Below are positions 1 to 64,000 of a stretch of DNA of 64,000 bases, piece by piece (within the stretch, counting starts at the first letter, position 1; every line of letters begins with the position of its first letter). The notes below the pieces were generated by a model that saw nothing but the letters and a program-made list of their open reading frames with translations, was not told the DNA's origin and did no database searches. Both the position numbers and the translations under genes were made by a program. The stretch spans positions 4,768,001 through 4,832,000 of the forward strand of contig OZ241917.1 of assembly GCA_965203805.1 (NCBI GenBank), read 5' to 3'. The stretch comes from Candidatus Latescibacterota bacterium. Its GTDB lineage: Bacteria; Latescibacterota; UBA2968; GCA-2709665.

Positions 1-348
1 ATATTCAATACTCGCAATATCGGAAAATGGTACCGTGAGTCGTTCTTTAGCCTGATTGGAACTACTGCGGAATCTATCCAGCCCTAATATTACAGTCAAA
101 GAAATGTGCCCCACTGTTTCAATTGTACCTTCGATGACTTCACCTTGAACCAGCGCCAGGGTGCCCTCCCGAATGCCTATCCTTACAGCCATGCCTTCCT
201 TGAGTTCACCCAGAAACTCGTCTCGCATCGATGCCTCTCTTTTTGCCTCTGGGAACTCGTTCGTGCGAGCGACCTGTCGCCAGGCAGTGCATCCGACCGT
301 TTGCAACGCGATCACTGCGATCAGGACGATACTGATGACGCGAATCAC
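1..348 (-). CDS. Small lipoprotein of the tandem paralog family (3' end runs off the window)
   Basis: Not in the ORF track because it has no stop in the window. GTG at 348 follows a GAGGAG RBS and reads VIRVISIVLIAVIALQTVGCTAWRQVAR...LKEGMAVRIGI...DIASIEY, homologous to the four ORFs at 871-3141. Confidence 0.85.
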   Translation of the reverse strand, partial: MIRVISIVLIAVIALQTVGCTAWRQVARTNEFPEAKREASMRDEFLGELKEGMAVRIGIREGTLALVQGEVIEGTIETVGHISLTVILGLDRFRSSSNQAKERLTVPFSDIASIEY

Positions 349-499
349 TCTGTAGTCTCCTCGATTCGTGGTGGTGCGGCGACTGGATCGATCATGGAAT
401 CGGCCCTCTGCAAGTGGCGCCCGTCGGCCATCGCGGTGTGAACGCCGGCTATTGGTTTGCAGACTCCGTGCGACGCTCTCGTTATGCAGCCGTTCGCCC

Positions 500-609
500 C
501 GGTTCGTCCGCCGAAACCCCGTACGACCCACTGGCAAATTCCCGGCGAACCCTTCTCCGATCATAGGACCGGCGCACAGCGCAATCAGGAAACAGCGTCT
601 CATTTTCAT
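500..609 (-). pseudogene. 5' remnant of a PorV/PorQ-family gene
   Basis: MRRCFLIALCAGPMIGEGFAGNLPVGRTGF matches the N-terminus of the 3239-4207 protein (LCAGPMVGEGFSQDFPERRTGF), then homology stops. The downstream spacer (~385-432) matches ~3177-3225. Confidence 0.7.
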
Positions 610-870
610 TCACCTTTTCGTTAGGTCGCCGACCTCAGCGTACGACATATGGTACCTGTTGATTATGACATTCTGCCCGATTACACGCCGATTGCGTTTG
701 CCCAACTTTCGCGGAAGGGTGAAGGAGACGGCCAGTTTCACTTGCTTCGGGTCGGAGAGTGAGGGCCGTTGCGGCGTCCTGGCGATCACGGGTCAGGATG
801 GGCAACACTGTGACGCACAGATTGGAGACGCAAGTAACGTCCTGAATGCCGGATCGAGCGTGGATTGAAT

Positions 871-1308
871 CTAATCCAAATAGATAGAATCCTTGATACC
901 CACGATAAACAAGACAACCCCGACAACAGTTGCAACCACAAGAAGCGTTCGCAAGTTACGCTGGTCATCCGGTTCGTGATAACGAATGGTCATGATGTCG
1001 CTGTACGTGAATGCATACCTCCTGACGGATCCGATGGCAAGGTACTTTGGCTTGACCGTTACAATGAGGCTCTCCGTACCTGCTCTTTCGATTACACATT
1101 CAAGAATTCTTCCGCTGAAGGGCACGCGGGCATTTCGTCGGAGAAAGATTGTAGCTTGCATTCCCTTCTTAAGTATCTGCTGCGCGTCTTTCCGAATCTG
1201 ATCCTGAGAGCTATCCAGGGAAAACTCCCTCATTCGAATCGTTGGCGCACATCCAACCGTTTGCAGCGCAATCGCTACGATCAGGACGATAGTGATGACG
1301 CGTGTCAT
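871..1308 (-). CDS. Small lipoprotein paralog with C-terminal TM helix
   Basis: Lipobox-like ALQTVG-C, GAGGAG RBS, hydrophobic C-terminal LLVVATVVGVVLFIVGI. Confidence 0.85.
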   Translation of the reverse strand: MTRVITIVLIVAIALQTVGCAPTIRMREFSLDSSQDQIRKDAQQILKKGMQATIFLRRNARVPFSGRILECVIERAGTESLIVTVKPKYLAIGSVRRYAFTYSDIMTIRYHEPDDQRNLRTLLVVATVVGVVLFIVGIKDSIYLD

Positions 1309-1476
1309 TTTGTAGTCTCCTCGATTCGTGGTAGTGCGGCGTAGGTCTCATCGAAGCCACAGGATCGGTTCGCCTGCGTGACGAATTGGGAATTCCTTTA
1401 GAATACTCGTGGCGTGGTCGCGATTGGCGTTCCTCAAGACCTGGCGGCACTTCAGGTGTTCAGGGTCGTAGTTCTG

Positions 1477-1929
1477 TTAATCCAACTGCGCCTGCGAGAG
1501 TCCAGAATATAGGATTATCAGACACAAAATAGCTGTAGTCACCAAGTACACCACATATTCATTGGGTTCGTGATCCGATTTACGGTATTCGATGCTCATT
1601 ATGTCCGCATAATGTAACGTGAACTCCCTTTTGACCGTGCTGCGGATGTAGTCATCAACGGGGGTTAGTGTTAGCGACGCCTGACCGATCTCCTTAATAA
1701 TACACTCGATGACCTGACCCTTGATCGGCGCAGGGGTACCCGCCCGAATTCTTATCCCGACGTGCATGCCCTCTTTGAGTTTCCACTGAACTTGATCTCG
1801 AATCGATGACGATGATTGACTGTCATCCTCTGCGACTGCGTTCGCGCGGGCAAGGGGTCGCCAGGTGCTGCATCCGACGGTCTGCAGCGCAATCGCTGCG
1901 ATCAGGACGATACTGATGACGCGGATCAT
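1477..1929 (-). CDS. Small lipoprotein paralog with C-terminal TM helix
   Basis: Start moved to MIRVISIVL (ATG 1929, AAGGAG RBS). Has ALQTVG-C, the core LKEGMxVxIRI...YxDIxSIEYR and a C-terminal TM segment. Confidence 0.85.
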   Translation of the reverse strand: MIRVISIVLIAAIALQTVGCSTWRPLARANAVAEDDSQSSSSIRDQVQWKLKEGMHVGIRIRAGTPAPIKGQVIECIIKEIGQASLTLTPVDDYIRSTVKREFTLHYADIMSIEYRKSDHEPNEYVVYLVTTAILCLIILYSGLSQAQLD

Positions 1930-2093
1930 CCGTTGGTCTCCTTGCATTACAACGTCGCGGTGAAATTGCCCGAGGTCACAGGAGCAGTTATCCTTCCCGA
2001 CAATTGGAACCCCCGGACTCACCTACATACGTTGGCCGCTATTGTCAAGGATCGCCACATATGCTCTTCTGGAGTCCGTGGGCAGTCGTGCCG

Positions 2094-2546
2094 TTATTCA
2101 TAGTTAGAGAATGCACGCAGAAAATATACGAACACATATGCGAGGCACAACGTGGCTCCGGTTATCACGCCTATCGTGAAAGTAGTCAGCCCACGATTGA
2201 ATTCACGATATTCAATGCTCACGATGTCAGTGTAATGTAACCTGAACTTCCTCCTCGCCGCACCTCGGACATGGTCCGTAATGGGGATTAGTGTCAACGA
2301 GGTTTGCCCGATTTCTTCAACGATACATTCGAGAACCTGGCCTTGGATCGGCGCAGGGGTACCCTCGGGGATTCTTATCCTTACTGCCATACCTTCCTTG
2401 AGTTTCTCCAGAACTTGCTCTCGCATTGACGAATGTCTGTCATCCTCGGAGACCTCGTTCATACGAGCCAGGTGTCGCCAGGTACTGCAACCGACTGTCT
2501 GCAGCGCAATGGCTACGATCAGGACAATAACGATGGCGCGCATCAT
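2094..2546 (-). CDS. Small lipoprotein paralog with C-terminal TM helix
   Basis: Same lipobox and core; TM segment TFTIGVITGATLCLAYVFVYFL. Confidence 0.85.
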   Translation of the reverse strand: MMRAIVIVLIVAIALQTVGCSTWRHLARMNEVSEDDRHSSMREQVLEKLKEGMAVRIRIPEGTPAPIQGQVLECIVEEIGQTSLTLIPITDHVRGAARRKFRLHYTDIVSIEYREFNRGLTTFTIGVITGATLCLAYVFVYFLRAFSNYE

Positions 2547-2709
2547 ATCAGAGGCGCCTCACATCTTGAGACCGTTGCGGCATTGTTTAAAGCCACAGGT
2601 GCGGTTATCCTTCCCGTCGATTGGAAATGCCGGACCGAAATTGACATGGTGATTGCAGATGGGGCACCACTCCATATCGGCTCCCAAAGTGCTCCGGACC
2701 GTTGTTTTT

Positions 2710-3141
2710 CTAGTTCCATGGCGGAAGAAAAACTAAGCCAATGGCAAAGAAACCCAACATAGCACCAGCAACAAAAACAGGTAGTAAGTCGTGCGATTCA
2801 CGAAATTCGACGCTGGCGATGTCAACATAACGGAGCGAATACTCCTTGCGGTTATTACCACCAGCATAAGGTATGAATGGGATTACCGTCAGCGTCGTAT
2901 GCCCGATCTCTTCAATAGTGCAGTCAATAACCCGTCCCTTGATGGGCGTGCGGATTCCCGACCAAATTCTAATCCTTACACGCATGCCCTCTTTGAGTTG
3001 CTCCAGAGCTTGTTCACGTATCGAAACCTCTCTGTTCGCCTCCGGGACCTCTTTCATCTGGACCACCTGTCGCCAAGTCGTGCAAGCCACTGTTTGCAAC
3101 GCAATCGCTAAAATCAGGACGATACTGATGGCGCGTATCAT
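2710..3141 (-). CDS. Small lipoprotein paralog with C-terminal TM helix
   Basis: ALQTVA-C lipobox, same core, TM segment VFVAGAMLGFFAIGLVFL. Confidence 0.85.
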   Translation of the reverse strand: MIRAISIVLILAIALQTVACTTWRQVVQMKEVPEANREVSIREQALEQLKEGMRVRIRIWSGIRTPIKGRVIDCTIEEIGHTTLTVIPFIPYAGGNNRKEYSLRYVDIASVEFRESHDLLPVFVAGAMLGFFAIGLVFLPPWN

Positions 3142-3238
3142 TCTAAGGCCTCCTCATTTCCCACGAGTGATATGGCTTGATCGATCATGGAATCGGCCCT
3201 CTGCGGGTGGCGCCAGTCGGCCATCTCGGCATGGTCAC

Positions 3239-4207
3239 TCACAGATTCAGTGCAACGCTGAAGACATGTATCCTCTGGTCCGACATAGACCTGCTGAGAT
3301 CCCTGTTGGCATAATCCACCGAGATTCCGCGGCCGCCAGCCGTTCTGAATTCGAGCCCGCCGCCAAACACCATCGGAACCGAAGATTTCTGACCTCCCCG
3401 CAACGAGATCGCAAGTGAATTGCCTGTGCCGATCGTTGTAACGTGGGTATACTCCACGCCGACGTTCAGGCCGTTACTCGCATTCGGATAGAACGGACTG
3501 ACCACGTCGATGGCAAGGTCCACGTGGTGCGCGAAGGGCTCCAGGCCCAACGTCGAGACCAGATCGACGAGTACGCCGGCCCTGATCTGCTTCGGAACAG
3601 CTATGTTCTCGGGCTCGCTCAATGCTTCGAAGCTGAGGTTTCGGACTCCCAGTCCGAATACTGCATTGGCGGACTTTGTCGCAAAATATGCGCCAAGGTC
3701 GAAGGCAAAGGTACTGTGGATCTGGTCGCCGTAGTCCTCGCGCATCCACTTGAGTGCGGCGCCCAACGTGACGTGGTCGGCAATGCCCGTACCCCACGCG
3801 CCGGTTACGGCGTAGTCGGATCTGTCTGCCGTCCCGCTGCCTCCGATATTCGAAACGACAAATTCCTCGAAGGCGAATTCCTGGACGGAGAATCCAATGA
3901 CGCCCCGGTTCGGTAGCCTCGCGGCAAAGCCTGCTACGTGTTTTTTGGTACTGCTCGACCAATCCACGTATGTATAACTTGCGTCCATCCTCTTCACAAA
4001 GGCCAGCCCCGCCGGATTGTACATCATGGCTGCGGCGCTTCCGACGGATCCGACGCCGGTTGCTCCGAGCGCTTCGTCCCGTGCGTTGGTGGGTAGCAGC
4101 AGAAAGGTGAACCCCGTACGTCGTTCGGGGAAATCCTGGGAGAATCCTTCGCCAACCATAGGACCGGCGCATAGCACGCAGAGTCCAAACGCGATGAATC
4201 GCCACAT
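3239..4207 (-). CDS. PorV/PorQ (UPF0164)-family outer-membrane beta-barrel
   Basis: Signal peptide, FL..P.NAR..ALG and YNPAGLA motifs, AFDLGAYF, amphipathic strands. Start moved to ATG 4207 after GGAG. Confidence 0.8.
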   Translation of the reverse strand: MWRFIAFGLCVLCAGPMVGEGFSQDFPERRTGFTFLLLPTNARDEALGATGVGSVGSAAAMMYNPAGLAFVKRMDASYTYVDWSSSTKKHVAGFAARLPNRGVIGFSVQEFAFEEFVVSNIGGSGTADRSDYAVTGAWGTGIADHVTLGAALKWMREDYGDQIHSTFAFDLGAYFATKSANAVFGLGVRNLSFEALSEPENIAVPKQIRAGVLVDLVSTLGLEPFAHHVDLAIDVVSPFYPNASNGLNVGVEYTHVTTIGTGNSLAISLRGGQKSSVPMVFGGGLEFRTAGGRGISVDYANRDLSRSMSDQRIHVFSVALNL

Positions 4208-4303
4208 AGTCTGCTCTCCTTTCAAATGGAAAACCGCATCAGATACTCCAAGAGTCAAACAACCAGGAAGAGGGAGTCTTCCGTCGCCTGCGGCCAGGTC
4301 CCT

Positions 4304-5338
4304 TCACAGCTCAAAGGAAACGCTTACCAACTGCGTGCGGTCGTCTTTGATCGCCTCATTGATGAATACGCGAATATAAGGCTCGCCGCCCCCAACCCCC
4401 AGACCCCTGTTGGCGTAATCCACGGCGATCCGCCGTCCGCTCGCCGACCTGAATTCCAGCCCGCCTCCCCATCCGATGGGATTCGGTGACGCGTGCCCTC
4501 CTCGAATGGAAAAACCGAGTGTATGCCCGCCTGCACGTCGCATCAGATACGTATATTCGACTCCAGTGCGCAACGCGGTGTGCCCGAACGAACGGATGGG
4601 CTTGTAGTAGTCCATGGCGAGATCCAGGTAATGCGGAGACGGCTGCAGACCAAGGGTAGAGACCAGGTCGATGAGTACGCCGGCGCGGATACGCTTTGGT
4701 ACGACGTAGTCTTCCGGTTCGCCGAGGACACCGCCGGTTAAATTCCGCGCACCCAGTGCGATGATTGTACTGCCGGACTTCGACACGAAATACGCGCCCA
4801 GGTCGAAAGCGTAGACATTCTCATTCCTGTCCGAAAACGCCTCATGGATGAGCTTGAGGGCGGATCCAATCGCAAATTGATCGGCAATCTTCCAGCCGCA
4901 GGCGCCGGAAACAGAGTACTGGCTCACGTCTTCATTTTCGAATCCGTGATCGTAAGTCTGGACGGAAAGACCGAGAGACAAACTTCGGCCTGCATTCGCG
5001 GCAATCCCTGCGACGTAGTTCCTCTCATCCCAGTCAAGGTTCGCGGATCTGCGCTCCTCGGGGATCCAGACGCTGTCGGACTTTCGATTCGTGTTCGCTA
5101 ACGTGAAAACCGCATCCATTCCTTCTACGAAGGCGATGCCGGCCGGATTGTACATAATCGCCATGGCGGTTCCGACAGTACCCACACCGGTGGCGCCGAT
5201 CGCTTCGTCACGGGCGCTGAAGGGCTGCCACAGGAAGTTAAAACCCGTTTGCGGGGTAGGCGTCTCCTGGGCGAATACACTTTGTGTCAACGGCCCGGCG
5301 CAGAGCGCACATAGCATGATCTGAACACAGCCTCTCAT
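4304..5338 (-). CDS. PorV/PorQ (UPF0164)-family outer-membrane beta-barrel, paralog
   Basis: GFNFLWQPFSARDEAIG, YNPAGIAF, AFDLGAYF; clearly homologous to the adjacent gene. Confidence 0.8.
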   Translation of the reverse strand: MRGCVQIMLCALCAGPLTQSVFAQETPTPQTGFNFLWQPFSARDEAIGATGVGTVGTAMAIMYNPAGIAFVEGMDAVFTLANTNRKSDSVWIPEERRSANLDWDERNYVAGIAANAGRSLSLGLSVQTYDHGFENEDVSQYSVSGACGWKIADQFAIGSALKLIHEAFSDRNENVYAFDLGAYFVSKSGSTIIALGARNLTGGVLGEPEDYVVPKRIRAGVLIDLVSTLGLQPSPHYLDLAMDYYKPIRSFGHTALRTGVEYTYLMRRAGGHTLGFSIRGGHASPNPIGWGGGLEFRSASGRRIAVDYANRGLGVGGGEPYIRVFINEAIKDDRTQLVSVSFEL

Positions 5339-5460
5339 CGTTCATTACCCTTTCGGCAAGGTTGCCTTACAGTCTGTGTAACGTTGAACTACACAAAGCC
5401 TGCAGGTCACATGGCATGCTGAGAAACAGCGGTGTCAAAAATCGCGTCACATGGTAAGGG

Positions 5461-6720
5461 CTACCTGCCGCCGAGTACCGTGCCAACGTTCAGCAGGAGT
5501 TCAACCTGGTTTGCCTGCTCGTATTCTTCCCCCAACCATCGGACGTACTGCACCTCGTACCTGAGAACGAGAGCATTACGGAAGACGTGGCGAGTGCCCA
5601 GGCCGATTCCGGCGCCGAATCGGGAGGCAATTATATCACCATCAAGAGTCGTGGCCAGAATCCGGCAATACGACGAACCCGAAGCCAGGCCCCTTGTGTA
5701 CAGGCCGAAACCGCCTTGTGCGACCCGTAAGTTCGCATTGCGACTGCCCGCTGTTGCCTGGTAAGTGAAGGCAATTCCAAAATCGAAGGAGATTCTCTCA
5801 GCAAAGAAGGAGGACATATAGAAGGTCGGCGTGATTCGAGCCATACCGCCCCCGCCATTGACCAACGTCACGGTATCATCGGATTGGCCCTTCAGGATTG
5901 AGACCGAAAGCAGGTTTGCACCGATTTCGCACCATGGTCTCTTCCTGGCTTCAAGTCCTGAGGCCAACCGGGCTTTCGGCCAGGCTTCGACGTCGCCGCG
6001 GTCTTCGGCGGCAACGATCACTTCGATATCGTCGAACGCGATCCGGAGGCTTCTGCGTCTGGCAAGTCCGCGCCGCCGGACGGGTGGCGTGTACTGGATC
6101 TCGAGACCGTCCGCTTCCAGGGAAGTAATCGCTCCGGTTGCGGCATCTTCCTTCCCTTCCGACGTGTAGACAACGTATACGTACATGCCTGCTTCGAGTC
6201 TCGATGGATCCAGGTCTTCGCGCCGCATCTCGATGACGCTCTGCGCGGCCTGAATTGCCCTCAGCCATCGTTCGAGCGTTCGCCGGTCCGGCGCTACGGC
6301 GAGTGATTCGATCGTTGCGTAGACGATATTCCGTTTGTCCCAGAGTTCGGACCTGACGACAATGCCCTCAGCGTCTTTGCCGATAATCTCACCGGTTGCG
6401 GTTTCCGCGACGCCTTCCGACGCGTAGACCACGTGCGCGTACCACCCCTCGACGAGCTTGGAGGTATCCAGTTCCGCTTGCGACATTACCAAAACGCCCA
6501 TCTCACGCGCCCACTGGCCGGCCGGTTGTCCCCCGCCGGCGACGATTGACGTTTCCTTTGGGTCTGTGCTGTCTTCTTCGGCGACCGCGGCGCCGGCAGA
6601 TTCGGGCGGCGCGCTGTCTGCGACCTGTATTTCGTCGGCCTGCTGTCCGGCATTAACATCGCTGGACCAGAAAACACCGGATACGATGCATACGATCAGA
6701 ACTGATGCGACGTGTTTCAT
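5461..6720 (-). CDS. Secreted repeat-module protein (2 modules) with C-terminal OM beta-barrel-like domain
   Basis: Signal peptide and two MSxxELDxSKLxxGxYAHVVYxSEG modules; the last ~155 aa have alternating amphipathic strands (FGAGIGLGTRHVF, LRYEVQYVRW). Confidence 0.8.
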   Translation of the reverse strand: MKHVASVLIVCIVSGVFWSSDVNAGQQADEIQVADSAPPESAGAAVAEEDSTDPKETSIVAGGGQPAGQWAREMGVLVMSQAELDTSKLVEGWYAHVVYASEGVAETATGEIIGKDAEGIVVRSELWDKRNIVYATIESLAVAPDRRTLERWLRAIQAAQSVIEMRREDLDPSRLEAGMYVYVVYTSEGKEDAATGAITSLEADGLEIQYTPPVRRRGLARRRSLRIAFDDIEVIVAAEDRGDVEAWPKARLASGLEARKRPWCEIGANLLSVSILKGQSDDTVTLVNGGGGMARITPTFYMSSFFAERISFDFGIAFTYQATAGSRNANLRVAQGGFGLYTRGLASGSSYCRILATTLDGDIIASRFGAGIGLGTRHVFRNALVLRYEVQYVRWLGEEYEQANQVELLLNVGTVLGGR

Positions 6721-6844
6721 GTTTACCTCCCGGATAGAGAATGTTCAGGTTACTCCCACGTCTCACCACTGCTGGAGTACTGTCGGATTGGTCGATTGAG
6801 GCGGAGTTTGCGGAATCCCGGAATACGGGCCGTAGGGCAAACGC

Positions 6845-8560
6845 TCAGAATTCAAGTGACACCGCGGCCTGCAGATCTCCGTTCCGCGTGGGTGCGATGC
6901 CCAGCTTGAGTCGTTGGGGGGATAATTCAACCCATCTTTCAGTTTCTATCGACGCGCCGATAAGCGTCGAACCGAGAATGACGGGACCATACAAGTATCC
7001 CAACCGCCGCATCAGGACAGGAATAATCTCAGAGTCGAAACCGCCACGCGCTGCGACAAACATTCGCGGAACAAGGTCGACAAAGCAGATAATCAGCCCG
7101 ATTTTCCTGCCCAGATCCGTATTCCTGAAACGTCCGGTGCTTACGGCGAATTTGTCAATAGAAGATAGAGGAATCCGGTCGATGCCACGTTCGGATACGA
7201 CAACCAGTTTGTCTCCGTTCACACCGGAGAACCTGCCGATGACACGCCGTCTCGAAATTGACCGTGTATTCAAACGCACTCTTGGTTGCTTTTCCTGAAC
7301 CCAACTCTTAATGTGCGCCAGTGATTGCCCCACGACCACCGTGTCTATGTCTCCCAATGCGATCTTACGCTTCTTCCGGAAACCGGACTTTATCAGGATA
7401 TGATCCGCTCCCTTTTCGACAATCTTTCCGGAGACGGCCTTGCCGATGCCGTCAGTTACATAGCGGACGTTCGCATACGTTCCCTCTTGCAACATTGTCG
7501 CATCCAGCTCACCTCGTCCCAGCACGGTCAAGGTCGTTTCGTAGAGTTGTACGACAGCCCGTCTCTTTTCCAGCCATTGCCTGATGTGGTCACGGTCCGA
7601 CCAGGTGACGATTGTCTCAATTTCGCCGCGGGAGATCCTCCAGTTCTCCCAGGGTTTCGGGACGGATTGGAGCCGGATTCGATCTGCTTTCCGGTCCACG
7701 ATCCTGCCGGACACGATTTTCCTGACGCCCTCTGAAGTATAGACGACGTGTGCATACAGTCCCTTCCTCAGTCTGTCGTATTCCAGGTCATTGCGTGAGA
7801 AATAGGATACGTCCGCCTGCCGGAGCTGTAGAATGTCCGTTCTCTCCCTTAACCAGGACTCCAGGGGATTCCGATCCCGGTAGCCGACGATCACGTCAAT
7901 GTCCCGATGCAGGATTTCCCATTTTTGCCACTCGTTTGAAACAGATCGGATCACGATGCGGTCGGGCTTTTTGTTCGCGACCTTACCGCTCACAATTGTC
8001 CTGGCGCCTTCCAATCTGTAGATGGCAAACGCAAAATGACCCTTCGTAAGTCTGGTCAGGTCGAGTCGTTCGGGTGCTATCAGGACGATATTGCCATCCG
8101 CCCAGTTCAGCCAACTCACGACAGCCCGCCGTTCCTCTGCGACAGCCACAAAGTCAAGTTCGCTGTACTTTATTCGCCGTCGCTCCATCGGTCTTTCCGT
8201 GGATTTCAGTACGATGCCATCCAGGTCCTTTACATGGATGACGCCGTTCGCGGTTCTCTTCACCCTTTTCGAGCCGTATTTCACGTGCGTATACCAACCC
8301 CTTATCAGCTTTGAGATATCCAGGTCGCCACGTGACATCAGCACGACGTCTTTCTCGTAGAACTGTCTGATCGCCCGTTCGACGATTTCTGCGGGGGTGT
8401 CGTCATCCGACGCCAGTTTTTCGCTTTTGTCGATAGCCGAATCCGCCCTAGCGGCGCGTTCTTCATTCCAGGCCTGAAGTCGGCCGGAGGCGTGGGCCAG
8501 ACCTGGCGCAATGAATTCACTCAGGAGACATGCGATCGGAACGAGTGCGGCAGGTTTCAT
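6845..8560 (-). CDS. Secreted repeat-module protein (4 modules + RVR domain + hydrophobic hairpin + beta-hairpin C-terminus)
   Basis: Four ~75-aa repeats; ends TERWVELSPQRLKLGIAPTRNGDLQAAVSLEF. Confidence 0.85.
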   Translation of the reverse strand: MKPAALVPIACLLSEFIAPGLAHASGRLQAWNEERAARADSAIDKSEKLASDDDTPAEIVERAIRQFYEKDVVLMSRGDLDISKLIRGWYTHVKYGSKRVKRTANGVIHVKDLDGIVLKSTERPMERRRIKYSELDFVAVAEERRAVVSWLNWADGNIVLIAPERLDLTRLTKGHFAFAIYRLEGARTIVSGKVANKKPDRIVIRSVSNEWQKWEILHRDIDVIVGYRDRNPLESWLRERTDILQLRQADVSYFSRNDLEYDRLRKGLYAHVVYTSEGVRKIVSGRIVDRKADRIRLQSVPKPWENWRISRGEIETIVTWSDRDHIRQWLEKRRAVVQLYETTLTVLGRGELDATMLQEGTYANVRYVTDGIGKAVSGKIVEKGADHILIKSGFRKKRKIALGDIDTVVVGQSLAHIKSWVQEKQPRVRLNTRSISRRRVIGRFSGVNGDKLVVVSERGIDRIPLSSIDKFAVSTGRFRNTDLGRKIGLIICFVDLVPRMFVAARGGFDSEIIPVLMRRLGYLYGPVILGSTLIGASIETERWVELSPQRLKLGIAPTRNGDLQAAVSLEF

Positions 8561-8775
8561 GTAACGTCCTTTGGCTGAGTGGATTCCGGCGCACTTATCG
8601 GGTCAGTACTATCGCACAGGGCATTCAGTCTGCCGCCGCGCCGTATCAATGAAATCATCCCTGGGAAGCGGCGCATCACCTGGATCGCCCGTGAGGACGT
8701 TCTTCCTGCGCTTGTGGTTTTTTATCCTGCCCATCCTGTCCATCCATGTTTATTCCGGTCGATAAATCAGACGGA

Positions 8776-10140
8776 CTAAAACCGAAGCGTGGCGAGGGCC
8801 GAAAGGCTCCCGTTTCTCCTGGGCGCCAGGCCGACTGTGAAACCGGGCGCGTCAGGCGGTTTTCGTGAAATCTCGGACGCAATTGTTGCAGCGAGAGTCG
8901 TTGCCGAGATGTACCCAAGCCACGCCACTGCGGGGCCCTGGTACCCATTCAGATCGCTCAGCAGAATGGCAGAGGAAACAGCAGCACACCCGAGCACGCT
9001 CCCCGCAAATACAGGCCCATACCGGGCGGGGGGATCCACCTTGCAGACGACCCAGGCCGTTGCCGCGGCATGAAGGATTGCGAGCGGAACGAAATCAAAC
9101 TCCCCGGCATCCGGATCATCCCGATAGTGGTCCGGAAAGTGGCCCAATGCCACTGGCGCAGCCGAGAGGGCGCCAAATACCGTCCCGAATATTAACTTCA
9201 GGGCAACGCGGGGTCGTCCCTCGACGTTGTGCTCTCCGGAGTATCCGAAGTAGGATCTCGCCCGCCCCAAGGCCTGAAGGTCTTGTCGATCCCTGGCTAC
9301 TGTGACAGTCTCGACGTCGCTATATGCCACTTCCAGATTTTCCGGGTGCGCCCACGTGGCCTTGCCCCCGACCCGGTACTGAATCACCACGTTATCGCCG
9401 TAACTGTCGACGATTCTTCCGACCGCCTTTCGCTTTCTGCCGCGAGAAGTGTAGACGACGTGAACGTATAGACCTTCCTCTAACATCGACGGGTTCAGGT
9501 CCCAGCGTGACATGCTGAGGATGCCGGATTGCGTCCACCGCCGCCACCGATCCAGGGCCTGTGAGGTCCTGGAGAAAGCGACCGTGTCGATTTCAGCAGG
9601 CGCAATTGTCCAGGTTTCCGGAGGTTCGGCGTCAGACTTGATTGTGATACCATCCCCGTCGATTGCTACAACAGTCCCCGACGTTCGCCTATTGAGTCCC
9701 CTCGAAGTAAAGACCACGTGCGCATACCTCCCAGCCTCGAGCTTTGAAGAGTCGAAATGTCCGCGAGGCATCACAGTGACTTTAGCCGCGGCCTTTCTTG
9801 CCTCCCGCCACCTCTCCAGGGAGGTCCGGTCAACCGACACTGCAAGCAGGTCTATGTCTCCTAAGGCTGTTTTCTGAGTCGTCGACGGTATCGCTGTGGA
9901 CTCAATCAAAATACCATCCGGGTCGATCTGCTCGATGAGGCCCCATGCTACCCCTTCGATGCCATCGGATTTGTACTCCACGTGCGCATACGATCCCTTC
10001 TTCAGCATTTCGGGTTCGATTTCTCCTCTCAGCATCACCGTGACGTCCATCCTAGGTGGCTTCTGTGCGGCGTACGAACCGGACGGAACGCACAAGGTTG
10101 TCACGATGGCTGCGAACAACAACAGTGGGTTTGATTTCAT
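8776..10140 (-). CDS. Secreted repeat-module protein (3 modules + alternative multi-helix hydrophobic C-domain)
   Basis: Start moved to MKSNPLLL (ATG 10140, GAGG RBS). Three repeats; ends FTVGLAPRRNGSLSALATLRF. Confidence 0.85.
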   Translation of the reverse strand: MKSNPLLLFAAIVTTLCVPSGSYAAQKPPRMDVTVMLRGEIEPEMLKKGSYAHVEYKSDGIEGVAWGLIEQIDPDGILIESTAIPSTTQKTALGDIDLLAVSVDRTSLERWREARKAAAKVTVMPRGHFDSSKLEAGRYAHVVFTSRGLNRRTSGTVVAIDGDGITIKSDAEPPETWTIAPAEIDTVAFSRTSQALDRWRRWTQSGILSMSRWDLNPSMLEEGLYVHVVYTSRGRKRKAVGRIVDSYGDNVVIQYRVGGKATWAHPENLEVAYSDVETVTVARDRQDLQALGRARSYFGYSGEHNVEGRPRVALKLIFGTVFGALSAAPVALGHFPDHYRDDPDAGEFDFVPLAILHAAATAWVVCKVDPPARYGPVFAGSVLGCAAVSSAILLSDLNGYQGPAVAWLGYISATTLAATIASEISRKPPDAPGFTVGLAPRRNGSLSALATLRF

Positions 10141-10190
10141 CGATAGACCTCGTTCAAAGACTGTCAATATTGTCCATCCCACGGAAGGTA

Positions 10191-10350
10191 AGAAGGAAGA
10201 ATGAAAAAGGAAGAATGAAGAACAAAACGCGGTATTTTCGAGACGCAAGACGCATGAGCTTTCTCTCGCTCCTTTCGTTTTGGATTTCTCTCGCGTCTCA
10301 CGTTTCGCCGCCTCTCGGGTTTTTCTAACGTCTACCCTCTCCCGTCTCAC
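10191..10350. repeat. Spacer element: GAAGAAK-type heptamer run plus ~130-bp block (also ~14605-14780; partial ~11621-11720)
   Basis: gaaggaagaatgaaaaaggaagaatgaagaa followed by aaaacgcggt..tcgagacgcaagacgc..ttttggatttctctcgcgtct recurs with high identity. Confidence 0.85.
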
Positions 10351-10425
10351 CGCATTCAGCGCCTTGCTATGTAATCTGTAGGCCTACATACATAGTATTC
10401 GCGAAACCCGGTGCCTTGGCAGACG

Positions 10426-11580
10426 CTAAAGGTCAAATGTGAGCGCGGCTCGGAGGCCTTTATTTTTCGTTGGTGCGATGCCCAGATTGAGTCGGCCGGG
10501 TGAAACTTCGACCCACCTTTCGGTCTTTACCATAAAACCGATAAGCGTGGAGGCGACAATTCCAACTCCAAAACCGTAGCCCGCATTGGGATCATAGACA
10601 TTCAGGTCAAAATCCCAATCAAGCACCATGTAGCTCAACCCGCTCAAGCATCCGATCAAAAACCCCTTCAGTGTGTGCCTGCGCCGACCGATGTTTATTT
10701 CGAGGTCAGTGAATGAAGAGACGGGCACCCGATACATACCCCCTTCGGTTAAAATGCCGAACGTGTCGTCACTCGTAGGCACCATCCTGCCGACGACCCA
10801 CCCCCACTTCGGGCCGTCGTTTGCGATTGTTCGTGCCTTACAACGAACTCTCGGCTCCTGCGGCAGTTTCTGCACGGCGCGAATTACCTTTCGCCATGCC
10901 GTGATGTCTCGAAAGTTTTGTGCCGCAACGATGTAGACAATTTCGTCAGACATTATCGTGTCTATCGATCCCTTGTTTCCACGAATCCCGTAACCTGACT
11001 TGACAACGACGTTTCTCTCGTTTCCATCGACAATCTCGGCTATAACCGCTCTATTGCGATTCCTGGATCTGTAGACAATGTGGGCGTGCCATCCAGAGAG
11101 GAGCTTCGACAGATCCAGGTTGCCCGGGGTCATAATGACCAGTTGTCCATCCGCCTGTTTTTGCCAGATTTCCAGGGCCCCCCGACGCCTGGCGACAACG
11201 AGTGTGTCGATGTCGTCTTTCGCGATTGCCTGCTTTTCCATCGGTCTGGCTGCAGATTTTACGACAATTTCGTCCGGCTTATTTGCCGCGATCACTCCGG
11301 CCGTAGCGCCTTTGACGCCGCCGGTTGTGTAAATCACATGCGCCTTGTGGCCGATTTCTGCCTTAGACAGGTTCAGAGTCCGTCGTGACATCACCAGGAC
11401 ATCCATGCCATAACGCCATGCAATTGCGCGCACCCCCAATTCCAGGGCTGTATCCTTCTCTGATCCCGGTGTGCTCCCTCTACGAAGGTCTCGCGGGCGT
11501 ACGGAATCAGCGACTGCAGCACCCGGTGCGAGGACTTCCAACAGCAGACTTGCCACCAATATCTGGACAATTGACGTCAT
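10426..11580 (-). CDS. Secreted repeat-module protein (2 modules + RVR domain + anchor)
   Basis: Signal peptide and repeats; ends TERWVEVSPGRLNLGIAPTKNKGLRAALTFDL. Confidence 0.85.
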   Translation of the reverse strand: MTSIVQILVASLLLEVLAPGAAVADSVRPRDLRRGSTPGSEKDTALELGVRAIAWRYGMDVLVMSRRTLNLSKAEIGHKAHVIYTTGGVKGATAGVIAANKPDEIVVKSAARPMEKQAIAKDDIDTLVVARRRGALEIWQKQADGQLVIMTPGNLDLSKLLSGWHAHIVYRSRNRNRAVIAEIVDGNERNVVVKSGYGIRGNKGSIDTIMSDEIVYIVAAQNFRDITAWRKVIRAVQKLPQEPRVRCKARTIANDGPKWGWVVGRMVPTSDDTFGILTEGGMYRVPVSSFTDLEINIGRRRHTLKGFLIGCLSGLSYMVLDWDFDLNVYDPNAGYGFGVGIVASTLIGFMVKTERWVEVSPGRLNLGIAPTKNKGLRAALTFDL

Positions 11581-11761
11581 TTATACACCTCGCTGAAGTA
11601 CTCTGCGTACTGTCTTCATTGAAGAAGGAAGTAATGAAAAAGGAAGAATGAAGAACGTAAAAACGAAAAACGAAGAAGGAAGAAGGAAGAGGAAAACGCG
11701 GTTTTTTCGAGACGCCTCTCGGGCTTTATCTGACTACTACCCCCTTCCGTCTCACCGCTTT

Positions 11762-11797
11762 CAGCGTCGTGCCACCTGGGCTGACGATCTACCGTCA
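11762..11797. repeat. 36-bp post-stop element Z, copy 1 (others 13257-13292, 14881-14916, 17017-17052)
   Basis: cagcgtcKtgccacctgggYtgaSgatctRccgtca lies 33-35 nt after the stop codon of four paralogs. Confidence 0.9.
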
Positions 11798-11830
11798 TCG
11801 TAGTCACGACACCCGGGACCCTGGCAAACG

Positions 11831-13036
11831 CTAAAAGTGAAACGACAGCGCGGCTTGAAGGCCTCTGTCTCGGGTAGGTGCGACATTCAGATTCGATCGA
11901 GGGAAAGGCGCGTCGATCCATCGGTCGGTCTTGGTCCCATAGCCAATCAAAGCACCGAAGGTGCCGCAACCAATCGCTAACGAAAATACCCTCAGCGCCA
12001 CCACGGCTTGTGCGAAACTCACATCGGGATCATAGTATCCGGGATCGTGCGGCGCCTCGTACAACGTGCTCCCTATTATTAAACCAAGCACCAGCCCGAT
12101 CAATAGACCCTTTCCCGTATGTCTTCGCCTTTCGGCAGTGAATTCCAAGTCAGTGAGTGCGTCACCAGGCACACGATGGACGTCCCGTATGGATGGTCCC
12201 ACGCCAATAACGAACGTATCCTGGTTTACCTCGACCAGCCTGCCAACCGTCCACTTCGGTTTTTCGCCGTATCCCATCACAGAGGGAGCCTTGAAACGAA
12301 CACGGGACTCCTTTGTCAGGCACTGAATGACCTGCCTCGCGTGTCTCCATCCCACAATGTCACCACGAACTTGACCCGCAACGATGACAAAAATGTCGTC
12401 CCGGCCAATTACTCTGTTCGACCAAGGCAGTCTTCCGCCCGCAAATTCGGATCTGATCACAATTCGCCGTTCGTCGCGTTCGAGAATCCTGGCGACTTCC
12501 GCTCGTTGGCCGTCCTTGTGCCTGTATACGACGTATGCATACCACCCCGGATCGAGCTTGTCGAGGTTGAGCTTACCGCGTGACATCACGAGGAAGCGAC
12601 CCTCGGCACGCCTTTGCCATCTCTCCAGCGCGCGCCTGTCACTGGCAACAACCAGAGTGTCGATATCTGCATACACTATTTTATTTCTTTCCGCAGGCCT
12701 TTCCGAGATCCGGAGCGCAATGCCATCCTCGGCAATTTGCACAATCTTACCGATTGTCGATATTCTTGAACCCTCGGATGTATGGACAACCTGCGCAATC
12801 AAACCCGTCCTTAATTTCGAAATATCCAAACCCCCGCGCGACATGACCCTGACATCGAGCGCATAGAGCAATTTGATCGCACGTTCAGCAACAATGGTGG
12901 CGCGGTCCTGCGCGAATTCCGGCCTGTCTGCACGATGCGCTGTCTCTGCGCGCGGTTGCCCGGAGGCATAGGACAAACCAGGCGACAGGATCTGCAATAG
13001 CAAAGCCGTGATTATTGTCATTGAGGTGAGCTTCAT
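11831..13036 (-). CDS. Secreted repeat-module protein (2 modules + RVR domain + anchor)
   Basis: Signal peptide, repeats, Gly-rich hairpin GLLIGLVLGLIIG; ends GLQAALSFHF. Confidence 0.85.
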   Translation of the reverse strand: MKLTSMTIITALLLQILSPGLSYASGQPRAETAHRADRPEFAQDRATIVAERAIKLLYALDVRVMSRGGLDISKLRTGLIAQVVHTSEGSRISTIGKIVQIAEDGIALRISERPAERNKIVYADIDTLVVASDRRALERWQRRAEGRFLVMSRGKLNLDKLDPGWYAYVVYRHKDGQRAEVARILERDERRIVIRSEFAGGRLPWSNRVIGRDDIFVIVAGQVRGDIVGWRHARQVIQCLTKESRVRFKAPSVMGYGEKPKWTVGRLVEVNQDTFVIGVGPSIRDVHRVPGDALTDLEFTAERRRHTGKGLLIGLVLGLIIGSTLYEAPHDPGYYDPDVSFAQAVVALRVFSLAIGCGTFGALIGYGTKTDRWIDAPFPRSNLNVAPTRDRGLQAALSFHF

Positions 13037-13164
13037 GTTTACGCCTCATTGAAACACTACGTACTGTATCTCTTGATGCTGGTAAGACGTTAGACGTGAG
13101 ATGATATCAGTGCCCTAAAGACGGGGAGAGGGTAGAGGTGAGACGGTAGAGGATGTGATTGCCT

Positions 13165-13224
13165 GGTGCCGTTTCATTTCTCGCCGGAGGCATAAAGGAA
13201 GAACCAAACGGGCAAGGATGTCAT
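13165..13224. repeat. ~60-bp dispersed REP/MITE-like element Y (also ~14797-14855, ~16832-16891, ~16926-16984, inverted ~24201-24260)
   Basis: gtttcatttctYgccggaggcataaWggaaga...gcaaggatgtcat, flanked by GAGACGG/CCGTCTC heptamer runs. Confidence 0.85.
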
Positions 13225-13325
13225 CTACCGTCTCCCGTCTCCCTTCTCACCGCTTTCAGCGTCGTGCCACCTGGGCTGACGATCTACCGTCAAAGTAGTC
13301 ACGACACCCGAGAACCTGGCAGTCG

Positions 13326-14564
13326 CTAAAAATGAAACGACAGCGCAGCTCGAAGGCCCTTGTCTCGTGTCGGAGACACGCTCAGGTTGATTCGAGATGG
13401 GGAAACTTCGACCCATTGTTCGGTAACTGTCCTGGCACCTAACACAGCGCCACAGATGGTCGCGATAGGCACAGCCACCACAGCGAGCACGACTCGGTCA
13501 AAGCCTTCCCAGCCGTCAATTTCCTCATATCTGTAGTCGTCAAATACATCATGAGGATATATCAGAAATGCAGCGCCAAGTCCGACAAAAAACCCGATCC
13601 CCAGGCCCTTGATCGTGTTTCGATGGCGACCTATGTAAATTTCGAAATCGCGTATCGAAGAAATAGGTAACTCAAAAATCTCGTTTCCGGATAGGCCGAC
13701 GCCCATGACGAGCGTATCCTGATTCACGTCGAACAGCCTGCCAACCACGGAACCCGATCTTGACGCGCCCCTTCGGGTGGAAGGCGACTTTAATCGGATT
13801 CTGGGATTTTCCGGCAGATGTCGCAGGATCTGCCTCGCGTGTCGCAATGCGACGATGTCTCTCCGGTCTTCGGCGGCGACGATGAAGACAATGTCGTTCA
13901 ATGCAATCTCTCCACCGGCCCAGAATTGGTTCCTGCCTGCGAAACTGGACCTGATTACGAGATGCCGCTCGCGGGTATTCAGAATTCTGACCAGTTCGCC
14001 TCGTCTTCCATCTTCGAATTCATAGACAATGAATGCATGCCACCCCTTCCTCATCGCAGATAGGTCGATCGTCCCACGCGACATGACGACGAAACGACCA
14101 CCGACGCGTCTCCTCCACCGTTCCAGCGCCGGACGCTCTTTTGCGACGACAATCGTGTCAATTTCGGCATAGTGGATATGGGTTTTTTCCGGGACCGTCG
14201 CCGTGGATGTGATTTCCATACCAACGGGGTCAATGTTGCGAATGACGCCGGCTGCCGTGTCGGATGCGCCTTCAGACGTGTAGATTACGTGCGCGTAGAA
14301 GCCCTTCGCTATTTTCGATAGATCCAGGTGCCGCCTCGGCATCACCCAAACGTCCATTTCATAAAGCATTCTGATTAGCCTTGCGGCACTCTCCGCAGCG
14401 CGCTGTTCCTCCGACGGCTGCGGTTTCCACGTACTGCCGGCAGCTTTTCGCCAATTAACGCGCGTCGTCCTGTTGCCACGAAGTTCTTGCGCGGCAATCG
14501 ACAGGCTTGGCATCAGGATCTGAAACAGGAGTGTTGCAATCAATAATACGGCGGTTGGCTTCAT
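13326..14564 (-). CDS. Secreted repeat-module protein (2 modules + RVR domain + anchor)
   Basis: Signal peptide and repeats; ends SRINLSVSPTRDKGLRAALSFHF. Confidence 0.85.
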   Translation of the reverse strand: MKPTAVLLIATLLFQILMPSLSIAAQELRGNRTTRVNWRKAAGSTWKPQPSEEQRAAESAARLIRMLYEMDVWVMPRRHLDLSKIAKGFYAHVIYTSEGASDTAAGVIRNIDPVGMEITSTATVPEKTHIHYAEIDTIVVAKERPALERWRRRVGGRFVVMSRGTIDLSAMRKGWHAFIVYEFEDGRRGELVRILNTRERHLVIRSSFAGRNQFWAGGEIALNDIVFIVAAEDRRDIVALRHARQILRHLPENPRIRLKSPSTRRGASRSGSVVGRLFDVNQDTLVMGVGLSGNEIFELPISSIRDFEIYIGRHRNTIKGLGIGFFVGLGAAFLIYPHDVFDDYRYEEIDGWEGFDRVVLAVVAVPIATICGAVLGARTVTEQWVEVSPSRINLSVSPTRDKGLRAALSFHF

Positions 14565-14950
14565 GGATTCACCTCACTGAAATACTCTGCGTAATGTCTT
14601 CATTGAAGAAGGAAGAATGAAAAAGGAAGAATGAAGAATAAAACGCGGTTTTGTCGAGACGCAAGACGCTTGAGTTCTCTGTCGCTCCGTTGGTTTTGGA
14701 TTTCTCTCGCGTCTTGCGTCTCACGTCTGGACGCCTCTCGGGTTTTGTCTAACGTCTACCCTCTTCCGTCTCCCGTCTCACCGGTTTTATTGCCCCGTGC
14801 GGTTTCATTTCTTGCCGGAGGCATAAAGGAAGAACCAAACGTGCAAGGATGTCATCTCCCGTCTCCCCTCTCCCCGTTTCCAGCGTCTTGCCACCTGGGC
14901 TGAGGATCTACCGTCACAGTATACGAGACCCCTGGCGCACTGGCAGACGC

Positions 14951-16027
14951 CTAAAATTCGAATGACACCGCGGCTCGAAGGCCCTTGTCTCGTGTCGGAG
15001 ACACGCTCAGGTTGATTCGAGATGGGGAAACTTCGACCCATTTCTCGGTTTCTATCGCGGCCCCGATGAGCGTCCCGGCAAGTGTCGCTGCAGGTACGAT
15101 CAATAGCGCGGTGAGGCCGTCGATCATTTCTTCCGCTTGTTCTGATTCGTATCCACGTGCGTCGTCACGAACGTCTATCCAAATAGATGCAACCGCCCCC
15201 GAAACAAGCCCGATCACCAAGCCCTTTTTTGTGTTGGATTGACGTCCGAAGCTGACGTCGAATCTGTCAATCGAAGAAATCGGAATCATCGTGGAGCCCT
15301 CTGTGGAGAGCATCAACAGCGTATCGACTGTTGCCCGGATAATCCTGCCCTTGATCCATCCCTTCAAAATCGAAGGTGCCTTAATTCTAACTCTTGAATC
15401 CGGTTCCTCGAGTCTATGCATGGCCTTTTTTGCACGTCGCCACGTGTCTATCTCACGCCAGCTATCATAAACAGCGAGTATTTCAATGTCGCCGTACACA
15501 ATTTTCCACTTCTTCCACGGTGTCGCCGCGGATTGAACCACGAGATGATCCGGCTTGTTGGCCACAATCTTACCGCTGGAAATTTTCCGAACGCCTTCTG
15601 ACGTATAGACTACAGACACGTACGATCCTGGGGACAGCATCGAGCGATCAAGCTCCGAATGCGACATTTCCCGGATCGAACCCGCTGCTTCCATTTTCCG
15701 AATATAGGACTCGACCTCGATCATTCCTTGTGCGGGCGTAGTTGCCTTCTGGCTGATGATGAGCCAGGACACGTTGGCAAAGGCGATGGTGATTCGCCGG
15801 TCGCCGTCCCGAATGGAAAAGGACTCGGTTCCAATGGCGTCGATCCACCCCTTGGACGATCTCTCCTGGCGTTTGCCGTAGCGATAGGTGACGACAACGT
15901 ACGCGTCCAGCGCCAGGCTGTCGGGTCCAACGTCCGTGCCGCGAAGTCGCGTGGCGGCGTGCGCCAGGGCAGGGTCCATCGCGTTGAACGTCAGGACCGC
16001 GGCAAGAGTGAGTGCGGCTGTCTTCAT
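14951..16027 (-). CDS. Secreted repeat-module protein (1 divergent + 1 canonical module + RVR domain + anchor)
   Basis: N-terminus nearly the same as the 17088-18536 gene; ends SRINLSVSPTRDKGLRAAVSFEF. Confidence 0.85.
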   Translation of the reverse strand: MKTAALTLAAVLTFNAMDPALAHAATRLRGTDVGPDSLALDAYVVVTYRYGKRQERSSKGWIDAIGTESFSIRDGDRRITIAFANVSWLIISQKATTPAQGMIEVESYIRKMEAAGSIREMSHSELDRSMLSPGSYVSVVYTSEGVRKISSGKIVANKPDHLVVQSAATPWKKWKIVYGDIEILAVYDSWREIDTWRRAKKAMHRLEEPDSRVRIKAPSILKGWIKGRIIRATVDTLLMLSTEGSTMIPISSIDRFDVSFGRQSNTKKGLVIGLVSGAVASIWIDVRDDARGYESEQAEEMIDGLTALLIVPAATLAGTLIGAAIETEKWVEVSPSRINLSVSPTRDKGLRAAVSFEF

Positions 16028-16090
16028 GATTTCCCTCCCGGTTCTCTCATGTGACGAATCGCTGAGCAGTTCAAAGAATTCTACGGAAGT

Positions 16091-16559
16091 TCACCCCTGT
16101 TGCAACGGTGCCGGCGATTCCATCCGCTTGAGGCCGTCGTCATTCTCTTTCGTAGCGCCGAACCGTATCGTGCCGGACCCGAGCAGGAGCAGGAGCAACC
16201 CGAGCGGCATCCAGAAGATCATCCGGATCCGCCGGATAATGCCCACGGCCAGTCCGGTCCCCGGCTCCAGTCCCATTAAATGAAAGAGGAACACGTGCCC
16301 GCCTTCGAAGACCCCCATGCCGTAGGGAACGAAGCCGAAGATCACGTTGATCACCATCATCAGTGAGTGGAACAGATAAACCGAAACGAACGGCAGCGGC
16401 TCGCCCAGCACGTGTAGAATCACGTATATCTCGAGGGTGCCCAGGGCCCACGTCACCAGATGCATTCCCAGCAGGCCGGCCAGCCGCCACCCGTTCAGGC
16501 GGTAGAACGCGGCCAGATTCCGGTCGATCTCAGCGGCCCGGTCGCGGTACCGCTCCAGG
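16091..16559 (-). pseudogene. Duplicated 3' fragment of the flippase-like gene
   Basis: ~15930-16559 copies ~18439-19068 (offset 2509); the translation LERYRDRAAE...LQQG matches the C-terminal part of 18600-19634. Confidence 0.85.
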
Positions 16560-16715
16560 GTCGTCAGGGCCGTCTCCATATAAAGGTGGGCACCCGGTCC
16601 GCCCCGAAGTCCGGACCGGCAGTTCGTTCTGCTGATGCTCGGACGCGTGCAAGAGACCCGGCGCTAGGATCTCCAAAAGCAAAGCCGTGATTATTGTCAT
16701 TGAGGTGAGCTTCAT
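16560..16715 (-). pseudogene. Truncated 5' copy of a repeat-module gene (MKLTSMTIITALLL...)
   Basis: The first codons and ~150 bp upstream (16680-16870) are near-identical to 13001-13200; the frame is cut by the flippase-fragment junction. Confidence 0.8.
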
Positions 16716-17087
16716 GTTTACGCCTCATTGAAACACTATACGTACTGTATCTCTTGATGCTGGTAAGACGTTAGACGTGAGATGATATCAGTGCCCTAAA
16801 GACGGGGAGACGGTAGAGGATGTGATTGCTTGGTGCCGTTTCATTTCTCGCCGGAGGCATAATGGAAGACTCAATCGAGCAAGCACGTCATCTCCCGTCT
16901 CCCTTCTCACCGGCTTTGTCGCCCCGTGCGGTTTCATTTCTTGCCGGAGGCATAAAGGAAGACTCAATCGAGCAAGGATGTCATCTCCCGTCTTCCGTCT
17001 CACGTCTCACCGCGTTCAGCGTCTTGCCACCTGGGTTGACGATCTGCCGTCATTGTAATCCCGATATCCGCTCGCCCTGGCATTCGC

Positions 17088-18536
17088 CTAGAAATCTAAC
17101 GACAGCACGGCCCGAAAGCCATTGTCTCTTGTCGGAGACACGCTCAGATTGATCCGTGAAGGGGCGACATCGACCCATCTTTCGGTTTCAATCGCGGCCC
17201 CGATAAGCGTCCCGACAAGTGTCGCTGCAGGCACGCCGACCATTACGGAGTAGGCGCCGATGAGAGCTTCCTGACCGCGTTTATCAGCGTCTGTCGTGTC
17301 ACTGGGTCTATTATTCAATATCGCGACAGTGGCGCCCAATAGAAAACCGATTGCCATGCCTTTCTTTGTGTGTCGATGGCGGCCCATGCTGACTTCGAAA
17401 TCGTCGACGAAGGCACGACGGATCCTGACGCTCCCGTGTTGGGCCAGTACCTCCACCATGTCCCCGGTCTCACCCGCAAACCTGCCAATGATCCATTCAG
17501 TTGAGATCGAGGGCGCCTTTAGCCGTACCCTCGGTCCCTGTAGTTCACGCATCGCGTCTCTCGCTTTCCGCCAGCGTTTCATGTCGCTACGTTTGCGGGT
17601 CACGAGAACCCGTACGATATCGTCCGAACGGATTGTCCTTCGGTCGAAGCTGCCCGACTCGATCATCATGTGATTCGCATCCTTGCGTGCGATCACTCCC
17701 GTAACGGTGCGGCTGACGCCGGAAGATCGGTATTCTACGTGTGCATGCCATCCGAGGTTCAGGGATGCGAGGTCGAGTTCGTCACCGGACATCGCATGCA
17801 TCGCGGTCTTCTGAAGCTCCAGCATCTTCCGCCTTGCCGTTCGCCATTGCTCGATACCCCCCGGTTCATTCGAGACAGCGATGATTTCGATTTCTTTCCG
17901 TGCGATTTCCCATCCCTTCCCGGCGCCTGGCACAATGACGACGCGATGCGGGTCGAAGTCGACGATTCGGCCCGATGCCGCATTCTCCACACCGTTTGAA
18001 CGGAACACCACGTACGCATACAATCCAGGCGCGAGCCTTTTCAGATCAAGTTCCTTGTCGGTCATTACCTTAACTGACTTCGCATGGAGTCTCCGCAGGG
18101 CCTGCCGGTTACGCTGCCATGTGTCTATCTCACGCCAATTTGCTGCAACGGCAAGTGTCTCGATGTCCGCGTACATTATAGTCCGGCTCTCAAACGACCC
18201 TACAGATTGAACCACGATACGATCTGGCCTGGTGTCCACAATCTTCCCGCTGGCAATTTTCCGACTGCCTTCCGACCTGTAGACGACGTACGCGAACGAT
18301 CCCCGTGACAGCTTCGAGCGATCAAGCTCAGAACGCGACATTTCCATGACCGCAACTTCCTCTTCCTTGACTGCAACCGCAACGACCGTTTCCCGGGAAA
18401 AGGACTCGACCACGTTCATCCGGTGTCCGGAACCTCCGACGTCCGCGCTGCGAAGTCGCGTAGCGGCGCGCGCCAGGGCAGGGTCCATCGCGTTGAAAAG
18501 CAAGGTCGCGGTCAGGATGAGTGCGGCTGCCTTCAT
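17088..18536 (-). CDS. Secreted repeat-module protein (3 modules + RVR domain + anchor)
   Basis: Start moved to MKAAALIL (ATG 18536, GGAGGG RBS). Three repeats; ends GFRAVLSLDF. Confidence 0.85.
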   Translation of the reverse strand: MKAAALILTATLLFNAMDPALARAATRLRSADVGGSGHRMNVVESFSRETVVAVAVKEEEVAVMEMSRSELDRSKLSRGSFAYVVYRSEGSRKIASGKIVDTRPDRIVVQSVGSFESRTIMYADIETLAVAANWREIDTWQRNRQALRRLHAKSVKVMTDKELDLKRLAPGLYAYVVFRSNGVENAASGRIVDFDPHRVVIVPGAGKGWEIARKEIEIIAVSNEPGGIEQWRTARRKMLELQKTAMHAMSGDELDLASLNLGWHAHVEYRSSGVSRTVTGVIARKDANHMMIESGSFDRRTIRSDDIVRVLVTRKRSDMKRWRKARDAMRELQGPRVRLKAPSISTEWIIGRFAGETGDMVEVLAQHGSVRIRRAFVDDFEVSMGRHRHTKKGMAIGFLLGATVAILNNRPSDTTDADKRGQEALIGAYSVMVGVPAATLVGTLIGAAIETERWVDVAPSRINLSVSPTRDNGFRAVLSLDF

Positions 18537-18599
18537 GATTTCCCTCCCGGTTCTCTCATGTGACGAATCGCTGAGCATTTCAAGGGATTCTCCGGTAGC

Positions 18600-19634
18600 T
18601 CACCCCTGTTGCAGCCGCGCCGTCGTTTCCATCGGCTCGAGGCCGCCGTCTTTCTCCTTCGGCGCCCCGAACCGTATTGTGCCGGACCCGAGCAGGAGCA
18701 GGAGCAACCCGAGCAGCATCCAGAAGATCTTCCGGATCCGCCGGATTATGCCCACGGCCAGCCCGGTCCCCGGTTCCAGTCCCATTAAATGAAAGAGGAA
18801 CACGTGCCCGCCTTCGAAGACCCCCATGCCGTAGGGAACGAAGCCGAAGATCACGTTGATCACCATCATCAGTGAGTGGAACAGATAGACCGAAACGAAC
18901 GGCAGCGGCTCGCCCAGCACGTGTAGAATCACGTATATCTCGAGGGTGCCCAGGGCCCACGTCACCAGATGCATTCCCAGCAGGCCGGCCAGCCGCCACC
19001 CGTTCAGGCGGTAGAACGCGGCCAGATTCCGGTCGATCTCAGCGGCCCGGTCGCGGTACCGCTCCAGGAACGTGATCCTTAGCCGAAGCAGCAGGTTCAC
19101 AAGCCCGGTAAACGGATTGCGGCGCTGCCGGATCACCGTCAGAACGGCGCCAACGACGGCGATGGCCAGTGCGCCGAAGAGGGTCCACCGGATCTCATCG
19201 GGAAACACGAACCGATGAAGGCCTGCCAGAACGCCGACCATGACGAAAATGAGGCCGCTGATCATCTCGCCCGTTTTCGTGAGTACAAGCGACGACACGC
19301 CTGCGGTGACGCCCATGCGCTGCCGAAGCATCATCACTTTGGCGAATTCCTTGCCGATCTGTGACGCCGGCATGACGTTTCCGAGCGCCTCGCCAACGAG
19401 TTTCACCCAGAGTAGGGGTTTCAATGGGGGCTTTGCGATCCCGTCGTCGAAACTTCCCCGCCATGCGCAGACATTATTCACGTAGGCGGCCAGGGTGATT
19501 CCGATTATGGGGACATATCCCCATCCCATCATCACCACGTGCCGCCATACCTCCGGTTCGCCAAGCTGATGGAGCAGCACGCCGAGGCAGGCGAGGCCCA
19601 GCAGCCAGAGCAGTACATATACTTCCTGTTTCAT
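18600..19634 (-). CDS. Flippase-like membrane protein (lysylphosphatidylglycerol synthase TM / UPF0104 family)
   Basis: Multi-TM, GEALGNVMPASQIGKE and P.GMGVFEGG motifs, RRIR near the C-terminus; ATG 19634 after GAGGAG. Confidence 0.8.
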   Translation of the reverse strand: MKQEVYVLLWLLGLACLGVLLHQLGEPEVWRHVVMMGWGYVPIIGITLAAYVNNVCAWRGSFDDGIAKPPLKPLLWVKLVGEALGNVMPASQIGKEFAKVMMLRQRMGVTAGVSSLVLTKTGEMISGLIFVMVGVLAGLHRFVFPDEIRWTLFGALAIAVVGAVLTVIRQRRNPFTGLVNLLLRLRITFLERYRDRAAEIDRNLAAFYRLNGWRLAGLLGMHLVTWALGTLEIYVILHVLGEPLPFVSVYLFHSLMMVINVIFGFVPYGMGVFEGGHVFLFHLMGLEPGTGLAVGIIRRIRKIFWMLLGLLLLLLGSGTIRFGAPKEKDGGLEPMETTARLQQG

Positions 19635-19659
19635 CACGCTCTCCTCAAATACGGTTTCG

Positions 19660-20307
19660 TTAGACGACAACCCTTTTGGCCGCGGTGATTACTGGAATTC
19701 CCCTGATCGCGCAGAGGGCGACGGTCAGGTAGGTCGCCGCGAGAGCGACCGTCTCGAACTCCGGTCCGAACCCGGACGCCACGTTAGACGGGTGTTGCAA
19801 CGCGTTCAGGATGAACAACGTCACGAATGCGATCACTTTCGCAACGCCGTACGCGGCCCTGCTCGCCCGTGAGGCGACCAGGGCGTGTCCGATGCGCGAC
19901 CGCATCATCGTCTGCTCTCCGAACGCGGTCTCGCCGTTCGACAGCGCGCAACTCCGAATCGCGTCCGTCACGAATCCCCGGCTGAGCACCACCAGGGGCA
20001 CCCAGAGGGGGATCAGATGCAGCCACGCGAACACCACCCACCACACGTTCTCCGCGATCCGGTCCCCCACGATGTCGAGCAATCCGCCGACCTTGCTCTC
20101 GCATCCCAGCCGCCGCGCGGCGTACCCGTCCAGCCAATCCATCAACAGCGTGGCGAACGCAAGGGGTACCGCAATCCAGGCCAGCACGGAGTCTCCCGTG
20201 ACCGCAAAGGCCGATGCCAGAAAAAGGCAGACGACCCTGAAGGCGGTAATCAGGTTGGCGACGTGACGCTGAAGGGTGGCTGCGAACGTCAATGTGTGTG
20301 CAGACAT
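19660..20307 (-). CDS. CDP-alcohol phosphatidyltransferase family protein
   Basis: Signature DWLDGYAARRLGCESKVGGLLDIVGDR and ANLIT.FR; ATG 20307 after AAGGAGG. Confidence 0.9.
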   Translation of the reverse strand: MSAHTLTFAATLQRHVANLITAFRVVCLFLASAFAVTGDSVLAWIAVPLAFATLLMDWLDGYAARRLGCESKVGGLLDIVGDRIAENVWWVVFAWLHLIPLWVPLVVLSRGFVTDAIRSCALSNGETAFGEQTMMRSRIGHALVASRASRAAYGVAKVIAFVTLFILNALQHPSNVASGFGPEFETVALAATYLTVALCAIRGIPVITAAKRVVV

Positions 20308-20336
20308 AACATCCTCCTTTCTTGCGGCACACATTG

Positions 20337-20352
20337 CGCAAACCCCGTGCCA
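20337..20352 (-). promoter_or_regulatory. sigma54 (-24/-12) promoter
   Basis: TGGCAC-GGGGT-TTGCG on the minus strand matches TGGCAC-N5-TTGC, 30 nt upstream of the phosphatidyltransferase start. Confidence 0.85.
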
Positions 20353-20415
20353 TAACCGATTTCGCCCTTTATCAGGCGGATTCGACGGCAATTCGCACGG
20401 AAAACGTGTGACAGA

Positions 20416-20453
20416 TGCCAAAGGAAACTTGCACCTGCAAGCACGGGCTTGCA
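20416..20453. promoter_or_regulatory. Tandem dyads, putative enhancer (UAS) for the adjacent sigma54 activator
   Basis: TGCCAA-aggaaa-CTTGCA (20416-20433) and TGCAAG-cacggg-CTTGCA (20436-20453), 20 bp apart, 64-101 bp upstream of the -24 box. Confidence 0.65.
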
Positions 20454-20593
20454 GGAATCCGGAGTGGACGGAATAAAAAAAAACCGGCGACACAATGTGT
20501 GTCTCCGGACTCAAGGGGGGGAAGGGGTCCCCGCTGGCGTCACCCGATGCGGTTATGGCCGTTTGCTTTTGGCTGACGGCTGAAGGCTGACAG

Positions 20594-21991
20594 CTATCTG
20601 TATATCTTCGGATCGATCCCGAGTTCCCTGACTTTCTGCTGCAGCGCCTGCCGTTTCATGCCAATGGCGGGGGCCGTGCGGCTCATATTGCCGTTGTGGC
20701 GTTCCAGCGCCGATCGAATGAAGGCGGCTTCAAAAGCCTGAACGACCTCCTGTTTTGTATCCTGAAACGACACTCCGTCCCGCCAGTTCGGTGCTCTTGA
20801 GGCGACGGATTCCGTACCGACCGAACGGACTTCCTCCGGAAGCAGGTCCCTGCTCAGGACCGTGTCCTCCGCGAAGATGACGGCACGCTCGACGGCGTGC
20901 ATCAACTCGCGAATATTGCCCGGCCATCCGTAGCCCGCCAGGAGTTTCGTCACATCGGCCGGCACTTCCGAAACAGCCTTTTCGTGCCTTCGATTGAATC
21001 GATCCAGATAATACTGTACAAGCAGGGGAATATCCTCACGGCGGTCACGAAGCGGCGGCAGGAAGACATCCACCACTTTCAACCGGTAATAGAGGTCCTC
21101 CCGGAACCGTCCACGCGCAATTTCACTCGGAAGGTCACGGTTCGTGGCGCTGATCATCCGAACGTCCACCGAAACCGTCTCCGAGCCGCCCAACCGCTCG
21201 AATTGCTGCTCCTGGAGTACGCGCAGCAGTTTCGCCTGGGTCTCGGCGTGCATGTCTCCAATCTCGTCCAGAAACAGGGTACCACTGTCCGCGAGTTCGA
21301 ACTTGCCCTGCCGCCTTGACGCGGCTCCCGTAAAGGCGCCCTTCTCATGGCCGAACAGTTCGCTTTCGATCAACTCGTTGGGAAGCGCCGCGGCGTTCAC
21401 CGCGACGAAAGGGTGTTCTTTTCGTACGCTCTGCTCGTGAATTGCCCGCGCCACGAGCTCCTTGCCGGTTCCGCTCTCACCGTGAACCAGCACGGCTGCG
21501 TCGGTTCCGGCCACCTTGCCAATCATGTCGCAGACCCGCTCCATGGTCCGGCTCCGGCCGATTAACAACCCGAATCCGGATTGCCGGCGAATCTCGTTGC
21601 GCAAGGACTCGTTCTCCCTCCGCAGCCGCACCGTTTCCAGGGCATTCTGGACCAGGCAGCGCAGTTCGTCCACGTCGTACGGCTTGCTCACGTAGTCGTA
21701 CGCCCCCGCCTTCATCGCCTCAACCGCAATCCTCTCCGAGCCGAAAGCGGTCATCATGATGACAGGAGGGGCGTCACCTTGTTCCCCCAGCAGCCTCACC
21801 AGCGTCAAGCCGTCCATTCTGGGCATCTGGATATCACAGATCAACAGATCGGGAACGCTGCGTGCGATCTCGTCCAGCGCCGCCTCTCCGTCGGCCGCTT
21901 CCACAATCTCGCCGGACAGCGCCGCCAGCGCCCGCTTCAGCCCATGCCGCGCGGCGGGATCGTCGTCTACAACCAGAATCTTATGCCGCAT
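20594..21991 (-). CDS. sigma54-dependent response regulator (NtrC/AtoC/PrsR-like)
   Basis: REC domain (ILVVDDD, DIQMP), AAA+ GESGTGKE and GAFTGA, C-terminal Fis-type HTH. Confidence 0.95.
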   Translation of the reverse strand: MRHKILVVDDDPAARHGLKRALAALSGEIVEAADGEAALDEIARSVPDLLICDIQMPRMDGLTLVRLLGEQGDAPPVIMMTAFGSERIAVEAMKAGAYDYVSKPYDVDELRCLVQNALETVRLRRENESLRNEIRRQSGFGLLIGRSRTMERVCDMIGKVAGTDAAVLVHGESGTGKELVARAIHEQSVRKEHPFVAVNAAALPNELIESELFGHEKGAFTGAASRRQGKFELADSGTLFLDEIGDMHAETQAKLLRVLQEQQFERLGGSETVSVDVRMISATNRDLPSEIARGRFREDLYYRLKVVDVFLPPLRDRREDIPLLVQYYLDRFNRRHEKAVSEVPADVTKLLAGYGWPGNIRELMHAVERAVIFAEDTVLSRDLLPEEVRSVGTESVASRAPNWRDGVSFQDTKQEVVQAFEAAFIRSALERHNGNMSRTAPAIGMKRQALQQKVRELGIDPKIYR

Positions 21992-24104
21992 GGTCCCCTC
22001 CTGGAAGTTGCACTTCGAACACGACCCCTTCCGGGGTCTCGTTCGAAACCGCGATCGATCCGCCCATGCGCTCCACGTCCCGCTTTACAATGGCAAGTCC
22101 CAACCCGGTTCCCGAAGCCTTGGTCGTAAAGAACGGTTCGAAAACGTGCGGGAGGGCCTCCTCCGATATCCCCGGCCCGGTATCCGAAACCCGCACCGCC
22201 ACGCCCCCGCCCGAGGGTCCTGCCCGTACGGACAGACGCCGCTTTGCCGTCCGCTCCGCTTCTTCCATCGCCTGGATGCCGTTCAATATGAGGTTGAAGA
22301 ACACTTCCTTCAGGTCTTCGGGGTCCCCCTTGACGACCAGGCCCTCGCCAACTTCCGTCCGGATATCCACTTGTCGTCGTTCCGCCTCGTGCGACAGGAT
22401 CAACACCACGTCGTCCAGCACGGCCTTCATATCAACCGGATGAAAGGCATCGCACTGTTTCGGCTGCGCAAATCTGAGGAGCCGGTCCACCACGCGGCCC
22501 AAACGGTCGATTTCATTCAACACGACCGTCAGGTCGCCGGACTTCGCCGCGTCGTCTGCCAGTTCTTCCCGCAGCACGGTGGTAATCGCCTTGATGGAAC
22601 TCAACGGATTCTTGACCTCGTGCGCGATGCTGGCCGATAGCAGGCCCAGGGCCGAAAGCCGCTCCGCTTCGAACATGCGACGCTCCATCTGCATCCGGCG
22701 TTCCACCAGGCGCGTGTTCTCCACGGCCAGCGCAATCTGATTGCAGAGCGTACCGAGCAGGTCCCATTCCTCTGAAGAGTAGGGCACGCTTCGTTTTTTC
22801 TCTCCGAGGCACAGAAACCCGGTAAGCTTTTCCTCCTGCAACACCGGTATGCACAACCGGACGCTCTGTTCCGCCAGGACCCCTGCAAGACCCGGACGAT
22901 GCAATTCCCCCACGTCCAGTGCCCGCCGGTGGGTCAGCATCCAATCGGCCACCAGCCGGACCCGATCCTGACTCCGACCATTCCCGCTGAAGGGCGCGGC
23001 CGGTGGATCGAATCCCGGCAATCCACTGCCCGAGATCACCCGTACGTCATCCGCGCGGTCGTCCTCGTTTTCGAGCAGGACCAGCGAGACGAGGTGTACC
23101 TTGAGCACCGTTCCAACGGCGTCCACAACGGCTTTCAACCGGCTTTCCAGCGCGTCCGGCACGTTCAGCGTCTGGCTCAGCGTACCGAGCAGGTGCTGAT
23201 ATTCGAATCGCGCTTTGAAGAACAGTCGATTGATCGCGCCCTGCAGCTTATTCTTGACCGGTTGGAAGAGAAAGATCAACAGGGAGATCAGCACAGCCTC
23301 AACGACTTCCACCCGGAAGCCGCCGCCCAGGCGTCCGAGCTCTTCGGCGACGCGACGGATCACGAGCAGATAGACCGTGAGGACGATCCCCGTCAGCGCG
23401 GAATAGAGCAGCGCGGGATTCACCACGATCCTGAAAAAGCTGTATCGATAAATATAGTAACCGAGAATGTAGGCCGGCGCGATGGGTGAAAGAAACAGCG
23501 CGAGGTCCAGGGCCGGTCCGACAACTGCCAGTCTGATTCCCCCCATCGGATACGCGGCGCCGGCCAGAACCGCGATTCCGGTCAGCGCGAGCGCCGTCAG
23601 CCGGTAGAACGACCGTTGCACCTCCGTTGCCAACTGCGCGGCGAACTCCCGGCACAGCCACGCCGAATACAGAAGCGCCGGAATGGCGTACAGGCTGAAG
23701 CCAACGCGCTTCAGCGGTATGTCCCACAGACCTGTAAGGAATACGATCAGCCCGGGAACCACCGCGAACGGAACCGGATTGCGGCGCAGCCACCCGGCGA
23801 TTCGCGTGGTTTGTTCATCCGCCGAAATCAGCACCGTGGCCAGCAGCGCGGAAGGCAGAAAGCACATCCCGAATCGCGCGACCTGGGCCGCGTAGACCGC
23901 CGCGCGAGCGCCTGGGGACGCCTGTTCGATCAGAATCCGCAGCGCGTCTCCCGTATACCAGAACGCCCCTGCCAGAATCAGCAGCAGCAACGGAAGCGGC
24001 GTGCCCCTGCGCTTTATCGCGGAAACGAAAATGCCCCAGAGCAGCCCGGCGGCGACCGCGCCGCCGACCAGCCAGATCGTGTCATATAGTGAGAGGTCCA
24101 TCAT
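21981..24104 (-). CDS. Multi-TM GAF sensor histidine kinase (PrsK-like architecture)
   Basis: N-terminal TM bundle, GAF-like region, AHEVKNPL H-box, N/G1/F/G2 boxes. Start moved to MMDLSL because the upstream extension is repeat DNA. Confidence 0.9.
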   Translation of the reverse strand: MMDLSLYDTIWLVGGAVAAGLLWGIFVSAIKRRGTPLPLLLLILAGAFWYTGDALRILIEQASPGARAAVYAAQVARFGMCFLPSALLATVLISADEQTTRIAGWLRRNPVPFAVVPGLIVFLTGLWDIPLKRVGFSLYAIPALLYSAWLCREFAAQLATEVQRSFYRLTALALTGIAVLAGAAYPMGGIRLAVVGPALDLALFLSPIAPAYILGYYIYRYSFFRIVVNPALLYSALTGIVLTVYLLVIRRVAEELGRLGGGFRVEVVEAVLISLLIFLFQPVKNKLQGAINRLFFKARFEYQHLLGTLSQTLNVPDALESRLKAVVDAVGTVLKVHLVSLVLLENEDDRADDVRVISGSGLPGFDPPAAPFSGNGRSQDRVRLVADWMLTHRRALDVGELHRPGLAGVLAEQSVRLCIPVLQEEKLTGFLCLGEKKRSVPYSSEEWDLLGTLCNQIALAVENTRLVERRMQMERRMFEAERLSALGLLSASIAHEVKNPLSSIKAITTVLREELADDAAKSGDLTVVLNEIDRLGRVVDRLLRFAQPKQCDAFHPVDMKAVLDDVVLILSHEAERRQVDIRTEVGEGLVVKGDPEDLKEVFFNLILNGIQAMEEAERTAKRRLSVRAGPSGGGVAVRVSDTGPGISEEALPHVFEPFFTTKASGTGLGLAIVKRDVERMGGSIAVSNETPEGVVFEVQLPGGDHAA

Positions 24105-24498
24105 ATCGGACAAAGTGCCTATAGATGACCGGCAAGCGACGTTTGCCTTTTCTCCCCCTCTCCTCGAAGAGCGGGGAGACGTGAGCCGGTAGACGGGAGA
24201 AGACGTCCGTGCCTGGTCGGTTCTTGCTTTATGCCTCCGCCAAGAAATGAAACCACACCGGGCAGACAATATCTCACGTCTCACGTCTACCCTCTCACCG
24301 CTCTTGAGGGGCCGGGGGAGAGGTCTGCGCAGGCACCACCTGATTCTGTCTTGCTTGTAGCTGGCGACTGACGGCTATCGGCTGGTCTTCAGGTGTGGAA
24401 ATTAGCCAAAATCCGCGGTGATATCAACTCAAACCGCCGACAGTTCCAGCCGGGAGTGCCCCCGAAAGACATCCCCCGATCCGCTGGAACTCAAAGCG

Positions 24499-25332
24499 TC
24501 AACTCCCCGTGGACCGATAGTGACGCACGCCTGGATTCCAGACGCGGAGGGCGATGTACAGGAATGCCGGACCCGCCAGCGGGGACAGGAACTGCATCCA
24601 TTCGGAGGAGCCGAGCGGATCCGGACGGTCCAGGATCGCCAGGGCGGGGAAGTACGTGATACCGGCCAGAGGGACGACGTAGGTGAAGAAACGGCGGAAC
24701 CACAGGGGGTAGATCACCAGGGGGTATTGGGCCGTTTCGGTCCCGCCGTTGGTGAGCGCATTGGCGATTTCCAGGCCGATGGTGGGTTCGTCCAGGAAGA
24801 GGAGGGGGGGAGAGTGGAGTAGCGCCGCGGCCAGATCGCAGCGCATTCTCTGGCCCAGGGAGAGTTGCCGCACCGGGGTGTCCAGGAGCCGGTCAAGGTC
24901 CAGCAGGCCGATCAGTTCATCGCGACTTGAGATGTATTCCGTGCCGGGGATTCTGTAAATGTCGCGGAGCAGATCGAATGATTCGATGACGGGCAGATCC
25001 CACCAGAGTTGCGTGCGTTGTCCGAAGACGACGCCAATGTCCCGTACGTGTGAAATGCGCTCCTTCCAGGGGACGCGACCCGCGATTTCGCAGCGGCCCG
25101 AATCGGGAACGAGGATGCCGGAGAGGACCTTGACAGTGGTGGATTTGCCCGCGCCATTGGGGCCGATGTAACCGACGAGTTCTCCCGGTTGGATGCAGAA
25201 CGAGACGCCGTCCAGTGCGCTGACGGTGCGGTGTCGTCGTTGAATCACGCCTTTGAGCGCACCCCACGTACCGGACTCGCGTTCAGCGATGTGGAAGGTT
25301 TTCACAATATTCGCTACGACTATGTGGGGCAT
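24499..25332 (-). pseudogene. ABC ATPase N-part fused in frame to an ABC-2 (DUF990-type) permease C-part
   Basis: Walker A GPNGAGKST, signature LSLGQ, Walker B LFLDEPTIGL, then an abrupt switch to EIANALTNGG..QYPLVIYP..HYRSTGS. The H-loop region is absent. Confidence 0.75.
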
Positions 25333-25374
25333 TTCGGGTCTCCTTCTCGGGTGACGGGCTGCCCAGCTTTAGAG

Positions 25375-25418
25375 AAAAACAAAAAGCCCGTTGTCGAGAT
25401 AACCTCGACAACGGGCTG
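25375..25418 (-). terminator. Intrinsic terminator in the leader of the ABC gene
   Basis: agcccgttgtcgag-N6-ctcgacaacgggct stem followed by TTTTGTTTTT on the minus strand. Confidence 0.7.
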
Positions 25419-25780
25419 TAGCCGGCAACCGGGCCTGGCCTGCGAAAGGCCGCCTTATGATTAGCCTCCGGGGCACTCGGGTTTTTCCCGGAAGGCGCGG
25501 GTTTGCAATTTCATATTGTTTATTTTCAAGGACTTATATGTAAATTCCTGTTTGTAAGCCGCATATATAGACCTCGGTCCGGAAGAGAAGAAAATATAAT
25601 ACAACGAGAAGTCTGGGTCAAGAAACTTCATCACCGAAACGTCGGCACAGCTTTCCCGTCCCGGTTGTTCGTGAGCCATCCTGAGGCCCGGGCGAAGACA
25701 CGTCGAGACCGCGGAAATCCGATGCCCTGACACGGCCTCACACAACCGGTATTCGGTCTAAATACCGATAAAGAAATCAC

Positions 25781-25809
25781 TTGCGCGTATGATTCAGTCA
25801 AATTATAAT
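25781..25809 (+). promoter_or_regulatory. sigma70-type promoter
   Basis: TTGCGC-17 nt-TATAAT upstream of the lactonase gene. Confidence 0.6.
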
Positions 25810-25926
25810 TGTTCGCAAATCAGATTGATAGACACCGCTGAAGGCGGGACTGAGCCGTTGCCATTTCCCCCGTCTCCGGTCCTGACGAAAAGACGAACGG
25901 CAACGGAAGCCCGTCGTTGATATGGA

Positions 25927-26940
25927 ATGACAATGAACTACCACGCGTACATCACCGTATCCAGCGAAGACAGGATTCTGAAATACCGGATGGATCCGGA
26001 CACGGGCGATCTCGCTTTCGAGCACAGTATCCATGCCGGGGGCGGGCCGGGCCCGCTTGCGGTCGACCCTCGTCAGGAATGCCTCTATCTCAGCAGGCGA
26101 GGCGCGCGCGAGATTTCCGCCTACGCCATCGATTCCGCCACGGGTGACATCGCCTTACTGGGTTCGGTCTCCGTGGACGCCGACGCCTGTTACGTGAGCA
26201 CGGATCGAAACGGAAGATTCCTTCTCTCCGCTTCGTACGGCGGAGGGGTGGCGGCCGTCCACGCGATTCGGGGGGACGGGACGTTGAGCGATTCGCCGGT
26301 CCAGACCATCAAGACCCTGCCGAAAGCCCACTTTATCCTGACGGATCCTTCGAATCGCCTCGCGTATCTGCCCCACGTGGGAGAATCCAACACCATCATC
26401 GGATTTCGTTTCAATGAAGACGCCGGAACGCTCCGTGAGGTCTCGCGGACCTCTCACGAACCCGACGTCGGTCCTCGTCACCTGGTCTTCCATCCCAGGC
26501 TGGATATGGTATATGTCTCCAATGAGCAGGGCAGCAGCGTGACCGCCTATATGTGCGACACCGTTTCCGGCGTTCTGGATCCCGCGCAGACGCTTTCCAC
26601 GCTGCCTGACGGCTTCAAGGGCGAAAACACGTGCGCGCAGATCCATATCCATCCCTCGGGCAGGTTCCTTTATGTTTCCAACCGGGGTCACGACAGTATT
26701 GCGTGTTTTGCGATCGACCGGGCGGGCGGCCTCGCCGCTAACGGTATTCAAGGCACGGAACCCGTCCCCAGGGCGTTCGGGATCGACCCGACGGGTTGTT
26801 TTCTTTACGCCGGCGGCCAGGAATCCGGCAAGCTGGCCTCATACCGGATTGACTCGCAGACCGGCCGGTTGTGTCCCCTGAAGACATACGCCGTCGGCGA
26901 ACAGTCCATGTGGGTCCTGATCCTGGCGATTCCCGGCTGA
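25927..26940 (+). CDS. pgl: 6-phosphogluconolactonase / lactonase-family beta-propeller
   Basis: GPRHLVFHP, IHIHPSGRFLYVSNRGHDSIA and PRAF.IDP.G motifs. Confidence 0.8.
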   Translation: MTMNYHAYITVSSEDRILKYRMDPDTGDLAFEHSIHAGGGPGPLAVDPRQECLYLSRRGAREISAYAIDSATGDIALLGSVSVDADACYVSTDRNGRFLLSASYGGGVAAVHAIRGDGTLSDSPVQTIKTLPKAHFILTDPSNRLAYLPHVGESNTIIGFRFNEDAGTLREVSRTSHEPDVGPRHLVFHPRLDMVYVSNEQGSSVTAYMCDTVSGVLDPAQTLSTLPDGFKGENTCAQIHIHPSGRFLYVSNRGHDSIACFAIDRAGGLAANGIQGTEPVPRAFGIDPTGCFLYAGGQESGKLASYRIDSQTGRLCPLKTYAVGEQSMWVLILAIPG

Positions 26941-27129
26941 TCGTCGAAGGATTCGACATTTGACCGATCCGGAGTTTCCCGTCGGTTCGTATTCCAAGGC
27001 GCGGACGATCCAGACAACAACTGTTGCAATTCACGGCGCCCATTGCGACAGAAGGCGGCCATCCCTTGCATGAGAACCCAATAACGGCCCTAAATGCCTT
27101 ATTTCCCGTGAATAATAACAATAATCCTA

Positions 27130-27159
27130 TTGACAAACCCGAAGTTGTACCGTTATATA
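27130..27159 (+). promoter_or_regulatory. sigma70-type promoter of the SPOR-mltD-mreD-mrdA-rodA cluster
   Basis: TTGACA followed after 17-18 nt by an AT-rich TATATA stretch. Confidence 0.5.
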
Positions 27160-27188
27160 TAGTATAGTACATTATACGAGATAACAAG

Positions 27189-27971
27189 ATGTTGGGATGT
27201 CTGGCAATGGCTTGTTCGATCTCACCAGGATTTGGACGCCTTTTCGCGGTAGGGTTGCTGTTTTTGTTGGCGGCGTGCGCAACTCCCGGCCGGAGAACAG
27301 CTCCACCGGCGCCGGCCGCCGACGAGCATTTCGATCCGCAAAGCGTCGGCGACGATGACTTCTTACTGAAACCGCCGGCAGGGGCAGAAATCCCCCCTGT
27401 CGATCCGACTCCCGCGGCAGCGCCTTCCGTCGTCCGTCTCGACGGATTTCGGGTGCAAATCGCGGTGGTATCGAGTCTCGAACGGGCGGAGAGGGTCAAA
27501 AGCGAAGCGGAGCCGAAATTCGGGATTCCGGTTCATATCTACCGCGACCCGGACACCGGGCTGCATAAGATACAGGTGGGAAACGGGAGGACTGCAACAG
27601 AGGTCGAGCCCCTGCGTGACCAGGCAAAGAACCAGGGGTACCCTGAGGCGTTTATCGTGCGAACCGCGATTGAACTCCCTCGCGCCGCAGTTCACGGTCC
27701 GGAATCAGTGGTTGGCTTCCGCGTTCAAATATTCGCGGCTTCAAGCCGAGTTGCCGCCGAAAGCGAGGTGGCCAGGGTCCGGGACACCCTGGGACAGGAC
27801 GACGTTTATATAAAGTACGAACCCCCGTACTTCAAGGTCCGTATCGGGAATTTTCGAACCCGAGAAGCCGCAGAAGGGCTGATGGGAAGACTTAAGGCAT
27901 ACGGATACGATACCACCTTTGTGGTGGGGACACACATCGAAACATCCACAGAAGAGACAACCGGCAACTGA
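27189..27971 (+). CDS. SPOR-domain lipoprotein (two SPOR domains)
   Basis: LAAC lipobox; GFRVQI twice; YFKVRIGNF.TR..A. Confidence 0.85.
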   Translation: MLGCLAMACSISPGFGRLFAVGLLFLLAACATPGRRTAPPAPAADEHFDPQSVGDDDFLLKPPAGAEIPPVDPTPAAAPSVVRLDGFRVQIAVVSSLERAERVKSEAEPKFGIPVHIYRDPDTGLHKIQVGNGRTATEVEPLRDQAKNQGYPEAFIVRTAIELPRAAVHGPESVVGFRVQIFAASSRVAAESEVARVRDTLGQDDVYIKYEPPYFKVRIGNFRTREAAEGLMGRLKAYGYDTTFVVGTHIETSTEETTGN

Positions 27972-28112
27972 ACGCGTACGGGGTTGACCGCGACGGTGAC
28001 GCTGCCGCAGCCGCCGCGAACTCAGGCCTGCATTGCGCGACCGATCCGTTGCCCGTTCCAACGGCATTTCCCGGTGGCCGGGCTTCCGGATCGACTTCTC
28101 CAGAATATCCAG

Positions 28113-29978
28113 ATGAGAGTTAGCCCGTTGACCCCGAGAGTCGCGACTTGCAGCCTTTTGGTTCTGTTTCTGTTCACGGGATGTTCGACGACCAGACAGG
28201 TCGCGAAGATACCCGAAGTCGAAACGCCGACTCTGACTGAGAAGGCGCCGGAAGCCGGCGAGGATTCCACGGCAGTCAGAGCAGTCAGAAAGGAACGCCC
28301 GCGTCCGGACAGGAGACGTATTCAGCGGGATGCAGAGACACTTGAGAAGGCCCTGGGCGACGAAACGGCGTTATCCGTGGAACGCCTGTGTATTCTGCTC
28401 ACCGATTCCGCGATAACCGGAACCTTTGCGAAGGAGCGTCACCTCGAATTGCTTCGCACGGCGTTCAAGCGATATCGGGGGAAGATCCCGCCGTCCGGGC
28501 TCCTGCGGCCAAACTCCGTCATGGCGCGGCTGCTCGACGCCATTCCCGACAGCCTCCGTTCGCAATTGCGCGAAGACGTTCATTTCAGAGAACTCTATGT
28601 CCGCAAGCTGGCGGGCGCCGCCGATGTTCCGGTCGACTACAATTCCGAGGTCGTCAAGACGATCCGTTATTTCCAGACCACCGCCCGGAAGGCATTCAAG
28701 GCCTGGCTTTCGCGTTCACCTCTCTATGTCCCGATGATTCGAGAAGCACTGCGTGACGCGGGTCTTCCGGAGGACCTCGTCTATAAGGCCATGATCGAGA
28801 GCGGCTTCAACCCCAGAGCCTATTCGCGTGCAAGGGCGGTTGGTATCTGGCAGTTCGTTCGGGGCACGGCCAGGCTTTACGGTCTCAAGAACAACGGCTG
28901 GATCGATGAACGGCGGGATCCGGAAAAGTCGACGCGTGCCGCGATCCTGCATATCCGCCACCTTTACGAACTGTTTGGCGACTGGCGTCTTGTTATTGCC
29001 GCGTACAACTGTGGGCAGGGCCGTCTACAACGCATTATTCAGCGTTCGAGAACGGACGATTTCTGGAGACTGAGGGGCTTGCCCAGGGAAACGCGGAGAC
29101 ACGTCCCAAGATTCATGGCTGCCCTCATCATCTCCAAAGATCCCGAGTGGTTCGGGTTTAACGATGTGGTCTATCAGACACCTGAGACATACGACTCAGT
29201 ACCGGTGATGGAGTGTGTCGACCTTCGTGTGGCCGCCGAATGTGCGGGTACGACCTACACGCGGATGCGAGTGCTGAATCCTGAACTCTATTCGGGCTAT
29301 ACGCCGCCGGGCAGGCGGACGCCCTATTATCTGAGAGTTCCGGCGGGCGCGGCCGACCGATTCAGAGTCAACTACGCGCGTGTTCCTGCGAGTCGGAAAT
29401 CTCGAATGGTCGAATACCTGATGCGTTACGGCGATACGATTTCCGGAGTTGCCCGCCGGTTCGGTACGTCGACCGAAGCGGTGCTCGCGGCGAACAACAT
29501 AACGAATCCAAGGCGCGTTCGAGCGGGCACAAGGCTGAAGATTCCCATTTTCCCGAACGGGAGACCCACGCGGTCAGCGAGGAAAACTGCGCGCGTGTCG
29601 GCGCCCGATTCGGACACGCACCGGAAAGTCGCGCATCGTGTAAAGAAGGGAGATACCCTGTGGGAAATCGGACGCCTTTACGGTGTCACCCCGAATCAGA
29701 TCAGGGCGTGGAATGACCTCAAGCGGCATATTGCGCCGGGTGACCGCCTGGTCATCTGGAGGCCGGAGGCGCGTCAGATAGCCCTGGCCAATTCTTCGGA
29801 CCAGCGACGCGGCGAATTCTATATAGTCCAATCGGGCGATACGCTCTGGGACATCGCGCGCAGTTTCAGAGTCCGGGTCAACGACCTCAAGAAATGGAAC
29901 CGCATCCGCAAACCCGGCAGTTTGCGGGTGGGCGCCCGGCTACTCATACGACCGACCGTGTCCCGGGCTGTCGACTGA
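28113..29978 (+). CDS. mltD: MltD-like lytic transglycosylase with LysM repeats
   Basis: FTGC lipobox; IESGFNP, A.GIWQF, AAYNCG, LPRETR; three LysM domains. Start uncertain. Confidence 0.85.
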   Translation: MRVSPLTPRVATCSLLVLFLFTGCSTTRQVAKIPEVETPTLTEKAPEAGEDSTAVRAVRKERPRPDRRRIQRDAETLEKALGDETALSVERLCILLTDSAITGTFAKERHLELLRTAFKRYRGKIPPSGLLRPNSVMARLLDAIPDSLRSQLREDVHFRELYVRKLAGAADVPVDYNSEVVKTIRYFQTTARKAFKAWLSRSPLYVPMIREALRDAGLPEDLVYKAMIESGFNPRAYSRARAVGIWQFVRGTARLYGLKNNGWIDERRDPEKSTRAAILHIRHLYELFGDWRLVIAAYNCGQGRLQRIIQRSRTDDFWRLRGLPRETRRHVPRFMAALIISKDPEWFGFNDVVYQTPETYDSVPVMECVDLRVAAECAGTTYTRMRVLNPELYSGYTPPGRRTPYYLRVPAGAADRFRVNYARVPASRKSRMVEYLMRYGDTISGVARRFGTSTEAVLAANNITNPRRVRAGTRLKIPIFPNGRPTRSARKTARVSAPDSDTHRKVAHRVKKGDTLWEIGRLYGVTPNQIRAWNDLKRHIAPGDRLVIWRPEARQIALANSSDQRRGEFYIVQSGDTLWDIARSFRVRVNDLKKWNRIRKPGSLRVGARLLIRPTVSRAVD

Positions 29979-30051
29979 GTCAACCGGCAGAACAAGGAGG
30001 GAGGGCTCGCCCACGCCCCAACTGTCGCTCCTGAGAGTCCTTCGAGACCTT

Positions 30052-30540
30052 TTGCTGATCGCCCTGGCGCTGCTCATCCAGACTTCCTGGGCGCATTCGG
30101 TCCGAATTCTGGATGTCGGCCCGGATTTTGTGATCATCGTGCTGGTATACCTGGCCATAAACAGAGGGCAGATTGAAGGCACATTATACGGGTTCGCATC
30201 CGGCTTCCTGCTGGATGTCTACAGTCCCGAGACGATGGGCATCAACGCGCTTGCAAACAGCGTGGTGGGATTCTCCGTCGGCCATTTCCGATCGGGCGTC
30301 ACTATCGAAGATTTCCGCATGCAGGCCCTGCTGCTCTTCGTGGCGGTTCTGCTGCACGACGTGATCTATTTTGTTTTCGCGAACATTTTCTCGAATCCGG
30401 ATGCGATTCTGGCATTGATCGTCCGGTTCGGGATCGGGACGGCACTTTACACCGTGGTCGTTGGAGTCGGCATTTCGCTGGTATTGTCCATTCGCTTCAA
30501 CAAGGGAATTTACCTTGATGCGCGACGACTTTATGGATAA
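30052..30540 (+). CDS. mreD: Rod shape-determining protein MreD
   Basis: PDFVII, GFASGFLLD and GINAL motifs; lies just before PBP2. Confidence 0.85.
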   Translation: MLIALALLIQTSWAHSVRILDVGPDFVIIVLVYLAINRGQIEGTLYGFASGFLLDVYSPETMGINALANSVVGFSVGHFRSGVTIEDFRMQALLLFVAVLLHDVIYFVFANIFSNPDAILALIVRFGIGTALYTVVVGVGISLVLSIRFNKGIYLDARRLYG

Positions 30541-32410
30541 CGGCTTTCGGAAGACGCGGGGACGATGGATGATGTCGGTGGTCATCGTCCTGTTCGCCAT
30601 TCTGTTTGTCGGCGTGTTCCGGCTGCAGATTACAGACAGCGAACGCTACAGCATCCAGTCCAAGAAAAACACGATGCAGGTGGTGCCCATCGAAGCCGGT
30701 CGAGGACTTATTACGGATCGCAACGGCGTCGTCCTCGTAGACAATCGGCCTTCATACACCATCTCCGTGCTTCCACAACGACTGCGTGGAAATACCGATC
30801 CGACGGTTCGCGGGCGCGTGGTCAACCGGCTCAGCCAGGTTGCGGGCCTGCCGGTACTGCGCATTAACCGAAAACTCGAAGACCGAAACCGCCGTATTCA
30901 CGAGCCGGTAAGACTGATACGAGACGTTGGATTCAACATCGTGTCTGTCGTGGAAGAAGAACGCCACGATCTGCCGGGTGTGGAAATACAGTATGAAGCC
31001 CGCAGGGGATATCTCAGCCTCAACGGCGGCCCCCCTCTTGCGCCTCATATCGTCGGATATGTCGGATTGATCGACCCTGAGACCTATAAGCATAAGCGGG
31101 AGATGGGTTACCGTCTGGACGATCAGATCGGCAAACGGGGGATTGAGCGCTTGTGCGAGCCTGTTCTGAGGGGCCGGGAAGGCTTGAAATTCATCGAGGT
31201 CGACGCCTTCGGCAGAGAGGTCGGCAGCTTTCCCGAAAAGACAACCCTGCCGCAACGGGGTATCGATGTCCAGCTGACCCTGGACTGGCGATTGCAGCAG
31301 GCTGCGGAACTTGCGTTTGCCGATTCGCTGAGAGGCAGCCTGGTGGCGATGAATCCAAACAACGGAGCGATCCTCGCCATGGTCAGCAAACCCGGATTTC
31401 ATCCGCAATCGATCCGCGACCTGCGCCAATGGCGAGCCCTGAAGGCCGACAAGTCAAACCCCCTGCTGAACCGGAGCATAAAGGGCGAATACCCCCCTGC
31501 CTCGGTTTTCAAGATGGTTGCTGCGATTGCCGGTCTTGAAACGGGCTTGATCGACTCCGAAACAGCGCGATTCCGGTCCTGTACGGGCAGGATGAAGTTC
31601 GGAGACAGGGTTTTCCGCTGCCACAAGGCCACAGGGTGTGGGCGGCTGTCGCTGCGTGGCGCGCTTATCCGCTCCTGCGACGTCTACTTTTACCAGCTGG
31701 GACGCAAGGTAGGGATTACCAACTGGAATCGTTACACCAGAATGCTCGGATTCGGTCAGCCCACTGGAATCGACATCGCTGCCGGAGGCGATGGCGAGGC
31801 TGCGGGACTCGTCACCGACCGTTCGTACTACAGAGAACGTTATGGACACTGGGCGGAAGGGTACATGCTGAATCTCACAATCGGCCAGGGCGAGACCTCC
31901 GTGACCCCCGTACAGATTGCCCGTTACATCAGCGCGCTGGCTGTCGGCAAACTGCCGCGCCCCCGTGTCCTGAAGAGTACGGCCCCCGAGTCCACCCCGG
32001 TTCAGATTTCCGCACAGACCCTGAAGACCATACGAAGCATCATGCTGGATGTCGTCGAGGATCCGTACGGCACAGGAAAACGCGCCAGGGTGGAAGGGGT
32101 ACGGGTGGCGGGTAAGACCGGTACGGCACAAAATTCTCACGGTGAGGATCACGCCTGGTTCACCGCCCTTGCGCCGGCGCACTATCCGGAAATCGTGGTC
32201 GCCGTTGTGGTCGAAAACGCGGGCCATGGCGGCGCGGTTGCCGCTCCGATCGCGGGGCGGGTTCTTGAGACGTACTTCGACCTGACGCGGCCGGAACAAA
32301 AGACGGACATTCTCGTCGCCAAGCGCGTCGAGAACGAACAACCACCTGAAGCGAACGACTCCGAACCGGCCCCGGCGGGGAGCACAACGCCCGCGATCAT
32401 CTTGAGATAA
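30518..32410 (+). CDS. mrdA: Penicillin-binding protein 2
   Basis: RG.I.DRNG, SVFK (SxxK), SCD, KTGTAQ. Confidence 0.92.
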   Translation: MRDDFMDNGFRKTRGRWMMSVVIVLFAILFVGVFRLQITDSERYSIQSKKNTMQVVPIEAGRGLITDRNGVVLVDNRPSYTISVLPQRLRGNTDPTVRGRVVNRLSQVAGLPVLRINRKLEDRNRRIHEPVRLIRDVGFNIVSVVEEERHDLPGVEIQYEARRGYLSLNGGPPLAPHIVGYVGLIDPETYKHKREMGYRLDDQIGKRGIERLCEPVLRGREGLKFIEVDAFGREVGSFPEKTTLPQRGIDVQLTLDWRLQQAAELAFADSLRGSLVAMNPNNGAILAMVSKPGFHPQSIRDLRQWRALKADKSNPLLNRSIKGEYPPASVFKMVAAIAGLETGLIDSETARFRSCTGRMKFGDRVFRCHKATGCGRLSLRGALIRSCDVYFYQLGRKVGITNWNRYTRMLGFGQPTGIDIAAGGDGEAAGLVTDRSYYRERYGHWAEGYMLNLTIGQGETSVTPVQIARYISALAVGKLPRPRVLKSTAPESTPVQISAQTLKTIRSIMLDVVEDPYGTGKRARVEGVRVAGKTGTAQNSHGEDHAWFTALAPAHYPEIVVAVVVENAGHGGAVAAPIAGRVLETYFDLTRPEQKTDILVAKRVENEQPPEANDSEPAPAGSTTPAIILR

Positions 32411-32474
32411 CCGGCGCCCAATTCACAAGTTCAAACCGGCATTGACCGAATTGAGTTAAATCAGGAATCTACGC

Positions 32475-33695
32475 GTGGTCCTATCCCGTCTCTTCAAACA
32501 GGAATTCGATTTGCCGCTGTTGCTTTCGGTTGCCCTTGCCATGCTGTTCGGCATTGGTGCGATTTACAGCGCCACGTACAGCTGGGAACACGGCGCCGCC
32601 AGCAGGATCTACGAAAGGCAGGTCATCTGGAGCGCGGTTGCCGTTGCCGCCCTGTTTCTCACCCTGTTCGTCCCGCCGAAATATTATTATGCCTTTGCAT
32701 ATATTCTCTATGGCATCTCAATCTGTCTGCTGATTCTGGTTCTACTGTTCGGGGATCAACGCTGGTTCGATCTGGGTCCGTTTTATATGCAGCCGTCGGA
32801 ACTGGCGAAAATAGCAACCATTCTTGCCCTGGCAAGGTACCTTTCGACGCGCAACCTCGACCTGGACCGGCCCCGCTCACTGGTCACGCCTTTTCTTCTG
32901 GTCCTGCTACCGGCGGTTCTGGTATTCAAGCAGCCCGACCTGGGCACCGCGCTGGTGTTCATCTCCGTACTCCTGCCCATGTTCTATTGGGCCGGCATGA
33001 GGCCTGTCGTGCTGTTTTTTATGATTTCCCCATTCCTGAGCGTGATCTGCGCCTTCCACTACGCAGCGCTTGTTGTCCTGGTTCTGGCAATTGCGGGCGT
33101 TGTATTTCTGGTTCGACCGGGCCGGTTGATGGTTGGCGCTATTGTCGTGGTCAATCTCGCGGTCGCGGTCGGCGCGCCTTATCTCTGGGAGAACAAGCTG
33201 CACGACTATCAGCGCCGACGGATTCTGACCTTTTTGAATCCGGACATGGACAAACTGGGCGCGGGCTACCAGGTCATGCAATCCAAGGTGGCGATCGGTT
33301 CGGGCGGCCTCAACGGCAAAGGATACCTGCAGGGTACCCAGACCAGACTCTCCTTCCTTCCCGAACAACACACCGACTTTGTATTTTCCGTAATCGGCGA
33401 GGAGTTCGGATTCGCCGGCGCGACAATCGTACTCGCTATGTTTCTCCTGATCATCTGGCGCGCCATCCATATCGCGGGCCTTGCCAAGAGCCGTTTTTCG
33501 AGTCTCGTAGCCATTGGTCTGGCCGCCATGCTGACGTTTCACGTTTTTGTCAATATAGGCATGACCGTCGGCGTGGTGCCGGTTACCGGTCTGCCGCTGC
33601 CGTATTTCAGCTACGGCGGCTCTCAGCTCGTTGTCAATCTGATCCTCGCCGGACTGCTGCTCAACATCTATGCCTACAGGCACGAATATCATTAA
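32475..33695 (+). CDS. rodA: Rod shape-determining protein RodA (SEDS)
   Basis: QPSELAK, QPDLGT, LPEQHTDF, LPYFSYGGS. Confidence 0.92.
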   Translation: MVLSRLFKQEFDLPLLLSVALAMLFGIGAIYSATYSWEHGAASRIYERQVIWSAVAVAALFLTLFVPPKYYYAFAYILYGISICLLILVLLFGDQRWFDLGPFYMQPSELAKIATILALARYLSTRNLDLDRPRSLVTPFLLVLLPAVLVFKQPDLGTALVFISVLLPMFYWAGMRPVVLFFMISPFLSVICAFHYAALVVLVLAIAGVVFLVRPGRLMVGAIVVVNLAVAVGAPYLWENKLHDYQRRRILTFLNPDMDKLGAGYQVMQSKVAIGSGGLNGKGYLQGTQTRLSFLPEQHTDFVFSVIGEEFGFAGATIVLAMFLLIIWRAIHIAGLAKSRFSSLVAIGLAAMLTFHVFVNIGMTVGVVPVTGLPLPYFSYGGSQLVVNLILAGLLLNIYAYRHEYH

Positions 33696-33726
33696 AGGGC
33701 GCCCGACATTCCTGTTTTCCGCATGC

Positions 33727-33752
33727 AAAAGGCGACCGAAAGGTCGCCTTTT
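33727..33752. terminator. Bidirectional intrinsic terminator between rodA and dnaE
   Basis: AAAA-GGCGACC-GAAA-GGTCGCC-TTTT. Confidence 0.85.
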
Positions 33753-33846
33753 GCGTTGTCCCTCGAGAGGCGTGCGCCTACGCCGGAAAATGAGAGCAGG
33801 TTTTCTGAAACGCCGGACGGCATCCGCACGTTGATCGTTCGCGCGC

Positions 33847-36800
33847 TCAGGACTTCTGGGATACCCAGGCGCGCCGTTCTCCCAGAAACGCGCCAATCTC
33901 CGAGAACAACGCGTCAGACGGCGACACGGTAAGCGCCCGGGATCGAATGACCTTTGTTTCTCCGTTGCCCAGTTCAAGGTGCAGATACACCGTGCACCCG
34001 CCCCGGTGACCCATCAGCAACGTCTTCAGCTGTTCCAGCGGCTCCGGGTCCAGCATCTCGGCTGGGAGTTTTACGTTCAGTGTGTCCGCAAGCGTCTCCC
34101 TCGCGTGCTCCATCGCCAGAACCTCTTCCACGACCAGCGACTGTCGCCCATTGCGTCCGGAAAGCCTGCCCTGTACCACCACCATCGCGTCGGCGACAAA
34201 CGCAGCCTTGACTTTTTCAAATGCATCGGGAAACACCACCAGATCCATGGCGCCATCGAGGTCCTCAATGGTGCCGAACGCCATCGGACGTCCGTTTCGA
34301 TCGGTATGCGATCTCGTTTCGGAAATCAGCCCCCCGAGTTTCACATCCGCACCCTCCGGCAATTCACCGGCATCCTGCGACGAACGGATGCCCAGCGCAA
34401 TCAGATCCGTGAGGTACCTTTCCAAAGGGTGCCCGGAGAGATAGAATCCAAGCATGTCCTTTTCGTGCGCGAGCCGCTCGGGCTCCGTCCACTCCGGCTC
34501 ATCGGGAAGTACATGGTTGTTGATTACTGCCGTCTGGTCCGCGAGGACTTCCATATCGAAGAGTGAAATCTGACGTCGCTGCCGCGCTGCCTGCGCGGAC
34601 TGGCCCGCGTCCAGAGCCCGGTCGAGACCCTCCAGGAGTTGCGCCCGATGCCCCGAAAGACAATCCATCGCTCCGGCCCGGATCAGGCTCTCGATGGCGC
34701 GGCGGTTTACCGCGCGCAAGTCCACGCGTTCACAGAACTCGAACAGGGAATGAAACGGTCCGTCGGTTTCACGCGCACCCACAATGGCCTCGACCGCACC
34801 GCGGCCCACGTTTCGTACGGCCGCCATCCCCATCCGAATCGCCGTTTCCGAAGCCACAAAGTCCACGTAGGAAGTGTTCACATCGGGCGGCAGGACCTCC
34901 AGCTTCATCCTCCGGCATTCTTCAATCACGACCACCATTCGTTCGATGTTGCCGATCTCGCCATTCAGGCTGGCAGCCATGTATTCCTGAGGATAATTCG
35001 CCTTGAGGAAGGCGTTCCGGTACGCCACAACCGCATATGCCGCGGCGTGTGCTTTAGGAAAGGCGTACCCGGCGAACACTTCGATATTGGCGAAGATTTT
35101 TTGCGCCAGTTTCCGGTCCACCCCGTGTGAATCGCATCCCCCGATGAACGCGTCTTTCTGTCGCGCCATCTCCTCGGGTTTCTTTTTGCCCATCGCATCG
35201 CGCAGGATATCGGCCTGCCCGAGACTGAACCCGGCCAGGACCTGCACACTCTGCATTACCTGTTCCTGGTAGACCATGATTCCATAGGTTTCTTTCAGGA
35301 TGGGTTCCAGCTTCGGATGGTCGTAGGCCACCTCTTGCTTCCCGTGCTTGCGCGCGATGAAATTCGGAATGTGTTGCATCGGCCCCGGGCGATAGAGCGC
35401 ATTCATGGCGATGATGTCATCGATACAGTCGGGCTTCAGCTGCACGAGGTATTCCCGCATTCCCGGGCTTTCGAACTGAAACACGCCCACGGTGTCGCCG
35501 CGACCGAACAGGTCAAGGGTTTTTCTGTCGTCTTCGGGAATTTTCTCAAGGTCGAATTCCGGCTCTTTCGTCCTGATCAGGTCCACAGTCTCGTCCGCAA
35601 GCGAAAGCTCCTTAAGGCCCAGAAAATCCATCTTCAGAAGCCCGATATCCTCGCAGGTCGGTCCGTCGAACTGGGTGGTCACCTTGCCGTCTCTAGGGGA
35701 CTTGTAAAGCGGCACGAACTTCGTCAGATCATCGGGTGCGATAATTACGGCCGCCGCGTGTACCGAAGCGTGACGCGCCAGTCCCTCCAGGGCCCGCGCG
35801 TGCCGGATCAACTGCGCCTCTCCGCCGCCGCCGTCGGCCATTTCCTTGAGTTCGGGCACCTGTTGTATCGCCTTGTCCAGTGTCATTTTCAGATCGTTGG
35901 GCACCAGCTTGGCGATACGATCGACCTCACCAAACGGCATATCGTGAACGCGGCCCACGTCGCGGATTGCCGCCTTCGCTTTCAATGTACCGAACGTGAT
36001 AATCTGGCAGACGTTGTTTTCTCCGTATTTTTCCGACACGTACCTGATCACCTGGTCGCGTTTCTTGTCGGAAAAATCGATATCGATATCCGGCAGACTC
36101 AGACGCTTCGGGTTCAGGAACCGCTCGAACAGCAGGTTGTATTTCATCGGATCCAGGTCGGTTATGCGCAGTGAATACGCCACCAGGCTACCGGCGCAGG
36201 AACCCCGCCCGGGCCCCACCGAGATTCCGTGTTCCTTCGCGTATTTGACATAGTCCCATACGATCAGGAAGTATCCGGCCAAGCCCATTTCCACGATAAG
36301 GTCAAGTTCGAATTCCAGGCGGTTCCGGAACTCCTGCGGCACGGAATCGAACCGACTGTGCAGGCCCTGCCGCGCCAGATGTTTGAGGTATTCGTCCGCC
36401 GTGGGGAATTTCGCGGGCAGCGGAAATTCCGGTGCGAGGTAATTCCCGAACGCGAATTCTATATTGCACTTCTCCGCGATCTCGAGAGTCCGCTCGAGCG
36501 CATGCGGCAGGTCCGAAAACAGCGAGTACATCTCGTCCGCTGTCTTGAAATAGACGTTTGTCGGATAACACATCCTGCCGGGGTCCTTCAGCGTCTTGCC
36601 AGTCTGTAGCGCCACGAGAACGGCGTGGGCCTCATGATCGTCGGCTCCCAGAAAATGGGAGTCGTTCGTCGCCACGAGCGGAACCCCCATTTCCGAGTGA
36701 ATCCGAATCAGCCCTTCGTTTATACGGGGCTCCCTGTCGATGCCGTGCCGCTGAATCTCCAGGTAGTAATCTTCGCCGAAAATATCCAGGTATTCTTCCA

Positions 36801-37281
36801 CCGCGGCCATGGCGGCAGGAACGCCTTCACGCTCGATCAGATGAGGCACCTCGCCGCTCACGCATCCGGAGAGGCAGACCAGGCCCTCCGAGTGTTCCCT
36901 CAACAGGTCCTTATCGATCCTCGGATGATAGTAGAACCCTTCCATGTAACCGGCGGAAACCAGCTTGACGAGGTTGGTATATCCGCGCGCGTTCTTCGCC
37001 AGCAGCACCAGGTGGTTCGAACCGCTGGGGACGCCCCGTGCCGGTTTTTTCTCCAACCTGCTTTCGATCGCGCAATAGACCTCGCATCCGATAATCGGCT
37101 TCACGTCCACCGCTTTCATGGCGCGATAAAAGTCCACGGCGCCGAAGAGATTACCGTGGTCGGTAATGGCTGCCGCGGGCATCCCGTATTCGGCGGCCCT
37201 CGCGGCGAGACTGTCAATCTTGCAGGCGCCATCCAGAAGGCTGTACATGCTGTGGCTGTGGAGGTGCACGAATTCGGCCAT
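33847..37281 (-). CDS. dnaE: DNA polymerase III alpha subunit
   Basis: FVHLHSHSMYSLLDG (PHP domain), GPGRGS, PDIDIDF, GLLKMDFLGL. Confidence 0.97.
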   Translation of the reverse strand: MAEFVHLHSHSMYSLLDGACKIDSLAARAAEYGMPAAAITDHGNLFGAVDFYRAMKAVDVKPIIGCEVYCAIESRLEKKPARGVPSGSNHLVLLAKNARGYTNLVKLVSAGYMEGFYYHPRIDKDLLREHSEGLVCLSGCVSGEVPHLIEREGVPAAMAAVEEYLDIFGEDYYLEIQRHGIDREPRINEGLIRIHSEMGVPLVATNDSHFLGADDHEAHAVLVALQTGKTLKDPGRMCYPTNVYFKTADEMYSLFSDLPHALERTLEIAEKCNIEFAFGNYLAPEFPLPAKFPTADEYLKHLARQGLHSRFDSVPQEFRNRLEFELDLIVEMGLAGYFLIVWDYVKYAKEHGISVGPGRGSCAGSLVAYSLRITDLDPMKYNLLFERFLNPKRLSLPDIDIDFSDKKRDQVIRYVSEKYGENNVCQIITFGTLKAKAAIRDVGRVHDMPFGEVDRIAKLVPNDLKMTLDKAIQQVPELKEMADGGGGEAQLIRHARALEGLARHASVHAAAVIIAPDDLTKFVPLYKSPRDGKVTTQFDGPTCEDIGLLKMDFLGLKELSLADETVDLIRTKEPEFDLEKIPEDDRKTLDLFGRGDTVGVFQFESPGMREYLVQLKPDCIDDIIAMNALYRPGPMQHIPNFIARKHGKQEVAYDHPKLEPILKETYGIMVYQEQVMQSVQVLAGFSLGQADILRDAMGKKKPEEMARQKDAFIGGCDSHGVDRKLAQKIFANIEVFAGYAFPKAHAAAYAVVAYRNAFLKANYPQEYMAASLNGEIGNIERMVVVIEECRRMKLEVLPPDVNTSYVDFVASETAIRMGMAAVRNVGRGAVEAIVGARETDGPFHSLFEFCERVDLRAVNRRAIESLIRAGAMDCLSGHRAQLLEGLDRALDAGQSAQAARQRRQISLFDMEVLADQTAVINNHVLPDEPEWTEPERLAHEKDMLGFYLSGHPLERYLTDLIALGIRSSQDAGELPEGADVKLGGLISETRSHTDRNGRPMAFGTIEDLDGAMDLVVFPDAFEKVKAAFVADAMVVVQGRLSGRNGRQSLVVEEVLAMEHARETLADTLNVKLPAEMLDPEPLEQLKTLLMGHRGGCTVYLHLELGNGETKVIRSRALTVSPSDALFSEIGAFLGERRAWVSQKS

Positions 37282-37623
37282 GGAGGGACGCTCCGAATGC
37301 GTTGTTCGAAAGAGCCTTGATAAGGAAAGAAATGCGCCGCCTGGGGAAAGCGGGGAACATCCGGGGGGATTGCGGAATTCAGATTCGCGCGGGCGTCGTT
37401 AACGCGGCCGGCACGGACTTCCCGGAAACGGAACAATCTTACTTCCGGCCCGCCCAAAAGTCAAGCGGCAGATTGACAGGACGCTGGACGGCCTGCAACC
37501 CGGAGGGAGCGGGCACGCGAAAAGGGCGTTTTCCGTTGAACTTTTGGCGCCATTGGGTTATTTTGTCTTGACTCCGGGAGTGGACGTGAACACGACCGCC
37601 CCGGACGGAGGCAACTGTTCTTT

Positions 37624-38904
37624 ATGTCCAATTCCCTTGAAATCCTCCCGCTCCGCCGTCCCGTCGACGCGGAGGTGTCGATCCCCGGCTCCAAGTCGTA
37701 CACCAACCGGGCGTTGTTGATCGCGGCGCTGGCCGACGGGCGGAGCCGTCTTACGGGCACACTCGAAAGCGATGACACGAGATATATGGGCGACGCGCTC
37801 TCAGCTCTCGGCGTCGACGTCCGGGTCGAAGCCGACGACACACTCATTGTCCATGGCACGGACGGCCGCATCCCCGTCTCGAATGCGAAACTCTTCGTTG
37901 GGAACTCCGGAACCGCCACACGGTTTCTCACGGCCTACCTCGCGCTGGGTAATGGCGCCTACACGCTGGATGGAGCGCAGCGCATGAGAGAGCGGCCGAT
38001 CCAGGACCTGATCGACAGCCTGGGACAGTTGGGGGTTCGTGCGCGGAGCCTGGCCGGAAACGGTTGCCCGCCTGTCGTCGTTGACGGATCGGGTCTTGAG
38101 GGCGGGCGCACCAGGATGCATGGAGACCGCAGCAGCCAGTATCTCTCCGCCCTTCTCATGGTCGCGCCGTATGCGCGGAAGGACGTTGAGATCCACGTTG
38201 CCGGCAACCTCGTATCCAGGCCCTACATCGACATGACCGTTCGCATCATGGGGGACTTCGGCGTCAGCGCCGTCGCGGAACACGATAACGTCTTCCGCGT
38301 GGAAGCGGGACAGCGATATGAAGCCGCCGAATATGACATCGAACCGGATGCCTCCAACGCATCTTATTTCTTCGCCGCGGCTGCGCTTACAGGCGGCCGG
38401 ATCAGGGTCCGCAACCTTTCCTCGCAGTCCGCGCAAGGGGACGTGGGATTCGTGGATGTACTGGGGCATATGGGCTGCACGGTCAGCAGCCGCCCGGATG
38501 GCATTGAAGTCCGAGGCCCCGAGAGGCTCTCCGGCATTGATGTCGACATGAACGCGATGCCCGACGTGGTTCAGACCCTTTGCGCCATCGCCCCTTTCGC
38601 CTCCGGGCCGGTCACGGCCCGTAACATCGCCAACCTGCGCATCAAGGAGACCGACCGCATCGCGGCAGTCGCGGCTGAGCTGACCAGACTGGGGGTCCGC
38701 GCAATCCCCCGGGCCGATTCGCTGACGGTCTATCCCGCCGAGCGCATCCGCCCTGCCGCCCTCGACACGTACGACGATCACCGGATGGCCATGAGCATGG
38801 CGTTGATCGGCCTGAAAGCGCCTGGTATCGCAATCCGGGAGCCCGGCTGCGTCGAAAAGTCCTTTCCGGCGTACTTTCAGTGCCTGGACGCGCTCAGGCA
38901 ATAG
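37624..38904 (+). CDS. aroA: EPSP synthase
   Basis: PGSKSYTNR, GNSGTATR, SSQYLS, RIKETDRI, DDHRMAM. Confidence 0.97.
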   Translation: MSNSLEILPLRRPVDAEVSIPGSKSYTNRALLIAALADGRSRLTGTLESDDTRYMGDALSALGVDVRVEADDTLIVHGTDGRIPVSNAKLFVGNSGTATRFLTAYLALGNGAYTLDGAQRMRERPIQDLIDSLGQLGVRARSLAGNGCPPVVVDGSGLEGGRTRMHGDRSSQYLSALLMVAPYARKDVEIHVAGNLVSRPYIDMTVRIMGDFGVSAVAEHDNVFRVEAGQRYEAAEYDIEPDASNASYFFAAAALTGGRIRVRNLSSQSAQGDVGFVDVLGHMGCTVSSRPDGIEVRGPERLSGIDVDMNAMPDVVQTLCAIAPFASGPVTARNIANLRIKETDRIAAVAAELTRLGVRAIPRADSLTVYPAERIRPAALDTYDDHRMAMSMALIGLKAPGIAIREPGCVEKSFPAYFQCLDALRQ

Positions 38905-38931
38905 CACGAAAGCACAGGTCCTCCCATTCTC

Positions 38932-39807
38932 TCAGCGCCTACGCCTCCGGCCTTTTCCTCCTGTATCGTCTCCCCGGCGCGCCCGCTCGCGCTCCAGAAT
39001 TCTTTTCTTGATTGCCTGAAACCGGTGAGAATCCCTGACCAGGCCCGTTTTGGCGGGCAGACCACCGATCTGCGCCCGAACGTTCTCAAACCGCTCACTG
39101 CTGGGGGGATGGGTGGAGAAAAGCGCCTGCAACATCCCGGGCTCCTTCTCCCGCATCGCCATCAGCTTTTCGAAAAACGTGGCCATACCCTCCGGATCGA
39201 TGCCCGCCGCGTAGGTCGCGGCGACCGCGAACCGGTCCGCCTCGCGCTCCGCGTCGCGTCCGTATCTCAATTGTCCGACGCCCGTAGAAACAGCGGCGAC
39301 CTGTTTCAGCACGCGACGCTTCACTGACGCGTCCTCTCCGCCCAGGGTCGCGTCGATTACCACTGCGGCGCCAAACTGCCTGCTGATCGCCCGCGCGCCG
39401 TGTTTTCCATCCACGTGGCCGATTTCGTGGCCGACGACCCCTGCAAGTTCAGACTCATTCTCCGCGGTTGTAATCAGGCCCCGGTTCACGTACAGCCAAC
39501 CGCCCGGAAGCGCGAACGCATTTACATCATCCGTATCCACGACCTTGAAATAGTAGGTCAGGTCCGTGCGGCCGGAATGCCGAGCCAGCATCCGGCCAAG
39601 CTCGTGAATGTACGCGTTCACGACGGGGTCGTGGTAGAGCCTCAGGTCGCGCTCGATCTCCTGTGCCGCCTGCCGGCCGATCTCGACTTCCTGTTCTGTA
39701 CTCAATATATTGAATCGGCCCACCGCCGCGCAGGACACAATCGATACAGTCAGGCACACAGCGATCAGAGGACGCAAGTCAGGGTTTCGCATCATTTTCA
39801 GCATCAC
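38932..39807 (-). CDS. M48-family metallopeptidase, probable lipoprotein
   Basis: NAFALPGG, HEIGH, EREAD, STHP; IVSC lipobox. Confidence 0.9.
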   Translation of the reverse strand: MMLKMMRNPDLRPLIAVCLTVSIVSCAAVGRFNILSTEQEVEIGRQAAQEIERDLRLYHDPVVNAYIHELGRMLARHSGRTDLTYYFKVVDTDDVNAFALPGGWLYVNRGLITTAENESELAGVVGHEIGHVDGKHGARAISRQFGAAVVIDATLGGEDASVKRRVLKQVAAVSTGVGQLRYGRDAEREADRFAVAATYAAGIDPEGMATFFEKLMAMREKEPGMLQALFSTHPPSSERFENVRAQIGGLPAKTGLVRDSHRFQAIKKRILERERARRGDDTGGKGRRRRR

Positions 39808-40793
39808 CTGTCACGAGGCGAGGCGGGTCGCAAACCGTTATTCTCGACTTGCAGCGTTCCCCGGTTTCCATCCACGACAGCCGGGAGTCCGATTGGCAAA
39901 ACGCGCCGTCCGCGTCCGTGTCCGTACGGGAGTCCACAGAAGACCGGAGCGGCAACCGAAGTTGAAAAGTCGCGAAAAACGTCTTCCACGGTGCCTTCCT
40001 CTGCTCGTTCCGGTTCGCAGCCTTCGAACTGCCCGAATACCACACCGGCCGCGCGATCGAAGACACCCGCCATTCGGAGTTGCGTCAGCGTGCGGTCTAC
40101 CCGGTAGGGGGCCTCGTTCACGTCTTCCAGAAAGAGAAGCGCGCCATCGGTACTCGGCAGAAATCCGGTACCCGCGAGCGAGGCGACCACGGAGAGACAG
40201 CCGCCCATCAGTATCCCTTCCGCAGTTCGCCCACGTAGGGGCTCGATACCGGCGATTGCGTCGAAGCGCCCCGCCGTGAGTGCGTTCCAGAGAGATGTCT
40301 CCGTTGCTTCGGGCATTCCGGACGTCGCAACGTCTCCACACAACGTCACACCCGAGTAACTTACCATCCCGGTGCGGCGGTAAATGCCAAGTTGCAGCGC
40401 GGTCGTATCGCTGAACCCCACAATCGGCTTCGGAAACCTCCTGATCGACTCGTAGTCCAGCGATCCCAGTATCCGCGCGGCGCCGAATCCACCGCGGGAT
40501 ACAAAGATTGCCCGGACCTCGGGGTCGGCGAACATCGCGTTTATGTCCTTCGCCCTGGCCGGATCGTGCCCCGCCAGGTACCGGTCCCGATCGTAGACTG
40601 CCGAGCCGACGCGCACACGATACCCCCGTTCGCGCAGGTACCGAAGGCCCGGACGCAGTCGTTCCCGTTCGAACGATCCCGAAGGCGACACGACCCCAAT
40701 CAGATCACCACGTCGAATATAGGCTGGAACCACCAATAGACCTTCCCATCTGCATTTCGTGCGCCGACGAAGGAGGGCGGCCCGCGTCGGCAT
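39804..40793 (-). CDS. ldcA: LD-carboxypeptidase (S66)
   Basis: SRGGFG, VGFSDTT, LFLEDVNE, GH motifs. The real start may be ~55 nt downstream. Confidence 0.85.
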   Translation of the reverse strand: MPTRAALLRRRTKCRWEGLLVVPAYIRRGDLIGVVSPSGSFERERLRPGLRYLRERGYRVRVGSAVYDRDRYLAGHDPARAKDINAMFADPEVRAIFVSRGGFGAARILGSLDYESIRRFPKPIVGFSDTTALQLGIYRRTGMVSYSGVTLCGDVATSGMPEATETSLWNALTAGRFDAIAGIEPLRGRTAEGILMGGCLSVVASLAGTGFLPSTDGALLFLEDVNEAPYRVDRTLTQLRMAGVFDRAAGVVFGQFEGCEPERAEEGTVEDVFRDFSTSVAAPVFCGLPYGHGRGRRVLPIGLPAVVDGNRGTLQVENNGLRPASPRDR

Positions 40794-40794
40794 C

Positions 40795-42159
40795 TCAGGG
40801 TGCGAACGATCTCAATATGCCGTTGGCAAAATCCGTTAACGTGTCGTCGCGCGCCCCCATGATTACCACCCGGTCGCCAGGGCCCGCTTCTTCCACAAAC
40901 CAGCGTGCGACGTCCTCGCGCTCGTTGAAAAACGTCGCCTGAATATCCCGGGCTGAAATCGCCTCGATCAGGTCCCGGGAAGAAATATCGCGCACCGCTG
41001 TTCCGCCCGCGTAAAAAATCTCGGGCATTGCGAGCACGTCCCGTCTCTCGAGCCCTTCCGAGAAGGCGGAGATCAGCCCGTCTTTGAGAAACCGCGTCGG
41101 CGCGAATCCGGTGGGCTGAAACATCACCAGCAACCGCCCGGGTTGTTCCTTGAGCGTGGAGAGTGTGGCAGCAATCTTGTCGGGGTTGTGCGCGAAATCA
41201 TCGATCACCGTCACACCGCCGGCCGTGCCCAGTACCTGAAGGCGCCGCCGGATGCCGGCAAAGGTCGCCAGCGCGTCGGCCGATTGTGGAACGGGTACGC
41301 CCAGTGCGCTGCAGGCGGCTACGGCGGCGGCGGCATTCGAGACATTGTGCCTGCCGGGCACCGCCAGGCGAAACACGACTTCATCGACTTCGAACGCCAC
41401 ACCGTCGGGCAATGGCCGGACCCGTTCCGCGCAGAACTGCGCACGCCGGTTTTCCACGCCAAATCCGATGCCCCCCACGCCCAATGCCATGGATGACTCA
41501 CAGTCCATGTTGATGACGGCAGCCCGGCGGGCTTTCCGCACGAATCCACGAAACATCCCGCACAGTTCCGGAAGCGGCTTGTGATCTTCAGAAATATTGG
41601 TCAGAACTGCAATGGAAGGCTCGTACAGGACAATCGTGCCGTCGCTTTCGTCCGCCTCGATCACATGCAGGCCCGGGTCGCCGCAGATGGCGTTCCCCGT
41701 CAGCGACGGCGACTCATTCAGGAGGGCGCCCCCGAGAATAGCGGTGGGATTCCGGCCCACGCGCTTCAGAATGTGACCGATCATGCCCGCAACCGTCGTT
41801 TTTCCGCTCGTGCCGCCAACGGCGATCCCCTCCGCTCGGTTGAACAGTTCCGCCAGCACCTCCGCACGCTTTCTGACGGGAATCCGCAGGCGCATCGCGG
41901 CCCGCACGTCGGGAATGTGTTCTTCCACCGCCGCCGACACGATCAGTTCGCCCACGGCTTTGTCCACGCCCGACCCATCCTGGGGGAATAGCGCGATGCC
42001 CCGCGCCCGGAGCTGTTCGAAGAGTTCCGGGTTCTGACCGCGGTCCCGGCTGCGGTCGGATCCGCGCACCGTGCGACCCTGGTGCCGCAGTACCTGCGCC
42101 AGCGCGCTCATCCCGCTTCCTCCGATCCCACAGAAAAAAACCGACTTCCCGGCCGTCAC
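40795..42159 (-). CDS. MurC/Mpl-like Mur ligase
   Basis: GIGGSGMS, GTSGKTT, EADESD, DDFAHNP; GTG 42159 after AAGGAG. Confidence 0.85.
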   Translation of the reverse strand: MTAGKSVFFCGIGGSGMSALAQVLRHQGRTVRGSDRSRDRGQNPELFEQLRARGIALFPQDGSGVDKAVGELIVSAAVEEHIPDVRAAMRLRIPVRKRAEVLAELFNRAEGIAVGGTSGKTTVAGMIGHILKRVGRNPTAILGGALLNESPSLTGNAICGDPGLHVIEADESDGTIVLYEPSIAVLTNISEDHKPLPELCGMFRGFVRKARRAAVINMDCESSMALGVGGIGFGVENRRAQFCAERVRPLPDGVAFEVDEVVFRLAVPGRHNVSNAAAAVAACSALGVPVPQSADALATFAGIRRRLQVLGTAGGVTVIDDFAHNPDKIAATLSTLKEQPGRLLVMFQPTGFAPTRFLKDGLISAFSEGLERRDVLAMPEIFYAGGTAVRDISSRDLIEAISARDIQATFFNEREDVARWFVEEAGPGDRVVIMGARDDTLTDFANGILRSFAP

Positions 42160-42202
42160 GCCGTCTCCTTTCACGGCAGCATGGAAACGCACGGTCCCAA
42201 CC

Positions 42203-42231
42203 ATACTAAAGACCGGCGTGCTGAATGTCAA
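42203..42231 (-). promoter_or_regulatory. sigma70 promoter of the Mur ligase-ldcA-M48 cluster
   Basis: TTGACA-17 nt-TAGTAT on the minus strand. Confidence 0.65.
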
Positions 42232-42370
42232 GTGAACAAGAAAATCAAGGGAAATCCGAAACGAGGGTCTCTCCGTCGTCCTTCAGCAGCCGGCAGCGTC
42301 GATCCGATCGTCCGCCGGACGAGAGAATCCGCGCGTCGGTTCCCGGATTCGAATCGCGAGCCTTCTTCCA

Positions 42371-42399
42371 TTGACACACCGACACGTGTACAGTATATT
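42371..42399 (+). promoter_or_regulatory. sigma70 promoter
   Basis: TTGACA-17 nt-TATATT. Confidence 0.7.
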
Positions 42400-42461
42400 T
42401 TCGACTTCTGGTTCTGAAGCGAATTTAGCACGACAACCTCCTATTATACAAGGAGTTCTAC

Positions 42462-43664
42462 ATGGGCGGCATGTTTCGTCACGTGCTGACCGACGTGGAA
42501 CGGGCGCTCTGGTCCGAATCCTGGTCCGTCGACGAGGATGCCCTGTCCCTCGGGACCGGATCCGCGTGGAGCGTGAGGAAGAGAACCCTTCAGGGGGGCC
42601 TTCAGGCGGGCGTCGACCTTATTGAAGTGGACAATGGCGTCTTCTCATTCTCTATCGTGCCGACACGCGGCATGGGAATCTGGAAGGGAGCCTACAGGGG
42701 CATCCCGATCGGATGGGATTCGCCGGTCCGCGAACTGGTCCATCCCGCGCACGTAGACGCCAACGATCGGGGCGGACTCGGCTGGCTGAAGGGCTTCAAC
42801 GAATGGATCGTTCGCTGCGGCCTGGAAAGCAACGGCGCGCCCACGAACGACGTGATCATCGACAATAACGGAAATGAAGCCACGGTATTTCTCCCATTGC
42901 ATGGGAAGATAGCAAACGTCCCTGCGCGTTTGGTGGAGGTATGTGTCGACCTGGCCCCACCGCATCGCATCACGGTTACGGGCGTTGTCGATGAAGCGAT
43001 GATGTTCGGTCCGGCGTTGCGGTTGACTACCCGTATATCCACGGTCCCGGGCGCAAACTGTTTCACGATTTCAGACCGGATTACCAACCTTAATGACAGG
43101 CCGGCCGAAATGCAGATGCTGTACCACTGCAACTACGGCCCCCCGTTGCTGGAAGAGGGCAGCGCTCTCGTGGCCCCAGCAAGGTCCGTATCGCCCAGAG
43201 ACGCCCGGGCGCAGAAGGATGCGTCCGCGCACGACAAGTTCGGCGCGCCGGAATCCGGGTTCGTCGAACAGGTCTATTTTTACGAATTGGCAGGAAAGCG
43301 GGGCAGCGGTCAGACGGTCGTGCTGCTCAAGAACGCCAGGGGAGACCTGGGGTCCAGCCTGCACTGCTCGCTCAAGCAACTGCCCTGCTTTACGCTCTGG
43401 AAAAACACGGCCGCGACCGAAGACGGATACGTCACCGGTCTGGAACCGGCGACCAACTACCCCAATCCCAAACCATTCGAGCGCAAGCATGGCCGTGTGC
43501 CGATGCTGGAAGCCGGCGAGACCCGTCGTATGGACCTTACGGTTGCCGTCCACGACAGCAGGAAGAAGGTCCGAACCGTGGAACGGGCCATCAAGCAGAT
43601 CCAGAAAACAGTGAAATCCAGAGTCTCCCGGACGCCCCTCAAAACGTTGTCCGATGCGGGTTAA
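42462..43664 (+). CDS. Aldose 1-epimerase-like (DUF4432) protein
   Basis: PTRGMGIW, LHGKIAN, LYHCNYG.P, YVTGLEP motifs. Confidence 0.8.
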   Translation: MGGMFRHVLTDVERALWSESWSVDEDALSLGTGSAWSVRKRTLQGGLQAGVDLIEVDNGVFSFSIVPTRGMGIWKGAYRGIPIGWDSPVRELVHPAHVDANDRGGLGWLKGFNEWIVRCGLESNGAPTNDVIIDNNGNEATVFLPLHGKIANVPARLVEVCVDLAPPHRITVTGVVDEAMMFGPALRLTTRISTVPGANCFTISDRITNLNDRPAEMQMLYHCNYGPPLLEEGSALVAPARSVSPRDARAQKDASAHDKFGAPESGFVEQVYFYELAGKRGSGQTVVLLKNARGDLGSSLHCSLKQLPCFTLWKNTAATEDGYVTGLEPATNYPNPKPFERKHGRVPMLEAGETRRMDLTVAVHDSRKKVRTVERAIKQIQKTVKSRVSRTPLKTLSDAG

Positions 43665-43763
43665 AGCCGCAACATACCTGCGTTTCGGGAAACGGTCCCG
43701 GGGCGCGATTACGGTGACGGCGCCGGCGGCATCCGCAAGCCGTCAGATGGAATCAGCGAAAGG

Positions 43764-46700
43764 ATGACATTCGTGATTTCCACACCAACTTTCCAGGAGC
43801 TCATTCTTCGCCTCGAGCGCTACTGGGCGGACCGGGGTTGCGTCATCTGGCAGCCTTACAATGAAAAGGTGGGCGCCGGGACGATGAACCCCGCCACGGT
43901 CCTTCGTGTGCTCGGTCCGGAGTCCTGGAACGTGGCATACGTTGAACCCAGCTTCCGTCCGGACGACGGAAGATTCGGCGAGAACCCGAACCGGATGCAG
44001 ATGCACACGCAGTACCAGGTTATTCTCAAACCCGAGCCGGGCAACCCCCAGGAACTTTATCTGGATAGCCTGGAAGCGTTGGGTCTGGATCGGCGGCAGC
44101 ACGACATCCGTTTTGTGGAAGACAACTGGGAACAGCCCGCACTGGGCGCGTGGGGCCTGGGGTGGGAGGTCTGGCTCGACGGCCTGGAAATCACCCAGTT
44201 CACCTATTTCCAGCAGGCCGGAGGCCTGTCCCTGGACCCGGTGCCGGTCGAAATCACCTACGGAATGGAACGTATCGCAATGTATGTGCAGGATGTGCGC
44301 GAAGTCTGGCAGCTTCAATGGAACGAACAGGTCTCCTACGGCGACATTCTCAGACTGCAGGAAGTGGAATATTGCAACTATGAGTTCCACTCAGCTAACG
44401 TGGAACGTCTGCATACCATGTTCAGACTCTTCCATGACGAAGCCGCCGCCGCCATAGACCGCGGTCTTGTCATTCCCGCCCATGACTACGTGTTGCGGTG
44501 CTCTCACACCTTCAACCTGCTGGACACCCGCGGAGCCGTTGGCGTTACCGAGCGTGCGCGGTACTTCGCGCAGATCCGAGGACTCGCCACACAGGTGGCC
44601 GAAGGGTTCGCGCGACAGCGCGAAGCGACCGGGCACCCCCTCAAAAGGAAGACCGGAGCCGCGACTGCACCGAATGCGGTACCGGGCGCTGAACCGCTGG
44701 AGCGCGCCGACCTGCTGCTGGAGATCGGATCCGAGGAACTCCCGCCTCAGGACGTACGGTCGGGGATCGAACAGCTCGACGCGTCACTGCCCGAGCTTCT
44801 TCAGGAGCAGAGGCTGGAATATGACGACGTCCAAATAACCGGTACGCCCAGACGGCTTGTGGCCAGCGTCAGGAATCTCATTGGCCGGCAGCCAGACCGC
44901 AAACGCGAAGTACGCGGACCGGCCGTGAAGGCCGCTTACGACGACGAAGGAAACCCCACACGCGCCCTCGAGGGATTCTGCCGCGGCCAGGGCATCTCTC
45001 CAGGATCGGTGGAACACAGGCAAGACGACAAGGGAATCGAATACGTCTATGCCCGCCGTCACGAGCCCGGACGCCAAACACAGGAAATCCTGTCGGAAGT
45101 CCTTCCCGGACTGATTGCCGGCCTGAACTTTCCGAAAACAATGCGTTGGGACTCCGACGGCATCGCCTATCCCCGACCTCTACGCTGGATTGTCGCCCTG
45201 TTTGGAAACCGGATTGTCCCGTTTCCCTTCGCCCGGATCCGGAGTGGACGTGCCAGCCGCGGCCTCAGGCCCGCGGGCGATCCGCCAATCCAGGTGGAAT
45301 CCGCGGAAACCTATCATCCGCAAATGAAAGAACACGGCGTGATCGTCGACCGAGACCGGCGAAGAAAAGCCATCTGGAAGCAGGTCCTTGAAGAGGCGCG
45401 GGCGGCAGGCGGCAACGTAAGGGTAGATCCCGATCTGCTCGACGAAGTCACCGACCTGGTCGAGGCGCCGTTCGCGCTTTGCGGCGGCTTCGATGAAACC
45501 CACCTTGAACTGCCGCAGGAGGTCCTGGGCACCGTACTCAGGACATACCAGCGTTACTTCCCCATCGTACACCCGGATACCGGCCGGCTGTTACCCAGGT
45601 TCGTCGCCGTATCCAACGGCAAGCCGACGGATCCAGGCCCCGTCGTTCGCGGGAACGAGAATGTCGTTCGCGCCAGATTTGCGGACGCCGCCTTTTTCTA
45701 CAGGGAAGACGGTCGAAAACCCCTGGAAGACTACCTGCCACGGCTGGATACGCTTACCTACCAGGACGACCTTGGATCGGTCAGGGACAAGAGTGCGCGA
45801 ATCGAACAGCTTGTTTCCGTGGTTGCGCCGGAACTGGGGCTGACGGACGGTGGCACGAGCACGGCAGAGCGAGCGGCCCGGCTTTGCAAAGCCGATCTGG
45901 CCACCGGAATGGTTGTGGAGATGACGTCCCTTCAGGGTGTGATGGGGCGCTACTATGCCCTGTTGTCCAAAGAGACAGACGAAGTGGCCCTGGCCATTCA
46001 GGAACACTATCTTCCCCGGTTTCCCGGGGATATGCTGCCTGCAGGCGAATCCGGATTTGCGGTTTCCGTCGCCGACCGGCTGGACAGCCTGGCCGGCCTG
46101 TTCTGTGCCGGTATCAAGCCACGGTCCACCGCCGATCCCTACGGACTGAGGCGCGACGCGCTGGGCCTCCTCGCGTTGCTCATCGGGAAACGCCGCCACT
46201 TCTCCCTCAAGAAGGGCCTGGAGGCCGCGGCGTCGGGCCTCCCTGTCCGGATCGATGCAGATCGATTGAACGACGCATATGCGTTCATCCTGCGGCGCCT
46301 TGGCGTACAGTTGAAAGAGGAAGGCTTTCGCCACGACGTGGTCGAAGCGGCCCTTGGCGGCGGCTGCGACGATCCTTTCGGCCTTCGCAACATCGTTGAA
46401 GGCCTCGATCGAATGGTCCGTTCGGAAAATTGGACGGAAACGCTTCATGCGTACGCGCGCTGCAGACGCATTGTCCGCGACCTGGATGAAATCCATCCAT
46501 TGAATATAGACGCGGATCCGGCCCCGGCTTCCCGCAGCCTTCTCGAAAAGTGGCGGGACGCCCGCAACGTGATGGATGGCTGTGATGCCGGGATCGACAG
46601 GCTGGAAAGCGTGCTTGCCGATATGCGCGGGCCGATCAACACCTTCTTCGATGAAGTCATGGTGATGGATGAAGATCCGGTCCTGCGGGCGGCGCGCCTG

Positions 46701-46769
46701 GCGCTGGTGCAGCGTATCGCCTCTCTCGCCGACGGCGTTGCGGACCTGGGCAGGCTGGAGGGGTTTTAA
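43764..46769 (+). CDS. glyQS: Glycine--tRNA ligase, fused alpha and beta subunits
   Basis: Alpha motifs [36 protein letters not shown] are in frame with beta motifs [26 protein letters not shown]. Confidence 0.95.
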
Positions 46770-46788
46770 GTCTACTACCATTATGCCC

Positions 46789-47370
46789 ATGCGCATCGTC
46801 ACGGGAAAACTCAAAGGCCGGACCATCCCGTTTGACGTCAGGAAATACGGTCGTGCCCGCGTAACGCCGGGGAGGGTCAAGGAGGCCGCGTTTACCGTTC
46901 TGGGCGCCCGCCTCGACCAACTTCATTTTCTCGATCTCTTTTCCTGTTCCGGGCAGATCGGCCTCGAGGCGTACAGCCGCGGGGCCCGGGTGCTTCTGAA
47001 CGAACCTGATCGTCGCCGGCGCCGCTTTATTTCGAGGCTGCTGAAAGACTGGGGTGTGGATCAACAGATCCGGCTGCTGGATCAGCCGGCGGAGACACTA
47101 CTGCCGCTCCTGGAGTCGGAACAGCGGCACTTTGACGTGATTTACCTGGATCCGCCGTACCGGCTGCAAATGGACGGCGTTCCGTTCGCCCTCGCCATCC
47201 TTGCCCGCCTGAGCGGCTCGATGCTCGTAGCTCCGTCGGGCCATGTCCTCATACAACACGTCGCGGAACTGGAGTTGCCCGTTGCGGTACGGGCTCTTGC
47301 GTTGCGCATTCGGAAGAACTACGGCAGTACTTCATTATCGGTGTACCAGAGGGTGGACCGCGGCGAGTAG
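46789..47370 (+). CDS. rsmD: RsmD-family methyltransferase
   Basis: MRIVTGKLKGR, LDLFSCSGQIGLEAYSRGA, YLDPPY. Confidence 0.85.
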   Translation: MRIVTGKLKGRTIPFDVRKYGRARVTPGRVKEAAFTVLGARLDQLHFLDLFSCSGQIGLEAYSRGARVLLNEPDRRRRRFISRLLKDWGVDQQIRLLDQPAETLLPLLESEQRHFDVIYLDPPYRLQMDGVPFALAILARLSGSMLVAPSGHVLIQHVAELELPVAVRALALRIRKNYGSTSLSVYQRVDRGE

Positions 47371-47458
47371 GCCTCAATCCGAAATATCCATTTGCTTTGG
47401 TACGCCAACGTACGTATTTTTCAGGTATCCAACCCCTATTCCGAAAGGAGTCGACCGC

Positions 47459-47737
47459 ATGGATACGATGCACGAGTCTATGGAATTCCGCCCCCGCGGC
47501 CGAACGCTTGCCATGGGCGGTATCCCCTGGCTGCCGCGGATCACGGACAAAGCCCGGGCCATGCTGCGCAACAATATCGGCGACTACGTCTACCCCTGAC
47601 CCGCCGACCAGAAGTTCCTGGAGGAACTCGGCATACCGGCAGAAAAGTTTACCCGAATCGTCTCGGAGTGCAAACTGGACGAGGAAGTCATCGAACGCGT
47701 CCGCCCCTATTTCGAGAAGTCCCGAAGTCGCCGATAA
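47459..47737 (+). CDS. DUF5069-like small protein, probable selenoprotein (UGA at codon 47)
   Basis: AAGGAG RBS and ATG 47459; GGIPWLPRITDKARA..IGDYVYP-[TGA 47597-47599]-PADQKFLEELGI...TAA 47737. The frame stays family-like after the TGA, and a SECIS-like hairpin follows. Confidence 0.75.
47603..47632 (+). promoter_or_regulatory. Putative bacterial SECIS element
   Basis: GCCG-ACCAGA-AGTTCC-[TGGA]-GGAACT-CGGC; the apical loop starts 19 nt after the UGA, with G at loop position 2. Confidence 0.6.
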
Positions 47738-47743
47738 AACAGG

Positions 47744-47782
47744 AAAGCCGCCACGCGTTGCGCGGCGGCTTCGCACTTTTTT
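47744..47782 (+). terminator. Intrinsic terminator after the full-length read-through ORF
   Basis: aagccgcc-acgcgttgcgc-ggcggctt hairpin with a downstream T-run. Confidence 0.6.
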
Positions 47783-47797
47783 CTAACAATCTGAACG

Positions 47798-48733
47798 CTA
47801 ACGCCTCCCGCCTTCCGGCAATGCCTGCCTGGCCAGCGCCCTGATCTCGCCTGACCCCATCCGAAGCAATCCATCGATCCCGATCAAGTCGGCCGCGACG
47901 AGTTGCGGACATTCCTGGGCAGCCAGATCGTATGCTTCTTCGACATCGTAGTTGACCCCTCTGTACCTGTAGAGATGGCCCAGGCTGTCCAGCTGTCCAC
48001 TGCGTCTCAGCGAATTCGTGACACCCATCTTGAAGTAATATAACTGCCGGTCTCTCCTGTCTCCCCACCTCAAGGTATCCGGCTCCGGGACATCCGCCAT
48101 CGATCGGTCGAGTTCCGCCTGAAAGGCGTCGATCTGGCCGTCGACTATCTCCAGCAGCCCTCGAAGGACTTCCCTGCGAGCAGCTTCTCTTTCGTCCTGA
48201 AGCATATCCTGCAGCACCAGCGCTGCTTTTCCATAAAACACGTAACGTTCGCGCTTCCCCTCTCCGAACAGATCCATTTCAATAGCTTCGGCCTTTCGCG
48301 CCAGGGCCTCCAGGTCAAGGTAATCGTCGCCAACGCCGGCATAGTCGTCGTCCCCGCGCGCTACCTGAATGCCCACCAGAAAGGCCCGCTCGACAATATG
48401 CATCATATTTTCAGCCGAATCGAATATCCGCAATTTCCCGGACGTTCTTCTTTCCGTGCGTACCGGATCCGCGCCAGGTGTAAACCCCCGTCCGACCAGT
48501 ACCTGCTCGGCCTCTATTCCCAGACGGCCGAGCAGTTCACGGAGCACGCCGCTCAATACGGGTTGCCCCGCGGTCGGCAGGAATTCCCCCCGGCCTTCCA
48601 CGACGAGGTCCGCCATCTCGGACGCCAGCGCTTCGTCTCCCTCGGGATCGGCAATCTTTCGCCCGTCCCGTGCACGCGTCAGGCGGAAGACAATCACGAA
48701 TATCAACAGGACAGCCACGACGACATAGACCAT
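47798..48733 (-). CDS. Hypothetical protein with N-terminal membrane anchor
   Basis: 311-aa ORF, AGGAGG RBS, N-terminal hydrophobic helix; no family recognised. Confidence 0.7.
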   Translation of the reverse strand: MVYVVVAVLLIFVIVFRLTRARDGRKIADPEGDEALASEMADLVVEGRGEFLPTAGQPVLSGVLRELLGRLGIEAEQVLVGRGFTPGADPVRTERRTSGKLRIFDSAENMMHIVERAFLVGIQVARGDDDYAGVGDDYLDLEALARKAEAIEMDLFGEGKRERYVFYGKAALVLQDMLQDEREAARREVLRGLLEIVDGQIDAFQAELDRSMADVPEPDTLRWGDRRDRQLYYFKMGVTNSLRRSGQLDSLGHLYRYRGVNYDVEEAYDLAAQECPQLVAADLIGIDGLLRMGSGEIRALARQALPEGGRR

Positions 48734-48861
48734 TTCCGGCGAATTCCTCCTATCTGTTCAACCTGCCCGTCGGAAGACAATTGGCAGGAAAATTGATACG
48801 TTGAAAAAAGGCAGGGAGACGTATTCTGTCCGTTCGATTCCAATAGTGGTATTGCCCGGTA

Positions 48862-50559
48862 CTACGCGCGGAACAGTTCTCCCATGCGCCGGCCCAGGAA
48901 CCGTCCGGCCAGAAAGAGGCTGAGCATGAGAAGCAGCATTCCGAGCATGCCCATTGCGCTGGCAATATACGGGCCATCCGCAATTCTGCCCATCAGCGCG
49001 TAGATTGCTTTGGTGATCGGGTAATATTGCGCCTTCAACGCAAGAATCAGACTGTCGCTGACCTCCAGCATCGCGAAAGAAAAACAGAGAATGGACCCGG
49101 CGACCAGATTCGCCAGAATAAGCGGGAACGTGATCTGCAATGTCGTCCGCAGGGGTGAGGCGCCTACGTTCCGGGCGGCCTCCTCGAGGGCGACGCTCGT
49201 TTGCTGGAATCCGGCGTAGGCCGATCTGACCATATATGGCAGCCGTCGCACGGCGTACGCGATGACAAGCAACGGCACGGGATTGTGTCTTGCATCCAGA
49301 AAGGTTCCGGAAAACCCGGCCAGATATCCGAAGGCCAGCACCGGGCCCGGCAGGGCCAGGGGCAGCATTGCTACCGTATCCAGCGCGCCCCTTCCGGGGA
49401 TGCGGGTCCGGGCAAGGAGCCAGGCGATCGCGATGCCGAGTACCACATCGCAGATTGTGCTGAGTGTACTCAACATCAGGCTCATTGTGACGCTGGGGCC
49501 GGCGATCGGATGCCGATAAACCAGCGGGTAGTATCTGCCGGTAATTTCCTGGGGCCAGATCGACATGAACCAGCGTTCGGAGATCGAAGTCAGCAAGACA
49601 CTCAGGTGAGGGATCAGCGCGATGGCCGTCAACGAAATCATGAGTGCGTAGATGAACGCGGTCATCCTGGCCGATGCCCGGCGGCTCGAGGATCCAACGT
49701 GTCCACGCGCGACCATTTCGTACCGCTTTCCGCCCATCAAGAGTTTGGAGAGGCAGAAAAACAGCACGGTCAGCAATAGCAGGAAAACCACAAGCGCGTA
49801 CGCCATGGGGTTCTCGTTGATGTCCGATATTGCATTGAAGATCTCGACCATAACCACCTGACGGTAGTTGAAAATCAGCGGTGTTCCCAGGTCCGTAAAT
49901 GCCCAGATGAAGACAATGATCGCGCCGGCGAAATATCCGGGCAACATCAGTGGAAACGTAACGGTTCGAAACAGCCTGAAACCGCGGGCGCCCATATTGC
50001 GGGCGGCCTCCTCGAGGCTGGGGTCAATATTCGCCAGCGCCGCCGCCACGTTCAGGAACATGATGGGATAAAGGTGCAACACCTGCAGAATGACCACTCC
50101 CGCGAAGCCGCCCCCGAACCAATCGACCGGTTGGTCGACGATTCCCAGTTCGAGCAACAACAGATTGATGGATCCGAATCGGGCGAACATCTGCTTCATC
50201 CCGATCGCGCCCACGAATGGCGGCAGGACCATGGGCACCAGGATCAGACCGTTGAGGACGTTTTTCCCCCTGAAGTCATACCGTACCAACAGGAACGCGA
50301 CAGGCAGGCTCAGGAGCGTCGTTGCGACCGTCGTGAACATGCCCAGACGAAAACTGTTCAGGATCATTTCTCTATAAACCGGATTGCCTGCCATCAACTC
50401 GAAGAATACGAGCGAGAGTTCTCCGTTCACCCACAGGGCACGCACAACGGCATACCAGAGCGGATAGAACAGGAAGCAGACGAAAAAGGCAAACAATCCC
50501 GCCAGAAACAGGATCCTTGGGCCGTTCAGGTCGTATCGATCAAGAAGCGCTGTCTTCAC
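48862..50559 (-). CDS. Fe(III)/thiamine-type ABC transporter permease (FbpB-like)
   Basis: Two EEAA...GA loops, multi-TM. Confidence 0.9.
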   Translation of the reverse strand: MKTALLDRYDLNGPRILFLAGLFAFFVCFLFYPLWYAVVRALWVNGELSLVFFELMAGNPVYREMILNSFRLGMFTTVATTLLSLPVAFLLVRYDFRGKNVLNGLILVPMVLPPFVGAIGMKQMFARFGSINLLLLELGIVDQPVDWFGGGFAGVVILQVLHLYPIMFLNVAAALANIDPSLEEAARNMGARGFRLFRTVTFPLMLPGYFAGAIIVFIWAFTDLGTPLIFNYRQVVMVEIFNAISDINENPMAYALVVFLLLLTVLFFCLSKLLMGGKRYEMVARGHVGSSSRRASARMTAFIYALMISLTAIALIPHLSVLLTSISERWFMSIWPQEITGRYYPLVYRHPIAGPSVTMSLMLSTLSTICDVVLGIAIAWLLARTRIPGRGALDTVAMLPLALPGPVLAFGYLAGFSGTFLDARHNPVPLLVIAYAVRRLPYMVRSAYAGFQQTSVALEEAARNVGASPLRTTLQITFPLILANLVAGSILCFSFAMLEVSDSLILALKAQYYPITKAIYALMGRIADGPYIASAMGMLGMLLLMLSLFLAGRFLGRRMGELFRA

Positions 50560-51631
50560 CGTCGTCCTTCAGTATTGTAATCGCGTCCTGAGCGAACCGG
50601 ATGCTTACAAGATCGTCAGGAGATGCTTTCTGAACCAGCGGATGGCCGTCGGCCAGTTTCACCTGCGTCCCGCCGGGCAGGTCCAGGACATACTGTTCCG
50701 TTTCGCCCAGATAGACCGTGTCCCGGATCGTTCCAGTGACGACATGGTCTGCCTCGCCCGGCCGCCCTTCGAGGAAATCCATGGCTTCCGGACGGATGGC
50801 GCATAGCACGCGGTCTTCTCTCCGGATGCCGTCGTAGCCCTGCCGGCCGTACAGAATCCCGATGGGCGTCTCCACCCCGATCTTCTCGCCCAACTGAACG
50901 ACCCTTCCCGAAATCAGATTGATTTCGCCAATGAAATCCGCGACAAACCGGTTGGCCGGCTGTGAATACAATGTCCTTGGCGCCCCGGACTGCACGACGC
51001 GCCCCGCGTTCATCACGGCGATGCGGTCGGCCATCGCAAGCGCCTCTTTCTGATCATGCGTCACGTAAATCATGGTAATGCCAAGGCTTCGATGGAGTGC
51101 CTGGATCTGCTCGCGCATCTCCAGCCGCAGACGGGCATCGAGATTTGAGAGCGGTTCGTCCAGCAAGACCACGTCGGGTTCAATTACCAGGGCCCGTGCC
51201 AGCGCCACCCGCTGCTGCTGTCCGCCCGATAACTGGTTCGGGGACCGGTCCCGGTAGGCTTCCATCCGGACCATCTGTAACGCCCGATGGATCCGTTCAG
51301 TGCGTTTCCCATGGGTAACGTTGCGCATGGAAAGACCATACTCCACGTTTTGCCAGACCGTCATATGCGGCCACAGGGCGTAGTTCTGAAAGACCATTCC
51401 CGTGTTGCGCTTTTCGGGCGGTACGTCGGTTACGTCCCGATCGTCAAAAAACACGCGCCCGCGTTCCGGCCTGTAGAATCCGGCGATCGTTCTCAACAGG
51501 GTGGTTTTGCCGCATCCGGAGGGCCCCAGCAGGAAGAAGAACTCGCCTTTTTCGATTTCCAGATCGACGCGCTCAACCGCGACGACGCTGCCGAATCGCT
51601 TTGCGACGTCTTTCAGACGAACACGCACCAT
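50540..51631 (-). CDS. ABC transporter ATP-binding protein (FbpC/PotA-like)
   Basis: GPSGCGKTT, LSGGQQQR, LLDEPLSNLD, C-terminal TOBE-like domain. Confidence 0.92.
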   Translation of the reverse strand: MVRVRLKDVAKRFGSVVAVERVDLEIEKGEFFFLLGPSGCGKTTLLRTIAGFYRPERGRVFFDDRDVTDVPPEKRNTGMVFQNYALWPHMTVWQNVEYGLSMRNVTHGKRTERIHRALQMVRMEAYRDRSPNQLSGGQQQRVALARALVIEPDVVLLDEPLSNLDARLRLEMREQIQALHRSLGITMIYVTHDQKEALAMADRIAVMNAGRVVQSGAPRTLYSQPANRFVADFIGEINLISGRVVQLGEKIGVETPIGILYGRQGYDGIRREDRVLCAIRPEAMDFLEGRPGEADHVVTGTIRDTVYLGETEQYVLDLPGGTQVKLADGHPLVQKASPDDLVSIRFAQDAITILKDDGEDSAS

Positions 51632-51865
51632 GGATCGCCCTCACGTCAGGAATCAAACTTGATTCGTCACGCTTCGGTGACGTTAATTCGAAGTTACGCA
51701 GGTTGATAGAGGCGACTTGACGCCGGATTTCCAGGAACCTTCAGGTCGCTGGACTTGAACGGAGAAAATGTCCATCCGGATGACCGCTTCGGCCCATTTC
51801 GAAAGGTTTCGTCGCGGCGCCGCATTGCGGTTTCTGTTGAATTAAGGTTAAGGACTCCGGGAGAA

Positions 51866-53314
51866 TTACGACGCCCGCCTTCGCGAGAACGAAGAACCCC
51901 GCAGGACCGTTCGCGGCGAGACATTGGACAGGTGGAGCACCATGGCGACCGCGAGGCCCAACGGGAACAGGAGCGTCACCCAGTCCAGAAGGCGCGTTTG
52001 AAACGGTTGCGGGGCTTCGCCGTATTTGTCGCGGGCGAACTCGGTCCAGGACGCAAGGGTCTTGTTGCGCAGTTCCGAGTCCCGCCAGCGGGCGCCCAGC
52101 CGGACGCAGGCTTCCTCGCTGACAGGTACTGCAGAAAGCCGGCGAACAATCCCCGGAGTAATGCCTTGTCCGATCGCCGTCTTCCAGGCGCCTCGCAGTT
52201 GTTCGTGGGAATCGATTACCATCGCCCCGATCAGATCGTTCAGCACGCGCCACCGTGCGGAAGCCATTTCGGAGTCATAGACGAGATCCGACGTCCACTC
52301 GAACGGGTTCAACGAAACGGCCGCTTCGTTGGTATACCGCCGGTAAAGATCGGGCAAAACCGTAAACCGGTTCAACGCGGTTTCCGCGGGGCCGCCCGGT
52401 ACACCTTTCTTCAGAAACCATAGTTTTTGTCCCGCATCCGACATGACAAACTCTACGAATATCCGCGCCGCATGCAGGTTCGGCGCGCCTTTGAGGATTG
52501 CCAACCCGTCAGGATTGACGATGGTCAGATTGTCGGGCATCGTGAACCCGATATTATCCGCACCCACCTGGCTGACCTGGGCCCAGGCATAGAAGTCGAT
52601 GGATAGACCGTAGGCCACTTCGCCGGCGGCGACATCCTTGGGCGCCTGGGCGCCGCCGGAGGCGAAGTTTCGGACATTGGCTCCCAGTGTGGTAATGACC
52701 TCCCATCCCCGTTCCCAACCGTATGCCTGGAGGATCAACTCATAGGCCATATGTACGCTTCCGCTGCTGCGCGGATCGCCCGACCCGACCCACGAAAACA
52801 GCCCCGGATCTCCCAGATCGGCCCAGGTCCGCGGAAGCGGCAGATCCAGAAGCTCGAGTACCGCTCGGTTGAAGACAATGCCGAAACCCGCCAGGGTGGC
52901 GCCGTACCAGCGGCATCCGGGATCGTAAAGCGGCACGCCGCCGATTCTTCGAGGCAAACGATCCATTAGCTCGTCCGGAAGGCAATGGGCCGAGAACAAG
53001 CCCATGTCGGCAAGTTCCATAAATGGATCCATGCCGCCGCCGAAGAAGATATCGATTCCGACGCCTGCCGGGGCGCGGTTGAACTCCGACTTGATGTATC
53101 TCAGGATCGAACTCGTGCCGCCACCGACATCCAGCCATTCCAGGACGATCTCCTGCCCGGTCAGCCTGGCATAGTGCGACCTGAAGGCCGCCTCGAATTC
53201 GTTCTGCACGCCGTCCGGATGCGGCGAGATCAGCACCAGCCGGTCCGTCGCGGCCGTCGTGATGACGGGATTGAGGGTACAGAAAAAAATCAACGTCAGG
53301 ATTCGGATCTTCAC
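51866..53314 (-). CDS. ABC transporter substrate-binding protein with C-terminal TM helix
   Basis: Signal peptide, LVLISPH, DIFFGGG, DPRSSGS; C-terminal WVTLLFPLGLAVAMVLHL. Confidence 0.85.
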   Translation of the reverse strand: MKIRILTLIFFCTLNPVITTAATDRLVLISPHPDGVQNEFEAAFRSHYARLTGQEIVLEWLDVGGGTSSILRYIKSEFNRAPAGVGIDIFFGGGMDPFMELADMGLFSAHCLPDELMDRLPRRIGGVPLYDPGCRWYGATLAGFGIVFNRAVLELLDLPLPRTWADLGDPGLFSWVGSGDPRSSGSVHMAYELILQAYGWERGWEVITTLGANVRNFASGGAQAPKDVAAGEVAYGLSIDFYAWAQVSQVGADNIGFTMPDNLTIVNPDGLAILKGAPNLHAARIFVEFVMSDAGQKLWFLKKGVPGGPAETALNRFTVLPDLYRRYTNEAAVSLNPFEWTSDLVYDSEMASARWRVLNDLIGAMVIDSHEQLRGAWKTAIGQGITPGIVRRLSAVPVSEEACVRLGARWRDSELRNKTLASWTEFARDKYGEAPQPFQTRLLDWVTLLFPLGLAVAMVLHLSNVSPRTVLRGSSFSRRRAS

Positions 53315-53372
53315 GATTGGCTCATCGGTCTCGGTTCAATCGTTGGGATTTTATACCGCCATTGCGGTCGGA

Positions 53373-53401
53373 ATAGTACCGCAGCCCCCCACCCATGTCA
53401 A
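53373..53401 (-). promoter_or_regulatory. sigma70 promoter of the ABC operon
   Basis: TTGACA-17 nt-TACTAT on the minus strand. Confidence 0.7.
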
Positions 53402-53492
53402 TTTCTTTTTCCGTCTTTCGGCGGTGCGCACAACAAAAAACGCCCCAATCCAAAGGACTGAGACGCATGCGTCGGGCGTTTTGACAGGCGAT

Positions 53493-54683
53493 TCAGGGGC
53501 CGATATCCTCAACGCTTCCGATCTTGTTTCCGGTAGGATCGGTAAACCAGATCCTGCCGATCCGATCAACTGTCAGCCGTCCGACGCCCGAGACCGATGA
53601 CGGCAGTTCAAGAATCCGAATGCTGGAAGCCTCGAGATCGAATCGGGCGATATATTCGGACTGGTCGCCCGCGTACCAGATTCGGCCGTTCGTGTCCGTT
53701 GCCAGCGAGGTTGGATCGGGCCCGTCTTCGGGCAACAAGTAGCTCACGAAATCTCCCGTCCCCAGCAGGTCCCACATGTGCAGCTGATAGGATTCCGTGG
53801 AAAACCATATCTGTCCGCCGGCATCCAGCACGAACTGCCTTATAGTCAGGTTCTGCGCGGGTACCGCGATCTCCACGATCTCCTTCGTTTCCGGATTCAT
53901 ACGGCCGAATTTCCCGGCGGCACGTTCCACAAATACCAGCACGCCTTCACTATCGGTTAGTATCTCATCCAGCCCCGCGGATGGTGTAAACACGGGATAC
54001 TCATCGAACCTGCTTCGATCCGGATCGAAGCGGCCGATCTGGTTGCCGGATTCCTGCGTGAACCAGAGAATCCCCTTTCGGTCGAAAACGAGGCCGCTGG
54101 GTCGGCTTCCCGGCGTGGGTACGGAATACATGCGGATTTCCTGGGAAATCGGATCGAGGCGGCCGATCGCGTTTGCAACGACATCCGTGAACCAGACAAT
54201 CCCGCGGCCGTCGACGACGAGCCGCGTGGGCCGCCCGCCGGGGGTCGGTAACGGATATTCGACGAATGTCTCGGTCGACGGATCGAACCGGCCGATCTGG
54301 TTGGTGCCCGTCTGCGCGAACCAGACTCGGCCCAGGGCATCCACAACGATATCCAGGGGCTGGCTGCCCAGCGTCGGCACCGCATAGATGTCCACGGACC
54401 CTAAAGCGACGTCGTCTGCCACGTGAGTAGGCACCACCGTATGCTGGGCTTTGTCGTAGAGGCGCGCGAAGATCAGAAAATCCTGAAGATCGACGATGTC
54501 GTCCCCGTTCAGGTCGAAGCGTGTATCCCCGGTACCGAATGCCTGCGCCAGAAGGATGAAATCCCCGAAGTCGATCACGTCGTTATTGTCGAAATCGATG
54601 TCGGTTGTGGACTGGGCGAACACGGTCGACAGAAGGATACCGACCAGGAGTGTCCAGACCGCTACTCTTGAAGGAATATTCAT
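53493..54683 (-). CDS. Secreted Vgb-like beta-propeller with N-terminal EF-hand/dockerin-like module
   Basis: DFDNNDVIDFGDF and DLNGDDIVDLQDF; repeats G.VWFT....N.IGR.DP. Confidence 0.8.
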   Translation of the reverse strand: MNIPSRVAVWTLLVGILLSTVFAQSTTDIDFDNNDVIDFGDFILLAQAFGTGDTRFDLNGDDIVDLQDFLIFARLYDKAQHTVVPTHVADDVALGSVDIYAVPTLGSQPLDIVVDALGRVWFAQTGTNQIGRFDPSTETFVEYPLPTPGGRPTRLVVDGRGIVWFTDVVANAIGRLDPISQEIRMYSVPTPGSRPSGLVFDRKGILWFTQESGNQIGRFDPDRSRFDEYPVFTPSAGLDEILTDSEGVLVFVERAAGKFGRMNPETKEIVEIAVPAQNLTIRQFVLDAGGQIWFSTESYQLHMWDLLGTGDFVSYLLPEDGPDPTSLATDTNGRIWYAGDQSEYIARFDLEASSIRILELPSSVSGVGRLTVDRIGRIWFTDPTGNKIGSVEDIGP

Positions 54684-54729
54684 ATCTCTCGATCGCAGTC
54701 GTAATTGCGTCAATTGAACGACAAGCGGT

Positions 54730-56211
54730 TCAACCTGTTTCGATTTCCGTGCGGGCAAGTACAAATATGGCCCTGGCAGCTTCCAGGCGCAGGCCCGGTT
54801 CCGCGTCCGTCAGGAACGGGCGAAGCGTCGCCAACTGATTCAGGTCGCGCGACGTCGCCAATCCTCTCAACGCGGCAGCCTGAAGGATCGCTTCTTCGCT
54901 TTGTTCAAGGATCTCGTTCAGTGCCCTGGACGCCTGAACGTGCGAAATATTTCCAAGCGATTCAACGATCGCTTCCCGGATATCCAGCGACGCCTCCTGA
55001 TGAAATGCCCACAAAAGTGTATTGGCCGCCTCGGCGTCGTTGGTTTTGCCCAGAGCCTGCACAACGGCCCGGCGAACGGAAATATCCTCGTCTCGCGAAA
55101 GCGCATTCTTCAGAGCGGGGATCCGTCTGGCATCGCCGATGATTCCCAGAATTTCCGCGGCCCGCTTGCGAAACGGACGGTGCGCGCTCTTCAAATCGGG
55201 TTCCAGTTCCTCCGAAAGCTCAAGCCCATGACCGAGCTTTGCGAGCGACCAGGCCGCGATAAGCCGAAGCGGTTGATTCTCCTGGCTGTAGAAGGCGGAC
55301 CGCAGGAGGTCCACCGCCGTTGAGTCCTGAATCCAACCCAGTCCCTCGGCGGCCAGCAGCCTGTCCATCGCGTCGTCCTCTTCCAGCAGCTGCTTCTTGA
55401 GATAGGCGCCGATTTCCGTCGCGGACAGGCCTCCAAGCGCTTCGAAGCAGCGGATACGCAGGGACTGTTGCCAGCCTTTCTGTTTCGCCACCGTTTCGAG
55501 GTGGCCAATCGCTTCCGTCGTGCCATACGATTCGAGAGCTTCCAGCATGACCAGTGAAGTCGAGAGCTGTTTTGTTTTCTTCAGCGTATCGGCAACAGCG
55601 GACAAGCTTTGCAAATCTCCCAGCCGGGAGAGCGCCAATGCGGCGGAGGATCGTACGACCGGATCGGAATCTTCCCCAAATGCCCGACGCAGCGCCGGAA
55701 CCGTCGACGAGTTCCCCAGTTGACCCAGTGCGGCGGCCGCTTTGGACCGGACCATGCTCATCTGACCATTCCCCAGCGTTTCCGCGAGCCATGGACCCAT
55801 CGTATCGGGATTCAGACGTTCAAGCGCCGCCGCAACTTCCACTTTCACGAAAGCGCTTTCGGTTTTTTCGAACAGGCCGGTGAGTGCGTCGACGGCACCC
55901 GGACCCTTCAGTCTTCCGAGCGCTTCGGCTGCCCGAAGTACCACGATCTGATCAGGATGGTCGAGCAGAGCGAAAAACGCCGGTTGTGCATCCGCGCTGT
56001 CCAGACCGCCAAGGACCGTCACAGCCTCCGCGACCAGGGCGCCGTCCAGTTCGGCGTCGCGGACCAGGCCGAGTACCGTGTTCAACGCGTCTTTTTCGGC
56101 CCGTGCTACTTCCTGCGGGCCGACGCCGCAACTCCATGCCCCGACACAGACCAGAAGGATCCACCCAACTCGGGAAACCGGCCACCCCCGCCCTTGCATT
56201 GACTCACGCAT
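54730..56211 (-). CDS. HEAT-repeat lipoprotein
   Basis: GAWSC lipobox; many VR..AA.ALG repeats. Confidence 0.85.
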   Translation of the reverse strand: MRESMQGRGWPVSRVGWILLVCVGAWSCGVGPQEVARAEKDALNTVLGLVRDAELDGALVAEAVTVLGGLDSADAQPAFFALLDHPDQIVVLRAAEALGRLKGPGAVDALTGLFEKTESAFVKVEVAAALERLNPDTMGPWLAETLGNGQMSMVRSKAAAALGQLGNSSTVPALRRAFGEDSDPVVRSSAALALSRLGDLQSLSAVADTLKKTKQLSTSLVMLEALESYGTTEAIGHLETVAKQKGWQQSLRIRCFEALGGLSATEIGAYLKKQLLEEDDAMDRLLAAEGLGWIQDSTAVDLLRSAFYSQENQPLRLIAAWSLAKLGHGLELSEELEPDLKSAHRPFRKRAAEILGIIGDARRIPALKNALSRDEDISVRRAVVQALGKTNDAEAANTLLWAFHQEASLDIREAIVESLGNISHVQASRALNEILEQSEEAILQAAALRGLATSRDLNQLATLRPFLTDAEPGLRLEAARAIFVLARTEIETG

Positions 56212-56213
56212 CC

Positions 56214-57599
56214 CTATTCGACTCCCACCACACAGCGAAACCCGATGTCGGACCGTCTTTCGTCGGTTTCGGCCCAGGCCGCGCCAGTACATTTCGCCCG
56301 TTTTTCATCGTCCAGCCACGAGCCGCCGTAGATCGCACGAAGTTTCCCCTTGTTTCCATACCATCCGTCCACCCATTCCCATACGTTGCCAACCATGTCC
56401 TTAACGCCATAAACGTTGGGGGCTCCCTTTGCCACTTCCGTTGCGCCTGCATCCCAGGACAGGCCCGTTCGGCCCCTGGTGGGATCGTAACGGGTGCCGT
56501 AGGAATAAATATCACCCTTGTCGCCCATGCATGCCGCAACCCACTCCTCAGACGTAGGCAGCCTCTTGCCGAGGGAACCGCAGAAAGCCCGGGCTTGTTC
56601 GTGCGTGATGCCGGTGGCCGGCATTTGAGGGGCGCCCGAAAATTCGTCCGGGCCGTAACTCGGATCGAAGGCCCTGAACGCCTTGACGCTGACTTCGTGG
56701 GGATCGATAAAGAAGGTCTTGAAAGCGGAAGTCTCGATTTTCCGCATGCCTGCGACTTTCCTGGCAAAAGCCGCTGCCACACGTTCCGCTTCGGCAGCAC
56801 GCGCCTGTTCCTCAGCAAGTTCGACCTCCCGGGCCGTTTTTGCCTTTGCTTCGATCTTGGCCCTTCGGGCCGCCTCAGCCGCCCTGATAGCGGCCTTGCG
56901 GCGCGCGGCTTCCCTCCGGACGCGCGCCTGAATTCTGCGCCGGGCTTCCGCCTCTGCGTCTGCCAGCCGAATCCGATCGGCATCCGTTAGAGATCGTGCG
57001 CACCGAAATCCGTAATTCAGCGACTTCAAATCGACTTTCGCCCGTCTGGCTGAGCCGCACCGCGTCAAACTGGGACCATCCGTCCAGGAACCGCCGTAGA
57101 CCTTCTGCATCCCGCGTTCCGCGCCGGCATCGTCCACCCACTCCCACACATTACCCGACATGTCATACAGCCCCGCCTTATTCTTTCCGAAGCTCATCAC
57201 CGCCTTGGGGCCGTCGGTCCAGTTCTTCCGGCCCACCCGCGCGAGGTTGGGGTCGAAGTTGTTCCCGTAGGCATAAGCCGATCCCTCGAGGCCGCCGCAG
57301 GCCACGACCCACTCGTCGGACGTCGGCAGGCGTTTACCCTGCGCCTCGCAATACGCTTTTGCCTGCGTGAACGAGATTGCCGTGGCCGGCATCTTCGCAT
57401 CCTCGAAATAGGTGTAAGCCGGGTGATAGTCCGGATCGAACGCCTTCATCTGCTCGACCGTCACTTCGTGCCTGCTCATATAGAATCGTTCCTGCCCGGA
57501 CTGCACGAGTACCATTTCATCTCCGGACGGCTGAGCGGGAACCGCCGCCGGAATGAACCCACCCGCGACCACTATCGCGAAATGTGCTAGCCACCGCAC
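56214..57599 (-). CDS. Secreted protein with two FGE/SUMF1-like domains joined by a coiled coil
   Basis: RLPTS.EW, DM.GNVWEWV, GGSW and GFRC each occur twice; Ala/Arg/Glu-rich linker; GTG 57599. Confidence 0.85.
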   Translation of the reverse strand: MRWLAHFAIVVAGGFIPAAVPAQPSGDEMVLVQSGQERFYMSRHEVTVEQMKAFDPDYHPAYTYFEDAKMPATAISFTQAKAYCEAQGKRLPTSDEWVVACGGLEGSAYAYGNNFDPNLARVGRKNWTDGPKAVMSFGKNKAGLYDMSGNVWEWVDDAGAERGMQKVYGGSWTDGPSLTRCGSARRAKVDLKSLNYGFRCARSLTDADRIRLADAEAEARRRIQARVRREAARRKAAIRAAEAARRAKIEAKAKTAREVELAEEQARAAEAERVAAAFARKVAGMRKIETSAFKTFFIDPHEVSVKAFRAFDPSYGPDEFSGAPQMPATGITHEQARAFCGSLGKRLPTSEEWVAACMGDKGDIYSYGTRYDPTRGRTGLSWDAGATEVAKGAPNVYGVKDMVGNVWEWVDGWYGNKGKLRAIYGGSWLDDEKRAKCTGAAWAETDERRSDIGFRCVVGVE

Positions 57600-57600
57600 C

Positions 57601-58596
57601 TCAAAATTCCCCGAGCAATTCCTGACGTTCGTCGCCTTCGCCAATAATCAGGCTGATGTCCCATTCGTATTGGCCGTTGGCCGGCGCCACGCCGCAGGCT
57701 TTCAATCCCCACGCGGTATCCAGGCGATCGACCTGCGATGTGGAGGGCTCCAGCGCCGCGTGGTGGAGGTTGTTCCATCCGCCTTCGTTTATCCACAAGC
57801 CCAGATGCGAGAGCTTTTTGGCCGGAAACAGGAAACCGATAAATTCCCCGTTCGGATAAACCAGCGCGCAGCGGCCCTGCTCCAGTCGCGTGGAAAAAAG
57901 CTTCTCGGCCTCTTTCGTACGACTGGACCGGATCGAGGACCGGTTATATTCCTTGTCCAGGGTCAGATCCGTTACTTTGGGCCAGACATGCGGTGTCATT
58001 GGCGGCCCGAGACGGTCTTCCGTACTCATATAGGAGACAACGTCGGTTCCGGAAGGCATCAGGACGCGCGAGCGGGTTTCCACCTTGAACAGCGGGTGGA
58101 ACGCATAGACGAACGGCATTTCAAAAGGGCTTTCATTCTGAACAGTGTAAGAAAACCGAATATACGGCTTTTCGCCGCGCGCCAGCGTTTCGAAGCGGAC
58201 CTCGCGTTTAAACACGTAGGGAAGCCGCACGCCTCTCACCCACATCTGCAGGCGTCCCTGTTTGAATTCGTACTCCCATGGAAGCGTCCATACCTCTCCA
58301 TGATCCGGAACCGGCGTACCCTCCCAGGGAAAAGCCGGATATGGACAGGCTTCGACTGTGGGGAAACACTCGTCCGCGCCGTCGCGTTCGTAATTCTCAA
58401 AGCGGTCCGCGTAGGCCCGGCGCCTGTAAGGTATGCTGGTGCGTGAAAGAAACTCACGTCCGGTTGCCTTATTGACGAGTGAGGTTATCTTGCCACCCAG
58501 TTCGGGTACCACAACGAGGGAGAAGAATTCGGTGTCGAGCTTTATTCCCGAAATGTCCGGCGTGAGCTCCACTTCTTCCAGCTTGGATTTATTCAT
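57601..58596 (-). CDS. Galactose mutarotase-like (aldose epimerase superfamily) protein
   Basis: PELGGKITSL, GADECFPT, PDHGEVW, YAFHPLF, ALEP. Confidence 0.75.
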   Translation of the reverse strand: MNKSKLEEVELTPDISGIKLDTEFFSLVVVPELGGKITSLVNKATGREFLSRTSIPYRRRAYADRFENYERDGADECFPTVEACPYPAFPWEGTPVPDHGEVWTLPWEYEFKQGRLQMWVRGVRLPYVFKREVRFETLARGEKPYIRFSYTVQNESPFEMPFVYAFHPLFKVETRSRVLMPSGTDVVSYMSTEDRLGPPMTPHVWPKVTDLTLDKEYNRSSIRSSRTKEAEKLFSTRLEQGRCALVYPNGEFIGFLFPAKKLSHLGLWINEGGWNNLHHAALEPSTSQVDRLDTAWGLKACGVAPANGQYEWDISLIIGEGDERQELLGEF

Positions 58597-58702
58597 GCTG
58601 TCGTATCCTTTTTCGTCGCATTAAGGACCGAACGGCCGGAGGTCATTCTCGGGGACACGTTGGTTTGACGCACTGCGCAGCGAACCTGTTCCACGAATCC
58701 TC

Positions 58703-59668
58703 CTACGGAGGTCGTACGGGAATCCTCTGGTGAACCAGACGGCCGATCTGTGCAACTCCGAGCAAATCGAAATACTCCCGATCGTCGTCTCGTGGGCGAA
58801 AGGGAACGTATTCAAGCATCCGCGCCAGTACGCTGTTTTGCTTGGCGACTTCCTCCGGTATGGGAATGTTGAGCCGCCTCATCACGGTCCTCATCCGTAC
58901 CCTTCCTTTACGTATCCATCCGCCGTCGTACGTGATGTCGAGCGATCCTTGCGCCGTGCGGATGATAGGGACCGGATGCTCGGCCAGTTTCAGGTCTCGC
59001 AGTGAGGTCTCGTATACTGCAATCTTGTAGGCATTCGGACTCCCATGCTCGTCGTATCCGTCCGGATAGAGCGGTTCCTCGGCCACCATCGTTCCCAGTC
59101 TTTCGTAGAGTTCCTCGGTGCCAAGCGCTGTCGCTTCCAGACTGTAGAGCGATTCCCTGCTTTCGACGTGGAAGATCTCCACGCGGAGATTCAGATGCAT
59201 CCCCTCGAACGGAGAAGACCAGCTGAAGCCGCCGAAATCGCCGATCCTGTGGCTGCGTTTTATATAGTAGTGCGCCACACACACGGCGTCCACGTTCCGG
59301 GCCCGGTCGATCACTTCTCCGAGTTGCAATCCGTTCCAGCCGCCCTGGTGTCTTACCTGATATCCTCTGGCTTGAAGCGCGGCGCGGATCGTTTCGTAGA
59401 GCCGGAGTTCGTACCGGGGCGGCATCCGAAACGGGTCCCCCTGCAACTGGCGGCTGAATCCCAACACGACTCGTCCGGCGTACCGGAGCCCGAGGTCCGG
59501 ATCCCGGTCCGACGCCAATACAATGAGGCCTATCCGTTCGGGCCGATAGCGCGCAAAGGCCGCCGCCGCCGAACTCGTGCCTTCGGCGAAAGCCTCCTTC
59601 CTTACTTCTCCGGACTCGCAAGGCGCCGCCACGATACACGATAACCCGAACAAAATCAAAAAACGCAC
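58703..59668 (-). CDS. Hypothetical secreted protein
   Basis: 321-aa ORF with a signal-like N-terminus, co-oriented in the cluster. Confidence 0.6.
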   Translation of the reverse strand: MRFLILFGLSCIVAAPCESGEVRKEAFAEGTSSAAAAFARYRPERIGLIVLASDRDPDLGLRYAGRVVLGFSRQLQGDPFRMPPRYELRLYETIRAALQARGYQVRHQGGWNGLQLGEVIDRARNVDAVCVAHYYIKRSHRIGDFGGFSWSSPFEGMHLNLRVEIFHVESRESLYSLEATALGTEELYERLGTMVAEEPLYPDGYDEHGSPNAYKIAVYETSLRDLKLAEHPVPIIRTAQGSLDITYDGGWIRKGRVRMRTVMRRLNIPIPEEVAKQNSVLARMLEYVPFRPRDDDREYFDLLGVAQIGRLVHQRIPVRPP

Positions 59669-59682
59669 ACACGCCCCCGGTT

Positions 59683-61002
59683 TCAGTTGTTGTGCTTCAG
59701 GCCATCCAGCAATTCGAGCGTCGCGGATTTGATCAATCGTTCGCAGGCCGACGTTATCATCAAGGTGCCGTAATATCGAAACGCGTGATCAACCTCGTAT
59801 CCGCCCTCCGGAAACGCCCCCGCCGTCGGCACGTATCCGATGCATCCGTTGCTGTACGCCAGCGTAAACGTCTTTTCGAACGGCGCCGCCCGATCCATTT
59901 CCAGCTGATAGTCCACGAACATCTCGCCGGGATAAGCCACGAGCGCCGCCTCGCCGATGCGCATCGCCTGAATCTCGAACGCTTCCGGGCGGGGACGCCG
60001 GTTCCGCGCGGCGCGCAGATAGTCTTCCGCCCACTGGATCTGGCCGCGGTACTGACGAATGAGATAGCCGGTTGCGTCGGGTTCCTGCTCTGCCTGCCTT
60101 ACCCGTGTCTTCTGCTCCTCGAGCGCGCGTTCCGCCTCGTCTGCCGGCGGGATTCTAGTGGGCAGATGGATCACCTGGCTGGCTGCATCCAGTCGATTCG
60201 ACCGCAACGCTTCGGAGCCCCGGGCAGCGGCGACGGCTGCCTCGCCCAGCAGTTCGCCTTGCCGCATGGATGTCCGCAACGTGCCGTCCATCGGCGTACA
60301 GTTGATGTCGCCGCAACAGCCCTGCGCAAACATCGGCAGCGCGCCGTCCAATTCACGACGGATCGTCTGCGCCGCATATCCCGGAAATTCCGCGCTGAAT
60401 GCCAGGCCCCGCAGGTTGACGGGATGGGCCGCCGTCGCATATAGAAGCCCGAGTGCGGATCCCGACCGACGGTCGATGCGCAGCACGTCCACCCAGGGGG
60501 CTTCGGGGCCCTCCGGGTTGTGTCCGATCGTCATGCGTCCGTCTCGTACGGCGCGGCGGTTATGGGCGATCCTGACGGGAGCGCGTCCAATTCGAAGCGA
60601 AACGGCTTCAAGCCGGTCCGCGGCCATCCGGACGGCGCCTGCCACCTGCCGGCAAAGCACATCTTCGTATGCGCTGTCACGCAGGCCCATGCTGCGAAAC
60701 GACATCACCGTGGGGCCGGAATGAGAGTGCGATCCGTTCAACAACAGGGCAGAACCGGGTACTCCCGCCCCGCGATCGACCAGAATCCGTATCCGCTGAA
60801 CGAGGTCGGGCGCAAACGAAATCAGATCCGACGTTACGATCGCCAGTCGCGTGCGGCCGTCGTCGAGTACCAGCGCGCGTGCGAACAGGTTGTCGTAAAC
60901 CGTTTCTGCCGGCCCCGCCCGGTTTCCGAATCCGCACAGTGACATGCCGATTGGCGGCGTAATGTTGACCTCGGCAACGCCGGCCTTCAGTTCGTCCGCC
61001 AC
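59683..61002 (-). CDS. Neutral/alkaline ceramidase-like amidohydrolase
   Basis: AG.AEVNITP, SHSHSGP, QGCCGDIN, PGEMF, GYVPT..AFPEGGYE. Confidence 0.8.
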   Translation of the reverse strand: MADELKAGVAEVNITPPIGMSLCGFGNRAGPAETVYDNLFARALVLDDGRTRLAIVTSDLISFAPDLVQRIRILVDRGAGVPGSALLLNGSHSHSGPTVMSFRSMGLRDSAYEDVLCRQVAGAVRMAADRLEAVSLRIGRAPVRIAHNRRAVRDGRMTIGHNPEGPEAPWVDVLRIDRRSGSALGLLYATAAHPVNLRGLAFSAEFPGYAAQTIRRELDGALPMFAQGCCGDINCTPMDGTLRTSMRQGELLGEAAVAAARGSEALRSNRLDAASQVIHLPTRIPPADEAERALEEQKTRVRQAEQEPDATGYLIRQYRGQIQWAEDYLRAARNRRPRPEAFEIQAMRIGEAALVAYPGEMFVDYQLEMDRAAPFEKTFTLAYSNGCIGYVPTAGAFPEGGYEVDHAFRYYGTLMITSACERLIKSATLELLDGLKHNN

Positions 61003-61041
61003 GGGGACCTCCCAACCCGATCACGCAGACCGCTTATCCGG

Positions 61042-62073
61042 CTAAAACTGCCCGTTACGGGCTTCGTACTTGGTTGGCTTGCCAAGCGTCGGGCCACCAT
61101 TCATCACCCAGGCAGCCACCCATTCCATCATCTCGTCGGACGAGGTCCGGGGCAGTCCCATGAGATCGAACAACGCCCGGGAATTGCCCAGCAGGGCTGT
61201 CGGACGCTCCTCGCCCTCGAATGCCGGCGCCCGCCCCATCAGCGCGCCGAGCTTAAGCGCGACGTCTCGCACCTGCAGCAGATCGGGACCGGTCAGATTG
61301 AGCACCCGGGCGGGGCTCTCGCACAGCGGAAAGCTCCGTGCAAGATAGGCGTTCGCGTCGCCCTGCCAGATCTGGTTTACATATCCCATGTTCAGGTCGA
61401 TCGGTTGTCCGCTCCAAATCCTCTGGGCGATGTCCAGAAACACGCCGTAGCGCAACTCCGTTGCGTAGAACAACCGGATAACGGCGAGCGGCGTTCCGTT
61501 CCGCTCCGCGTAGTATGCCGCGAGCCGCTCGCCCCCGAGGCGGGACTGAGCGTATTCCCCGATCGGATCCAGCGGCGACGACTCCACGGAGCCGCCCGTG
61601 TCCGGAGAGACAAACCGGTAGACGTTCCCCGAGGACACATACACGATCCTGGCGTCTGGAAACCGCTGCATCACCTTTCCGGGAAGCAGTGCGTTCATGG
61701 CCCAGGTCAGGGGCTCGTTCCCGGTGGAACCGAATTTGTGTCCCGCCAGCAGGATAATGTGACCCGCGTCGGGCAGACCTCGCAGCGCATCGTCGTCAAT
61801 CAGGTCGCAGCGTACGGTCCGTATGCCGCGGGCTTCCAGGTAGTCCCGATCGGACGGATTGGAAAAACGCGAAACCCCGATGACGCCGCTGGCGCCCGAT
61901 CGCACCATAAGCTCGCCCAGCGTCAACCCCATCTTGCCGGCAATGCCCAGGATCATCACCTCGCCGTCGATTCCGGATACAGCCTCCTGCACCTCGGGAA
62001 TCGGTTGCGTCATCCGATCGACCAGCGCGGTTTCGTTCTCTATGGGATCAAAGGCAAACTTCGACAATTCCAT
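61042..62073 (-). CDS. NAD-dependent epimerase/dehydratase
   Basis: GIAGKMG, SSGNVY, GEYAQSRLGGER, YGVFLDIA. Confidence 0.85.
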   Translation of the reverse strand: MELSKFAFDPIENETALVDRMTQPIPEVQEAVSGIDGEVMILGIAGKMGLTLGELMVRSGASGVIGVSRFSNPSDRDYLEARGIRTVRCDLIDDDALRGLPDAGHIILLAGHKFGSTGNEPLTWAMNALLPGKVMQRFPDARIVYVSSGNVYRFVSPDTGGSVESSPLDPIGEYAQSRLGGERLAAYYAERNGTPLAVIRLFYATELRYGVFLDIAQRIWSGQPIDLNMGYVNQIWQGDANAYLARSFPLCESPARVLNLTGPDLLQVRDVALKLGALMGRAPAFEGEERPTALLGNSRALFDLMGLPRTSSDEMMEWVAAWVMNGGPTLGKPTKYEARNGQF

Positions 62074-62297
62074 CGCCGTTCCCTCAGTTGCTGGACTCCC
62101 GCGCACACCGCGTCCGTCCAATAGACCGGCCGCAGGGGACGATGACGACATTTCGCCGACGCCGGTCGCAGTGAACCGCCCGGGCCGTTTCTCGATCCGA
62201 AGTCCTTTTCGTCCGCGGGCGGAAATTCATAAGAAGATATTTTAAATCAATGCACCATTTTATTAACAAAACTAACGTCTTGTAGACTAGACTATAC

Positions 62298-62326
62298 AAT
62301 ATAGACCGTAAGTCCTTCTCATACAA
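62298..62326 (-). promoter_or_regulatory. sigma70-type promoter of the epimerase cluster
   Basis: TTGTAT-17 nt-TATATT on the minus strand. Confidence 0.5.
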
Positions 62327-62483
62327 CCGAAATCTGGAGTGCGCATGCATGGGGAGGCAAAAGAGTTGACTTTGATTCGACAGAATCATACGTTAATTCA
62401 ATCCCGCGTTCCTGAGAAAGCCGGACTTCGGGTCCGGTGTGAAGGCAGGAATGCCCGTTTCCCGAGGGGACGGTATATCAGCT

Positions 62484-64000
62484 ATGGATTTCCTCGTCCG
62501 GTTCTACCGCATTCTGGAAGGTAAACGTCTTCTCGTCGCCCTAACCGTTGCGTGCGGACTCCTGTTTGCCGCCGCCAACCTTCTGCCACCGCTGCTCATC
62601 AGAGAACTCATCCGCTGGCTGACGGAAGGCGCCGCCGGCGCCGACCTGCTTCGGATCAGCCTGCTTCTTGCAGGGGTCTACCTTTTCAGGGGTGCAACCA
62701 GATACGGTTATGGGTTCTTTTCCCACATTGCCGCCTATCGCGTGATGCATGATCTGATGGTGAGGATTTACCGGCACCTGCAGAACCTTCCCCACCGGTT
62801 TTTCAACAGGCAGCGGACAGGAAATCTCATCTCAAGATCGATCAACGACGTCGAAGCCCTCGAAGACTTCGTGGCTCACGGCGTCCCTGAGACGGCGCTG
62901 GCTGCGATCATACCTCTTTCAATGACTGTTGTGCTGTTCACCCTGAACCCTGAGCTCGCCCTCATCACCCTGATCCCCATTCCGCTGACAACCTTCCTTG
63001 TATACCGTTACGTTTCAAAGGTACGCGCCCTCTGGAGCGCGGTACGGGCGCACCTTGCCGACCTGATCGCGCTTGTCCAGGACAGCTTCGCCGGCATTCC
63101 GGTAATCAAGTCATTCGCGCAGGAACACCGGCGCGCCCGCCTTGTCGAAGCCCAGAGCCGGAAGTTCAGGGACAGCAGCGTTACTGCCAACCGAATCTCG
63201 CTTCTACCCGCCGGCATCATCGAGGCCACCGGCGGAATCGGTATCGTTCTGGTGATCTGGAGCGGCGGCGAAATGGCGCTGGAAGGCGTGATTTCTGTTG
63301 CGGACCTCTTTGTATTCATCGTCTACATGGGGCATATATATCAGCCATTTCTACAACTCGCGTCATTTAACGACATCCTGCAGAAAGCGGCGGCGAGCAC
63401 CGACCGCGTTACCGATCTCCTCGCCGTTGAGTCGGACATCCGTGACGCCCCGGACGCCGTTACGCCGCAAGCCATGTCCTGGGACATCCGGTTCCAGGAC
63501 GTCACCTTCGGATACGATCCCGGGAATCCCGTGCTCTCCGGCGTCGACTTCCACGCAGACGAGGGAGAAATCATCGCACTTGTGGGGCCCACGGGCGCCG
63601 GAAAGACCACCGTTGTCAATCTGATCCCTCGCTTTTACGACCCGCAAAGCGGCGGTGTCTTCATCGGCGGGCACGACGTCCGCACCCTTCCACTGGCCTG
63701 CCTTCGCTCAGGGATCGCGACCGTGTTCCAGGACGTCTTTCTGTTCCATGCCACCGTGCGCGAGAATCTGCTCTTCGGCCGTCCGGACGCGACGGACCGG
63801 CAGGTCCGCGAAGCGGCGCGGGCGGCCAATGCGGAAGCGTTCATCCTGGATCTTCCCGATGGGTACGACACACTCGTCGGGGAGCGGGGCGTCCGGTTGT
63901 CCGGCGGGCAGAAACAGCGGCTTTCCATTGCCCGTGCCGTACTGAAAGACGCGCCGATCCTGATCCTTGACGAAGCCACGTCCTCTGTGGATGCCGAGAC
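62484..64000 (+). CDS. ABC exporter (fused TM and ATPase, MsbA/MdlB-like), 3' end runs off the window
   Basis: Not in the ORF track (no stop). MDFLVRFY..., TM domain, GPTGAGKTT, LSGGQKQR, LILDEATSSVD. Confidence 0.92.
   Translation, partial: MDFLVRFYRILEGKRLLVALTVACGLLFAAANLLPPLLIRELIRWLTEGAAGADLLRISLLLAGVYLFRGATRYGYGFFSHIAAYRVMHDLMVRIYRHLQNLPHRFFNRQRTGNLISRSINDVEALEDFVAHGVPETALAAIIPLSMTVVLFTLNPELALITLIPIPLTTFLVYRYVSKVRALWSAVRAHLADLIALVQDSFAGIPVIKSFAQEHRRARLVEAQSRKFRDSSVTANRISLLPAGIIEATGGIGIVLVIWSGGEMALEGVISVADLFVFIVYMGHIYQPFLQLASFNDILQKAAASTDRVTDLLAVESDIRDAPDAVTPQAMSWDIRFQDVTFGYDPGNPVLSGVDFHADEGEIIALVGPTGAGKTTVVNLIPRFYDPQSGGVFIGGHDVRTLPLACLRSGIATVFQDVFLFHATVRENLLFGRPDATDRQVREAARAANAEAFILDLPDGYDTLVGERGVRLSGGQKQRLSIARAVLKDAPILILDEATSSVDAE

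Follow-up and report, generated by a model that had tools for sequence, protein, structure and literature searches.

A short DUF5069 gene with UGA at a conserved cysteine position is a probable selenoprotein gene in Latescibacterota and Poribacteria

The gene at 47459..47737 on the plus strand of the window (the whole stretch of 64,000 nucleotides of Candidatus Latescibacterota DNA that was analysed) is very probably a real selenoprotein gene, in which we infer that selenocysteine (Sec) is inserted at an in-frame UGA, codon 47. Its product would be a four-helix protein of 92 residues that represents the DUF5069 domain in its N-terminal half only, and the Sec, within the motif GDYxYP-U-[PG]AD, would cap helix 2 at its N-terminus. 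Ribosomes at the UGA would be served by Sec-tRNA(Sec) delivered by SelB, and SelB would in turn be recruited by a stem-loop within the coding sequence, encoded by the K-F-L-E-E-L codons, with a 6-bp stem and a UGGA loop 19 nt past the UGA. Judged from comparative sequence data, the short form of DUF5069 is a selenoprotein family that has not been listed, and an addition to the known bacterial selenoproteins. Two uncultured phyla have forms with UGA, in 103 Latescibacterota and at least 141 Poribacteria genomes at species level (at least 244 together), and yet the family stands outside the inventory of May 2026 (PMC13188914).

Read directly from the DNA, the gene starts with ATG at 47459 and runs through 46 codons, a TGA at 47597..47599, 45 sense codons and a TAA at 47735-47737, which makes 92 codons plus the stop, and a strong ribosome-binding site, AAAGGAG (47444..47450, plus strand), lies 8 nt 5' of the ATG; the original prediction had described this same order. 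Translation across the UGA gives ...GDYVYP-U-PADQKFL.... An alignment of the 92-aa product to DUF5069 had been proposed as a check, and Pfam DUF5069 (PF16798) matches residues 12-82, and hence sequence before and after the TGA, with an E-value of 1.1e-14 and a score of 55.1 bits, above the gathering threshold of 27. The match covers positions 4-74 of the 133 in the Pfam model, less than the whole domain, and since the protein ends at residue 92 we file it as a short-form relative (about 90 aa) that corresponds to the N-terminal half. None of the NCBIfam models matched the product at E up to 1. There is no in-frame ATG, GTG or TTG 3' of the TGA within 47459-47737, which excludes an independent start of the second half.

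Between the gene and a convergent gene at 47798-48733 on the minus strand there is a G+C-rich hairpin (47744..47772), which is probably a two-way terminator. A terminator behind the gene had been foreseen, and the hairpin is there together with a run of six T on the plus strand (47777-47782, starting 4 nt past the stem), but the terminator scan scores the hairpin on the minus strand only. A further terminator-like hairpin with a T-run is located at 47400-47413, between an RsmD-like gene and the selenoprotein gene, so the latter may have a separate promoter; a promoter scan of 47200-47900 found no sigma-70-like site.

The same DNA has been assembled independently in three studies. A 7,036-nt contig from a sponge-metagenome DNA run shows 6 differences over 47200-48000, one of 1,211 nt from an RNA library of another study shows 5 over 47200-47840, and two RNA libraries of a third study gave contigs of 368 and 584 nt over the selenoprotein gene at about 95% identity, where contigs from RNA libraries are to be taken as no proof of transcription. 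Reads with TGC or TGT had been named as evidence against a selenoprotein; all the contigs, from one DNA and three RNA-library runs, retain the TGA and likewise the hairpin at 47613-47628. The 368- and 584-nt contigs of the two metatranscriptome runs, at 47409-47721, span little beyond the selenoprotein gene (the X19 and X20 contigs end at 47721), and the only other contigs of these runs on the stretch are two that belong to the convergent gene next to it. This would be in keeping with a separate short transcript of the selenoprotein gene, as far as contigs, which cannot show ends, can tell.

In 41 related genomes, its own included, a full-length orthologue of 90-94 aa is found in 37, and these have TGA in 35 cases and Cys (TGC) in two, in exactly one column. 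A scan with one genome per species gave 63 loci, of which 46 have TGA and 17 have Cys, a ratio biased towards Cys forms in that Cys was part of one of the two search patterns. At E up to 1e-15 the gene occurs in 118 of 168 Latescibacterota genomes, with one TGA in 103 and none in 15. The hits lie in four families of one class (19/21, 29/31, 2/3 and 67/76 genomes), and none of 36 genomes from the other ten Latescibacterota families has the short DUF5069 gene. When 40 loci were fetched, 39 had a TGA or Cys codon in the motif GDYx[YF]P-[U/C]-xxD, and one was ended by a contig edge. Among the Poribacteria the gene occurs in 168 of 176 genomes; among the 150 matches listed, with 19 others outside the list, TGA is present in 142 and absent from 8, giving at least 141 genomes with TGA, and the position was confirmed at the ten loci inspected, three with TGA and seven with Cys. 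UGA-containing orthologues, which the original prediction had suggested looking for, occur in both phyla.

The prediction had also placed the TGA on a conserved Cys, and this agrees with the alignments. Every non-TGA orthologue that was translated has Cys in the column (17, including two of the related genomes, 6 and 7 in the three sets), and so has the DUF5069 protein of known structure that is discussed below. In the wider family, 168 domain hits have Cys in 112 cases and Ser in 29; 15 have some other residue and 12 none, ten of the last being representatives that end at position 46. Ser and other residues at the column mean that the residue is not universally needed, and in the multi-domain DUF5069 relatives the column is mostly Ser. 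The window genome itself contains such a relative, a 431-residue protein with three tandem full-length DUF5069 domains at C1:4030069-4031364 (L201:7070-8365). It adjoins a creatininase-family gene and a DegT-type aminotransferase gene, just past a DDE transposase, and these neighbours were uninformative when considered as a clue to function.

The reading frame behind the UGA bears the marks of a translated protein. In 49 unique Sec-form sequences, invariant residues are there written with varying codons, such as the phenylalanine at +17 (TTC 25, TTT 24) and the aspartate at +27 (GAT 29, GAC 20), and four codons are in use for the proline at +36, so the coding constraint continues past the UGA. 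An AlphaFold2 model made with an alignment of 91 sequences (pLDDT 90.7) has a small beta-hairpin followed by four helices, with U47 directly before the helix 48-57, at its N-cap. Bacterial Sec insertion competes with release factor 2, and this competition gives some room for a reading in which termination at the UGA is dominant and the functional product is a 46-residue peptide, the hairpin then serving to slow the ribosome or to stabilise the mRNA. We consider this very unlikely, since such a peptide would be without helices 2-4 of a confidently modelled domain, the downstream half is conserved as protein, and the Cys forms make the full-length protein. Insertion of Sec and synthesis of the whole 92-residue product is the far more probable explanation.

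The apical hairpin of the putative SECIS element is located at 47613..47628 on the plus strand, where AGTTCC (47613-47618) pairs with GGAACT (47623-47628) around the loop UGGA (TGGA in the DNA, 47619-47622). The stem is 6-7 bp, and the loop, with its early G, starts 19 nt past the UGA, just as had been predicted. A lower stem, GCCG at 47603-47606 with CGGC at 47637-47640, extends the element to 47603..47640 (plus strand), and the minimum free energy is -12.5 kcal/mol for these 38 nt and -6.5 kcal/mol for the apical hairpin alone. A fold of 71 nt around the hairpin reaches -15 kcal/mol, which does not stand out from shuffled sequence (z -0.36, with 70 of 200 shuffles equally stable); the single sequence is thus not beyond chance, and it is the comparative evidence that carries the case. 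The bacterial SECIS model, as given in the Fig. 2 legend of PMC13188914, has a loop of 3-9 nt, an upper stem of 4-16 bp, a distance of 16-37 nt from the UGA, a G within the first two loop positions and a minimum free energy of at most -7.5 kcal/mol. The hairpin agrees with these values in its loop of 4 nt, stem of 6 bp and spacing of 19 nt, and the energy threshold is reached only together with the lower stem, which is weakly conserved. The original prediction had claimed such a fit, and covariation in the stem now adds to it.

In the 49 unique Sec-form sequences of families f1-f3, codons +6 to +9 (F-L-E-E) are each written with one codon only, and for the same amino acids elsewhere in these sequences the codons vary freely. 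The hairpin codons also specify the conserved FLEE, and the conservation is therefore partly a protein constraint. For the pairing analysis 29 unique sequences of family f4 were added to those of f1-f3, to a total of 74 unique Sec-form sequences. Pair 24-37 is G-C in 45 of them and C-G in 29, pair 23-38 is A-U in 43, G-U in 22 and G-C in 9, neither pair being unpaired in any sequence, and pairs 26-35 and 27-34 change to G-U only; over the five core pairs one cell of 518 is unpaired. Altogether 92.9% of the cells are paired, compared to 81.7% in shuffles (none of 500 reached the observed value) and to 19-62% when the register is slid. The flip from G-C to C-G at pair 24-37 may go back to one event that separates two clades.

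The hairpin also follows the Sec codon. All 55 unique Sec stretches have the UGGA loop, against 3 of the 19 Cys stretches, and all five core pairs are found in 54 of the 55 and in one of the 19, respectively; moreover, two recent Cys revertants inside a Sec genus each have a synonymous change that strikes the hairpin. The lower stem is another matter. The GCCG/CGGC base on which the hairpin had been said to stand does pair in the window, but it is only partly conserved, pair 15-48 being C-G in 15 sequences, U-A in 13, A-U in 2 and unpaired in 13, and pair 16-47 G-C in 28 and unpaired in 17. With 79% of its cells paired and one compensatory pair, we rejected it as a conserved part of the element. 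The nearly invariant core with the UGGA loop, found in two phyla, could be useful for widening the models of bacterial SECIS elements.

The window genome, a single contig of 5.87 Mb, has the complete set of Sec genes that the prediction had proposed to look for. In a profile search selA scored 559 bits (cut-off 268) and selB 371 bits (cut-off 242), and tRNA-Sec, the product of selC, scored 73 bits (gathering score 47) and has the anticodon TCA according to ARAGORN; these three are clustered side by side at C1:1837983-1841498. The selD gene (359 bits; C1:2775468-2776391) has a TGA inside itself, at 2775495, and a hairpin loop GGUC that starts 17 nt past the UGA. An FdhA-like gene at C1:788378-789829 has a TGA at 788786, in the motif SRAUHAP, and a loop GGUCU 18 nt downstream of the UGA, and it and selD are two further selenoprotein genes of this genome. 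Among the 168 Latescibacterota genomes SelA is above the cut-off in 131. It is present in 101 of the 103 genomes with the TGA form, the two others being 80% and 81% complete, and absent in 3 of the 15 with the Cys form.

The loop of the DUF5069 gene, UGGA, is unlike those of selD (GGUC) and fdhA (GGUCU) in the same genome, and there are other systems in which read-through of UGA is stimulated. Both would suit an explanation in which a near-cognate tRNA (Trp, Cys or Arg) reads the UGA with the aid of the hairpin and without any Sec. The distribution makes this extremely unlikely, since the TGA form is found in genomes with SelA, with no exceptions apart from the two incomplete ones, and SelA-lacking genomes carry Cys. 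The spacing and the loop G also fit the SECIS model, and exchange between Cys and UGA is the classic signature of Sec according to PMC12013277. Decoding as Sec would instead place the gene beside the single-Sec families with an intragenic SECIS element in Table 1 of PMC13188914. Like them it has UGA in a conserved Cys column and homologues with Cys, and Sec and Cys forms that interchange along the tree (at least six changes among 102 rows); the small loop with an early G, 16-37 nt past the UGA, and the presumed dependence on selA, selB, selC and selD are shared as well.

Gene callers stop at TGA, and the protein collections do hold what a simple nonsense mutation would leave behind, a decaying DUF5069 gene with its second half untranslated. 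Near relatives among 5.8 billion clustered proteins are either Cys forms, entries that show W at this position, or fragments that break off at ...GDY[VI]YP, and a set of 1.84 billion cluster representatives includes ten whose last residue is position 46. Such decay has next to no probability, however, with a TGA at the same column in the 103 Latescibacterota and at least 141 Poribacteria genomes, and with 45 downstream codons that are open, of the same total length (90-94 aa) and conserved in amino acids through synonymous change. If the UGA is read as Sec in all these genomes, DUF5069 selenoprotein genes are truncated or mistranslated in the public collections, and the selenoproteome counts of both phyla would consequently be too low.

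Three database entries, P0005, P0007 and P0022, have W at the Sec position, P0007 then running into unrelated sequence, and they have apparently been produced with a genetic code in which TGA means Trp. That TGA is a sense codon here (Trp or Gly, as in genetic codes 4 or 25) would be in line with these entries, which presumably come from such a code, but its probability is negligible, given that TGA serves as a normal stop codon in the window, as had been noted originally (it ends 23 of the 51 ORFs of at least 250 aa in these 64 kb), that it even closes the gene itself in 2 of the 37 orthologues (L035 and L042) and in more of the wider sets, that relatives have Cys and not Trp in the column, and that the genome has a dedicated tRNA-Sec with selA and selB.

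The prediction did not know DUF5069 as an established selenoprotein family, and our searches agree. Neither DUF5069 nor PF16798 is among the 119 families and subfamilies in Table 1 of PMC13188914 (May 2026), and no paper was found with "DUF5069" or "PF16798" in the full-text literature. The family is not listed in the available part of the deep-Sep paper (PMC12013277), and in the selenoprotein literature on Latescibacter* and the selenocysteine literature on Poribacteria, as represented by titles, there is none on a DUF5069 gene. The BSepDB supplement, a file that probably has no family table, does not contain DUF5069, PF16798 or "DUF". The families of Haft and Gwadz 2023, so far as they appear as NCBIfam models in Table 1 of PMC13188914, do not match the 92-aa product.

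In a tree built from 102 unique proteins after masking of the Sec/Cys column, at least six changes between Sec and Cys are required, of which well-supported branches force only two, the alignment of 90 columns being too short for a count of origins. The two Cys forms nested in a Sec genus are clear cases of reversion from Sec to Cys. The hairpin core is common to all three Sec clades and so speaks for a single origin of the Sec form, which has possibly spread between sponge-associated phyla.

The alignment of 91 members gives some idea about what residue 47 might do. Near-invariant are P12, R13, L25, R27, D30, K31, R33, A34, C/U47, D50, F64 and D74, so that a lone selenol would stand at a helix N-cap amid conserved charged residues, which suggests a nucleophilic or redox site. 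As the sole conserved Cys/Sec position, residue 47 may well be the active-site nucleophile or redox centre of the modelled protein. The window product lacks UxxC and CxxU motifs as well as a thioredoxin-like fold, which sets it apart from the listed single-Sec families. The structure of one DUF5069 protein has already been solved (PDB 3omd, 145 aa, from Leptospirillum rubarum), a protein of unknown function, and its Cys aligns with the Sec (E 3.2e-14). The likeness extends to the fold, with a Foldseek E-value of 4e-4, a TM-score of 0.77 and an rmsd of 1.6 over 78 columns, and with a VIA-align Z of 12.3 and an rmsd of 2.3 over 85 residues; the two differ in that 3omd has Cys and continues to 145 aa, and the window protein would have Sec and stops at 92. 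Foldseek against the PDB and a wide VIA-align search found no structural relative except 3omd, all others having Z of at most 4.3, and the fold therefore gives no function. Even so, one residue of this domain of unknown function can now be marked as a probable active site.

A gene for a protein of about 340 residues (c0) lies directly 5' of the selenoprotein gene in 13 of the 16 f4 loci, and in 9 of the 63 loci of the one-per-species scan, with an overlap of 1-14 nt or a gap of at most 20 nt. This is the arrangement in family f4 and in a Cys clade that includes Opitutales and Handelsmanbacteria, and it was not seen at the Poribacteria loci examined. The protein had no match in Pfam or NCBIfam, and we therefore call it APH-like and not a member of the family, although a language model gives it a likeness of 0.98-0.99 to APH clusters (PF01636 family). 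K53, D210 and N215 are invariant in its alignment, and we take these Lys, Asp and Asn to be the catalytic positions of APH-type kinases.

The two genes also tend to occur in the same genomes. Among the 168 Latescibacterota genomes 113 have both, 5 only the selenoprotein gene, 4 only the kinase gene and 46 neither, and among the 176 Poribacteria the corresponding numbers are 165, 3, 2 and 6; related genomes are not independent, so these numbers overstate how much independent evidence there is, and the co-occurrence is a lead and not proof. The distribution nevertheless suggests that the DUF5069 selenoprotein most likely works together with the APH-like kinase, and with this candidate partner the function of DUF5069 becomes a question that can be tested. 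One could go further and think of the two genes as a module, with residue 47 as the acceptor of the kinase or as a nucleophile acting on its product, the Sec forms passing through a Se-P or Se-substrate intermediate. We regard this as unlikely; to our knowledge a protein-bound intermediate of that kind has not been described for any selenoprotein, and if true, a phosphate-accepting role, open to Cys, Sec and Ser alike, would account for the scarcity of other residues at the column.

In the window genome the kinase gene (C1:5149845-5150858) is 334 kb away from the selenoprotein gene, between a DUF362 and an AIR-synthase-like gene (L190, C1:5148345-5152358). The DUF362 protein has 428 aa and the kinase about 352 aa, and the AIR-synthase-family protein falls below the cut-off for HypE, ThiL and SelD alike. 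A DUF362 gene is directly upstream of the kinase in 5 of the 12 loci examined, these 5 belonging to families f1/f2, and at the Poribacteria loci among the 12 nothing conserved was found around the kinase.

The neighbours of the selenoprotein gene in the window are a fused glyQS gene, an RsmD-like methyltransferase gene, a gene for a 311-aa protein of no known function and an ABC transporter. They were considered as a clue to function and discarded, as none of them recurs apart from the RsmD-like gene, which is present at 34 of 64 loci, that of the window included, and does not suggest any function. The glyQ-glyS fusion is a 1001-residue ORF at 43764-46769 on the plus strand, with glycyl-tRNA synthetase alpha and beta subunit domains and also a DALR domain. 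In 4 of the 16 loci of family f4 (e.g. L176:3094-3984) a gene for a ferredoxin-NADP-reductase-like oxidoreductase of 297 aa starts 2 nt before the end of the selenoprotein gene, which hints at a redox context.
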